A DNA stretch of 64,000 nt from Octopus vulgaris (Eukaryota), in the NCBI GenBank assembly GCA_951406725.2, contig OX597827.1:50778001-50842000 (forward strand), read 5' to 3'. Both the position numbers and the translations under genes were made by a program. The notes beneath the pieces were generated by a model that saw nothing but the letters and a program-made list of their open reading frames with translations, was not told the origin of the DNA and searched no databases. Shown here piece by piece: positions 1 through 64,000 of this stretch; the stretch's first letter is position 1, and every line of letters begins with the position of its first letter.

Positions 1-3
1 TAC

Positions 4-235
4 CTCGTTTTCAGCTCTACAACAATGTCCAGCAAACTGGACTCTTCTACCTTTTCACAAGGGATGATACAGGTGGTAACTTCCCGTATATTTGTACTTT
101 GGTTGGATAACGCTTCCACGAGGTAACTGCATGATGTACCGGTCCACAGCACGCATGCAGCAGCCAACTCTGAAAGGTTTTGCTGATTTGCTTCTTGGCA
201 AGCCCGCACTCCGCATATCTCTCAATGACCTTGAG
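4..235 (-). pseudogene. Degenerate piggyBac (PGBD-like) transposase fragment
   Basis: Minus-strand translation across frameshifts gives Y..CGLAKKQIS / KPFRVG / LWTGTSCSYLVEALSNQSTN...ESSLLDIVVEL. This resembles the piggyBac block [27 protein letters not shown]..GY....PYQG...GASLVL. Similarity judged by eye. Confidence 0.4.
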
Positions 236-640
236 TCTTTTCAAAAGGAATTACTTATATAAAAACGGGAGTGGCCTAATTGATAAAGAAACTAAAACAC
301 TTCACTCTGATTTACTTAATAGCAAGACGGAATTTTATCTCGCTCCCAAATACTCTCACATGATCAAATCAACAACTTGTACGCTGAATTAGGCATGTAT
401 GTGGTTGAGTATTCTATAAACACGTGTACTCTTAACGAAATTCTCAAACTCAGCATGATATACTGTGTGACAAAACTGGATCTTTGATTTACAAATACAA
501 TCCTTCGGACAGGCTTATAAGCTAATTAGCAACTGACTGACAAGGTTTGGGTTGACCTGATACTGTAGTAAAATACTGTTGCTCAAGGTACTATATAGGG
601 GCTCCGAATCTGGGTCCTTGTGATTGCGAAGCGAACTACT

Positions 641-745
641 GAGCGTAGGCTCGAAACGTAAAAGACTTTCTCACCTTCCCGAGCGTTAAACTAATACACC
701 TGCTTGTTGTTTATACACTTGTCTTCGACTTTTTTTTCTGTAAAT
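641..745 (+). repeat. Dispersed repeat with 5'-truncated hammerhead-like motif (second copy from ~36001)
   Basis: gagcgtaggctcgaaacgtaaaagactttctcac(c)ttcccgagcgttaaactaatac matches 36013-36070. Contains GAGC/GCTC stem + GAAACGTA but lacks the CUGANGA side. Confidence 0.7.
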
Positions 746-1049
746 TTCAGCTACTGAATTGTTAAGCCCATTCTATGTCTCTACTAAACACATACTCATT
801 CTGACACACACATGCGAACATACCTACACACAATCTGTGATGATAAATGCTAAAACAAATTTCTGGATGTCAGTGTGTCAACTTTCACCCCTTCTTTCAC
901 TATTTAATGACACTTCTACTCTTCTTGCTAGGATGAGAGTAATAGTAGGCATAGAGACGGTGAGGGCGGTAGTAGATTGACAGTTGAGATGGTAATGGGG
1001 TGATAGTAATAATATGAGCTGTAGTTGTGGTAGAGGCAGAGGTGACGTT

Positions 1050-1119
1050 GATGATGGTGGTGGTGATGGTAGTGGTGGTGGTGGTGGTGGTGGTGGTGGT
1101 GGTGGTGGTGGTGGTGGTA
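1050..1119. repeat. (GGT)n microsatellite
   Basis: Direct tandem repeat; source of the poly-Thr/poly-His pseudo-ORFs. Confidence 0.95.
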
Positions 1120-1392
1120 GCTGAGGCGGTCAAGCATAACGGTGATAGTAAGGGATGTGAAAGACATTGGTGATGGTGGTGGAGGGAAAGGCGGCGAAGT
1201 CAAAGGTATTGATGGTGGTGGCCTCAAAAGTCTGAATGGTGTGTGTATGGCAGTTGTGATGGTGATTGTGGTTGTACAGAAAGAGAGAGAGAGGGGGGGA
1301 GAAAGAAAGAGCACAGTTCTATATTTAAGAGATGAGGAATTATGTACATTATTTACAATTGACGGATATTTGTCCTCATCTTGTTTGTTGTT

Positions 1393-1438
1393 AACACAAC
1401 GTTTCGGCTGAAATATACTCCAACCTTCATCAGATGTC
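1393..1438 (-). ncRNA. Minimal type-I hammerhead ribozyme motif
   Basis: Minus strand: gacat CTGATGA a GGTTGGAG-tata-TTTCAGCC GAAACGTT gtgtt. Intact core, 8-bp stem II (with G-U pairs), palindromic AACGTT stem III, stem I gacat/gtgtt. Confidence 0.7.
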
Positions 1439-1485
1439 TTGGGGAAATTACGAACCTGGGTTCTCATTCCTAAGGTATTTTCGAT

Positions 1486-1498
1486 GTTGTTGTTGTTG

Positions 1499-1560
<62 letters not shown>
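1486..1560. repeat. (TTG)n(TTA)n microsatellite
   Basis: Direct observation. Confidence 0.95.
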
Positions 1561-1772
1561 TTATGTTTGACTTTTGCTTTACATTTGTACAAGTTGGCTC
1601 CAAGTCTCACCCAGAAACCTCAAGAGACAAGTTGGAAGTTCATGTTGGTGTCATACCTAGGGTGCCATATATTTCGTTTTGTACATAGTGTTGTTCTAGT
1701 GAATGTTTAAGAAACCATAAGAAAATTATGTTTGTTTTAAAACTTGAGATTACATAGAAAATATTTTGCGTA

Positions 1773-1846
1773 GGACAGACAAACAGACAGACAGGCAGGC
1801 AGACAGACAAACATACAAACAGACAAACAGACAGACAGACAGACAT

Positions 1847-1941
<95 letters not shown>
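1773..1941. repeat. (GACA)n/(GATA)n microsatellite
   Basis: Direct observation. Confidence 0.95.
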
Positions 1942-2502
1942 CTCATACAGACAGATGATGTTGATAAGATAAACATCGATTTGTGAAACTAATATTGAAA
2001 TTCATTTGATCAAACTCCCTACTGCCTCGGACATCTGTCTTAAATTATTAATTTGAGTAGTTTTGATCAGAATCAAAATATTGACTTGTTTGTTAACTGC
2101 TATATTGATTGCTGATATCCAGCACATTTACATGAAATTGCTTATAGGTTTTAGTGAGTTTTTTATCTATAATAAAGTTCCCTCTCTGTTTTGCTGGACC
2201 AGAGGGGTTAAAATTACATTTATTTTTACTCGGAAAAATACTATATATACTTTTTTTTAATGGAAGAACGTAAGATGAAAAAAAATCGATTGCAGCTTAT
2301 GGCTTCTTTTTTGCTTCGATTTACCACTACAGGGTAGGTAAAACTATTAGTTTCACCCGTTAGTGTCCCCACCAAACTCAGTTCCGTTAGCATTAATAAA
2401 CTAATTAGCATTCAAACTAACGAGGGAACGTCTACAAGAAAGTGCGACATGCTAGAAAGAGTAGCCTAATCTCGCTCATGTTAAACCGTCCTAAAATATA
2501 CC

Positions 2503-2734
2503 TATTTCTTTACTACCCACAAGGGGCTAAACACAGAGGGGACAAACAAGGGCAGATAAACGGATTAAGTCGATTATATCGACCCCAGTGCGTAACTGGT
2601 ACTTATTTAATCGACCCCGAAAGGATGAAAGGTAAAATCGACCTCGGCGGAATTTGAACTCAGAACATAGCGGCAGACGAAATACCGCAAAGCATTTCGC
2701 CCGGCGTACTAACGTTTCTGCCAGCTCGCCGCCC
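2503..2734 (-). mobile_element. SINE family B, full length, 17-bp TSD
   Basis: Head ggcggcgagctggcagaaacgttag...gagttcaaattcc (A/B-box-like), central gtcgactttgcctttcatcctttcggggtcgat-like domain. TSD ccgtcctaaaatatacc at 2486-2502 and 2738-2754. Homologous to 32840, 54490 and 55221. Confidence 0.92.
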
Positions 2735-4101
2735 TAGCCGTCCTAAAATATACCGTGTTGGTCACCCCATATCTGCGAAATATTAAGATGGTCAAAACCG
2801 AATTGCTTTTGACCATCATACAAGCATAATTAAAATAAGGTGATGCGCGTGGCCTGTCTTTATCAGCATTTCTTCACAGCAATTTTGAGTTAATTGTTTT
2901 GCAGTGCAAGGGTCCGCAAACTCATGTTCCCCCCCCCCCAGGCAATATAAATTCTAGCCATACCACTAGATCATTGGTTTACGAACTCAGGTCTGGCCCA
3001 GAGTAAAACAACAAACGACAACTGATAAACATTGAATTGCAACATATATTTTGCAGAATATATTCTTTATCATGGTCGATAGCATTTCTTTCAAACCATA
3101 CACATACACAAATCTTAAAATGGTTGAAAAACACAGTATACAATTTGGTTGTAGATACTCAATACACAGAAAAATGGGATGGTTACGGCTGGGAGGCATA
3201 TGATCACATGTTTGATTGATCGGTGTTGAGATGGAACTATTAACCAAGTGTGTTTAACTAATAAATCAATGTAGACAATTATAGCAAGGTCAATGCCAGG
3301 AGTCTAAGGTGAAATATGTAAAGTACTTTACTGGAAATATCCACATGCTTTAATTTCCTCCCATTTTTTCCTTATATTAAAACCTAACAATAGATTTATG
3401 TACAACATTCAACTCTAAAAAAAAAATATTCAACTTCAGGAAACTATATCTGCTGAAATAGTAGTTTATGTGAGCTATAGAATAATGGTGTATGAGATTG
3501 CCTTCATTAACTCTCCTGTCACAATAATAACTCCTCTCAATGCCGTTCTCATGCCAATAATTAACTGATCGATTTTTTGTCAATTGCATGACTCAGTCGT
3601 AACAACCGGACCGATAGCAATATAGAATATCTGTGCCACTAAAAGACCGATAGAAAAAAAAATAAATAAAATAAAATAAATGAATAAATAATAAAAAGTA
3701 AAAATTTCTTGTTTTTCTAAAGATTTATGACTACTTTTATAGTCAGTGAAAAATACTATGACAGAAGGGAAATATTGAAAAACTGAAATATCTTGCAGCA
3801 GTTTAATATGAATTGGGTTATTTCACACTTTCATCTATAATATTCGGGTTTTACCATTGCTTGTTCGTATTTTCTCTGCCTCATATTCTATTTTGATATT
3901 GTTGTTTTCAGTGATAATTGTCCCTTGGTGGGTCCTATTATCCTCAATCGTGTTATAATAAACTTCTTTTATTAGTACATCTAATTCTTTCAGTTCGTAG
4001 TTCTACTGCAAGTGTTTCGCAAAACAATCAAGTTCTCAAGACTGAGCTGATAACTACACTCATAAAATTTTGAGTAAGAAACTTATAAGACATGAAGAAC
4101 C

Positions 4102-4273
4102 AGGCGCAGGAGTGGCTGTGTGGTAAGTAGCTTGCTTATGAACCACATAGTTCTGGGTTCAGTCCCACTGCGTGGCACCTTGGGCAAGTGTCTTCTACTA
4201 TAGTCTCGGGCCGACCAAAGCCTTGTGAGTGGATTTGGTAGGCGGAAACTGAAAGAAGCCCGTCGTATATATG

Positions 4274-4355
<82 letters not shown>

Positions 4356-4579
4356 CGTGTATGTTTGTGTGTCTGTGTTTGTCCCCCTAGCATTGCTTGA
4401 CAACTCATGTTGGTGTGTTTATGTCCTCGTCACTTAGCGGTTCGGCAAAAGGGACCGATAGAATAAGTACTGGGCTTACAAAGAATAAGTCCCGGGGTCG
4501 AGTTGCTCGATCAAAGGCGGTGCTCCAGCATGGCCGCAGTCAAATGACTGAAACAAGTAAAAGAGAGTAAAAGAGTAAA
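4102..4579 (+). mobile_element. SINE family A, full length (tRNA-like head, internal (TA)n(TG)n, LINE-like tail)
   Basis: aggcgcaggagtggctgtgtggtaag...gggttcagtccc head; tail ggcggtgctccagcatggccgcagtcaaatgactgaaac + (gtaaaaga)n. Many copies in the window. Confidence 0.92.
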
Positions 4580-4754
4580 CATTTTTGTTCTAGAAATCAT
4601 AAAATATTGCTCAGAAATAAATTTTTTACAGACCCAGACTAACGGACGTTTATAGCTTTTTTTTTTACTGTTACTGATGTTGTTGAGATGTAAGTATTAA
4701 AGAGGTCGCTGAGAATAAGTTGTAGTACATGATATACGATGGAGGTAATATACA

Positions 4755-4820
<66 letters not shown>

Positions 4821-5169
4821 TGAGTGTGTCGCTGTATCCTCCAGATTGTCGAATGTTGATATACAATATTTGTGAAGCAGAGAATTTCTTAGGGATATAA
4901 GACGTTATTTTTATAAACAGCATGATGAATGCCGGCATACATTTGTTCAAAATATTTTCCTCGACTAACTTCTAACAGGTCTAGGTAACAATAAGCTTGT
5001 ATTTTGATTTCACCCTCACGCTTTCGCTTTTATGATTTTCATTTAACTACAATGCTTAATCTGAATGAAACTTTTAAAATATTTTATACTTTGTGCTCAG
5101 GCATGTAATAGATCATTTTTTTTATCCGTCCTTATATATTTAATTTGCTTTGCGGTAAGGACTGTTTCA

Positions 5170-5455
5170 ACGAAGTCGTGTCTCGCCTTTACTTTCGAAA
5201 CATGGAGTAGACGAAGCAGAGGCGGCTGAAGAAGGGGAATTTTCCTTGTGTTGTATGTCTAGTACTCTGTTTTTTCGTTGTTTAAAAAAATTGTCCGTTT
5301 CCATGGTTTTGTTTTTATGTCTTCGTTTCTCATTGTGTTCGACGTTTTTTTTTGTGTCCTGTACCCATATATGCATGTATATATACATATAGATGTAGGT
5401 ACTACATATATGTATGTATATACGCATATATTTTATTTATTATTTTGTTCTTATA
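5170..5455. repeat. Dispersed repeat family D (copies ~38060-38320, 57410-57730, 60847-61145)
   Basis: Shared ...gaagaaggggaat...ttcgtttctcattgtgttcgacg...gtacccatatatgcatgtatatatacatatagatgtaggt... block. Confidence 0.8.
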
Positions 5456-6387
5456 TATTTATACTTTTATTTTAACAATTTTCTAGCAGCTTATTCATAC
5501 ACACGAGACACTTGTAATAAACCAATACTCCACACCGTCCTACTTTTCTCGGCATTAAGTTTTACAACCTTTTCTTTGTGAGTCAAACATTTCCAAAAGG
5601 ACCAAAAAAGCCCCTCATTGTCTTTCATTCACTCCTTTCGTTTTCTTTTCTCTTTCTTCTTTACCCGTTTTTTACGCCACTTCACAATTTTTACAAACAC
5701 GTTTTTCGTTCATGGTTTCACATTCTTCCTTCTGTTTTCCTATCCGTTTGCCTGTGTTCATCCTGAATGTTTAGCATGTATATGTGGCTGACAATCATTG
5801 CATTTGCCATTCACCGTTCTGCAGGATGAGCCTACAAAGTTTGAAAGGAAGTATGTTTCACCGAACCAACAGTGAATTATGGATCTGTATACTAACTATA
5901 GTACGTACAGAAGCCTATCTTATATAACTGTTGACTAAAATGTGAAAATAATTTAGGTGAGCTGCCCAAACCAGAAAACTGGGCTATGACGTAAGCTTAA
6001 AGGATGTATTTCGTTTATATTACGCAGTATGCATAAAGGTAACTATATAAGCATCGAGATAGACTTACGTCTATACATGTATTGTTATAAGGTTATCTTA
6101 CAGATCAGAAAGCTAAATCCTAGTTGAGTATTGTAGAGTACATGATGTGTATCAACTACGGAATATATGACAAAAACGGCAAAATCTGTTGTATGATTCT
6201 GTTGATTATAAATATAAGTAGGCTGTTTTGATTTCAGTGTTTGTTCATTAGTTCTCATGCTGTGATATTGGTAGAGAGATATGACAACACGTTCTTTCTT
6301 TTCTACCTATTTAGACAAGCAGGAAGGTAAAGTTTAAAATAAATCAGCTCAGTCAAGATTCTCCGCAAGCAAATATATATGTGTGTA

Positions 6388-6453
<66 letters not shown>

Positions 6454-6486
6454 TATTAGAAGAAAAGAAGAAAGAAGAAAATATAA

Positions 6487-6734
6487 GAAGCTAGGATCAC
6501 CAAGCATAGATTGGCATATTTTGGTCATATTATGCGGAGAAAATCTCTGGAGAAGGACATCATGGCCGGAATGGTCAGTGGCAGGAGAGGAAGAGGCCAA
6601 CCAAGAACCCGCTGGCTTGACACCATCAAGAGTGATACCGGAATGGACATAGCCAATCTGAAAGAAGCGGCCCAGGATAGAACTGACTGGAGGACACTGA
6701 TCCATCGAGTAACCGAGAGTCGACTTCGACTGAG

Positions 6735-6738
<4 letters not shown>
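6487..6738 (+). mobile_element. RTE/BovB-clade LINE 3' end (RT C-terminus), between (TA)n arrays
   Basis: EARITKHRLAYFGHIMRRKSLEKDIMAGMVSGRRGRGQPRTRWLDTIKSDTG...QDRTDWRTLIHRVTESRLRLSG is the characteristic RTE-clade C-terminus. Open frame without stops. Confidence 0.88.
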
Positions 6739-6814
<76 letters not shown>

Positions 6815-6833
6815 AAGAAAGAAAGAGAAAGAC

Positions 6834-6913
<80 letters not shown>
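6739..6913. repeat. Compound (TA)n(GA)n(GAAA)n(GATA)n microsatellite
   Basis: Direct observation. Confidence 0.95.
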
Positions 6914-7151
6914 GTAGGATCCAGGGATCGAAGTGTAGGAGGAAAGTTAGCTTCAAGCAATCTGTAGTAAATATAAGAAAACAACTTTCAGGGACAATAG
7001 TGGTTTATTGAGACGGAAGATTATGGATTATTTTCATATCGGAGACCGATAAACTGAAAAAAGTTATTTTTATATTGCACGGTCGGCGACCATGGTTGCC
7101 GCGTGAGCGAATAAGAATACAAGAATTACGGAATGCAGTTGGAAAGATCGG

Positions 7152-7234
7152 AGCTACATATGTTTCATAGCGAGCGGAACCTCAGAAGTGGTAAAATCCA
7201 AGTGAGGTGTATACTGTCGGCTACTCTTCAGGCC
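7152..7234 (-). ncRNA. Type-I hammerhead ribozyme motif with long stem II
   Basis: Minus strand: ggc CTGAAGA GTAGC...ACCTCA...TGAGGT...GCTAT GAAACATATGTA gct. Intact core, palindromic ACATATGT stem III, GUA cleavage triplet, short 3-bp stem I. Confidence 0.72.
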
Positions 7235-7595
7235 AAGAATATCCTGATTAGATTAAAGGTCACATTGACGCAAGAAGGTACATGTTGATGCAAGGAAGAT
7301 TCAATCCGAAAGTGTAGGGAGCACGGTATGAGAGGAGTATATAAATGTAAGGAGAAATAAATATTAGAAGAAAAGAAGAAAGAAGAAAATGTAAGTTTGT
7401 GAAAGGAAGGAGGAATTTAAGCACGCTTATTTGACTGTTGGTATTCTAAGGGCTTTTTTGGCTGAATTACAGAAATTAGCAGGGGAGTGGTATTATAAAA
7501 GAAAATTGAAAATTAAAAGATACACTATGAAGTGGTGGAGGTGTATGTAGCGTATTTACTTGCAGGTTTACGGATGAACATATATATATATGCAT

Positions 7596-7656
<61 letters not shown>

Positions 7657-7834
7657 CATTATTGCGAGGAAGGGATGGCCTCCCTTTGGAAATACTTCAA
7701 GGGCACTGAAATGGTGTGTAAAGCCAGCTGGATACGACGATCTCCTGGGGCTATAAAGCTACAGTAACACCCCCCTCCCCTATGTGGTTAGCCATGTTAA
7801 GATGGCTTCTATACTTTATATATATATATAATTA

Positions 7835-8055
7835 TACTCTTTACTCTCTTTACTGTTTTGCTTGTTTCAGTCATTTGACTGCGGCCATGCTGGAGCAACG
7901 CCTTTTAGTCAAGGAAATCGCCCCCATGACTCATCCTTTGTAAGCCTAGTACTTATTCAATCGGTTTCTTTTGCCGAACCGCTAAGTGACGGGAACGTAA
8001 ACACACCAGCATCGGTTGTCAAGCGATGTTGGGTGGGGGCACAAACACAACCACC

Positions 8056-8137
<82 letters not shown>
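7835..8137 (-). mobile_element. SINE family A, 3' half (5' half at 11669-11828; split by the PLE)
   Basis: Reverse-complement tail and body of family A, ending in the internal (CA)n(TA)n. Confidence 0.9.
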
Positions 8138-8170
8138 TAAGAAAGTTTGTTTGGTAAAGCACGTGGGTGA

Positions 8171-8390
8171 ATATATAAGAAAATAGTAAAGTGTGAAAAA
8201 ACGACAGAAGGCTTAAATGTTAAAAAATATATATATTTGTGTCAAAATGTCTGGAGAATATTGGAAAAATTTTTTTTCCTTTCCTTAAAATGACATAATT
8301 TTAAAATTTTTAAAGAAATTACCGGTTTCGCGTGTAGCTTTTCAAATTTCTTGTGACGTTATGTTTATATTGTATGGAATTATCGTTGTT
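8171..8390 (-). repeat. 5' inverted pseudo-LTR
   Basis: Reverse complement of 11403-11621 with only one substitution and one homopolymer indel seen. Confidence 0.95.
8313..8352 (-). ncRNA. Hammerhead ribozyme (U3-A8 variant), antisense copy
   Basis: Exact reverse complement of 11441-11480. Confidence 0.78.
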
Positions 8391-8391
8391 C

Positions 8392-9045
8392 TTCTTCCAA
8401 AAATATAGTGAAACCTTCAAAAATGAATTGGGTACAAATAATCCCTTTCTTAAGAAAATTACAATAAATAAAAAAGAAAAACCTAACAACCCACGAACAA
8501 CCCCCAACTATCCTCCATACACTAAAAACAGAAATCACCCACAACCAACCTATACAAACCACGCTAGACCTAACAGGTAACTAGCTGAAAGAGGACGCGT
8601 CTATGAAAGAAATTACACCAAAAACAGAACAAACCAACAACATCCTAATACCAGACCCTACCACCATACAGCACAATACGACACTAGGATAAGAAATACA
8701 CCACACACAAATCACTACTACCCCATGAACCAAAACTACTGGTCCCCACTAAACACAAGACAAACGCAAAGAAACACTATGTCAAGCAACATCCCACATA
8801 CAAGAAGTTCGAAACAAAAATATTCCCCATACAGAAATTTTACACACACCACAAGCATTAACAACCATAGATTCCCACACACACACAACGATCGGAGGCA
8901 ACAATACCAACACTCACCCGACCAAATACCACACAACCTCACAGACAACTCATACAAACAAAATTACACCCAACATTTTTTAGCCAGGGACCAGGGACAC
9001 CAGGACACAGGCTGGAACCTAGTAATAAGGAAAAACCGAAGATAA
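8392..9045 (+). pseudogene. PLE upstream ORF (ORF1-like; N/Q/T/H/P/Y/R-rich, 5'-truncated)
   Basis: Track ORFs 8353-8580 and 8725-9045 are in the same frame, separated only by one TAA (8578-8580). Overlaps the pol frame. Confidence 0.6.
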
Positions 9046-11305
9046 TCAATCTTTCAACCAAACCTCTTTCTAACATAAAAATTGACATCCTCGCAAAAGG
9101 GCTCAAATTTACACCAACTCCACGCAGAGCAAACCTAAATGAACTCAAGGATAATATAACAGAATTTTGCAGAAAATTAAGACTAGCAGAAGCATCAAAC
9201 AGTTTCAATACTGAAGATGAATCACTTGTCAAGAACAAAAGTGAACACATCCCACACAGAGGAAGAAATAAAGATCTTGACGAATTCTGTAACCACATTG
9301 AGAACTTCCCCTACCATACTATACATAAACAGAAAGCTAACCCAAATTTTAACAATACATAATGGAAAGAACTGATAGAACTCCAAAATGATGAAGATAT
9401 AACCATTAAGGAAGCGGACAAGGGAAATGCAGTTGTAATAATGGATACATCATACTACAGAAATCTTGTAATTTCCTTGCTTGATGAAGACCTACATTAT
9501 GAAAAAATTACCAACTACACCCCACAAAAAATAATGAAAACTTTATCTTCACTAATTAAAACCCATGAAAAGGAACTGACAACCAAAGAGATTGATTTCC
9601 TAACAAACTTTAAATGCAAACCTAGCCTTTTCTATGGTCTGCCAAAAATTCATAAAAGTCAAATTATAAATGAAACCATTAAAAAATCACCAAAGACATA
9701 CATACACACACCTAATCCGGGGACCTAAAACTACGACCCATTGTAGCTGGCCCAACCTGTGAAACACACAGACTAAGTCTACTTATGGACATCCTCTTGA
9801 AACCCTTCCTTAAACATATCGATAGCCATATCAGAGATGACTTAGATATGTTAAACCACCTTCCAAAAAAACCAAGGAAGAAACAATCCTGGTTTCATTT
9901 GATGTAGTCAACTTGTATTCCAGTATACCTCATAATTATGGACTGGAGGCAATACAATTCTGGTTAGACCAATTTCCGGAAGAAATACCAAAAAGGATCA
10001 GTAAGGAATTCATTACTAAATCAATTGAATTCATCCTACACAATAACCACTTCATGTTTGACAATACATTTTACCGTCAAAAATCCAGAATTGCTATGGG
10101 TACAAGGGCAGCACCAGTCATTGCGAACTTAACAATGGGATACATGGAAATAATCATTTACCAGGAATCTCTATCAATCTTTGGAAACTCCCTCTCTCAA
10201 TACATAAAAGAGAATTGGAAACGATTCCTAGACGATTGTTTCATTCTCTGGAATGAAAACATAGATAAACTCCTAAAATTTAAAAACCTATTGAACAGCA
10301 TAAACCCAAATATACAGTTCACAATGGAATACAACCAAAAGGAGCTCCCGTTCTTGGATATACTAATTAAAAAAATTAACCTTAAAATAGAAACAGACAT
10401 TTTTTACAAAGCCTCAGACGCCAAACAATACCTTCTTTTTAATTCATGCCACCCAAGACACACTAAAACAAACATCCCCTTCAACCTTGCAAGAAGGATA
10501 TGCACAATAGTGTCAGAACAAAATACCAGGAACTTTAGACTGCAAGAACTCAAAAACACCCTAATTGACAGACATTACCCAGCTCAACTCATAGAGGATG
10601 GGATCAGACGTGCAACAGAAATCAACATAGAAACTTTAAGAAAAGTTCAACACAACAACACACCTTCCCCGAAAATACTACCTTACATATCTACATACAA
10701 CCCCAGAAACAAAGAAGCCTTCACCATCATCACCCAGAATTTACCAATACTTCATAAAAACCCAAAATTAAAGGAAATTCTAAACATACACCAAATCATT
10801 AAAAGCTACAAACAGTCTAAATCACTTAAAAAGATTCTCACAAAGGCAAAATTGTCTTCTAAAATTACGGATGCAAAAGTAAAAAAAATGTGGTAGATCG
10901 AACTGTGCAACATGTCCTAACCTATTGGAAGGATCAGAATTCTTCTTTAAAGAGGGACAGAAATTTAAGATCAAATCTAACTTTACTTGTGCCTCTGAAA
11001 ACATAATTTATGTTATTAAATGCTCGGGCTGCCACCAAGACTACGTGGGTTCCACGGGACTATCACTCAGGCGCAGATGCACACTGCATCGACAACAGAT
11101 TGCATTCCCAGAATATAGAATGATACCTTTTAGTGAGCACATTGAGAAATGCGCAAAGCAACTACTGCCACAATTTTTAATCTTCCCATTTTACCAATGT
11201 GCTTTCGGATCATCAACACAAATGAGACTGAACAAGGAAACATTCTTCATTGAAAAGTACAAACCCAGACTCAACCATCCGAACATACTGACACAGAGAA
11301 ATTAA
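8982..11305 (+). pseudogene. PLE reverse transcriptase + GIY-YIG endonuclease polyprotein (disrupted)
   Basis: Motifs KIINLS..LS...ILAKGLKFTPTP, IKEADKGNAVVIMD, YGLPKIHK, RPIVAG, VSFDVVNLYSSIP, IAMGTRAAP, WKRFLDDCF, LPFLD, SCHP, CGRSNCATC, FTCASENIIYVIKCSGCHQDYVGSTG..LRRR. Lesions: TAA at 9360 and frameshifts near 9720, 9870 and 10885. Confidence 0.93.
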
Positions 11306-11402
11306 CAAGGAAATGGGAAAAAAATTTTTAAGCGATTATCTCCCCTACACCGGAAAAAATCACTCACTACCTCCCCTTATTTAGAAATCTCCTGGAAATA
11401 AA

Positions 11403-11612
11403 AACAACGATAATTCCATGCAATATAAACATAACGTCACAAGAAATTTGAAAAGCTACACGCGAAACCGGTAATTTCTTTAAAAATTTTAAAATTATGT
11501 CATTTTAAGGAAAGGAAAAAAATTTTTCCAATATTCTCCAGACATTTTGACACAAATATATATATTTTTTAACATTTAAGCCTTCTGTCGTTTTTTCACA
11601 CTTTACTATTTT

Positions 11613-11621
<9 letters not shown>
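11403..11621 (+). repeat. 3' pseudo-LTR of the PLE
   Basis: Follows the GIY-YIG stop and 3' UTR; inverted copy at 8171-8390. Confidence 0.95.
11441..11480 (+). ncRNA. Minimal type-I hammerhead ribozyme (U3-A8 variant)
   Basis: AAGAAAT TTGAAAA GC-tacac-GC GAAACCGGTA ATTTCTT. Perfect 7-bp stem I, 2-bp stem II, palindromic ACCGGT stem III, GUA triplet (predicted cut after 11473). Confidence 0.8.
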
Positions 11622-12037
<416 letters not shown>

Positions 12038-12989
12038 CCAGCGTGTGTATCTCTTAGATACCCTATTTTATCATTTTAACAATAATTATTGCCTTTGAAG
12101 GTTTTTATTCCCATGCTGGCCACCTGATAAGATCGGTATTTAAATAACGATCGTATCCTTATTTACATAAATTTACATATAAATATACATATATATAGCT
12201 GTCCTCTTGTTCTGCTTGGCAACAATCAATTTTGGATAACATCTTAGAATACATGTGACATTTTTAATACTGTAAACTGGCAGCCATTCATAGTCTTCTT
12301 TGTATTAGGTTTGTAGCTTTTTACAAAAGAAACCATTTACGCGGGCACGCATGCACTTCGTGATACATGATTTTAAATTAAGATTTCATCTGTAGCTGAA
12401 ATAAGACCTTGTTAGGAATATATTTTTTTCTCAAAGGTGACGTCCATTAAGTACATATATGTTTACATGTATCATGCAAATAAGTCTCCCTCTGTGTATA
12501 CGTGTATGCATATTTGTATGTATCACATATGCGATGATCGTGTGCGTGTGTTTACTCCAAGGCAGTCAAATGCAAAATCTTTGGACTGTTGTAGAAATCT
12601 TCACTGCACCACATATCGATTGAGTAGTTTTTCAAGTTTTTAAGCAGATCTGTTATTACACATAGCCGTGAACATGTATGAGAATTGGTAAAAATGAAAA
12701 TCTATAAATCGGACACAAGGACTTTAAGTTACACCTTAGTTCATAGACTTTCTGTTTTTTTCATATATTTTGACGAGACTTTTAGATTATAGTAATGCAT
12801 GATTTTTGCTCCATGTCTCATAGAATAATAACAGGCCGACCGTGATTGCAGTGGATTTTCATCGAAATATTTCACCAGTATTCTTTATTTTCAAAGGTGT
12901 GGATACAGTATGCACGAATGTATGTATGTGTACATACATACACCCACACATCCACGAGTACGTATGCCTGTGTATACATGCGTGTATGT

Positions 12990-13354
12990 TTGAAGCACTC
13001 CGTCGGTTACGACGACGAGGGTTCCGGTTGATCCGATCAACGGAACAGCCTGCTCGTGAAATTAACGTGTAAGTGGCTGAGCACTCCACAGACACGTGTA
13101 CCCTTAACGCAGTTCTCGGGGATATTCAGAGAGTGACAAGGCCGGCCCTTTGAAATACAGGTACAACAGAAACAGGAAGTAAGAGTGAGAGAAAGTTGTG
13201 GTGAAAGAGTACAGCAGGGATCACCACCATCCCTGCCGGAGCCTCGTGGAGCTTTCGCTCAATAAACACTCACAACGCCCGGTCTGGGAATCGAAACCGC
13301 GATCCTACGACCTCGAGTCCGCTGCCCTAACCACTGAGCCATTGCGCCTCCACA
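12990..13354 (-). mobile_element. SINE family C (tRNA-derived head, probably tRNA-Arg), full length, 11-bp TSD
   Basis: Head tgtggaggcgcaatggctcagtggttagggcagcggactcgaggtcgtaggatcgcggtttcgattccc with A/B boxes and TCG anticodon-like loop. TSD tgcgtgtatgt at 12979-12989 and 13356-13366. Confidence 0.9.
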
Positions 13355-14704
13355 TTGCGTGTATGTAAATACGCATGAATGTATGTGTAAATTTTTGTAG
13401 CGTATATTTATTGCGAACGAAGGCAAGGAACAACCTAACAATGAAGTGGCTTGTCTGACATACTATATAATCAATGAATTCAAACAAAGATAAAAATTTA
13501 TTTAAATTAATACGTCACATTAGGATTTTATGAAGGTTTCCAAGGTAATACAGATATTGCATAACAAAACGCGTGTTTCCTCCTCCCTTCTATATGCTTC
13601 TAATTCTATTCAGAATTTCATTACATTTCTATTTGATTGCAATGCAAATCGCTCGAACTAAATTCACTTTAATTTGTCTTCTACCACAGTTTATATTTCT
13701 ACGTGAATTCCTCGACAATTTCATTTCGAACATTCAATATTTGAATTGAATTGATTTCTTAGCTGATAGGAAGTTTTCTTGAAACATAAACAGGTGAACT
13801 ATAAACTTAATGACTATTTGTACCAAACAAATTTTTTTTATTGTATTAAAACATAAAATGTATTATTTGTATACATACAGGTAAATGGTGAGAGACTTGA
13901 TGATTTTCTTTTCTTTTTTATGTGACAATTTTGGTTTTTAACATCACTAACTATCCGCCCAGTTGACACTGGTGACAACATAATAATCATGAAAAGTGTT
14001 TTACCATCTCATTTTAAACATTTAGACAACTGGAAAAATAGTCAAAGATTTTCAGAGAGAAACTGATCGATGCATTGTATATTCTGAAACTATGTTAAAG
14101 ACGTTATCACACTGAAATCACAGAACTACGATTACATCAATACAAATAAAAAAAATGACTCCTTACATATACTATATACGCACCAAATCATTTAGAAATA
14201 TTGATATTGATAACTTATATATATATAAGGGTAATACGCTAAATGTATAACTATAAAAGAGGATATAATAAATAAAACAAAATTTTGGAAAGCTGATACA
14301 AGCAGAAAAATAAAGCTGTCCATACATACAACGGTTATGTCTGGTTGGGCACAATCATACCTTTGGACAATTTTTCCTCCTAGTTTGTTAATATAATATG
14401 TGTGCCTATATGTGTGTGTGTGTGTGTGTGTGTCGAAAACTTTCCTAACGAAACGACTCTCATACAATCATAGTTACCTTCGTTATTAATTTTTGATGTA
14501 ATTATAATAACTTTTATTAATAATGAGATCGTTGTGAATGTTTGTGATTGTCGTTGAAACGGCAATAGCAAAAATTGTTTTTGAAATATTGATATTTTTT
14601 GCTTTTATTTGTTTTGTTCTGTTTTTTTTTTTCTAATGCTTTGCTTTTAGCATACAGTTTAGCAAGTTATAAATTCTATGCATTATTATTATACATTAGG
14701 AAGT

Positions 14705-15140
14705 CTGTGAGCTGGCACAATTGTTAGCTCACTGGGAAGAATGCTTAGCGGTATTTCACCCGTCTTTACATTATGAGTTCGAATTCCACCGAAGTCCAAA
14801 TTACCTTTCATCTTTTCGGGATCAATAAATTAAGTACCAGTTGAGCCCTGGGGTCGATGTAATCGACTTAAATCCTCCCACAAATCTTCAGGCTTTGTAC
14901 TTATTGTAGAGAGGATTATTATTATACGATAGGAAATTTGCGTGCAGGCAGAATCGTTACTGCGCCGAACAGAGTGCTTAGCGGCATTTCTTCTGGGTTT
15001 TACGTTCTAAGTTCAAATGCCACCGAGGTTGACTTTGCTTTCCATCCCTTAGAGGACGATCAAATAAGAAGCAATTGATCAGTAATCGAGTTACTCCTCC
15101 CCAAAAATTTCAAGCCTAGTTCCTGAAAGGAATATTATTA
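14705..15140 (+). mobile_element. Two tandem degenerate SINE family B-related copies
   Basis: Two decayed head + central-domain units (gagttcgaattccaccgaagtc...; aagttcaaatgccaccgaggttgactttgctttccatcc) with attatt tails. Confidence 0.75.
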
Positions 15141-16128
15141 TAGCTACTATTGCATTGCAGTAATCAAATATTAGAGTTTAATTGTAAAAGCTGAACTCTA
15201 AAATCTGTGGCTGTCATTCTCATGCATAAGCAGTTGTTCAATACACACACACACACACACACACACACATATGTATAGGAACAGTGGTGAATACTTAAAA
15301 GTTTTCTTCGCAAGCGGGCTCAGTTAAATTGTGCAGCACCCCTTATGCAAATTGCAGGTGCTAGTACAGTAATGTGCCCGCTTCAGCATTCAATACTCAG
15401 AGGGGAAGAGGTTAGTAAAAGAAAAATACAAACTCGCTATCTTCAGTTCTGTTTTCGAGCTTATCCTCTCTCATAGTTATGAATATTTGATACAGAACGA
15501 AAGGGCACGATCGCGAATACAAACGGTGAAAATGGGGTTTCAATGGGGGATCTCTGGCATACTGTTACTCGGCGGGGCGCGTAGCTTCTAGATCACGGAG
15601 TCTCTCCAGGTCGAGCTACTACTTCTCCGCATTGAAAGGTCACAGCTTCTGGTACTTCATATCCAATCACCCTGCACTTAACCTTAATGACCGAAACAAG
15701 TGCAAGTTAAAAAATATACAATGCTGCACGAACGGTTCGCAAGACATGTTTCTTCCTGCCGAGCGAATCGGTAGGAAACTTAGCGAGATGGCTGGATAAT
15801 ATCCATACTCTCATTTTGTCATGCTTGAGAATCTAGCTGGAAAGTATAATGGTGGTTGCTCAGGGTTCTGTCCTCACGACCTTATCCCCAAACATCCACG
15901 AACAGTGAGCAGAGAAAATGGATATATATATATAAGAAATTTCAAATAGTCTTGCATCGCTCGAGGCGGCAGTGAGGGTTGATTTTTGCACATGCGCTGT
16001 AAAAAAACAAAGACGACCGGAAGATGTGAGAGAAGAAAAGCATGTGTGTGTGTATATGTGTGTATGTGTGTGCGTGTGCGAGCGAGTGCGCACACACATG
16101 CATACAGTGGTTTTTGAGCATATGTATT

Positions 16129-16442
16129 ACACGAAAAAAGAAGTTTACTATTTTTAACCACGCAAAACTTTGCTCATGATCATTCACAAAAGAAAAAAGA
16201 AAAAATTCCATGACATTATGTTGATTGATATTATTCATTATCAACATGAAATTGGATGGCATGATAAAAAATTTCCCAGGCTAAACGTATGCTAGAATTT
16301 TTTTTTATGATGCCGTCCAATTTCATGTCGATAATGGATAATATCAATCAAGATTCTCTCATAGATTTTTTTCCATGCAGTGCAATGATGATGAGCAAGT
16401 TTTTGAATAGTTAAAAAAGGACTGAACTTCTTTTTCTTGTGT
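16129..16442. repeat. Imperfect ~310-bp fold-back (MITE-like)
   Basis: Arms pair, e.g. ttgattgatattattcattatcaacatgaaattggatggcat / atgccgtccaatttcatgtcgataatggataatatcaatcaa; centre ~16285. Confidence 0.8.
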
Positions 16443-16909
16443 TTTTTTTTTTTTTTTTTTTTTCATTTTCGAAGTAAAATATTTTTAAAAAATTACTCGA
16501 CGCAATCGTAATGTACACCGTCGAAAAGGTATCGCTGCAAAATTTCGTTTAAAAATAAGCCTTATTGAGAAAACTCTGAGGAAACAATTTCTGTTGGGAC
16601 ATAAATCCGCAGTTGTGCTATAACATTCACTCACTTACACACACACAAGAAGAAATTTTGCTGGTTCATTTCTAGCAAAGCTCGCCTTCTGTCTTTGAGA
16701 ATATCAGGGGCAACTCCAACAATTTTGAAGGCAGTTGTGTATGATTTGTGGGAGCTTTCACTGCTACTTTGAACAGGTCAATAGGTCAATTAGACACATA
16801 GAATCTCCTGGCCAAGATTACTTTGACCGCTCAGTAGCAACCACTTCAAGATAGTCTCTGTATACTACGTATAACAATACACAGAAATCTTCTGAACCAG
16901 AATTCTCTT

Positions 16910-16978
<69 letters not shown>

Positions 16979-17945
16979 ATTTCTTTCATTATAAGTTTAC
17001 CGTAAGTATATTCTTAGCACTTCACTAATTTCGTCATTTATCAATCCAACAGTTGATTTTTATATGACTTACTGTGATATTGGTGGACATGTATCTACGT
17101 GTAAACTTACAGAGCCTTATATTACTCCTAAGAAAGTTAAGAAGTTTGCGTCAATAATATACGTTTTAAAGGTTGGATTATTGTTGCTGCTCTCACTCCT
17201 TAGTACCAGATCATGTGACTGAACAAATCTAATTTGACTGTGACCATCGCGTCCTTTTTGTAAACCAGGACTATATTGTTTGATGTCGCCTTCCGTATTT
17301 TAAGATGGTAAGGTGTCTTTTGAATTCCATTATCATTTCTTGTAGGTTTTAATCTATCATTCAGTTTATCCCCACGACTAGTCTCTAGCGGAGTTCACTC
17401 TCTTACAAGCATGTGGATCTCGTTCGTATGACCGTAAAAATCTTTATGCGCAGGACCACCCCCTCTAAATAATATCATTAGAAAAAGGTTGAGCGATCTC
17501 CTAGAGGTCACTTCGTTGATTTGTGGTTCACCTGTTCACTCAAAATCGAGGAATTTCTAATGGAGGCCTTATTTTGTACACTATAGCCGAATATTAAACA
17601 GTATTGATTTAAAACTTGCAATTGAAAATATTAATTGACTGCAATATCGATTTTCAAGATTTTATTATAGAAGAGCTTATTCTTAGTCAATTATTAAATA
17701 AAACTACCGAAATATTTTTTAAATAACCACAAAACTATGGTGAGACGTATGTGTGTATGTGTGTGTATGTGCGGTGTATGTGTGTGTGTGTATATATACA
17801 TACACAATACATATTTATGGTCATCTGCTCCACACACATGCTGTTCTGGATCCGATCCCACAACGTGATACACTAGGCTAGTGTCTTCTACGTTATCCTC
17901 GGATCTATGAAAGCTTTATGTGAAAATTGTTGAGAACACCGTCGG

Positions 17946-18015
<70 letters not shown>

Positions 18016-18465
18016 ATTTGGGAATCTCCTTCGGTCATGGCTGATCATATGTTTCTGCAGTTGGAAATTCCTTTCTAACCAAGCATGACCAAGGTTTAGA
18101 AGACGACTAACACTTGCTCATGCATGATATTTAAAAACAATCGAGGGTGATTACAACTTGCTACCAGCATTTTTGCAGATATTGTATTTAGTACACGAAT
18201 AGCTACATACCTCACTCAATAATATATAGCCCATTTTCTATAAAATTGTATGTGTGTGTACGCGCGCGTATTGTTCCAACTATGTTCTCACTATTCATAC
18301 CCAGGTCGACTTGTCTTAGTTACTAATGAAATCGATAAAATAAATACCAGACTACTTATTGAATGTTGATATAAGCGACTTAAACCTTTTCCTACAGAAT
18401 CCCAGAATGACAGGCAGTTGAACGGCTGAAACCAGTAAAAGTAAGGTAGTAAAATGATAAAATGT

Positions 18466-18875
18466 TTTACTCTTTACTCTTTTACTTGTTCAGTCATTTG
18501 ACTGCGGCCATGCAGGAGCACCGCCTTTAGCCGAGCAAGTCGACCCCAGAACTTATTCTTTGTAAGCCTAGTACTTATTCTATCGGTCTCTTTTGCCGAA
18601 CCGCTAAGTTACGGGGACGTAAACACACCAGCATCGGTTGTCAAGCGATGCTAGGAGGACAAACACAGACACACAAACATACACAGACACATATATATAT
18701 ATACATATATACGACGGGCTTCTTTCAGTTTCCGTCTACCAAATCCACTCACGAGGCTTTGGTCGGCCCGAGGCTATAGTAGAAGACACTTGCCCAAGGT
18801 GCTACGCAGTGAGACTGAACCCGGAACCATGTGGTTGGTAAGCAAGCTACTTACCACACAGCCACTCCTACGCCT
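18466..18875 (-). mobile_element. SINE family A, full length
   Basis: Reverse complement of family A; imperfect TSD taaaat(g/a)tttt. Confidence 0.92.
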
Positions 18876-21188
18876 AAAATATTTTCAAAATCCCATGTTC
18901 AACATGACATGCAGGAAAACGCTTATAGACGAAAATATAAAGCAATTAATTTCTTTGCGTGATATATATATATTTCTGAAAGGATATTTATTCTGAAAAG
19001 ATGGTTTAAGAATTATCAAAATAGTTTAGTTTTTCAGCTTATGCTATGCCTAAGAATAGTTGGAGTCCTTCGAACTGATAGCGCTATACACGAGATAAAT
19101 AGGTGTTCTTATCCCCACCAGGTGGCCATAACATAAACACCTTGTAATATTACTGCTGCGCCTAAAGCTAACGTATTTCTTATCACTTGAAGTATGCCTG
19201 GAGTAACGCACTTGGAAACGAAAGAATTTCATTTAAAATTTATTTCAAAACTTTTTTCAAGCACGTACTTATCAACTATACTCCCTCTTACACACATATA
19301 TGTAAGCACACACACAAACACACACGACACACATACATACAAACATACACATACAAACATGTTTGTGTGCGTATGTGTGTGTTTGTGTACAGAGAGAGAA
19401 AGAGAGAAAGAAAGAGAGGGAGTGGAGTAGAGAGATCCATTCTTTCAAACATGTTATATTGAATGTGTTCGAGTTTAATATGTTCAAGATGTTTTGTATG
19501 TTCATAGTTTTCGTGCTCAGTCAAACATAATACCATTTCTAAGTCCTTCGACATTCTAAGACCTAGTCTGTCGTATTTCTGCTTGAAATGATGATGGTTG
19601 AGCGTTCTTGCTGCACTTTATAGAGACAACTAGCGATCGTGAAGAAGAGTGTTATAACTGATATGATCTTTATCGCCTGAAGCATATTATAAAAGTAATC
19701 AAGATTTAACGGTTAAACAATTTTAAAATACATCTATGGCAATTTTATCATTTACATTATTTTCGTAATTCCCTGAAGCTTACTTTAAAATGCAACCATA
19801 ACGAGTCACTTTATCGTTTCATTCGTACACAAAAAATTTGTGATTAAAAATTTCGTTCTGAGTCAGAGAAGGAAAACTTAAAGCTAGTCACAATTGCTGG
19901 TATCTCTGAAAAACAAAGAAGAGGCAGTTTTATGAAATTTATGAATAATTTCTTCATTGGATTAATTTGGTTAGGAAAACAACAGTCTGGCCTTTGCTTG
20001 AAGAAAAGGAACAATTACTGATATACTGTTTCAGTCTAATTTTGTCCTCATCTTCGCAGAATAGTCCTAGCTTACCTCCAGATCAATTTTGAACATGTTC
20101 ATAAATGACAGAGAGCTTAATGTGTTCAGCATATTATTTATAGCCGATGAGTTTAAATTGAGACCTAAAACATTGAATCTTACCTCTAAACAGATGAAAT
20201 TATCTTTTTCTCCAAGTATGTTAATCCAATAATTTAATCCCAATTTATTAAAATTATCTCCCCTTGTTCGGAGTTACTAACAACTGCTGCTAGGTTTTTA
20301 TTTAATTTCTCTGACTTAGAGGGAAAGTTATATCATAATATTTATATTATAATACGAGGCATGTTCCTCTGCCCATCTATCGCTATTTTCAGATAATTTA
20401 TTTGGAGAAACGAACGAGAAAATTGCAGCAAAGCTGCGAGATAGTGGTGTCTGACGTAACATGAAGGCCATCATATAACTTGTTTGACATTGCGTTTTTA
20501 TTCTTCTCTTCCGTTTTATTTTAACATGCACATTTCGTTAGTATTCTTCTCTTCCGTTTTACAAATTCATTGTGCACATGCACATTGCGCTTTCATACCT
20601 CTCTTTTCGGTTCCTACTCAGAATTGTTTACATATCACAACCATCTCACGAACCTGCGGTCATGGGGGAGCGCTTTGCACTCTGATGGTTGTGAAGAAAA
20701 GACTGATGAATATTTCATTCTCAATTACAATAGACTGTGTGATCAAAGGACAAATGACGTAGAGAAAAAGAGACTTTAAAAATAGATTTGTTAAAACCTT
20801 TAGCCAGCAAAACAGTTAATTTTACTGTAAACCAATTTCAATTAACACTTGAGACTACTTATTTTTAAGGTGAATAAGTTATTTTACAAAAACCTTCATT
20901 TGGAAAAAGAATTAATTCTGATGTTTGTAAGGTAAACATATTATTTTCCACTTAAATATTTGTTGATATACAACAATTCTGGAATTTAAAAAGATAATGA
21001 AATCATGAAACAGTCTTTATTTTTACTAAAAATAATTCATTGAAAATTATCATTTACCACTTTTTTATGTTTCAGGATGTTTCGGCTAAGCTAGTTCACT
21101 GAAACATTATGTTAATATTATGGACAAAATTATTATTTCCTTTGTAATGCATCATCTGCCAGAAATATTACAAATATACACAGTCACA

Positions 21189-21616
21189 AATGCGAGGGTT
21201 GTTCCTCAAACTGTTAGAAACTCATAGCAGACAGGTTTCCCACAAACCAATCAGAAAGACATCGTAATCATGAAACAGAATTTTCTTGTTTATGGAGAAG
21301 TTATCTACGTAAATATACATTTTGTGGAATGTATATACTGAGTTAGGAGAATATGAAATACAATATTTTAAAAATAGATCGTTTATTAAGCATTCACTGA
21401 AAGATAACCTACATTCCAATAATTTAAGCAACTAAAGTATATCTAATATAAAACCTATTTCTCTGAAAAGGAAAATAGAAATCTTCCATTTCTTTGAAAG
21501 GCTTTGTATTCAAATTGAAAATGAGAGAAAATGAAGCATTGAAAATGGACAAAATAGTAATGTGCTAAGCTACGGTTATGAAACTAGTTTCAACAATTTG
21601 AGAATATCTTTGCATA
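21189..21616. mobile_element. Possible old Tc1/mariner-type MITE
   Basis: Degenerate inverted ends tgcgagggttgttcctcaaactgttagaaact / agttttcaacaatttgagaatatctttgca. Confidence 0.35.
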
Positions 21617-23182
21617 CCTCATTCTGTACAACCTCTTCTTAACGTCTCACACACACGCGCGTGTGAAATACCTGTCGCACGTTGACTTCTTTTCCTTCCT
21701 CTTCTTCCTCTTCCCATTATTATTGTTATTGTTGCTGTTGCTGTTTTGTTTTACCAGTACATGTCTGCAGAGATGTGCTGAGACATTTTGATCACACTTG
21801 ATATTTTTATTGAAGGTGGATCTGGTTTGTCTTATGGACTCAGTGACCTATCGCGAATCAGATCACGTCGATGTGTGGAAAAAATTTTTAATTTGACATC
21901 GCTTAGCATTTCGTCAGAATGTACTGCTCAAGTATCATATCTTTCCATTGAACGACCTGTATCAGTTACTAAAATAAGTTATGCTCACTTTTACATTACT
22001 CCCTGGATAACCATCGTATCAAGTATAGTTGATAGCAATAACACGTTTTGTTTCTAAGAGAATATGTTTCATTAAACTCTGTTTGCACTAAGTTCTATGA
22101 CTGACTGACTCCTTAATATAGAAAATTTTCGCTTTGGAATTCTGTTAGTAAAGTTGTTGTGCTTTGTTTTTTTTTTTTGTTTTTTTTACTAAAGTAGGTA
22201 TTAATTAGTAATTATCTGACTTTCAACAAAAAGCTTCTTTACATTTTGCATCATATAAATTTTCCAGAGTAATTACAAAATCTACTCACTATGTAGTATA
22301 ACTAGAATTCTTTCTCTCTCATGTGTGTATGTGTGTGTGAGCTTCCACGCACAAAATCAAAATCTTTACATACACAAAAGTTCTAATTACCCAAAATCTA
22401 TTACAGAGAATTTTGCGAAGAATATTTAACTTAATTTATCCAAACATCATCAACTTAGAAATATTTAATAACGCTAAATATTATTATAAGGCTCCGTTGG
22501 AAAGTGGTTTTGAAGATAAGATCTAATTTATTATATCCACTGATAAAAATAACTAAATTTAGCGTAAATTCTGATTATAAACATTCGTAGCATTAATACA
22601 CCAAGCAAACCCTTCACTTAACCCTTAACCCTTCTAAACCTGAAAATACTGCTTACAAAGGAATAAGTCATAATACTAATATATCTACAATGATGCAGCT
22701 AGCAATAGATATAAAAATAAACCCTATTAATGCTACAAATACTCCAAAAAAATAATAAAACTAAAACACAAAATTGGTGTATCTAAATCTTTAGAGTGTG
22801 AATATGTAATTAAGCATGGAATTAAGCACTGCAATAAAATAAAATGTTTGAAAAAATCTAATAAGGTTGAGTCAAACTGCCGCAACACACGTAAAACTAA
22901 TGCTAAAATTTTTAACTTAAAAGGTAAGTTAAGAAATAATATAATCTATTCTGACATATCGACAACTGATTACTCTTGTAACATCTTTAAAAGGTAACTT
23001 CCACAAAAGATAACTAATATACACCTTCCATTAAAAATAGTAATACACAAGGCTCGAAATTTTGTGGGAGGAGGCCAGTCGATTAGATCGTCGCCAGTAC
23101 GCAACTGGTGCTTAATTTATCGACCCCGAAAGGATGAAAGGCAAAATCGGCCTCAGCGGGGAAAAAAGAAATATTAAAAAGA

Positions 23183-23434
23183 GTAAAATGGAATGTAACT
23201 TGGCTTAAAGCACCTTGTGCAAGAAACGTTCAGACAAGAGTGCCTAAAGCTTTCTTTGATGGATTAAGTAGGAACTCTCCTCCTAACTAGAAGTGTTACG
23301 CTATTTTTGATAAATGCACGGTTAAGTTCTCTAACTCTACAACACCAAATCTTGCTTGTCTTACAGAATACCTTAATGCTAGCAAAATGAATAAATATAG
23401 CAAAAATAAAACAAAAAAAACATAAACTTTCTCT

Positions 23435-23500
<66 letters not shown>

Positions 23501-24100
23501 TTCTCTCTTTTGCTTACTTTACTATTCTGGATAGCCCTGAAATGGGTAAGATTCTGAATACTGAAAATAATTATACAAAGTCTAAGATATACATCCAAAC
23601 TCTAGTACTTCACAACGCTCATCAAATTGATAGTAATGTAATTAATTAACATAATATAAAATTTAACAACTATATATATTAGCAACAGAAGCAATACTAA
23701 TACCGAGAGGTAATACTTATCCTCATTCAAACGTGGATGTTCTGTTAGAACAGACTAAACTGCAGTAAATACCATGAGAGAAATTCCCATATTTGTATTT
23801 GGAGCAAAATGCCAATATGGGAGTTTCTCTCGTGATATTTACTGCAGTATAGTCCGTTCTAACAGAACATCCAGGTTTGAACGAGGATAAATATTACCTC
23901 TCAAAAATATAATAATTTTATATACCCTCTTAACGAAATAACGAAAGAAATCAGCGCTAGTAATTCTCATCCTTAAAATAGCAACAATAACTTAACATGC
24001 CTGAACTCAAACTCTTTATAACTTATCAATGTATTTAGCAATATTAGAAAATCAAATAAGAAATATTAAATATAAAAAATAAACTGGAAAATCATGTAAA
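23183..24100 (+). pseudogene. Old PLE fossil of a second clade (WFNPP-type thumb + GIY-YIG C-terminus)
   Basis: 23183-23395 translates VKWNVTWLKAPCARNVQTRVPKAFFDGLSRNSPPN*KCYAIFDKCTVKFSNSTTPNLA, matching NIIWFNPPY..NV.T...K.F...I...FP..HK...IFN..TVK.SYS..PN. Near 24023-24097, LSMYLAILENQ...INWKIM matches LSKYIW.LK....I.WKIL. Confidence 0.65.
23705..23902. repeat. ~200-bp imperfect palindrome
   Basis: gagaggtaatacttatcctc...cccatatt(tg) pairs with (cc)aatatggg...gaggataaatattacctctc; ~90-bp arms, short loop. Confidence 0.9.
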
Positions 24101-24179
24101 TGATAGCAATAATAAAACTTGAGACTTATTTCAACGTGGGTCAGCTTTATGAAATAATGATTTTAAATAACTAAATAGA

Positions 24180-24347
24180 CGCAGACGTTGTTGTGTGGTA
24201 AAGAGTTTGCTCGCTTGCTTCCTAACCACACAGTTCTGCGTTCAATCCCTCTGCGTGGTACTTAGAACTGTTTTCTTCTGCCATACCCTCTAAAGTTTTG
24301 TGAGTGACTTTATGAATTGGTAGACAGAAATTGAAAGAAACCTGCCG

Positions 24348-24348
<1 letters not shown>
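24180..24348 (+). mobile_element. Degenerate SINE family A 5' half
   Basis: gtgtggtaa...aaccacacagttctgcgttcaatccc...ggtagacagaaattgaaagaaacc followed by (TA)n. Confidence 0.75.
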
Positions 24349-24378
<30 letters not shown>

Positions 24379-25462
24379 GTCTCTCCCATCATTATGAGGG
24401 CTCGGGGTAATTTCTTGCCAACAACCATACAGGTGATATGTTTATAGTGACCAAATGTTTGTGTACACATAAGCTCATTCACTCCATCAACTCGACATTA
24501 CCTAAACGTAGAACTACTCTCACTTGTCACCTTAGAGGTAACATCATCGGATCTACGTCTAATTCCTTTAAATTACATCTTACATACTCACAGCTTGAGG
24601 CCCGTCGCCAGACTTTGGTGCCTGTGGGTGCTTCAGAACATTCTGGTTGGGCACAAATTTGTAATAATGTTAAACTGGAGTTTCAAGTATATCACTGTAA
24701 ATCTGAAGGTACACCACTGAATAGTGAGGTGGGGCAGTGCCGTCCAGTGCACCCTTCTCTATCGACGGGATGCACAGCTTTGGGAACAAAACAAAAATTA
24801 TGCGAACCAACCATACTAGCTAAGTACTTACTTTATCCTAAAGTTTAGAGTACAAGTATATGAACTACACTTCGCTCTACTGAAGCACTACATACGGTTT
24901 TTAGGTAACAATAAATAACTTGACCTAAAACAGGTATGCTTTTTCTCTTGCAAACAAAGTTCTATAACAATGCATAACATTGTACGCGAGCAAAATAGTA
25001 AATGATTGGCGAACACATTCGTTCGGGTGACTAAGTGCATCAGATATAACCATGCATAATACGATAATTCTACCATAAGAATATAGAAACATTTAAATAA
25101 CAATGGTTTAAAATTACTTTATCTTCACTCTACAAAGCATGATACTTATACCTACAAATGTCCTTATTGTATTTTCAAACGGACAGATTTTAATGTTTCT
25201 TCATATTTCTTGCTTTCCTTTGATGTGCGTTAACGTTAGACCACCATAAAATTTGGCGACGGGCCCGTGTTGCTGTTTGGCTGTGTATTAATAGAGATAT
25301 TTATTTCAGTAGATGCAAACGTACACTCATTATACAAACATTTATGTATACATACGCATCCATATACAGACACCCAGACACGCGCGCCCACACACACATA
25401 TATAAATATTTGTATATACATATACGCATATACATACATATACATACATATATATATATATG

Positions 25463-25496
<34 letters not shown>

Positions 25497-27216
25497 CACC
25501 TCACTGTCTGATGTTTTGCGTTCTTGTCCCATTTTTGTATTTTTTATATATAAAAATTTGCGGCGTACGTACACTTTGGTCTCTTACATATATATATATA
25601 TATATAAAATACGTTGTTTACTGGTTTACTGTCTGAAAAATAGATGGGATAGTTATGGCTGGAACGTTGACGTGCGATGTGCTAGATACAGCAGCGATAT
25701 GTTCCCAAAATCATACTTTACTGTCTTATAAATGAAGGACAATGATGCCGCTCTAGGTACGGGATGGTCTTCAGAATGTTTAGAAAGTCGCTGATTCTAG
25801 GTCCACTTGAACAACATCAGTATTATAATGATATTACGTGTTGTTCAGTGTTGAAGAATTGATCACCCTTCTGACTGCAAATGCAGGAACGCTGTTGAAA
25901 CACGAAATTCTAAAGCAATATTAGAATTGCACTTGGTTTTTCTTTCTTTCTTTTTTTTTGTAATTGTTGTTGTTATTTATTATTCGGCTTCGATCAACTG
26001 TTATTGGATAGGCATATGATCTGGACTATCCTGTCGTTTCGTATACCTAGGAATACATTGTCCAATGTGTTCATGATTTAAAGTAATAGATTTGAGGGGA
26101 TTGCACTGTCATGTTTAGCATATTAAGCGACCATGCGGGGCCTCTGTTTTAGTCTTGTAATTACTGGCGTTTTATGTATGAAGGAGAAACTCAATGAAGC
26201 CCTTGCAGTTATATCCAAAACGAGAAATAACTTATCACAATGAAGAAGCAATCAATGGAAGTTTGCGTTTATGTTCAAGCATTCAATGTGTTACACAAAT
26301 AGAAAATATGAGAAGTGTTTACTCCGTTTTCTTTCTTTCACGAAGAATTATCACTTGACCATCTCCAACTTCATAAGTTTGACGATTTACTCATCGAATT
26401 GTCCTAATTTCGCTTTTATCTATTTCAAGCTGAGGGGGAAGATTCTTTCTATTTATTTATTTACTTTTTTGTTTGTTTTTTTGCCACAGACAGCAAATTT
26501 TCTCTGTGCACTGGAAATCAATCTATTCTGAATACATTGATTCATTAAAGATAGCAGTAACTCTATATATTTTAGCAGCAGTTATCAGACACAGTTTATT
26601 GATACTTTAGCAGATTTGCTGAAGATGTTTGACAAAAATTTTTATAGAATGCTGAGATGGAAGATTGCCAACGAATCTCTGTCTTGCTTTTACTATATTA
26701 ATTGCCGTTTTTGCTATTGTTGCTGCTACTGCAGTTGCTTAACACCAGGTTATCCCTGACAGAACAAGCCTATGATCAAAAGAGTCCCATTTTACAGGTA
26801 TCTAAGGCTATATTATTGAGTGTGTCATTTCTTTAGACGTTGGAGTGTGAGTTGCTTGACGATGTCTAATGAGTTATGGATATGGCGACAAAGATAAAGC
26901 AAACAGTGTAAGTGGATAAAGCTTAACGAAGTGACAGCTTCTGCAAACATTGTACTGACTTTGAAATTATTGATGTATAATTACGAATTCTGAAAAAGTT
27001 AATGGAACTTATGAAAGTAGATGTAGCTGCAAGGATTAGTACTGACAAATTAATTGCGATGATCCGTAAAGTGATCAAAGTGTTTGTTTGAGTGGTGTTC
27101 TTTCATAACGGAATAAGATATGAGGAATCTGTAATTTTAGCAAAAGTTATGCGGGGAACAATCTAAGCATATGAAGCAAATCTGCGGGAATTAAATGTAG
27201 CCAAGAAATAAGTGTA

Positions 27217-27399
27217 TCAAATGGGTATGGTGACAAGTTGGCTAGACATACGTAGTAGTGTGCTTCGAATGTACTCCAGTAAGCGCTCGGCAAGGCGTCG
27301 GCCTGTTTTCCCAATATTAAGAGCGCCGCAAAGTTTACAAATGATAAAATACATTAGATTGGAAAATTTGCAACAGAAGTTCTCAGTAATATGATACAG
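27217..27399 (-). pseudogene. PLE GIY-YIG endonuclease fragment
   Basis: Minus strand [46 protein letters not shown] corresponds to F.C...N.IY.I.C..C...YIG.TGR.L..R..EH.RS. No start codon, so absent from the ORF track. Confidence 0.82.
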
Positions 27400-27468
27400 T
27401 TATCGTCACCAACACGTCGCCACACTTCTACACAACAGGCCATTTTATTGAATTATCGGTGAGCAGCA

Positions 27469-27593
<125 letters not shown>

Positions 27594-27810
27594 GGGGGTA
27601 TGCAAAGTATGGCGGTGTAGATTCACAGGTGATCTAAACGCTTAGGTATGCTAGGTAAGTGCTGTAACGGATTACTGGGGCTCCAAGATGGTAGACGAGA
27701 CGGTAGTTATGAAGCCATTGCAGATATCCGATGCAGCGAATATATAATTGTTAAACAGGACAGTAAACATCTCAAGTTGTATACAATATTATTTTAAGAA
27801 GATATTGACA

Positions 27811-27866
27811 ATCTTACAGCTGTTTCTGTGATATCCCCGAGTATGGGATATTCCGACATTAGAGAC
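27811..27866 (-). ncRNA. Degenerate hammerhead motif in a (TA)n-bounded island (27592-27957)
   Basis: Minus strand: gtct CTAATGT ...ATATCCC-atactcg-GGGATAT... GAAACAGCTGTA agat. Palindromic ACAGCTGT and stem I gtct/agat are present, but the core has two substitutions relative to CTGATGA. Confidence 0.55.
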
Positions 27867-27953
27867 AAAATGGGAGAAAAAATAGTGAAAATGGGAATGT
27901 TATATTAACGACATAGAGGAAGCGTAAGTCCTTAGGCGCATTCCTACCTATGT

Positions 27954-28023
<70 letters not shown>

Positions 28024-28071
28024 TTAAAATTACTAAGTCTCTATAAAAGAGATTACGGCAGCGTTTACTGG

Positions 28072-28197
28072 AAATTAATTGTTATCGCCATATTAATATG
28101 GCATTCTTATAAATATAAGAATAATCGCTGCCGCTGGTCAGCTCCATGGTCAGCTTATATTTATAAGAATGCCATATTAATATGGCGATAACAATTA

Positions 28198-28201
<4 letters not shown>
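28072..28201. repeat. Perfect 48-bp inverted repeat with 34-nt spacer
   Basis: 28072-28119 is the exact reverse complement of 28154-28201; each arm contains the palindrome gccatattaatatggc. Confidence 0.95.
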
Positions 28202-28269
<68 letters not shown>

Positions 28270-28354
28270 AATGGATAATAAAACGAATTGTAGTTTACTG
28301 GTAAAGCAACGAAATATACCTCCACATCTCGGCAACAACTGCATATCCGTCTAT

Positions 28355-28630
28355 CACCTTATTTTGTGATTTAGGGGGGATTTTTGAAAAACAAGGGAGA
28401 ATTCGCAGCGGTATTTAGTGAACAAATTAAACACACTACCCAGAAGTGGCTAAAACGCGAGCCGATCAAATTTATGTATAAATTTTCTTTTTATAGTTTG
28501 TATCCTTTCACACAATATTAAAACAACGGTTAAAATTTTTCTGAAGCAGCATCACCACTAATTTTATCTACGAGTCGCCAGTGGTTTGTGTGTACGTGAA
28601 AAGTTGTTTTTATATACATACAATTGAGTG
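28355..28630 (+). repeat. ~280-bp direct repeat, copy 1 (copy 2 at 30504-30783)
   Basis: caccttattttgtgatt...cagaagtggctaaaacgcga...ctacgagtcgccagtgg; both copies are followed by (TG)n. Confidence 0.9.
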
Positions 28631-28655
28631 TGTGTGTGTGTGTGTGTGTGTGTAT

Positions 28656-28934
28656 GAATATCTGTCTATATATGTTTATATGTGTGTGTAGATAGACATG
28701 TATGTATGTATGTATGTATGTATGTATGTATGTATGTATGTTATGTATGTAGGTATGTAAGTATGTATACGTGTGTGTGTGTGTGTATGTGTGTGTGTGT
28801 GTGTGTGTGTGAATATCTGTCTATATATGTTTATATGTGTGTGTAGATAGACATGTATGTATGTATGTATGTATGTATGTATGTATGTATATATGTATGT
28901 ATGTATGTATGTATGTAGGTAGATAGGTATGTAT

Positions 28935-28973
<39 letters not shown>

Positions 28974-28978
28974 TGTGT

Positions 28979-29010
<32 letters not shown>
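28656..29010. repeat. Tandemly duplicated compound microsatellite block (~155-bp period)
   Basis: gaatatctgtctatatatgtttatatgtgtgtgtagatagacatg at 28656 and 28811. Confidence 0.85.
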
Positions 29011-29014
<4 letters not shown>

Positions 29015-29574
29015 ATGTGTATATGAATGCGAGTAATGAGTTAACAAGGGATACAAAGACTGCTCAGCTGGTCGAGTTAGTTTTGCTGTTGTTATTGAAT
29101 GTGTATTAGTTGGGGCGTTTTCAGTTGAATGTGAAGCGTTTTCAGTTAGAAAGACGAGATACTGTACATTTTCCAATGAATGAATTACATCAATACTAAT
29201 CGAAAAATAAGCCAATAATAAAGACTATAAACATTATAAATAATGTTTCTTAAAAACAAAACATTCCGAAACAATGTACATCAAAATACTCCAGCGTAGG
29301 CACTGAACAAAGCTCTACTTTAAATCATTTATCAGTTCGCGCTTCAAAATAGTCCATAGTGTTCTACACTTGTTCACCACGTATGTTATGTTTGTTTGCG
29401 AAACATCAACAAACGTATGTATTTAGAGATATCTACAGAACTGAAGTAGTCGTGTTGTTCGTGTTTCAATGTTTTTGCTTATTGGTGTACTTATACATAA
29501 CATCACTTCCACTACTTATATACAGTGAAAGTTTAGTATACGAAGTGTGTATATGCATGTGAGTTGCGTTTATA

Positions 29575-29997
29575 TACTCTTTTACTCTCTCTCTCTCTCT
29601 CTCTTTTACTTGTTTCAGTCATCTGACTGCGGCCATGCTGGAGCACCGCCTTTAGTCGAACAAATCGACCCCGGGACTTATTCTTTGTAAGCCCAGTACT
29701 TATTCTATCGCTCTCTTTTGCCGAACCGCTAAGTGACGGCGACGTAAACACACCAGCATCGGTTTGCAAGCGATGCTAGGGGGACAAACATAGACACACA
29801 AACATACACAGACACATATATATATATATACATATATACGACGGGCTTCTTTCAGTTTCCGTCTACCAAATCCGCTCACAAGGCTTTGGTCGGCCCGAGG
29901 CTATAGTAGAAGACACCAGCCCAAGATGCCACGCAGTGGGACTGAACCCGGAACCATGTGGTTGGTAAGCAAGCTATTTACCACACAGCCACTCCTG
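29575..29997 (-). mobile_element. SINE family A, near full length
   Basis: Reverse complement of family A. Confidence 0.92.
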
Positions 29998-30503
29998 TGT
30001 ATATGATATGTGTATGATATGGCTATATATGTGTATGTGTCAGTAGCGGCTCGTGTATAGGCACAGCGGAACTACAGCACCCCCCCATTTCCGCTCGATA
30101 TTATCGATAACATTCAATATAATGAGTCCTTTTGTCTTTAATTCTTTCTTTATACTTGTACATTATATAATCCTTAAGCTTAATGTCAATAGCTATCCCT
30201 TAGTTTATGAAAAAAATACAAAAATTCTTATATAGAACTGTGCGCTTCACAGTTCCAGCGATGAGGTGTTTGGCTGTTGTGCGCATGCTCACATATCCGA
30301 GATAGGAAGCTTCACGCTAGGGAGAGACAGCACTGTCGTTCATGCAGTGACAACTCCTGTGTGCCGCTGAAAGGTAGTGTTTCTTTTGACTCCGTGTGTG
30401 TTGTGCTTAAAAACATATTTATATTGTTTAATGTGATAAAGTGTAGAATTAGATTATTATCTTACTTCTAGCTTCAGTATTGCTGCCTGGATTTGAAATA
30501 TCC

Positions 30504-30776
30504 CACCTTATTTTGTGATTTAACGGGTTTTTTTTTTAAAAAACAAGGGGGAATTTGCGGCAGTGTTCAGTGAACAAATTAAACACACTACTCAGAAGTG
30601 GCTAAAACGCGATCCGATCGAATTTATGTATAAATATTCTTTTTATAGTTTGTTTCCTTTCACACAATATCAAAATAACAGCTACAAATTTTCTGAAGCA
30701 CAATCACCACTAATTTTATCTACGAGTCGCCAGTGGTATGTGTGTACGTGTAAATTTGTTTTAATATTCATACAAA

Positions 30777-30783
<7 letters not shown>
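30504..30783 (+). repeat. ~280-bp direct repeat, copy 2
   Basis: Homologous to 28355-28630. Confidence 0.9.
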
Positions 30784-30840
<57 letters not shown>

Positions 30841-30846
30841 TGTGTG

Positions 30847-30920
<74 letters not shown>

Positions 30921-32839
30921 GTTTATATGTATGTGCAGATAGACAGATAGTGATAGAAAGGCAAACAGATTGATAGATGGATATGCAATTGTTACCGAGA
31001 TGGGGAGATATATTTTATGCTTGTATATTTAACTAACGTAGCGTTGTAATTTCTCTTTGAAGTGATACTAATAAAGATGTTTCAGTCATCGTGAATTCAT
31101 CCTTTCTTATTCCTTGCTGAACACTCCTCAGTGACACTTGTTAAAAACAAAGTTTTTATTCTCAATTCGAAAGAGCTTATCATTCGATGTAACCATGACA
31201 CCTTTAGTATAGATTCTTCATAAAATGTTCCTACACCTTCCAAACGATATAACTGCCACTTCTAAAAAGATCAAAGTCGAATCGAAGACACTTAAAATTA
31301 CTTATGAATAAGTTTTGCAATAAATGTGCTTCAGCTACTTTCTTGCATGAATAAAAATTCCACACGTTATTTCCCTATTTTTATACTTTTGCACTAAAAT
31401 ACAAATGTTTCAGAATAACAACTCTTCAATGCGAATTTGATATTGTTCTGCTTTTCAAGTAACACAACGTATGTAGTCTCTTAAAATGCTTGTAGGCTGT
31501 TACGTCAGTAACAACAGTCTTAGTAACAGCAACCAAGCGTGGAGATTCCTCGCAGGTTTTATACGGTAAAACATTTGTAAGTACTGATTCGTATGATTTG
31601 GAAAGTTGTATACGTATGTATTTGACAGTTGAGGTCATATTGATAGCAGAAATAAATTCAAGCAGAAATGGTGCGCAATGTCAAGAAAAGATTTGTAAAA
31701 TGTTTTTTACTGTCGTCTGCTTTGTGCTGGAACCGTAGTTATTGGTTTTCTTTTTATATGTACGGGTGGGTATATTACATTTCATTGCTGTTTTACTACT
31801 TTTTACTGCAACATAGATACATAATTACACAGCGATTTTTTTTTCTCTGTTTCAATCTTATATGATATATTAATTGTCACGAGATGATAATAAAGATATA
31901 TCTTTCGGTAGGCAACAGCTAGGCAATTCACAATACTTTTTCAAAGGATAACAGTGGTTGAAGAAGAAACGTAAACTAACATAAAGCCATCAATAGCAAT
32001 ATAAATAGTGGCATCAATAATTTTAGCTTCACAACCGAGCCAATTCATAAGAATGAAAAGTTGAATACGATGGCAAGATGGATGTAATATTCAAGAAATA
32101 GATCCATAAGTTAGAAAAAAAGAAATACTAATATACGTGCCATTGGTCAAACACACACACACACACGTACAAATACACGCTCGCGCCACTACACCACCAA
32201 TACCAATATCGTTTTCAGCACTAGCATCCAAAACAGTTATCACATGAGTCAATAAGTGGTTGTTCGATCTGCTAAAAATAACAGTCAGATCTCTTTCAAA
32301 TTACACCCACTGCCTTAAAATAAGGACACGTTGGTTCTGGGTGTATTGTGCATGGGAAAGAATCGTATGGTCATGGATGGAATGCCTGCTTGTTCAAAGT
32401 TGAGCCGAGGTTAAATAACACCAGCAAATCAAATACTGGAAAGCTATTAAGTTGGCAAAATTTGTCTTTTTTTTTTGTTTTTTATTTTTTACTATTCTTA
32501 TATTTTCATTATCAGAGACCACAATATAGCACGAGTCAAATTTATAAATAAATGTAAATATAGTTAATAGAATTGTGAACAAAGTTGTAGACTCAAGTCC
32601 AGTGATATGAATTTCAGTTATAGTGTTACCATTCCTACTGTTCTTGCGGAGTCATTAGTTATGGTGTGGTTCATGTCTTCTTACGTGTATTACCTTCAAA
32701 AACATTCTTTAAAACTGTAGCTACTAAATGCAATATGAACTGATTGAAAGAGCTAGGAATCTCAGTTATGTCATAATTAAATCGTCCGCACTTATAGGCG
32801 AAATGGCTATGCTATGTCAGAACAGTATTTCCCAACTTT

Positions 32840-33072
32840 AAGGCGGTCAGCTGGCAGAAACGTTAGCACGCCGGGCGAAATGCTTAGCGGTATTTCGTCT
32901 GCTGTTACGTTCTGAGTTCAAATTCCGCCGAGGTCGACTTTGCCTTTCATCCTTTCGGGGTCGATAACTTAAGTACCAGTTAGGCACTGGGGTCAATGTA
33001 ATCGACTTAATACCTATGTCTGTCCTTGTTTGTCCCCTCTGTGTTTGGCCCGTTGTGGGTAGTAAAGAAATA
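32840..33072 (+). mobile_element. SINE family B, full length, 16-bp TSD
   Basis: TSD agtatttcccaacttt at 32824-32839 and 33073-33088. Confidence 0.93.
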
Positions 33073-34222
33073 AGTATTTCCCAACTTTTTCACTACTAAG
33101 TAGCTAATTTATGTAAATGAATTTTCTCTAGACCCCCAAGTTTTTGAAATGTCTGTCAGCTCAACAAATTTTAAACTGAGTTCACGGACCTCCAATACTT
33201 TCCTTGCGATTGGTTGGTAATAGTAGTCTCTCGCTAGTTTAGACAGCAGTTCATTGACTGTTATTTCAACAAACCAAAATATGTTTAAATATGTTTATAC
33301 ATGGCGCAGATTAGGAGTTCGATCTTTCTCTACCACACTTTTGGGCTACAATAGCCTAAGGTTGCAATGCTTTGTATTACATTTGGTTAACGGAGAACTT
33401 TGAGGAGGTGCTCCTTATATGCACATACATTTAACTTTAGCATACTACAAATAAATCAGAAAATATAACGGCTATAGGTTTGAAGATAAAATGTGTTTTC
33501 TTTTTTCAAAAGCAAAATGAAAGAACTAGAAGGAACCAATGTTAGATAGAGGCAGTTAGAAATAAATATCAATGAAAGGAGGTTAGTTGTACGCAAAGTG
33601 GCAGGTAAAGTGGGCTGGTGAGACAGGGCTAGGCATTAAGACAGATTGAAATAACTAAACTGGCAACTAACAGGAAGAGTTGGAAAAAAAGATCTTGATG
33701 TCAGTTGGAGTAATTCTTAGAGAGGAAATAAAGAAAGAGAGAATGAAAGAAGGTGTGAATGTAAATAAATGTACACTCAAGAGACTTAGAAAGAAAAGGT
33801 GAGAAGGATAAAATAAATGAAATGTTTTTGTGATGTTTTGGTTTTTCAAAGCTTTGGTAAACAAATAAATAAATAAATAAATAAGTGTATTCAAATTATC
33901 ATTAATGTCACCAATACCACAGTCCTACGGCTATCAGAGAAATTCAGTACTACTTTTCGAAATGGAAAAGTGAGAAGGTTTTTCTTTTATTTTCAAGATG
34001 CTGGTGAACTTTCTTGATGCATTTTCAATTAATGTTTTACCTTAAAGCTAAAGAGGAAATGGTACAGCAAAAATACAATTCAATGAAATTATAGTTTGAG
34101 AAGATATTTTACTGGTGAATGGCTGCGGAGTTGTTTGAAAACGTTAAATATTTAGCTAAGTTCATTACAAAAAAAAATACCTTGAATAAGCGTGTAAGTA
34201 TATATGCATGCGTTTGTAGACG

Positions 34223-34360
<138 letters not shown>

Positions 34361-34374
34361 TATTATTCTTTAAC

Positions 34375-34570
34375 TTTTTGCTTCTTTCACTCATTTGACG
34401 GCGACCAAGCGGAGCACCACCCTGAGAAGTTTAATCGGCTAAATCGACCCACCACTTATTTTATATCTGTTTACGCATTCAGCCAATCTTTTTTCTGAAC
34501 TGCAGATTACGGTGACATAAACAAAGCAACATCGGCTGTAAAACTTCGAAGGACAAACACACAATAACAC
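34375..34570 (-). mobile_element. Degenerate SINE family A 3' half
   Basis: tttcactcatttgacggcgaccaagcggagcaccacc...ggacaaacac resembles the reverse-complement tail. Confidence 0.65.
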
Positions 34571-34671
34571 ATATGCACGCGCACACACATATGCACACAT
34601 GCATATATATATGCATACAAACATGGAGACATACACAATTAAATGCACAAATGCACACACACACATACGTG

Positions 34672-34725
<54 letters not shown>

Positions 34726-34733
34726 TGTATATG

Positions 34734-34839
<106 letters not shown>

Positions 34840-35059
34840 TGTATGTATGTATGTATGTATGTATATATTAGATATTAGATATTAGATATTAGCTATATCT
34901 ATTTATGCGTTTATCGAATCCAAAATTCTAATACTGAACTTAATCCATTTAGAATGCAAAGTAAAAAAAATCAGACTAATCTGCAACCCTTAAAATATTT
35001 TTCTTGCCAAGAGCAACAACAATTCACCCTGAATTCATGATATCACACGCACACATGAG

Positions 35060-35760
35060 CTGAAAAGTCATTTCACTCAACCCTCCCATATGTTAATATA
35101 TATTTTTTCTCTGAAATAGTAAATGCTTATGTATTATACCTAAGAGATTTTAATGATAAGTCACAAAGATAACAAACATTTTAACGAAAATACAGAAAAA
35201 ACAAGCTGTAGTTGCACTGAAAATCCCGTTACTTCAGAATCAAAAATAAATTGAAGAAATCATGCGAATACAAATGAAAACGGAAATAGAAGCACAAACA
35301 TAAAATTGGCCTAAACTTCTAGCTATGACGGAGGTGAGAAGTTTGAATAGTACTATTCAAACTTCTCACCTCCGTCATAGGAAAATGCCTTGGTGATGCA
35401 TTGATATACTACACCAAAATCTTTTTAACAGATGATATACAGAGAAGCTGCATTTTAACAGCCAGTTGGTTTATAATCCGATATATACAACACCGAATTC
35501 GTTTTACGACATCCAGTGTACAAGAACCCTACACCATCGGCTGAATATATCGGATGGCTTAAAATCAAAGTGAACAAAAGTGTAACAATAGATTTCATTG
35601 GTCTGTCATTGTAAATACCACACAATACACACCAATGATTTAAACAAGTACCGCTTCTGCCAAGCAGTGGAATCTAACTTACTCACAACGGATTGTATAC
35701 TATTACATAAGATCACTGAATTGTTCTCAAAATTCAACCTAAAGATCAGTTCTTGTTGAG
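35060..35760 (+). pseudogene. Old PLE fossil (WFNPP-type thumb, linker and GIY-YIG C-terminus)
   Basis: Fragments KVISLNPPI, HFNENTEKTSCSCTEN, GKCLGDALIY, RHPVYKNPTPSAEYIGWLKIK, FHWSVIVN, RFCQ, LLHKITELFSK appear in the expected order across frameshifts. Confidence 0.65.
35323..35380. repeat. Perfect 58-bp spacerless palindrome
   Basis: ctatgacggaggtgagaagtttgaatagt|actattcaaacttctcacctccgtcatag. Confidence 0.97.
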
Positions 35761-36000
35761 ACAGTTTCAGTTATTGACGATTAAATCTCTAGATCTTGAC
35801 GAATCGATCACCAACGAAAAAATAATCAAAAGCAATTTTATATTTAAATAAACTATCACAAAAACTATTTCAAAATCCTTCTAATACCATCGTAATATCA
35901 TCTTTATACATACCACCACAAATCTAGGCATGTATTTATATGTGTGTATACACACACAGATATATATATATATTTTCTCTCTCAGCTTATTTCTGTATTC

Positions 36001-36036
36001 CTTTCTATTGAAGAGCGTAGGTTCGAAACGTAAAAG
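36001..36036 (+). ncRNA. Degenerate minimal hammerhead-like motif
   Basis: cttt CTATTGA a GAGC-gtag-GTTC GAAACGTA aaag. Type-I topology with stem I cttt/aaag, but the core deviates at G5 and A6. Confidence 0.45.
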
Positions 36037-36944
36037 ACTTTCTCACTTCCCGAGCATTAAACTAATACATATGTTTGTATTTACACACCACGTCTGTTTT
36101 CAGTCTGTTCCTGTATTGTGGTCCTATACAATCGGAATGTAAGTGCGATCTATACTTAGATCTGGCAATGTTTGAATTACTAAGACGGTATTAATTTCGT
36201 GTGACTCAGATAAAGTTGGGGTGCGCGCGCGTATATGTGAGTGAGTATTAAATTGGTGGGATAATAAAATTGTAATAGCTTTTTTACATATATGTGGGTG
36301 ACTGAATATGTATTGATGATTGAAATTGTCACAACTATAATCTTCGCATGTTCAGAAATTATTTTACCTTGAATTTTTTTTTTTTTTACCTTTTTTTAAA
36401 AAGGTAAAATAATTGTATACATGGTTTGTAGGTGTGGTCTATCAATGCAGTATTTCGTACTCTTTGAAATTGTTATGATCTGCTAGAGAGAGAGATTACT
36501 GATCCATGCAGGATTGAGATAATTCATAATGTGTCAACTGGGTCGTTTCGTACATGGTTTTCTTTCCTCGAGTAATTTCACAAATTCTTTAGTATAGTGC
36601 TTTTTATTTAAGTACAGTTGGAGTAGGACAGAAAGAGAAAACATAATTCCATCGTGTATCGTACCCCAGGAATAATATTGATTTCATTTTGCTGTTCATT
36701 TTATATTTAATTTTCAATGTAATTCTAAGTATTGAATGATGTTCGTCTATTTAGTTGTTTTCTTCTCACCTTTCAGCTACATCTATTCAGAACTCTTTTC
36801 GAAATGTTGACACCCCTGTATCTCATACGAAAGCATTTAACTTTATGTATACAGTGTGGGTGTGACCGAGTAGTTTAAGACGTTCACTCAGAAATTCCGA
36901 GGTCACCAGTTCGTTATCCTACTGCGTGAGCAAGTAGCATTTTT

Positions 36945-37083
36945 AGGAGCAGGCGTGGCTATGTGGTAAGAAGCTTGCTTCTCAACCACTGCGTAACACC
37001 TTGAGCACATGTCTTCCACTATAGCCTCGGGCCAACCATAACCTTGTGAGTGGATTTGGTAGACGGAAACTGAAAGAAGCCTG

Positions 37084-37156
<73 letters not shown>

Positions 37157-37345
37157 TTCGTGTTTCTGCTCCCCTTCACAACCTGTGCTAGTGTGTTTAC
37201 GTCCTTCGTAACTTAGTGGTTCGGCAAAAGAGACCGAATGAATAAGTATAAGGCTTAAGAAAATGTACTGGGGTCGATTCATTTACTAAAAATTTCTCCA
37301 AGGTGATGCCCCAGCATGGCCGCAGTCTAATGACTCAGACAAACA
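36945..37345 (+). mobile_element. SINE family A, older copy with internal deletion in the head
   Basis: Head, (TG)n and tail ggtgatgccccagcatggccgcagtctaatgact. Confidence 0.85.
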
Positions 37346-38059
37346 AAAAATATCACACACACACACGTGTATGTGAATGCATACACTCGAAACGCGACAG
37401 TTAAACCATTTAGGGCTCGGGTCTAAAGTTAATTGCATTAAGCTCACAAACTTCGCGTGTGCGCACAGGTTCATTGCAATCGAGAGTGGAATATGATGTA
37501 ATACAAAGAGCACAGCAATAATAAAAGGAAAGAACATGGGCTTTGACTTGGTATTCTGCGTTACACTATAAATGCAATCAGTTAAAACACCCTATTGGAA
37601 TGGTACACTAATACTTCGTCAAGTAACTGAAATAACATAACAAGTGACATACAAAGAGCAACCAAATTTAGACACCAAGGAGGCCAGAGAGAAAGGAGTA
37701 TGAGATGAATTAGGTAGGGATACCGAACCACATAACTACTGACTGAACTTCTGTTGTAAAGAAAGGGGTTAGTCGCTAGACGTAAAATGGAGGCGTAGAA
37801 CGGATTTACTTGAGAGGAGAGGATTGAGCGAGAATATAGCAGGGCGGTTGCTGTTTGTCTATCACATATTTCTATTTCAATTGCCTGATGCTGTATGTGC
37901 GTATCATGCCGGCCCTATAGAAATGCCTAAACTGATTGCAGCTACTTGTGACACCATATGTTGCAGAATACTGAAGCATATGTAACAGATGAAATAGCGG
38001 AGTGCCATGTTCTTTTTTCTTGTGTGTATGTGTATATATATATATATATATATATGTGT

Positions 38060-38320
38060 GTGAAACACGCGTTGAGTCGAAACAGGGGCAGTTGAAGAAG
38101 GGAAATATTCCTTGTGTTGGTTGTCTTGTACTCTGTTTTTTCGTTGTTAAAAAAAGTCCGTTTCTTTGTTTGGTTTTATGTTTTCGTTTCTCGTTGTGTT
38201 CTACGTTTATTTGTGATGTCCTGTACTCATATATGCATGTATATATACATATAGATGTAGGTATGTACATATATGTATGCATGTATGCATATGTTTTATT
38301 TATTATATTGTTATTATATA
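38060..38320. repeat. Repeat family D copy
   Basis: Homologous to 5190-5455. Confidence 0.8.
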
Positions 38321-39165
38321 TATATATATACACTACATATGTGGAAACCTGTGGGTGTGTTTGCTTGTGACGTTGTTATCTAACTCCTCCTACATCGTTT
38401 GATCGAGTTTGAGGAAACTTGACACGCGAATAGAACTCATGTCTGGAAAACTAGCGACATACTTAGATTGTTGAAAAAGCGATAATAGGGCCCCTGGAAG
38501 GGATTCTTATATCTACTACATATAACTGAAATATTATTTTTAAACATCAAAGGGAAATAACCCATTCATGTTCGTAAATTATTTCATATAAATCAAATTG
38601 AGTATGCTTGTTTCTTAGTATTTTAACTAATTTATCTAGTACAACGCTTAAACACGTAAATTGTATTTTCCTAAACAATAGATCCACTTATTTCGGTTAG
38701 TGACTTATCCACGAATATACCAACACTAGCGCCACTGAGGGTAATATTCTCTGCGAACGCACAAAAGCTTTTTTTCAGAGTTATTTACTTTGAATTATTA
38801 TTATCTCATATCTGATTAGCCTGTCATTATGTAACAGGCTTCACGATTTTAAAATACATACCTTATTAGTATTTCCTCCTAAGTTCTATATACTCTGGGA
38901 ACGTATTAAAGTCCTTTTCGGGGCTACTTTATTTGAATTCCTACTCTCGGGTAATTAATTTCCTGTTATCACATAACTGACTTCACAATTTGAGAATTCC
39001 TAAAAACAAGATCCTGTGTAAGACACTTCGGTATTCTCAATAAATGCACAAAAATCGTTTTAAGGCCTACATACTTTGTATTGTTGTTACTTGATTAACG
39101 AAACAATTATAAGAACGGAACCAAAGCATAAGCCCCGCTTTCCCGGGAATTACCGGATACGTCAG

Positions 39166-39246
<81 letters not shown>

Positions 39247-39659
39247 GTGTGTGTGAGTATGTATGTATGTATGTATGTATGTATGTATGTATGTATGCAT
39301 GCATGCAAAGATGGAAATGAAAACGCAGCTCATTTCATATCGAATACTTGGCAAATAACTTGAAATGCTTATGGTAAATTGGTTTTCGTAAGCTGATGAA
39401 AAAACTAAATTGAGTCACTTTTCTGACAGCGTAAAGTTTATGAAATCATTTACGATTATTTGTTGTCAAAGGATTATCGTTAGAGTCGCCGCCCACCCCA
39501 GTGGGGAATATTGTCGATCACAAAGAAATCCAAGCGAGTACTTGGGTTCCGCTTTCAATTTCCGATTGTCGCTGCTTCATTTATTTTATTCTGCCTTTGT
39601 AATAGACATAAACGCTCACAAGATCTCTACTTTTCTTTTCAAACTGCTAGCTTAAATAA

Positions 39660-39866
39660 TCTTTTCTACTATAAGCAGAAGGCCTAAAATTTGTCGAGTA
39701 GGGATTTGTCAATTACATCGACCCCACTGGTACATATTTTATCGACCCCGAAAGGCTGAAAGCCAAAGTCGACCTCGGCTAAATTTAAACTTAGAACATA
39801 ACGACAGACGAAATTCAACTAAACATTTTGTCCCGTGTGCTAACGTTCCTCCAGTTTGTCACCTTT
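39660..39866 (-). mobile_element. Degenerate SINE family B-related copy
   Basis: atcgaccccgaaaggctgaaagccaaagtcgacctcggc central domain plus decayed head. Confidence 0.8.
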
Positions 39867-40959
39867 GCTAACTTAAGTAAGTTCCATGAAGATTTACTCA
39901 CCCTTTTCACTCTCTGTCTTACTCAGCATTCTCAGACAGTCTAGAATTGGATATAAATACTATAAGTGGAGAACCAATCTCATTTTGCTCATGGTTTACC
40001 TCAAGTCGTGTGGTGCAGATGACAAACAAAGGAAATTGTAGCATGTACAATATAAGGTGACAGAAGGGGGAGGTATATGAAATTCTGTTAAGGAAAATGT
40101 ACCAGTACAACTTTGACGAGGGGAAATTTAATAAAAACCATAAATATCATGTTAGATGAAGAAACACGGAAAAGAGAATTAGAGCAAGCTCTGGCTTACA
40201 ATACAAAACAATTAATGAATTAGTGTGGAACATATGTACAGTCAGATTCATATGTAAGAATAAGTTACGAATAATTAGCGCAATTAGCTGTAAAATAAAT
40301 GTCAAAATTATAGTAATAGGTACCAATACTGTAGCTCCCGTAACAAGTATAGTAATAGGTAACAGTACTGTAGCTCCCGTTTATAATAAGTTATAGTTAA
40401 ACAATTATATTTTCAGTTGAAAGTGAAATGAATTAACGACGTTATATAGGGAAAATAGTTCCACTAAATAAAAGATTGTATTTAAGTTGAAAATAAGGAG
40501 GATATCTAATAAAGAATGACGAAAATCTAATGCAACGAACTATAAAACATTATCAAATAAAAAAAAAACATTCTTAAATGTTTTTTCATGAAGCTAAGAA
40601 ATATAAACAGATAAGTCAAACTAGCGGCTATAACAATTTTGACGAAATTAAATAAGACAGAAGATTTTTAAAAAAAAGAAAGAAAATTTTTCAGCTCTAG
40701 CTGATAAATGCAGGACCCAAAGGCACTGGAGCAGAATACATATTATAATCACAGAATAGGTACAGAATGTAAAGAGACAGCATTCTTTCTGAGTACCTAA
40801 TATTCAGTTTTTGTGTGAGTGTGTGTATGTGTGCGCATAGGTATAAAAGGGTTGGAACTTTCATACATTGGAAATTATGTTAGGCCAGTATTATTTGGAA
40901 GCTAGAGCCATGGGTAGCACTTCGTGTCATCATTCGGCAGACTCAGTGAAACAAGAGTT

Positions 40960-41360
40960 TTCCATCAGGCTTGACCTGAGGCTGTACACACGAATAGCAA
41001 CTGATTGGAAAGCAATGTCAACGTGACCATATTCAGAAATATACCAATATACCAATCCATACAGACAAGAAGATTAAGGCGAATTGCTAGGACGTTATTA
41101 AGAAAAGTTATCAGCAATTTCTTCTAATCGATGGATCGATATCAAAAGTCGTCAATATACCTCTGCAAGAAATGGAGATCTATCCAAATACGAAGATCTC
41201 AGAATAAAGATTAATAGAATGTCATGATTGGAAATAGAAATAATGTTCACCGTAACAGGTAACTTGGAAATGATATAGAAAAGAACAGACGAATCCTAAC
41301 CAAAACTCCAGAGCTGACGCACATAAGGAATATACAGGAAAATAACATTATATGGCGCGA
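40960..41360 (+). pseudogene. R4/Dong-like LINE restriction-like endonuclease fragment
   Basis: NVTIF..IP / PIHTDKKIKANC*DVI...LLIDGSI...E / LSKYEDLRIKINRM...VTGNLEMI...TPEL...IQ / KITLYG corresponds to the HTD..I.ANRPD....LIDV.IP....EK..KY.DL..EI.RMW....GALG....IQK..L.G RLE motif. Confidence 0.78.
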
Positions 41361-41849
41361 ATAGTGGGTACAGAATGAATCTGAATTTACAAACTCTATG
41401 AAAAACTAATAAACTCCACGAAGAAGATAAAATTCTAAATAAACTTTACTCCTCGAGTCCTACTTATAAAACAGAAAGTGTAGAAATGGACTCGATAAGA
41501 ACGCGCTTCTGTATTTTACTGCTGTAGCTGTCTTTATTAAGATAAAGACAGATGCAATACATTCGAGTATATGAAAATGACATTTATTGGAATTAGTTTT
41601 TAATTCGAATTAAATAATTAGATTTTATATGAAGTTAAATATAATCTAACATAGAAAAATAACATTTCATGAATGCATAAGAAAAATAGTCTTGGACAGA
41701 GAACAAGCAACAAAAAAATAAAAGGCTTTAAACGTTAAAACCGTAAATCAAGAAAATGGTTCTAGTCTAACAAAATCAAGCCTCAATATCTATCAACCAA
41801 CAAAAGCCGAACTAGAACTAAATCAATGAAAATATATATTCATATTCAA

Positions 41850-42170
41850 TGAATAGAAAAATCTATATTACATTATTGCTGTTTGAATATGACAATATTA
41901 TAAAGGTGGAAACGGTTAAATGATTAAATTCTACATATCTTCCTATGGACGACGTAACATCTTTTTAGAGATCACGACAAACATTAAAAAGTAGAAAAAA
42001 ACTGAACTATCAGATACCTATTATGATCAGCTGTCAACATCAATATCGTCTCGATAAATCTATGCAGCGTCGCAATAATTACAATGAAAAGTAGGTATAG
42101 CCTCAAAATTTTCCATATAGGAATTGACAAACCTAAGTAAACAACGTAGAAAACCGACACATAGATCATG
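41850..42170 (+). pseudogene. Possible highly decayed PLE RT fragment
   Basis: MDDV (41945) and RKPTH (42148) occur at roughly the spacing of YxDD and YRKPTH in Penelope RTs; the rest is unreadable. Confidence 0.35.
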
Positions 42171-42204
42171 ATAACAATTATAAGTTAAGATCTGTCACTA
42201 TGTC

Positions 42205-42581
42205 AGGCGCAGGAGTGGCTGTGTGGTAAGTAGCTTGCTTACGAACCACATGGTTCTGGGTTCACTCCCACTGCGTGGCACCTTGGGCAAGTGTCTTTTA
42301 CTATAGACTCGGGCCAACCAAAGCCTTGTGAGTAGATTTGGTAGACGAAACTGAAAGAAGCCCGTCGTGTGGGGGGGGTGTTTATGTGTTTGTGTTTGTC
42401 CCCCCAACATCGCTTGACAACAGATGGTGGTGTGTTTACGTCCCCGTAACTTAGCGGTTAGAATAAGTACTAAGCTTACAAAGAATAAGTCCTGAGGTCG
42501 ATTTGCTCGACTAAAGGCGGTGCTCCAGCATGGCCACAGTCAAATGACTGAAACAAATAAACGAGTAAAGAGTAAAGAGTA
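42205..42581 (+). mobile_element. SINE family A, full length
   Basis: Family A head, body and tail with (gtaaaga)n end. Confidence 0.92.
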
Positions 42582-42992
42582 TGAAATGAGATCGACGGAA
42601 TCAAATAAATTAAAAAGACATATTTTTTTGAAAAAAACATAATCTGAAGCGAAAGCATGTTTCAAGCAAGAATTTTTACTAAATTCCCAAAAATCCATGT
42701 TTAGGAAGAGAACTACATTTTTAAAAACAAAACATTTTGTTTCTAGCAAAAAGTAACACAAAAATATATAAAACAAAAATTAAAGAAACATTAACAAACA
42801 AAGCAGAAAACTTTAGGAGCGAATAAGTACCTTTTGTGAGCCCCAAAATAATACTCATGGAACTAAAAAAAAATCTTATGAATGAATAATAATCCAAGAA
42901 ATAAACCATGCTTTAAAAGAAATGCAAAAAAAAAAACAAAAATGTGGTCGATGCATTCGACTAAAATTTTTCAAGGCTTCATATTGTTCTAG

Positions 42993-43099
42993 ATGATCAA
43001 TTTTCGTCCTCTGTCACCAATCTCTTCAAAAAAGTACCGTTTTCTTCATGTTTCTACAATGAATCACAGGTGGCAATCCGCTGGACCTGAGCATCAAAC
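42993..43099 (-). mobile_element. Mariner transposase fragment, near-identical to 47311-47448
   Basis: Encodes ...IATCDSL*KHEENGTFLKRLVTEDE; carries a deletion between two gctgga microhomologies relative to the 47.3-kb copy. Confidence 0.85.
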
Positions 43100-45449
43100 T
43101 CGAATGAAAAGCGCTAAACTTCCAGCTAAAATATCTAATACCCTTAAAGTCATTGCATATTATCCAATGGTTTACTGAAAGATCAAACAAAAAGGATCTG
43201 AATGGATTCCAATAGAAGACCATCACAACCCTAACACAGCATTAAATCCACCAAACTAAAGACTCATAATCTGATATCAATTTTATCACCTGAAAAAATA
43301 AAATGCTTTCAGAAAGAATGCCTCCCACGTAGGGTTTATATTACTGCAAAAACCAGTTACTGACGGTTGTTTAACTGAAAACATGAGGAGAAAAGCGATA
43401 CGATAATAGCATGGGTTGATAATCAGAAATCTTTAGACAGTCCTCTACATTGGGAAGTTCTGAAAAGTTTTATCACTAGCAAGTTAATCTCAATGACAAG
43501 CAGATACGAGACTTGTAAATACATACAAATCCATATACTAAAGAGAGTACAGTGCAGGCACTTACAACTCCATATATCAAAGCGAGTACAGCGCATATAA
43601 ATGAAAGAAATGGTTAGGAAGCAATACACGTAATAAGGTACAGTAGTGAAGTACAGTCATGTTTTCAACTGTAGCTGAGTGAAATAGCAAGAAAGCAAAG
43701 AAGATAGTGATGTCCTTTAGAGTACATGAAAAAACTGACACAGAAAGATTGCACTTACTTTGAACGCAAATTCGTGATTGTTTTCTGCAATTTGTAAACA
43801 ATTAGAAGTGGTTCGCTTGCATGTGTACAATTGGAGAATATTTCTTTCAATAGGAAATTAGACTCTATCACCAACTGTTTACTCTCCATGAAAATATGTC
43901 AGGAAAGCCAACGATGCTTTAATGAATCAGTCTGCAATCCCTCTCACCTTTAAACTTTGTCCAAGCTTTCCATTCTCTTACTCTGAGGATCACTGCTGAT
44001 TTTCTAAAAATTTTAAACCCTCTACTCCTCTATTATGACAAAGCCGTTGCATTTCTGTCTGTTTTAATTCTCACCCCACACTCAGCATTCATAATGAAAC
44101 ACCTCGCTGACTCTCCTGTCTCACGGCATCATACATATAGTCACTAAGTGAGAATGCTTATTCTATCACTCCAGCCCAATAAGACATCTGGTTCTAGATG
44201 TGGTTTTGGCATTAAGCTCAAATTTGAACGCTATCATGAAACGAACCGTAGGAAAAAAAAAAGAAATGTAAATTCGAGAGGTATGCAGGTGTTAGGTAGG
44301 GCTATAGCTGAGACATTATAAGAATTATCAAGAGAGGAAAGGGGGTTACACTGGGTTGCTCAACTAGCGATAGCAGCGACAGAGTACAGAATAGTCATAT
44401 TATCTAACAATTGAAAGGAAACCGAAACGCTGCTGTTATGAATTAAATATGATAATTTATATATTCATAAGGAACCTTATGTTAAATAACTTATTAAGAG
44501 TAACCTAACCCTATTTGTTATGTATATGCTTACAATTAGATTCCAATCATTGAACTCACCTACGAAATATATATGTTATCTCCAGCAGAGTATTAAAATA
44601 TAATTCAACGAAAGTAGTGTGATAAGATATTGATATTATCTCTGCGTGGGTTTCTATTAAAGCTGTATTTTCTTTCCTTCAGAACACTGAAATAAATACC
44701 GCCATCGTTTTACTCTATAATTTGCATTAAACTTCTTTTTAAAAGCCTATTTTAATAGTGAAACATTGAAAAGAGTTCTGCCAATAAACAAATACTAGGT
44801 TGGTATATGATGTAAAAAAGAACTGTTGAGAAAAAGAGAATTCAAAGAAAAGAAAAACGAAATTATTTACAGTTTAAAGAAAATAACATATAACGGCGCA
44901 GAGAAGAAAGTAAAGAGCGGTGTATCGCGGCAATAGGGAAGGGTAATGAAAGCGGAAGATTCCGATTGTTGGAAATTGAGAAATAATAAATGTTTAAGAT
45001 TTCATGGAGAATTGCAAGGATTTAGCGAAGATCGATGGCTAAAGAAAGAGAACAAAACAAAAAAAAAGGAAAAGATTAAGTAAAAATTATAATGACTAAA
45101 AATATAAATCATAGTTATTGGAAGTTTATAATTTGAAGACTAATCAGCTGAGACGGTATATGGAGAAAGAGAGAAAGAGAGAAATAGAGAGACATAGACA
45201 GAGAGAGGGCGGCAGAGACAGAGAAAGAGGGGAAACAAGTAAGCAGACTAAAAGATTTAACTGAAAATTTAAAGTTATAAAATAGTTTTCAAATTACAAA
45301 CTAAAATTTTGTTGCCAGAGAATATACACAATTGCATTTGTGCATTTGTGCGTGTGTGATTGCACGTTTGCATATGCTTTCGCTTGTGCGTGAGCATATT
45401 TGTGTGAATGTAAAAATAATATGTATCATGAGTTTTAATGATTGAATAA

Positions 45450-45517
<68 letters not shown>

Positions 45518-45665
45518 GTATGTGTGTGAGTGTGTGTGTTCATATGCGGCTCATAAAAGTTTGTGTGTAAGTGTCGGAAAGCATGCATTGTATGCATATA
45601 TATGTGTGTGTGTGCGTGTAAATTTATATATCTGCCTTACTTGTACACACATACATACTTTCTCT

Positions 45666-45712
<47 letters not shown>

Positions 45713-45802
45713 ACACGAGAGAAAGTATGTGTGTGTGTAAATTTATGTATCTGCCTTACTTGTACACAAATTCATACTTTCTCTCGTGTCGATATATATA
45801 TT

Positions 45803-45873
<71 letters not shown>

Positions 45874-45939
45874 GCATACACATACGCGCGCGCACACACA
45901 CACACATACACTCGCGCACACTCGCACACACACACACTG

Positions 45940-46960
45940 AAGAAACTGATGCAAGCTGAAAGTAATGTAAACGATGCAGGAGAAGGATGGCAGTCTATAG
46001 AGCAGAGGTAACGGAGCTCAAACAGATGGATGCGATTAGCGAAAACAGTGGAAAGCCTCGGAGCATACTGTTGAGAGAAATTGAAGGGACGTTACTAGGC
46101 CAAGTGGCACTTTATTGCTTTGAAATGAAGTACCCAGAGTTGTTTCTGTACTTGGGTCGCATGTACACGGGGAGGTAGGTGATACACGCAGGGTGGCGAA
46201 CAAAAGTTTTGGGGTGGTTTTGTCGAATGTGTGTGCATAAATGTGCGAGTGCGTGCGCAGGCATTGGCGGGGATTTGGATTCGAAATGGGCAGTAAATTT
46301 GCAAGTTTCCATTCCTAGAATACTGTTGACAGAAAGCTCTAGTTTGAGGGATGGCGAATGGGAGGATGCCATTAAACTAGAAGAAAACCTCTTGACAAAG
46401 GACCAAAAGGGCCAGCAACTCTCTACGCGGTAAAGGGAACTTGCAGTAGTTTGAGAGCCAACAAGTGGGCCTTTATACGGTCTCTTATCTTGCTAGTTAT
46501 AACAACTAAATTTCCTTCAAATCATGACTGGTATGCTTCTGATTATAGATCTTTGCGAGCGGGTCTAAACTGCTGCATTTTCTTTCCTTGGAAAGAGTAA
46601 TGAGAGATAGACATGTGTAATACTGGATGTGAGATAGTCAACCAGTAGTTATGTTCTGAGAAGTTGGGAGTGTTGTGGAAAACGCAGATCAATTCAGAGA
46701 AGATATGGAAGAATGGTGTTAGCTACAGATCATACCTTCAGATATAGGCCAGAAATAAGGCCAAGAAACTTATCGCAGCAAGCAACGTGATATGTGACTT
46801 GCAGTTTAGTAGGAAGTTGTGTGCGGAGTCCATGTTCGACAGAAGTGCAGAGATGTTACCATGAAGGAAAGAGAATATTTTAGGGAATTAAAGGTGTTCT
46901 TGCATAGTTGTAAGTTTATTTGATGTAGTTTTTGTTGTGGCTTTGATCTCTAAATAGCTT
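45940..46960 (-). pseudogene. Possible decayed CR1/jockey-group LINE fragments
   Basis: Weak by-eye similarity: ELI..FHN....HNYWL (AP-endonuclease-like) and post-YADD-like SSHSP..KLE.SVN segments. Confidence 0.3.
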
Positions 46961-47279
46961 GGCTGGATGTGAAAGGCCGCGAGGGAGCCTTTCGAAATGC
47001 TTGATATAACACTTGTCACAAACTGGTTAGCTTGCGGTTGTTATTTAGTCCTGACTGATCAAAAATATGATTAAAGACGTTCCACCCATGATCATCACAC
47101 TTTTTTAAACAGGTATTTGGTATCTAAGACTATATTATCCAACGTACTTATCCCTCCTCAAGATTTTTCAGTCACTTGAAATAGATGTTTGAAAACTGAT
47201 AACAGAATTCCAAAAAATTAATCTCACAGCCAATGTATCTTTAATCAACGGACAAAATCATCACGAGAGTTTCTTTCTA

Positions 47280-47770
47280 TTTATATGGTTTTCACATAGA
47301 ACTTCTGAAAATGATCCATTTTCGTCCTCTGTCACCAGTCTCTTCAAAAAAGTACCGTTTTCTTCATGTTTCTACAATGAATCACAGGTGGCAATCTGCT
47401 GGATGATGCTAACCTCATTCAATTGATGCTGGACCTGAGCATCAAACTTACTAATGTAACCAAGTTAATGCAAATTCCTTTTCAAAACTCGATCTGAACA
47501 TTTGGGGAATATCTGAGATCATCTTGGTCGTATAACGGGAGTTAGTATTGCTATTAATCTCAGTTGGCTGGTAACAGCGAGGGACATCTTAAGCGGAAAA
47601 ATTTCCCGATCGAAATCTTGAAAATCACATGTGACACAGGTTCCGTAACAACATCCTCTTCGTACATAACACATATCTTCCTACAGGTTTCCGCCACTTG
47701 CTTGATTTTTTTTTTTTTAAATGAAAAAGTATGAGGTGTCGATAATGTTCGATTTGGTGCTCTATTTTCA
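47280..47770 (-). pseudogene. Mariner transposase, N-terminal half, decayed
   Basis: EHYRHLILFH...ETCRKICVMYEEDVV...FSRFRSGNFS.*DVPR...RYTT..I...LH*LGYISKFDAQVQHQL....IATCDSL*....FLKRLVTEDE matches the mariner HTH, WVPHEL and TGDEKW motifs. Confidence 0.88.
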
Positions 47771-48141
47771 GGGTGTCAAGTATCTAACGAGTGTGCATGC
47801 GCAAAAGACAGACTGTTCTTGTCCTCCATACAATCATATTTGAGTTATAACCATTTTAAATGCTATGTAGGACATGAAGGCAAAAATGTGATGATAAACT
47901 GACTTTGGGAAGAATGACCAGTAGGTGAAGTAGTAGTTACAGTGAAACTCTGTGGTTCGTATTGAGTTTAAAAAGGGTAAGGTGTAGGGAAGACAAAGGA
48001 AGTCATAGGGAAAACGTAACAATTAACGGTGTCTGGGTTGTTGAAAATGAGACTGCGAGTTTTGTAATATTTGAAATGAATTTTGAAAAATATCTTGAAG
48101 TAGTTATAACCAAACTACGATGACACTTTTTTATATGTATA

Positions 48142-48439
48142 CTAGCAGTATCGCCCGGCGTTGCTCGGGTTTGTAAGGGAAATAACTATATAAGCATTTT
48201 TAGAGAGTTCCCTTATATAATAGCAAAAAAATGCATTAAAAATGAGAAAAATTATGGTAAATTTTTTTTTAAATCGTAGACTCATCGTAGACGCGCGCTA
48301 ATACCCAGAAGGGCTCGATATGAATCACGACTATAAGATACCCGCTTTTGGTTAAACTGCACCGCAAAATTTGGGAGTAGTTAGGAATCTAAATCGTAGG
48401 AGACAGACACTCACACAACTTCACTTTTATATATAAAGA
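48142..48439 (-). mobile_element. Non-autonomous Helitron, complete
   Basis: Minus strand begins TC (tctttatatataaaag) and ends with GC-rich hairpin cccgagcaacgccggg + 8 nt + CTAG. Inserted between A and T, no TSD. Confidence 0.9.
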
Positions 48440-49770
48440 TTTAAATGTTACTTTAATCTACATCAAATGGGTCTTTTCTTTGCAAACACAACCTTCCTGT
48501 TGAAAGTAGGCAAGAATTTTAATCATCTGACAATAGTTTAGTTATCTATTTTTTTTTTCTCGCAGCACTATTTTAATCCCACAACATAGATTTTTAGGAG
48601 AAAAACAAGTATTGTTGTTATTATATACTTTAATTTTATTCGTGAAATCTTTCAGTTTCTCTTCCAACATAAACATTATATAATTATATAATTATATCCG
48701 AAATACTTTTAACTTTCCTTAAATGTGATTTGAAAGCCAAAATGCCTGGATTTAATGTAGTCTTCAAGAAACAAATAAGGATAATAATAATAATCATAAT
48801 AAAAACAAGCTTTAGATTGACTAAACGTGAGGAGATATTTATTGATATCATATCATCATCCTGATGTATCGCCCCATACCACCTCGATTTCTTCGACAAC
48901 ACAAGCTCTAATATATTTAATTCCATGTCTTTTTCCCTTTTCCCCTTTTATTACAAATATTTTCCACCAGCATTATCGACTTCTTTTTCTACCTATACTT
49001 CTCACAGTGTTTGCCTTCTTTGCGCTACAACTTCCTCCCACTCAATCAGCTTAGGAAGAGGGGTTGGAGGATGTCTCACGCATTCTGTCCTTCCCTACTT
49101 CAGCTTTCTATCTATCTATCGTTGAGTACTTCTAGTTCCTAAAAACCCACGCTGACCTATTCTTACACGCACAAACATCCAAACATATATGTGTATGTGA
49201 GGGGAGTGTTCACACAGACACGTGTGTATGTGAATATATTTGAGTATAATAATATGTGTGAGTGTGTGTGTTCGAAATTTTTTATCGTTAGAATTATTTA
49301 TTCTAATTCTAAATTTTCTATATCGTTCGCTACCCTTTTGATTCACTTCTTTCCCTTTCCAAACCAAAATATAAATCAATCGATATAACACTCAAAACTA
49401 TTTTGTTTTCTTCTTGTTATTACCTGAAGTGAGGAGGCAGTTGTTTTTCTTGTTGCTAGCTCCCTTGTGCTTGCTAATGTGCTTCGACTACAGCTGCTGC
49501 TAATACTACTTTACTTTCAATATAACAAACAAAACTACTATTTCATACGTTACATAGACATTCCGGTTCAAAATCAAATGCACACCGTTAAATTGACACT
49601 GCAATTACTTCCATCCATATCAGAAACAAGCGAACTCAGCACTGTTGCCTAGCCTTCTGGAAACAGCAGTCAAATCTGTATCCAATCGCAGCAAATTATT
49701 TTAGATAAAAACGGTACACAGGACAATGTTTAACGGTTAATGATATTCGTTGCAACCAAGGGTCACCAAT

Positions 49771-50460
49771 TGTAACGGTTTGTTGTTAAGGTGTTGGTTG
49801 CCAGTGAGCAAGATGGAAGAAGAACATTGATTGAAGTTGTAAAGAGATATTTTTATTTACCGTTACTTTGTATATATCCAAAACCACGACGGGTTTCTAT
49901 GTATAATTAGTAAATGGAAAAGCATACGAGGTAAAAAAAAAAAAAAAGAGAGTTAATTTCGGCCGGTATGTGCGTATACGATCTCATAGTAGTATATATA
50001 GAGAGATATAGTAATGTTACAGAGAAAAGAAAGTGAGTTAGTGAAAGTGAGAGAGTCGAGGGAAGTTGTCTCGCATAGTCGCTAATTGTAACTTTCTTTT
50101 TCTCTCTGTCCGTTTGGTCTCTAGTGGCTGCCTGCTTGTGGCCATAACTCTAGTTGTCCATTCACACTCATTGATGGTCGCTCTCATTAACTGACTTTGT
50201 CTTACAGAGTTCTTGTTTTTATAACTATCCAAAACTAGCCAGAAGGACAGTCATATTGTTGAGAACAATAGATTTCGTTGGCGGTCAGTTATCTCTATTC
50301 TAGCCAGTGGTGGCCTAGAAGAGGTTAGACGGATCAAGTGGCGAAGACATTATTCTGGCTTAGCGATGGCATCTACCGTGAGAAAAGTGCTGTTGAACTG
50401 TTCAGTGAAATTTGACTATCGAGGATCGAATCCACGCTATGCCTGCATGAAGCCGCTACA
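49771..50460 (-). mobile_element. Possible solo LTR
   Basis: Termini tgtaacgg...ccgctaca (TG...CA, 7/8 inverted). TATA-like run ~49995 and AATAAA ~49855 on the minus strand. No TSD visible. Confidence 0.3.
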
Positions 50461-50950
50461 TGTAATCCCTCGATTACATGTAGTGATTACATGAAGCCAC
50501 TAGACTGTAATTCTTCGACGGGATAACCACTGCTCAAAAATTATAACATAAACAACAATGGCTCAATATTTAAAATTTGTAAAATTTGAGGACCTCATTA
50601 TCTTTTGTTTTGTCATTATCAGTCCGTTAATGAGAGATACAATAGTATAGTACCGTAGGTTCGAACCAAGAAATTAGAAAAGTGTGTTTATTATATACTA
50701 GCAACGGAAACACTATGATAAAATATAAAGTGTTCACATTATATTCCAGTTATTGTCCTTCTTTATACTTATTAAAGTATTGTATTTTGGATAGTTTATT
50801 GTAATTTTAAATTTTACTCAATTTTGTCAACCCCACAAAGTGGAAAAGCAGTTGACCAGGGCATGATTTGAACTCAGAACATAAAGAACAGTAACTAAAT
50901 ACTGAAAACATTTTGATCGACTCCGGTCAGCCTCAGAAGCAACATTCAAC

Positions 50951-51063
50951 TACGAGTGGTGTACGAAAAGTCTTGAGCCTCAAAAAAACAAAACATGGTA
51001 CAAGATTTCTTATGAAGGTACAAGATCTCAAGGCTCAAAGGCCTTGAAGGTTCAAAACTCGTA
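50951..51063. mobile_element. Tiny mariner-type MITE
   Basis: TA-flanked degenerate inverted ends tacgagt...ttgagcct / aggctcaa...actcgta. Confidence 0.45.
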
Positions 51064-51533
51064 TGTGTCTTTTTTCTATTTGAGACAGTAGGGTATAATT
51101 TAAAGGATTTCTATTTTCATCTGGTCTAGCGATTGCTCAGAGACTTCCTCGCTGATTTTATCCACAAAAATGTACTGAGAAAACCTACAACAAACAACAT
51201 ATGTACCCGTTCAACCGATAAGTATTTCTTTAACTTGCTTTACTAAAATCACATCTGTACACATCAATGCATTGCAAACTGTAGTCAGGCCAAACACAAT
51301 AACAGCTTCCTATGATGTAGATGGAACTCATACGCTGTAGTGGATGGAAAACGGAGAGCAGAATATAAGGTGTGCATATATTCTCTGAAGATCATAAATA
51401 GTCGACTCTAATAGGGAATTGAGCCTAAAAGTTAAAGATCCACAGCACGACGGAACTGTATAAACAATTTACAGTATCAAATACTACGGTAGGGAAGGAC
51501 TCGTGTGCGTGTTTGTGTGTGTGTGTGTGTGCG

Positions 51534-51600
<67 letters not shown>

Positions 51601-53272
51601 TTATATTATTTTGATAACGCAGTAGGTTAGATAGAATTATGTCTATATTACAATAACCAATATGTTGTGCATGTATAGAACCTTAGGGTGCCGGGGAACC
51701 CCGGTTGAGAAACGCTGCATTCATGTGTCAACATATGTAACTTGTTTAAAAAGAAAACATATTCTTCGCTAATACATGACGCACTGCATAACGTGTGCTT
51801 GGAGCCATTGTAGAAGTGAGGCAGTTTACATTCTCTGTAAAACACAAAAGAGAAAACTGAAAATGCAGTATGAAATATAACAAAAATGTTTCTTCGTAAT
51901 ATTGGCACTGGTATAGGCTTTATATTGAAATCAATCGATACAGGATTAGAAATTCGTTATTTAACTCGTGATTAATTTTATAACCTTTTCAGGATAACTA
52001 CGAAAGTTTTTTTCTCCTTTGTGTAGTTCACCGAAGTCGAAAAGCAAAATGTTTGCAACGGTAAAATCAAGCCACCCCTTCCGTTTTCTTTTCCTTTTTC
52101 TTTTTCCTTTTTTTTATTTTCTGCCTTTTATTACAATGCTTTGCTTTTTAAATGAGCTCCGTTTTTATGTTCAATTGAACTTCTGGAATTTCTCTTCTCA
52201 AAATAATCAACGTTTTACTATTATAAAATATCAACAATGACAAAATGGAATAGTAGTGATGGTGGTGTGTGTGTGTGTGTTGATTTTATTGTACATATTT
52301 ATGTAATAGATGGTGGTGAATTGCAGAAATGTTAAAGATGCCAGATAATATGCCTTCTATTATATATTTACATCCTGTTACGCCTATTCCTTTCATCTCT
52401 TCAAATTCGATAAAATAATACCAGTTATATACTGAAGACTATTGAATCAACTTTCATTTGTATTAATATAACTCACTCTTATTCTGTCTATAGAGTTAAA
52501 TTTCGTCTATGGAGTGGAATTCTGTTTTGCGGGTGGAATTGTATATCGTTCTCTCATTTTAATAAACAACTTTGACTTCGAAACTATCAAGTCTTTTCAT
52601 TTTTACTTCATTGATACTATGGGCCTGATTCAAAGTTCTATGCGCCTCGACTTCACCAGCAAATATTTGCCTTGAACGTTGTCAAGATAGATGATTATTG
52701 TTGCTTATGATATTACAATATTGAATCGCAGGTTTCTCTCTCATTCACTCTTTTAGTCAGTTTATAGAAATTCATTTACATTATGTTAACGTTTTACCAG
52801 ATGTGTGCATCTTTTAAAGAATTGCTCCTGTGCGAGCGCGCACGTGTTGGTGGGGGGGGTGATGGATCCACACTTTCAATTTTGGTTCTTAAAAAAATTT
52901 TGGTACATCTGACACATTGCTATTGCAACCAATCCACGAGCAATGAATTTCTAGCACTTAAGCCGCTGCTCGGTTTAACACCTGGCCCCTTGAAAGACAA
53001 ATTGAGTTCACTTTTTCGGTTTAAAGATTACGTCCTTTGTCTCTATATTTGCCTCGGAGGCCTTGTAAAGGACCATGAGCAATGCTTTTCCTCCTGACTA
53101 ACAGATAAAATAAAAGGGAAAAAATCATTTAAATCATATTGAGATTCGTGATTACACCCACCACCCGATTTTTCTCAGTGAGTCGATGATGTACCACTGA
53201 ATTCATTATGAAGAATCTATGAAGGTTCTTTGGGGCCAGAAGAGAGTTGTACAAGAGGAACAGAACTGTGTG

Positions 53273-53694
53273 TATCGCAGGCGCAGCTGTGTGGTAAGAA
53301 GCTTGCTTCACAATCACATGGTTTCGGGTTTAGTCTCACTGCGTCGAACATTGGGCAAGTGTCTTATACTTGAGCCAACCAAAACCTTGTTGTGGAGGCA
53401 CATGGCCTAGTGGCTAGAGCAGCGGACTCGCGGTTGAAGGATCGCGGGTTCGAATCTCAGACCGGGCGATGTGTGTGCTTATGAGCGAAACACCTAAGCT
53501 CCACGCGGTTCCGGCAGAAGGTAATGGCGAAACTTCTGCTGACTCTTTCGCCACAACTTTCTCTCACTCTTTCCTCCTGCATCTAGCAGCTCACCTGCGA
53601 CGGACCGGCGTCCCGTCCAGGTGGGGAACCTATACGTCAAGGAAACCGGGAAACCGGCCCTTATGAGCCAGGCATGGCTCGAGAAGGAACAAAC
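53273..53694 (+). mobile_element. Chimeric SINE: decayed family A head fused to a family C-headed SINE with a different tail; 14-bp TSD
   Basis: A-type head at 53279-53389. C-type head tgtggaggcacatggcctagtgg... from 53391, with tail cctgcgacggaccggcgtcccgtccagg...gaacaaac. Direct repeat aacagaactgtgtg at 53259-53272 and 53695-53708. Confidence 0.82.
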
Positions 53695-54377
53695 AACAGA
53701 ACTGTGTGGATATAAGAAATACTTTTTTTGATGCGTGGAGTGGTGTGTACAGAAATAAAAATTCGATTACACAAACGAAATAACAATTCAGTTGTTCCTC
53801 CCAAATTATAGGCTCAGTAAATCCCATGGTTTCAGTTAGTAAATATGTGACACTCATATTTTGTTCCGATCAGAAACAACATATTCACAATAAGCGTAAT
53901 GTTTTATTAAGCTGGTCTGTAATGTTTTTTCGATACTTTAATGTAAAGTCAATTCATTTCAAATATAGTAGACCTTGTCAGCAATACACGTATGTGTCAT
54001 ACTATAGTATAGACAAAAGTCAGGCGATTATGTAATATACAAATTTGTTTGTTTTTTGCACACAAACCAATATAGCAAACATTCTTAAATAGATTCGGCC
54101 AATCAGAAGCAACTATATTTAAATCTCTTCTTTAATTAAATTACAATTTATCAAGGAACTTTATTATTGAAAGTTATAGTATTTTATAAATAGGACTGTA
54201 GATGAAAACACTTTTGAAAAATGTTTTAGAAAACAGTCTATAGCGATTAAATTGACAAAAGTTATACTCAATAACTATAATAACTATCATCACGTTTATG
54301 TTCTTTGTTCGACAGTGCTGTTGTAATGTATGTGTGTGTGTGTGCGTGTATGTATGATGTATGTATGTATGTATGTA

Positions 54378-54430
<53 letters not shown>

Positions 54431-54489
54431 ATTACGTGCGTGCGTACGTACGAATATATGTACTTATTGATATTATACGTTCCAACGTA

Positions 54490-54716
54490 GAAGACGGCGA
54501 GCTGGCAGAAACGTTAGCACGCCGGGCGAAATGCGTAGCCGTATTTCGTCTGCAGTTACGTTCTGAGTTCAAATTCCGCCGTGGTCGACTTTGCCTTTCA
54601 TCCTTTCGGAGTCGATAAATTAAGTACCAGTTACGCACTGGAGTCGATGTAATCGACTTAATCCGTTTGTCTGTCCTTATTTGTCCCCTCTGTGTTTAGC
54701 CCTTAGTAAAGAAATA
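54490..54716 (+). mobile_element. SINE family B, full length, 17-bp TSD
   Basis: TSD gatattatacgttccaa at 54469-54485 and 54717-54733. Confidence 0.93.
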
Positions 54717-55220
54717 GATATTATACGTTCCAAGGTAGTCTGCTGTAAAACAAATTATCGTTTGTTTGTTTTTTTTTGTTGTTGTTTTTCCTAATGATTT
54801 TATCCATTAGACGGCGATCATACTGGAGCACTAGATAAGTTAGTTATAAGGGGTTTCCTCACTTAAATTCATCATTAGCAACCTCATATTCACCATCGTC
54901 AGTTCCGGTTGCTTTGTAGTCCTCCTTGATTTCGTTATCGTCAGTTTAACTATCGACACTGTAAGATGGAGCGAATTATTTTATGAACCGACATTGATAT
55001 CCGTGAACACTGTCGCAGATTTGTAGACTAATATAAGCATTAAAAAGTTCTGTAAAGGATTTTCAGCATGTCACATATACGTAAATATATGTATTAATCA
55101 ACATCGAATTGACTTTGATTACCGAAGATGATTCGGGAATGATGAATAAAAAAGCTGTTCACTGTAGTTTGTCATAGAGAAAACAAATTCTTGTTAAGAA
55201 CAAAAAATTGTTAAAATACC

Positions 55221-55452
55221 TATTTCTTTACTACCCACAAGGGGCTAAACACAGAGAGGACAAACAAGGACAGACAAATGGATTAAGTCGATTACATCGA
55301 CCCCAGTGCGTAACTGGTACTTATTTAATCGACCCCAAAAGGATGAAAGGCAAAGTCGACCTCGGCGGAATTTGAACTCAGACCGTAACGGCAGACGAAA
55401 TACGGCTACGCATTTCGCCCGGCGTACTAACGTTTCTGCCAGCTCGCCGCCC
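55221..55452 (-). mobile_element. SINE family B, full length, 12-bp TSD
   Basis: TSD tgttaaaatacc at 55209-55220 and 55454-55465. Confidence 0.93.
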
Positions 55453-56289
55453 GTGTTAAAATACCGTCGTCAGCTTAGAGCGCCCTCTGTTGGACTGATT
55501 AATGCATTTCGAATTTGTTTGTTCTTTCAGCTCCAGGTAGCAACAAAAACAACTTATTAGGAAGTAAAGCTTCCTTTATTGTAAACCAGTAAATAATATT
55601 TACTGGTTTCCCATATTGGCTGCCAGGCCGGAACAAATACGTGTGTAGATGCACGAAGCAGCAAAGGAAAGTGTTCAAACTGGATACCAGTTCAAATATG
55701 TGTGCAAGATATTTCAGCTGCAGTTTTTCATGATGAAAAAAATATTCACTCACGAAAAAAGGTGTTAAAACGCCGGGTACAATGAGTTGACTATCGTATT
55801 TTAATACTTTTTGTCTTAAGCGAGAATTTATTTTAGCCATGATAAACTGCACTGAACAACCTTTACACATTCAAATATCTTTCAACCATATCTGAACTGG
55901 TATTTAGTTTTTATATATGCGTGTGTGCGTGCGCGTGTGTGCGTGCGCGTGCGTGCGTGTATATCTATGTACGTATATATACATATATGTACATATATGA
56001 ATGTATATACATCTACATACATATATGTGTGTATGTGTGCGCGAGCGTGTGTATATGCGTGTGCATGTGTACAGACACACATATGAGCAAACAGATTCTA
56101 AAGAGAATGGTGTTGATCTTCGTCGACAAGGCTTGCATTAAATAGTAAAATCGACAAAGGGAGTGCAATGAAGTTGCCGTTGGTGAGTCGATATTCAATC
56201 TTTCGGACAGTCCTTCTTCAAGAAAAGTTAACAGAGGAGAAATTAATGAGACACAGCAGCACAGTTTTACATCATCTAAGAAAAACTGG

Positions 56290-56425
56290 CTGCTTTCCAA
56301 CCACCTGGTTCCAGATTCAGTCCTAGTGCGTGATACCTTGGGCAAGTGTCTTCTACTATAGCTTTGGGCTGACCAAAGCCTTGTGAGTGGATTTGGCAGA
56401 CAGGAACTGAAAGAAGCCCGTCGTA
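56290..56425 (+). mobile_element. SINE family A partial head, preceded by a small mariner-like relic
   Basis: Family A match; upstream ~56228-56290 translates LTEEKLMRHSSTVLHHLRKTG (mariner second HTH-like, weak). Confidence 0.7.
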
Positions 56426-57409
56426 TGTATGTGTGTGTGTGTGTGTGTGCGTGTGTGTGTGTGTGTGCGTGTGTGTGTGTGTGTGTGCGTGTGCGCACTG
56501 GTTGAGGTGTTTTCAAAGTACCCGCAAACTCATGTTTCACTCATATGATTGCGGTGACCCAGTAGCTATAATAGAATGTTCTTGTCGACAGAGTCGCGTA
56601 GTAGAATCGAACCTGAAAACATTTGGTTATGAAATGAATTTGTCAACCACCCAGCCACGCCTACGCACAGTTTGAATCTCGTTTGACAGAGAACGATTAC
56701 TCGTTTTGTTGTGAGACGTAAATAAGATTTCCGTAAATTGACCAAAATCAATAGACAACGGCATGTGTTCTTATCATGGTTTCTGCCGCTCGAACAGAAT
56801 ATCCGTAATTTGCCAATGTCTTTGCAAACAGTACCATTTTTTTTTATCTTGCAAGAAAAAAAAATACATCAGACTACCAGGAAATTTGTGTTATAAGAAA
56901 GAGATTCTCTCATGATTAATGTTCAATGAACGCTTAGAAAACAAAATTCTCAATTTCATGCACACCACCTTATCAGTAATACAAACTGAAACTAATCTAA
57001 TCTTATATTTATTGTGATTATTCTTTTTCATCATTTAATTGTCTCCAAATATATATTTGACGCGAAACACAAAGAACCACATAATATTGAATAAATAACT
57101 TGATAATATCTGGTAACTGAAGTGAAAAACAGTCATAATCGTAGTCCATATTCTGGCCAACTTTCAGCAGTGTTCATCTACGAAATGGGCGTATATTCTG
57201 TATAGTGGATATATACAAGGGCAAGTTAACCGACACCATTTTCAAACAGGCTCTCAAGTCATGTGATGAGCAGTGGATTGGTGTCATCAATATATTATGG
57301 CTGTTACTCCTTAGACTCACGTTGCTATGGATTGAGCAGATCTATGATCATACACCTTCCAGCCATGACTAGCCTGTCTTTTTCGGGTATCATTGTATCT
57401 GATTCTATA

Positions 57410-57684
57410 ATAACAAAATAATGAATAAAACATATGCATATAAACATACATATATGTACGTACCTACTTCTATATGGATATATACATGCATATATGGGTA
57501 CAAGACACCAAAATACGTCGAACACAATGAGAAACGAAAACAAAAACGTTTTTATGTTTTCGTTTCTCATTGTGTTCGACGTTTTTTTAGTGTCCTGTAC
57601 CCATAAATGCATGTATATATCCATATAGATGTAGGTACGTACATATATGTATATATGCATGTGTTTTATTTATTATTTTGTTAT
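57410..57684. repeat. ~275-bp palindrome made of two inverted copies of repeat family D
   Basis: Centre aaaaacgttttt (~57547); arms ataacaaaataatgaataaaacatatgcat... / ...atgcatgtgttttatttattattttgttat. Confidence 0.92.
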
Positions 57685-59566
57685 ATGATGGAACGCCACA
57701 CATCCACTTCCAAGTAAGTTTTATCTAATTCTATAGCCTAATATGATCTCAGATGTCATCATTTTTTAAGAAATAGCATATAATTTTAAACATTTTCTAG
57801 CTACTTCCAGGAGCTTAAGAGGCCTATATTAAATAGTTTGAATCGGCAACGGTTAAGTAAACAGTTGTAGCAAGTCAGGCAAATCAATTTCAGTCAACGT
57901 TACGACATGCTAAGACAGAATATCTTCGCTTGTATAAAAAGCCTGTTTACCTGTAGCAGCAGGTGAACAGATGTCGGCGTATTACTTAAAAAGGACAATA
58001 GCGTGTACGATTTTGACGTTGCTTTAGTCCATTTGGAAGCAGAAAAAGAAAGAGTATGCGTAGGAATACTATTTGTTTATAATGGCATAGCCTCTAACTA
58101 TGTCGTGGTCTCCAATTTGGTTTTGAAATGGCGTGGGAGTGAATATTTCTGAATATATTTCAGTCAGAATGTATTTTTTTCAGAATCACTAAGATGTTAG
58201 TCCGAACAAATCACAGCTTGTATTCTCTTAAGCACAGTACCACACAGCTGGTTTGAACATTGGTCTTTCCTAACTATTCGTTTGCGCAAATTTTACGATT
58301 GATACTAGCGAGAAAATCCGTTGTTATTGCAGCCATTGTAGCATGCTGAGTTATAAGAAAAGATCTCCAATACTAAAAAGTGAAATCGGTTTCAGCTCAT
58401 TAATTCTCACCTTAAAGCAGCAGAACGGACAGGTACGAAGTTCTACGGCAAGAGAATGAACCGATGAACTGATGAGTACAACATGATACTGAAAAGCTGA
58501 GCTCCAAATTTGTAATTAGGTAATTTACGTTTATGGGTCACTTCCGGGGAAACAGCAGCTTGCATATTATTTTAAGCCACCATGCAGCTCCATTTAGAAA
58601 TATTATTGCTTAGTTATTAACTAGAATGATCTACAAGGATCTAGAAATGTTGGTTTAAAGAAAGCGTTTCTCATCTGACTGGAAGAAGACTTAGTCCATC
58701 ACCCGGCTTAACATCACCATCTAGTTTAGGTGGTCTTAGCAGAGTTTATACTCTTCCAAACAATCGAACCAGGACTCTGATATTATAACATCCCACCATC
58801 CTCGGAGACTCTGAAAATAAATGGCTGTGAGATTTGCCTTACCCCAAAACTAAGCTGTGAAAACGTCTGCGATTAACCAGCGTTGCAATCAAGTAAAAGA
58901 AAAAAAAGAAAAATAACATCTACAGCTGGACACCGAGTTGCAAACTGAAAAGTCAACACGAGTTAGAAATGGAGGTGATTATCAGCATTAGTTAGGAGAA
59001 GGACATCTCTTGGACGAGTTTCATTTGTTGAACGTGGAGAAATAAATGCAGAAGTAATTTAGCTTACTCAAAACCATATCGGGAATTTCGTGAAAATTCT
59101 AACTCCAGAGATACGATAGCCGTCTTGTGCCAGAACTAACTGGGAACTAAATATGCTTTGATATGCTACTTATGTTCTTTTCAATTGCAGAGGGTTTGAG
59201 GGAATCTGGAGCTACATTAGGCTAGCCTCACATATTAGAAGAAAATATTGAAAAACTCCACGATAAACAGCAGAATCAAATGAAGTGCAAACCTGATCGT
59301 TCCATATTATTTTCAACGAAAAATGAGGTGAACAAGGATGCAGATTATCACCCACGTATTCTTCAGTATGCTTTTTATTTTACTGCTTGAGACCAAACAC
59401 GATTTCCAAGAGAATAAACGTTTTAAAATGCGAAAAACGTTTCTTTCGGCGACATAGCATAGGCGGCTTGTTTAGTATTCGAGTTTATCTGCGTCATATT
59501 CTAGTCCTCACTAAGCGCATGAGTTTTCCGAAGCAGTATTCACAACTTTCTTGAAACCTGTGTACA

Positions 59567-59647
<81 letters not shown>

Positions 59648-59689
59648 TTCCGTATATATAAGAATATATATATCCCTATATGTATATTT

Positions 59690-59744
<55 letters not shown>

Positions 59745-59816
59745 TATATACATACATATGTATATACATATATATATATACATACATATATATATATACA
59801 TATATATATATACATA

Positions 59817-59856
<40 letters not shown>

Positions 59857-59874
59857 ATATGTATATGTATATGT

Positions 59875-59997
<123 letters not shown>

Positions 59998-60010
59998 CGT
60001 ATATATATAT

Positions 60011-60256
60011 AAATGCCTGAGAGACTTGCATGGTGTGGATGTAGGTTTCTTTAAAACTAAACTGGATCTTTTCTTGTCGGGGGTCCTAGATGAACCTACC
60101 TCCTAGATGAACCTACCTCCTAGATGAAACTCCATTGTTGACCAAGTGCCACGTATCAGAGGTGGATTCACATACTAGTGTAGCTCATTCAGCGGTGGTG
60201 CTCCAGCATGGCCGCAGCCTTCAGGCTGAAACATTTTTAAGGATTTAAGGATTTTA
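60011..60256 (+). mobile_element. CR1-group LINE 3' end with 3' UTR stem-loop and (tttaagga)n tail
   Basis: [30 protein letters not shown]...NSIVDQV corresponds to the LR....FK.KLD.FL..VPDEP...NS..DQ C-terminus. Internal 17-bp tandem triplication at 60084-60128. Flanked by (TA)n. Confidence 0.8.
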
Positions 60257-60349
60257 TATATACATATATATATACGTATATATACATATGTATATATATA
60301 AATATATATATTTATAAATACATATATAAATATATATATATACATGTAC

Positions 60350-60400
<51 letters not shown>

Positions 60401-60410
60401 GCATACATAC

Positions 60411-60452
<42 letters not shown>

Positions 60453-60463
60453 CTTTTGCCACA

Positions 60464-60520
60464 TGTATCACTGACGAAGAGAGGGCTCTTAGTAGCTTAC
60501 TCTGAAATCGGTCCGATATG
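60464..60520 (+). ncRNA. Type-I hammerhead ribozyme motif in a (TA)n-bounded island (60452-60672)
   Basis: tgtatca CTGACGA AGAG-a-GGGCT-cttagt-AGCTT-a-CTCT GAAATCGGTC cgatatg. Intact core, 9-bp stem II, GUC triplet (cut after 60513), stem I with a first-pair mismatch. Confidence 0.75.
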
Positions 60521-60672
60521 GTAATAATGGAATTTTTTAGAAGTGTCTGTCGACCTTATTTTGAGTTGCGTGCGTATTGTGAAAAAATTATATGGTTAAT
60601 GGACAATATGTCCAATTTTTCGGCATATTTGGCATTGGAAATTTTTTCCTTTGCCCTCATTTATGAATTGTT

Positions 60673-60746
<74 letters not shown>

Positions 60747-60763
60747 ATATATATGTATGTATG

Positions 60764-60845
60764 TAATAGGTCATCCCATAAGTTCTATCCGAATTTTGAA
60801 TAAAGAAAACATGTGATCAAATGTTATATTTAATTGAAATTTATC
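60764..60845. mobile_element. Probable isolated mariner terminal inverted repeat
   Basis: ta-ataggtcatcccataagttctatccgaattt resembles mariner TIR ends; no partner end seen. Confidence 0.4.
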
Positions 60846-60846
60846 T

Positions 60847-61145
60847 TCGAAACGCGGAGTAGATGAAACAGGGACAACTGAAAAAGGGGAATATTCTTTA
60901 TGTTGTGTGTCTCGTTTCTCTGTTTCTTTCCTTATTCGAAAAAAAGTTCATTTCTAAGTTTTTGTTTCTATGTTTTCGTTTCTCATTGTGTTCAATGTAT
61001 TTTTTTATGTCCTATACCCATATGTGCATGTATATATACATATATATGTAGGTGTGTACATATATGTATATATATATATATGCATATGTTATTATATCAT
61101 TATATGATCGAACGCCCCACATCCTTTTCCAAGTAAATTTTATAT
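60847..61145. repeat. Repeat family D copy
   Basis: Homologous to the 5190 and 38060 copies; shares the extension tgatcgaacgccccacatcc..ttccaagtaa with 57686-57720. Confidence 0.8.
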
Positions 61146-61182
61146 ATTTTTCGATTTGGTTTGCAAGATTCTTTATATATAT

Positions 61183-61255
<73 letters not shown>

Positions 61256-61371
61256 CACGTACATATATATATATATATATATATATGCATATATATATAT
61301 ATTATACATACACATACATATATACATACGTACACATATATACATATATATCCGTACACATATATATATTT

Positions 61372-61582
61372 TTATTCTTTTATTTGTTTCAGTCATTTCA
61401 CTACGGCCATGCTTGAGCACCGCCTTTAGTCGAACGCCAGGACTTATTCTTTATATGCCTAGTTCGTATCCTATCGGTCTCTTTTGTCGAACAGCTAAGT
61501 TACCGGTTAATAAATACACCAACATCTGTTGTTAAGTGATGGTGAGGGACAGACACAAACACAAACACACACACACACACAA

Positions 61583-61652
<70 letters not shown>

Positions 61653-61815
61653 GACAGGCTTCTTTCAGTTTCCGTCTACCAAATCCAGTCACAAGGCTTT
61701 GGTCGGCTCGAGGCTATAGTAGAAGGCACAAAGTTCCCAAAGTGCCACGCAGTGGAACTGAACTCAAAACCATGAGGTTGATAAGCAAGCTTGTTACCAC
61801 ACAGCTATGCCTGCG

Positions 61816-61818
<3 letters not shown>
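61372..61818 (-). mobile_element. SINE family A, full length
   Basis: Reverse-complement tail, internal (CA)n(TA)n, and head ending cctgcgcct. Confidence 0.9.
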
Positions 61819-61885
<67 letters not shown>

Positions 61886-61904
61886 GGTGTGTGGGTGGGT
61901 GTTG

Positions 61905-62113
61905 TTTGTGTGTCTATGTTTGTCCCCCCAATATCGCTTAACAACCGATGCTGGTGTGTCTACGTCCCGTAGCTTAGCGATTCGACAAAAGAAACCCATA
62001 GAATAAGTACTGGGCTTACAAAGAATAAGTCCTGGGGTCTATTTGTTCGACTAAAGGCGGTAATCCAGCATGGCCACAGTCAAATGACTGAAACAAGTGA
62101 AAGAATGAAAGAG
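61905..62113 (+). mobile_element. SINE family A, 3' half
   Basis: tttgtccccc...ggcggtaatccagcatggccacagtcaaatgactgaaac tail. Confidence 0.9.
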
Positions 62114-62141
62114 TATATATGTATGTATGTATATATGTATG

Positions 62142-62222
<81 letters not shown>

Positions 62223-63890
62223 ATATAGTTATAGATATATATGTGCGTATTTATAATGTTTATTCTTGTATATATATATGCATATATATATGTGTGTGTG
62301 TATGTGTGTACAATACACTCACATACACATATGTACATACACTCCACGAGTTTGTTTTTCACGAAAGTCTCTGAGAGAGAGAGAGAAAGAGAGAGAGACA
62401 GAGAGAGAGACAGAGAGAGAGGATGCTTGTGAGTGCATGTGCGTGTAACAGTAAAGAAACAGTGAATAACTGGAGTTTTTCTTGAATAATCATCCAATCA
62501 AAGTGATATCCACTAATCTCAGTTTTCTCCCCACCTTTAATGAATTCTGAAGCCTGGTGTTGTCATTGTGTAAAATGAAAATGAAGTGAAAGAAATGTGA
62601 CTGGTGTTTCTTACAGATATTCATCACGGCAACAAACTGAAATAGTTGTAAGAAAATACTGATAATCACTAGACTTATGCAGCTGACACTACTCTATCAT
62701 TAATACTTCAGTGAAACCAACCTGTTTGCTAAACCTATTTATCTATATAGTGATTAGCCCATCTATTCAACCATCTGGCGTGTATTTATTTTACCAGCCT
62801 CTATCCGTCTTCCATCTACCCAAGTTACCGTCTTACCATATAGTCAGCAAGTTATTCTCGTGCAAGCCATCTCATTAGTTTTACTGTGTATCGTGACCAC
62901 GTCGATTGCAGCTACATGTCGGGAGAGAGAAAAGTTCGAACATAGGCTAACATAGAAATCACACTGGAAGAATAACAGTGCAGCGAAAATTACCATGAGA
63001 TGCTGAACGACAGATAGGCGAAGAGAGAGAGAGAGAAAGAAGAGATAAACTGTCAGGAAGGAAGAACAGAACGTCTAGCCAGAACGAGGTATGACTGTAT
63101 TAAGCGATGTTCTACAGCGAGCCTTGTTCCTCGGTGGAACGGTATAGCAACTGAAGGACCGATCACCACATACGCTTCCATACACCACACCAATACTCAT
63201 AGATAACTTCACTTTACATGGACCTCTTTCCTGGCTAATGCATGACTGCATATAGGAAGTAAACGTGAGAGGCTGGTGTATACAGGCAGACTGTTGCAGT
63301 GTTTATCGAGCATCTAAGAATTGTTGGAGAAGGCACGAAGGAAGTAGGATTAAAACAAAAACTGAAAGAGACAGAGATTTCTCTATTAAGGTATTTCTTC
63401 TGTTCGATAGTTTGCACAGGCTTTTAGCGAGATTGTCCCAGCTGTAATATAGAATTAAATTTATATCAGCACCTCAACTCTATACGCCGCCGAATCGTAC
63501 GTAGACAGGCTACTACAGTTGTTTTCGCTCTGGAAAAAGACAGGGAGGGATATATATACATATTCAGGTCGTTGTCATAGGTGAAAAACACTGGCCCACT
63601 CTGAGAAACCTATCAGTGTTTATAGGAATTGTTACATTGGTGTATATACAGACGGAGACACGGATAAATTCAGTGATGGAGCTACCGACTGTCAGCCAGT
63701 CGGGGCTACTTCTGACAACAAAAACGAACAAAATCGGTAAGAATCTCTTCTCATTTTCAAATCCAATATTCTATTTCATAAAATTTAATAAATTTTCGAC
63801 ATTTACTGCAACTTCGATGTCTGTTCTTCTCTATTTTGAATGGAAGCGTAATAGCTGTTATTTAACTGTCCCAGGACCTTAAACTGGCGC

Positions 63891-63980
<90 letters not shown>
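63891..63980. repeat. (GATA)n microsatellite
   Basis: Direct observation. Confidence 0.95.
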
Positions 63981-64000
63981 CACACATACACGCACACACA

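What the first reader, a model, noticed from the sequence alone, without database searches (positions are those of the whole stretch)
11441..11480. Penelope pseudo-LTR carries a minimal hammerhead ribozyme with a non-canonical UUGAAAA (U3-A8) core
Seen: AAGAAAT-TTGAAAA-GCtacacGC-GAAACCGGTA-ATTTCTT, with a perfect 7-bp stem I closing the motif, present identically in both pseudo-LTRs. Established: PLE pseudo-LTRs carry minimal type-I hammerheads with palindromic stem III thought to cleave as dimers, and the active hammerhead core needs a 3-8 Watson-Crick pair (normally C3-G8). Inference: the simultaneous C3U + G8A change is compensatory, so this is likely a selected, functional variant that CUGANGA-based searches would miss.
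Basis: partly seen in the sequence, partly recalled or inferred. Interest (0 to 1): 0.8.

Follow-up and report, generated by a model that had tools for sequence, protein, structure and literature searches.

The report
Known-type Penelope hammerhead, U3-A8 core
A young Penelope-like jumping gene with hundreds of copies carries a tiny hammerhead-shaped RNA motif whose swapped U3-A8 core pair is inherited across its whole lineage; it likely cuts its own RNA only weakly and in pairs, and this core variant was already published, so it is an ordinary new example.

Summary
The motif is real: exact at 11441-11480, with the predicted cut after 11473. Its second copy (8313-8352) is inverted, so this locus cannot form a tandem dimer. 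It lies in the 3' pseudo-LTR of a 5'-truncated, frameshifted RT + GIY-YIG Penelope-like element. U3-A8 is fixed in the subfamily (625 matches, none with another base at 3 or 8) and is the commonest state in the lineage (70 of 78 intact cores in a sample chosen by the endonuclease). Across eight subfamily representatives, 16 of 17 core and helix III positions are invariant, and a separate tandem repeat family in this genome holds both C3-G8 and U3-A8 forms. Against a strictly required ribozyme: 7 of 78 have U3·G8, 30 of 78 lack the first helix I pair, helix II is only 2 bp, and U3 can pair with A17. Cleavage is untested. U3-A8 hammerheads are in print (Perreault 2011; in Penelope pseudo-LTRs, Cervera and de la Peña 2014), and this scan has noted them before in other genomes. 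New member of a known kind; low interest.

The parts
11441..11480 (+). Minimal type-I hammerhead motif, U3-A8 core, 2-bp helix II, palindromic helix III, A17; predicted cut between 11473 and 11474
   Evidence: conservation across subfamilies
8313..8352 (-). Identical second copy of the motif, antisense to the element
8171..8396 (-). Inverted, 5'-truncated pseudo-LTR copy at the 5' end of the insertion (matches 11397-11621)
   Evidence: 222 of 225 aligned bases identical, 1 gap
8136..8170 (-). About 35-nt 'tail' present on the inverted copy only; other family copies carry it after the 3' pseudo-LTR
   Evidence: sequence compared by eye with the copy ends; one-sided tails described in PMC8557442
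8397..9045 (+). 3' remnant of an upstream ORF (about 450 aa in full-length copies, no Pfam family); the window copy is 5'-truncated
9012..11305 (+). RT + linker + GIY-YIG ORF, broken by frame changes and stops in this copy
   Evidence: tblastn of P0002 and P0001 in several frames; Pfam RVT_1 E 5.6e-6 and GIY-YIG E 0.0027, both under the curated cut-offs; 230 RT relatives at E<=1e-20
10889..10915 (+). C-x4-C-x2-C linker motif upstream of the endonuclease (Neptune/Nematis type)
   Evidence: translation; motif definition in PMC8557442
11306..11620 (+). 3' pseudo-LTR that holds the motif
11330..11379 (+). Second conserved pseudo-LTR block (up to 32 of 40 positions invariant across 8 subfamily representatives); role not tested
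8098..8135 (.). (TA)n run flanking the 5' end (likely target site)
11621..11657 (.). (TA)n run flanking the 3' end (likely target site)

Best explanation
The motif is a minimal type-I hammerhead in the pseudo-LTR of a Penelope-like retrotransposon, with a U3-A8 core pair inherited across its lineage, and it likely cleaves element RNA slowly after 11473, likely only when two copies pair through the palindromic helix III. Shown: location, anatomy, copy numbers, lineage-wide conservation of the core and palindrome, and C3-G8/U3-A8 covariation in another family of this genome. Inferred: in partial-tandem copies two sense motifs about 4.0 kb apart would form a double hammerhead and could release a unit-length RNA; at this locus, with one sense motif and a broken ORF, it would need a partner in trans and is likely inert. 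Activity is probably low (2-bp helix II, competing U3-A17 pair) and may need the element's protein.
For: Two 40-mers co-fold as the double-hammerhead scaffold with a 6-bp intermolecular helix III. Of 96 endonuclease-selected contexts, 78 keep an intact core and no multi-copy subfamily lacks it. 16 of 17 core, 10.1/11.1 and helix III positions are invariant in 8 subfamily representatives against 131 of 276 flank positions (Fisher P 1.9e-4), while loop II and position 17 vary. Compensatory changes: helix II second pair C-G to U-A, outer helix I pair A-U to G-C. The tandem family has 21 C3-G8, 9 U3-A8 and 1 C3-A8 among 31 contexts. Partial-tandem copies carry sense motifs 3,997 and 3,996 nt apart. 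Print: U3-A8 cores occur in nature and are stated to be active in vitro (PMC3088659); PLE minimal hammerheads cleave weakly as dimers (PMC4209133); a PLE hammerhead cleaved only with the element's protein (PMC11167929).
Against: No cleavage data. U3 pairs A17 with probability 0.73 in the monomer, and the trapped dimer is 1.4 kcal/mol more stable than the cleavage-compatible one, like the inactive C3-G17 state discussed in PMC3884650. Sister subfamilies that amplified anyway lack the 1.1 nucleotide (720 matches; 30 of 78), carry U3·G8 (7 of 78) or have a 1-bp helix II. Another pseudo-LTR block is as conserved. The conservation count is partly circular (groups were defined with a core pattern) and its positions are not independent. 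In the Anolis PLE, hammerhead cleavage was not needed for insertion in vitro.
Confidence: 0.6

Rival explanations
1. The motif is a true hammerhead homologue but no longer cleaves to any useful extent in this lineage; it is kept as a structural or protein-binding element of the pseudo-LTR RNA (palindromic dimerisation, RNP assembly) or decays slowly.
For: Subfamilies with an unpaired 2.1 base (720 matches), with U3·G8 or with a 1-bp helix II still made many copies. Insertions next to C3 impaired cleavage in PMC3088659. U3-A17 trap. Cleavage was dispensable for insertion in vitro in PMC11167929.
Against: Unpaired catalytic positions (U4, G5, A6, A9, G12-A14) stay invariant across subfamilies whose pseudo-LTRs are 64-76% identical with gaps counted, which a palindrome-only role would not require. 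Position 17 varies only among A, C and U in the 78 intact cores, although the pattern allowed G.
Confidence: 0.33
2. It is a chance hammerhead look-alike in AT-rich repeat DNA: an 8-bp inverted repeat with a short palindrome.
For: Monomer folding is no better than shuffles; no Rfam hit.
Against: It sits in the pseudo-LTR downstream of the endonuclease, where PLE hammerheads lie. 2,271 and 2,345 pattern matches against 11 and 0 for the reversed patterns. The same core and palindrome recur, with different helices I and II, in a second PLE family and a tandem family.
Confidence: 0.04
3. It is an efficient monomeric ribozyme that cuts every transcript of the element.
For: A 7-bp helix I and a complete core.
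Against: Monomeric helix III would be 2 bp closed by a 2-nt loop and is not formed in the predicted fold; helix II is 2 bp; I saw no loop I-loop II partner; a published PLE minimal monomer showed no cleavage.
Confidence: 0.03

Closest known systems
Minimal hammerheads of metazoan Penelope-like elements, U3-A8 variant of Schistosoma mansoni Cercyon (Cervera and de la Peña 2014, PMC4209133)
   Same: Type-I topology in the pseudo-LTR; U3-A8 in place of C3-G8; G10.1-C11.1; palindromic helix III; motif pairs on opposite strands close together; missed by a canonical descriptor.
   Different: Helix II is 2 bp (7-8 bp reported for S. mansoni; 3 bp or more in the rows of the supplementary alignment I saw); no extra base between 9 and 10.1; helix I is 7 bp; helix III has a 4-nt palindromic centre; position 17 is A and can pair with U3.
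Kuruma shrimp (Marsupenaeus japonicus) PLE hammerhead in the same paper's alignment
   Same: No extra base after A9, 4-nt palindromic centre of helix III, A17; its element is called Neptune-like in PMC8557442.
   Different: Canonical C3-G8 core and a 4-bp helix II.
Natural U3-A8 core variants (Perreault et al. 2011, PMC3088659)
   Same: Covariation of the 3-8 pair, stated to be active in vitro.
   Different: That survey is of canonical hammerheads, many with tertiary contacts; this one is minimal and predicted to need a dimer.
Non-LTR retrozymes (PMC7229834; bioRxiv 10.64898/2026.07.22.740005)
   Same: Type-I hammerheads in animal repeats linked to PLE pseudo-LTRs; a 353-360-bp tandem family of this kind in G000 shares the helix III palindrome and has both core pairs.
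   Different: The window's motif is in an autonomous-type element, not a short tandem repeat.

Membership tests
Penelope-like element, C-terminal EN+ (Neptune/Nematis type) | [quoted passage not shown] | tested here: met
   (Pfam scores for the broken window copy are under the cut-offs; full-length relatives carry RVT_1, many also GIY-YIG)
Penelope-like element, C-terminal EN+ (Neptune/Nematis type) | CX2-5CxxC linker before the endonuclease | tested here: met
   10889-10915; definition
Penelope-like element, C-terminal EN+ (Neptune/Nematis type) | Pseudo-LTRs, partial tandems, inverted 5' copy, one-sided 30-40-bp tail | tested here: met
   description
Penelope-like element, C-terminal EN+ (Neptune/Nematis type) | RT phylogeny placing it in Neptune rather than Nematis | not tested
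   no reference set of named PLE clades was aligned
Penelope-like element, C-terminal EN+ (Neptune/Nematis type) | Single ORF | tested here: inconclusive
   two full-length copies show an extra upstream 495-codon open frame; both copies have broken RT frames, so whether it is read apart or joined was not settled
Minimal type-I hammerhead of PLEs | Core positions 3-9, G12-A14, A15.1-U16.1, H17 with a Watson-Crick 3-8 pair | tested here: met
   U3-A8, A17
Minimal type-I hammerhead of PLEs | Palindromic helix III able to pair between two copies | tested here: met
   (self-complementary 6-mer, -8.3 kcal/mol; co-fold)
Minimal type-I hammerhead of PLEs | G10.1-C11.1 pair closing helix II | tested here: met
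   invariant in 8 of 8 representatives; helix II only 2 bp
Minimal type-I hammerhead of PLEs | Location in the pseudo-LTR | tested here: met
Minimal type-I hammerhead of PLEs | Self-cleavage after N17 as a dimer | not testable with these tools
   only contigs were available; needs an assay
Canonical type-I hammerhead (Rfam hammerhead families) | Match to a covariance model; 4-bp helix II with loop I-loop II contacts | tested here: not met
   no hit; helix II 2 bp; a canonical-core tandem copy was also missed

The most novel reading that the evidence does not exclude
In this genome U3-A8 is the ruling core among hammerheads with this helix III type (about 5,200 pattern matches in three searches whose listed rows are 79-100% U3-A8, against 215 for the canonical-core search), and one lineage forms a natural mutant series, all amplified: helix II of 1-2 bp, U3·G8, loss of the first helix I pair, and A17 with that pair present again in the window's subfamily, which nests among subfamilies that lack it. 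If these ultra-short forms cleave only with the element's protein, they would be among the smallest natural hammerheads and a ready test of whether Penelope elements need their ribozyme.
Probability: 0.3. Interest if true: 0.45.

Novelty: new member of a known kind. Interest (0 to 1): 0.17.

Why it matters
The U3-A8 swap itself is known, so the finding adds a host lineage and a very short helix II, not a new class. Its use is practical: canonical-core searches would miss most hammerheads of this type in this genome, and the related subfamilies offer natural variants at positions 8, 17, 1.1 and helix II for asking whether Penelope hammerheads must cleave for the element to spread, which PMC8557442 calls unclear and PMC11167929 found unnecessary in vitro.

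Tried and rejected
Rfam scans: no hammerhead family, also not for a canonical-core control, so uninformative. Monomer folding z-scores: nothing beyond chance. Conservation among the best 30 copies: copies are 98-100% identical and were picked by similarity, so this shows youth, not selection; the zero counts likewise reflect youth. Sequencing runs: no RNA holder listed on record; only contigs of runs guessed to be RNA could be laid (8 of 24 listed runs), they show no pile of ends, one contig bridges the predicted cut, and contigs cannot show RNA ends, so none of this bears on cleavage. The idea that the two window copies form a cis tandem dimer was rejected (second copy antisense). The idea that U3-A8 arose in this young subfamily was rejected (present in subfamilies with about 68-98% endonuclease identity). 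The upstream ORF gave no Pfam family and only sub-0.9 Atlas leads. Lünse et al. 2017 (dimeric PLE hammerheads) is not held; I recall it only and rest no claim on it. A refined subfamily tree with a clade test was not obtained, so the order of events at positions 17 and 1.1 rests on the rough tree. No earlier notes exist for this genome.

Full report
Observation. It occurs twice in the window, at 11441-11480 (+) and 8313-8352 (-); none of 100 shuffles gives a match. Read as a type-I hammerhead it has a 7-bp helix I, positions 3-9 at 11448-11454 with U3 and A8, a helix II of only 2 bp with a 5-nt loop, G12-A15.1, a self-complementary 6-mer (11467-11472) and A17 at 11473, so the predicted cut is 11473/11474. 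The second copy lies in an inverted 5' copy of the pseudo-LTR (8171-8396, 222 of 225 aligned bases identical), so a sense transcript of this locus carries one motif.

The element. [quoted passage not shown] The RT piece has 230 relatives at E<=1e-20 among 3,502 candidates; where an animal is named among the 120 listed it is a bivalve mollusc. The host is an animal with a 2.8-Gb genome. The family is young: the 30 best loci are 98-100% identical to the window copy. Two partial-tandem copies carry sense motifs 3,997 and 3,996 nt apart, which gives the unit length and shows that the window copy lacks its 5' part and its upstream sense motif. By eye these were the only two same-strand close pairs among the first 100 rows; the other close pairs are inverted like the window's.

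Is U3-A8 the consensus? A pattern with positions 3, 7, 8 and 17 free has 625 matches (control 0); none has another base at 8 or at 3. Because the copies are young this shows consensus, not selection. For a sample that does not depend on the motif I searched the endonuclease's last codons (1,540 matches), fetched 90 loci covering most of the first 100 listed and read downstream. Of 96 distinct contexts (a few may be one place seen in overlapping loci), 78 have an intact core; of the other 18, by my reading 11 carry point changes seen once within their subfamily, 2 are rearranged or half deleted, and 5 have no motif in the 460 nt read (insertion, deletion, duplication, locus edge). Among the 78: 70 U3-A8, 7 U3·G8, 1 G3-A8, no C3; position 17 is A in 40, C in 36, U in 2; 30 lack a partner for base 2.1. 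U3-A8 is therefore older than the window's subfamily and occurs in relatives with about 68-98% endonuclease identity.

Is it selected? In the window plus one representative of each of the 7 other multi-copy types (pseudo-LTR identity 64-76% with gaps counted), 16 of 17 core, 10.1/11.1 and helix III positions are invariant, against 131 of 276 flanking positions (Fisher P 1.9e-4). The groups were defined with a core pattern and positions are linked, so the P value is optimistic; 9 single-copy types were left out. Variation falls in loop II, position 17, position 1.1 and, in two types, position 8. The second helix II pair changes from C-G to U-A, and the outer helix I pair from A-U to G-C, in distant subfamilies. 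A second block, 11330-11379, is at least as conserved (32 of 40 against 27 of 40 for the whole motif), so the motif is not the only constrained part.

Covariation in the genome. Looser patterns found 2,271 matches with a pyrimidine at 17 (reversed control 11) and 2,345 with a purine at 17 not followed by A (control 0). Counted by eye, the first 100 rows are 79 U3-A8, 13 C3-G8, 6 U3·G8 and 2 C3-A8; those are 94 U3-A8 and 6 U3·G8. One search is dominated by a second PLE family with a 4-bp helix II, a 3-bp helix I, U3-A8 and A17; 5 of 7 loci tested have an endonuclease end 680-770 nt upstream (40 of 120 proteins used as queries). A tandem family with 353-360-bp units, of the retrozyme kind (PMC7229834, passages; bioRxiv 10.64898/2026.07.22.740005, first of five parts), has 21 C3-G8, 9 U3-A8 and 1 C3-A8 among 31 contexts, the two main types being about 84-91% identical over 200-350 nt in the two queries printed. 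That is direct support for 'compensatory', but in another family. A canonical-core pattern gave 215 matches (control 49). These searches cover only motifs with a 4-nt helix III centre, so they do not give the ratio for all hammerheads of the genome.

How it likely works. Two 40-mers co-fold into the double-hammerhead scaffold: exchanged helices I, both helices II and a 6-bp helix III between molecules. In that fold U3 pairs with A17 (-15.5 kcal/mol against -14.1 for the cleavage-compatible form; probability 0.73 in the monomer). This parallels the inactive C3-G17 state proposed for G17 hammerheads (PMC3884650, abstract and two passages); the parallel is my inference. U3 with A17 occurs in the window's subfamily, in a distant sister type and in the second PLE family, so it is tolerated. 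I conclude that the motif likely cleaves slowly and only as a dimer, in tandem transcripts or in trans, perhaps helped by the element's protein: PLE minimal hammerheads cleaved weakly as dimers and not as a monomer (PMC4209133), and the Anolis PLE hammerhead cleaved only with its protein and was not needed for insertion in vitro (PMC11167929, passages). The window copy itself is likely inert.

Results against this reading. Sister subfamilies that lack the 1.1 nucleotide have 720 matches, more than the window's type (625) or the older types with C or U at 17 and the pair intact (582). Insertions beside C3 impaired cleavage in PMC3088659 (passages). Two subfamilies carry U3·G8, and one distant subfamily has a 1-bp helix II. 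A tree of 32 upstream segments (motif excluded) puts the window's subfamily inside a supported clade (100/99) whose other members lack 1.1; some rows include inversion junctions and no clade test was run, so regain of the pair, as against recombination between subfamilies, is not settled. No cleavage evidence could be had from public runs.

Comparison with what is known. Cervera and de la Peña 2014 (PMC4209133; I read parts 1-2 of 4 of the text and part 2 of 3 of supplementary file 2; file 1 could not be searched and may list further species) report 'U3-A8 instead of C3-G8' in Cercyon pseudo-LTRs of S. mansoni, about 1,300 hits, missed by their first descriptor; their alignment shows two such rows, one U3·G8 row and a shrimp motif with the same 4-nt palindromic centre and A17. 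Perreault et al. 2011 report natural U3-A8 covariation and state that such cores are active in vitro; I did not see the primary kinetic paper they cite. What I did not find in print is a PLE hammerhead with a 2-bp helix II or a description for this host group; this rests on searches only, and Lünse et al. 2017 was not available. Six earlier notes of this scan describe U3-A8-type motifs beside PLEs in other genomes; they are leads, and the published precedent was checked here.

Verdict. Observation confirmed with one correction (inverted second copy). Interpretation partly supported: a real, conserved PLE hammerhead motif with a covarying core pair, but known, untested for cleavage, and with signs of relaxed constraint. 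New member of a known kind; interest 0.17.

Noticed in passing
G000:C1:20002278-20004542 (L045-L051), L061-L062, L065-L067, L103-L110: A 353-360-bp tandem repeat family of the non-LTR retrozyme kind, with a type-I hammerhead (6-bp helix I, 4-bp helix II) in each unit; one subfamily has C3-G8 and another U3-A8, about 89% identical.
   Followed up: partly
L123-L142 (most listed rows,345 matches): A second abundant Penelope-like family whose U3-A8 hammerhead has a 4-bp helix II, a 3-bp helix I and A17, about 680-770 nt downstream of the endonuclease.
   Followed up: partly
L244:2844-4328 (-), L243:2866-4350 (-); 3' remnant at window 8397-9045: Full-length copies have an upstream 495-codon open frame (about 450 aa from the first Met) that overlaps the start of the RT frame; no Pfam family, low-complexity C-terminal half, Atlas leads all under 0.9.
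   Followed up: partly
window 11330-11379: A pseudo-LTR block as conserved as the hammerhead across subfamilies; in most of them it holds an ETS-like site (motif recalled, from no call), possibly part of the internal promoter.
   Followed up: no
L031, L037, L083-L094 and others (720 matches): Large sister subfamilies lack nucleotide 1.1, leaving base 2.1 unpaired next to the core; one distant copy (L101) lacks both 2.1 and 1.1.
   Followed up: partly
L036, L040, L058, L095, L096, L099, L117: A distant subfamily whose helix II is reduced to the G10.1-C11.1 pair closing a 6-nt loop, with the rest of the core intact.
   Followed up: partly
L105:2143-2237: A near-perfect hairpin of about 95 nt downstream of two tandem hammerhead units (Rfam microRNA models match below their gathering scores); probably an inversion junction.
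   Followed up: no
window 4133-4575, 18489-18882, 29591-30009, 32829-33090, 54474-55451, 56291-56493: Dispersed 200-250-bp repeat families (60-93% identical, both orientations) next to microsatellites; probably SINE-like elements.
   Followed up: no
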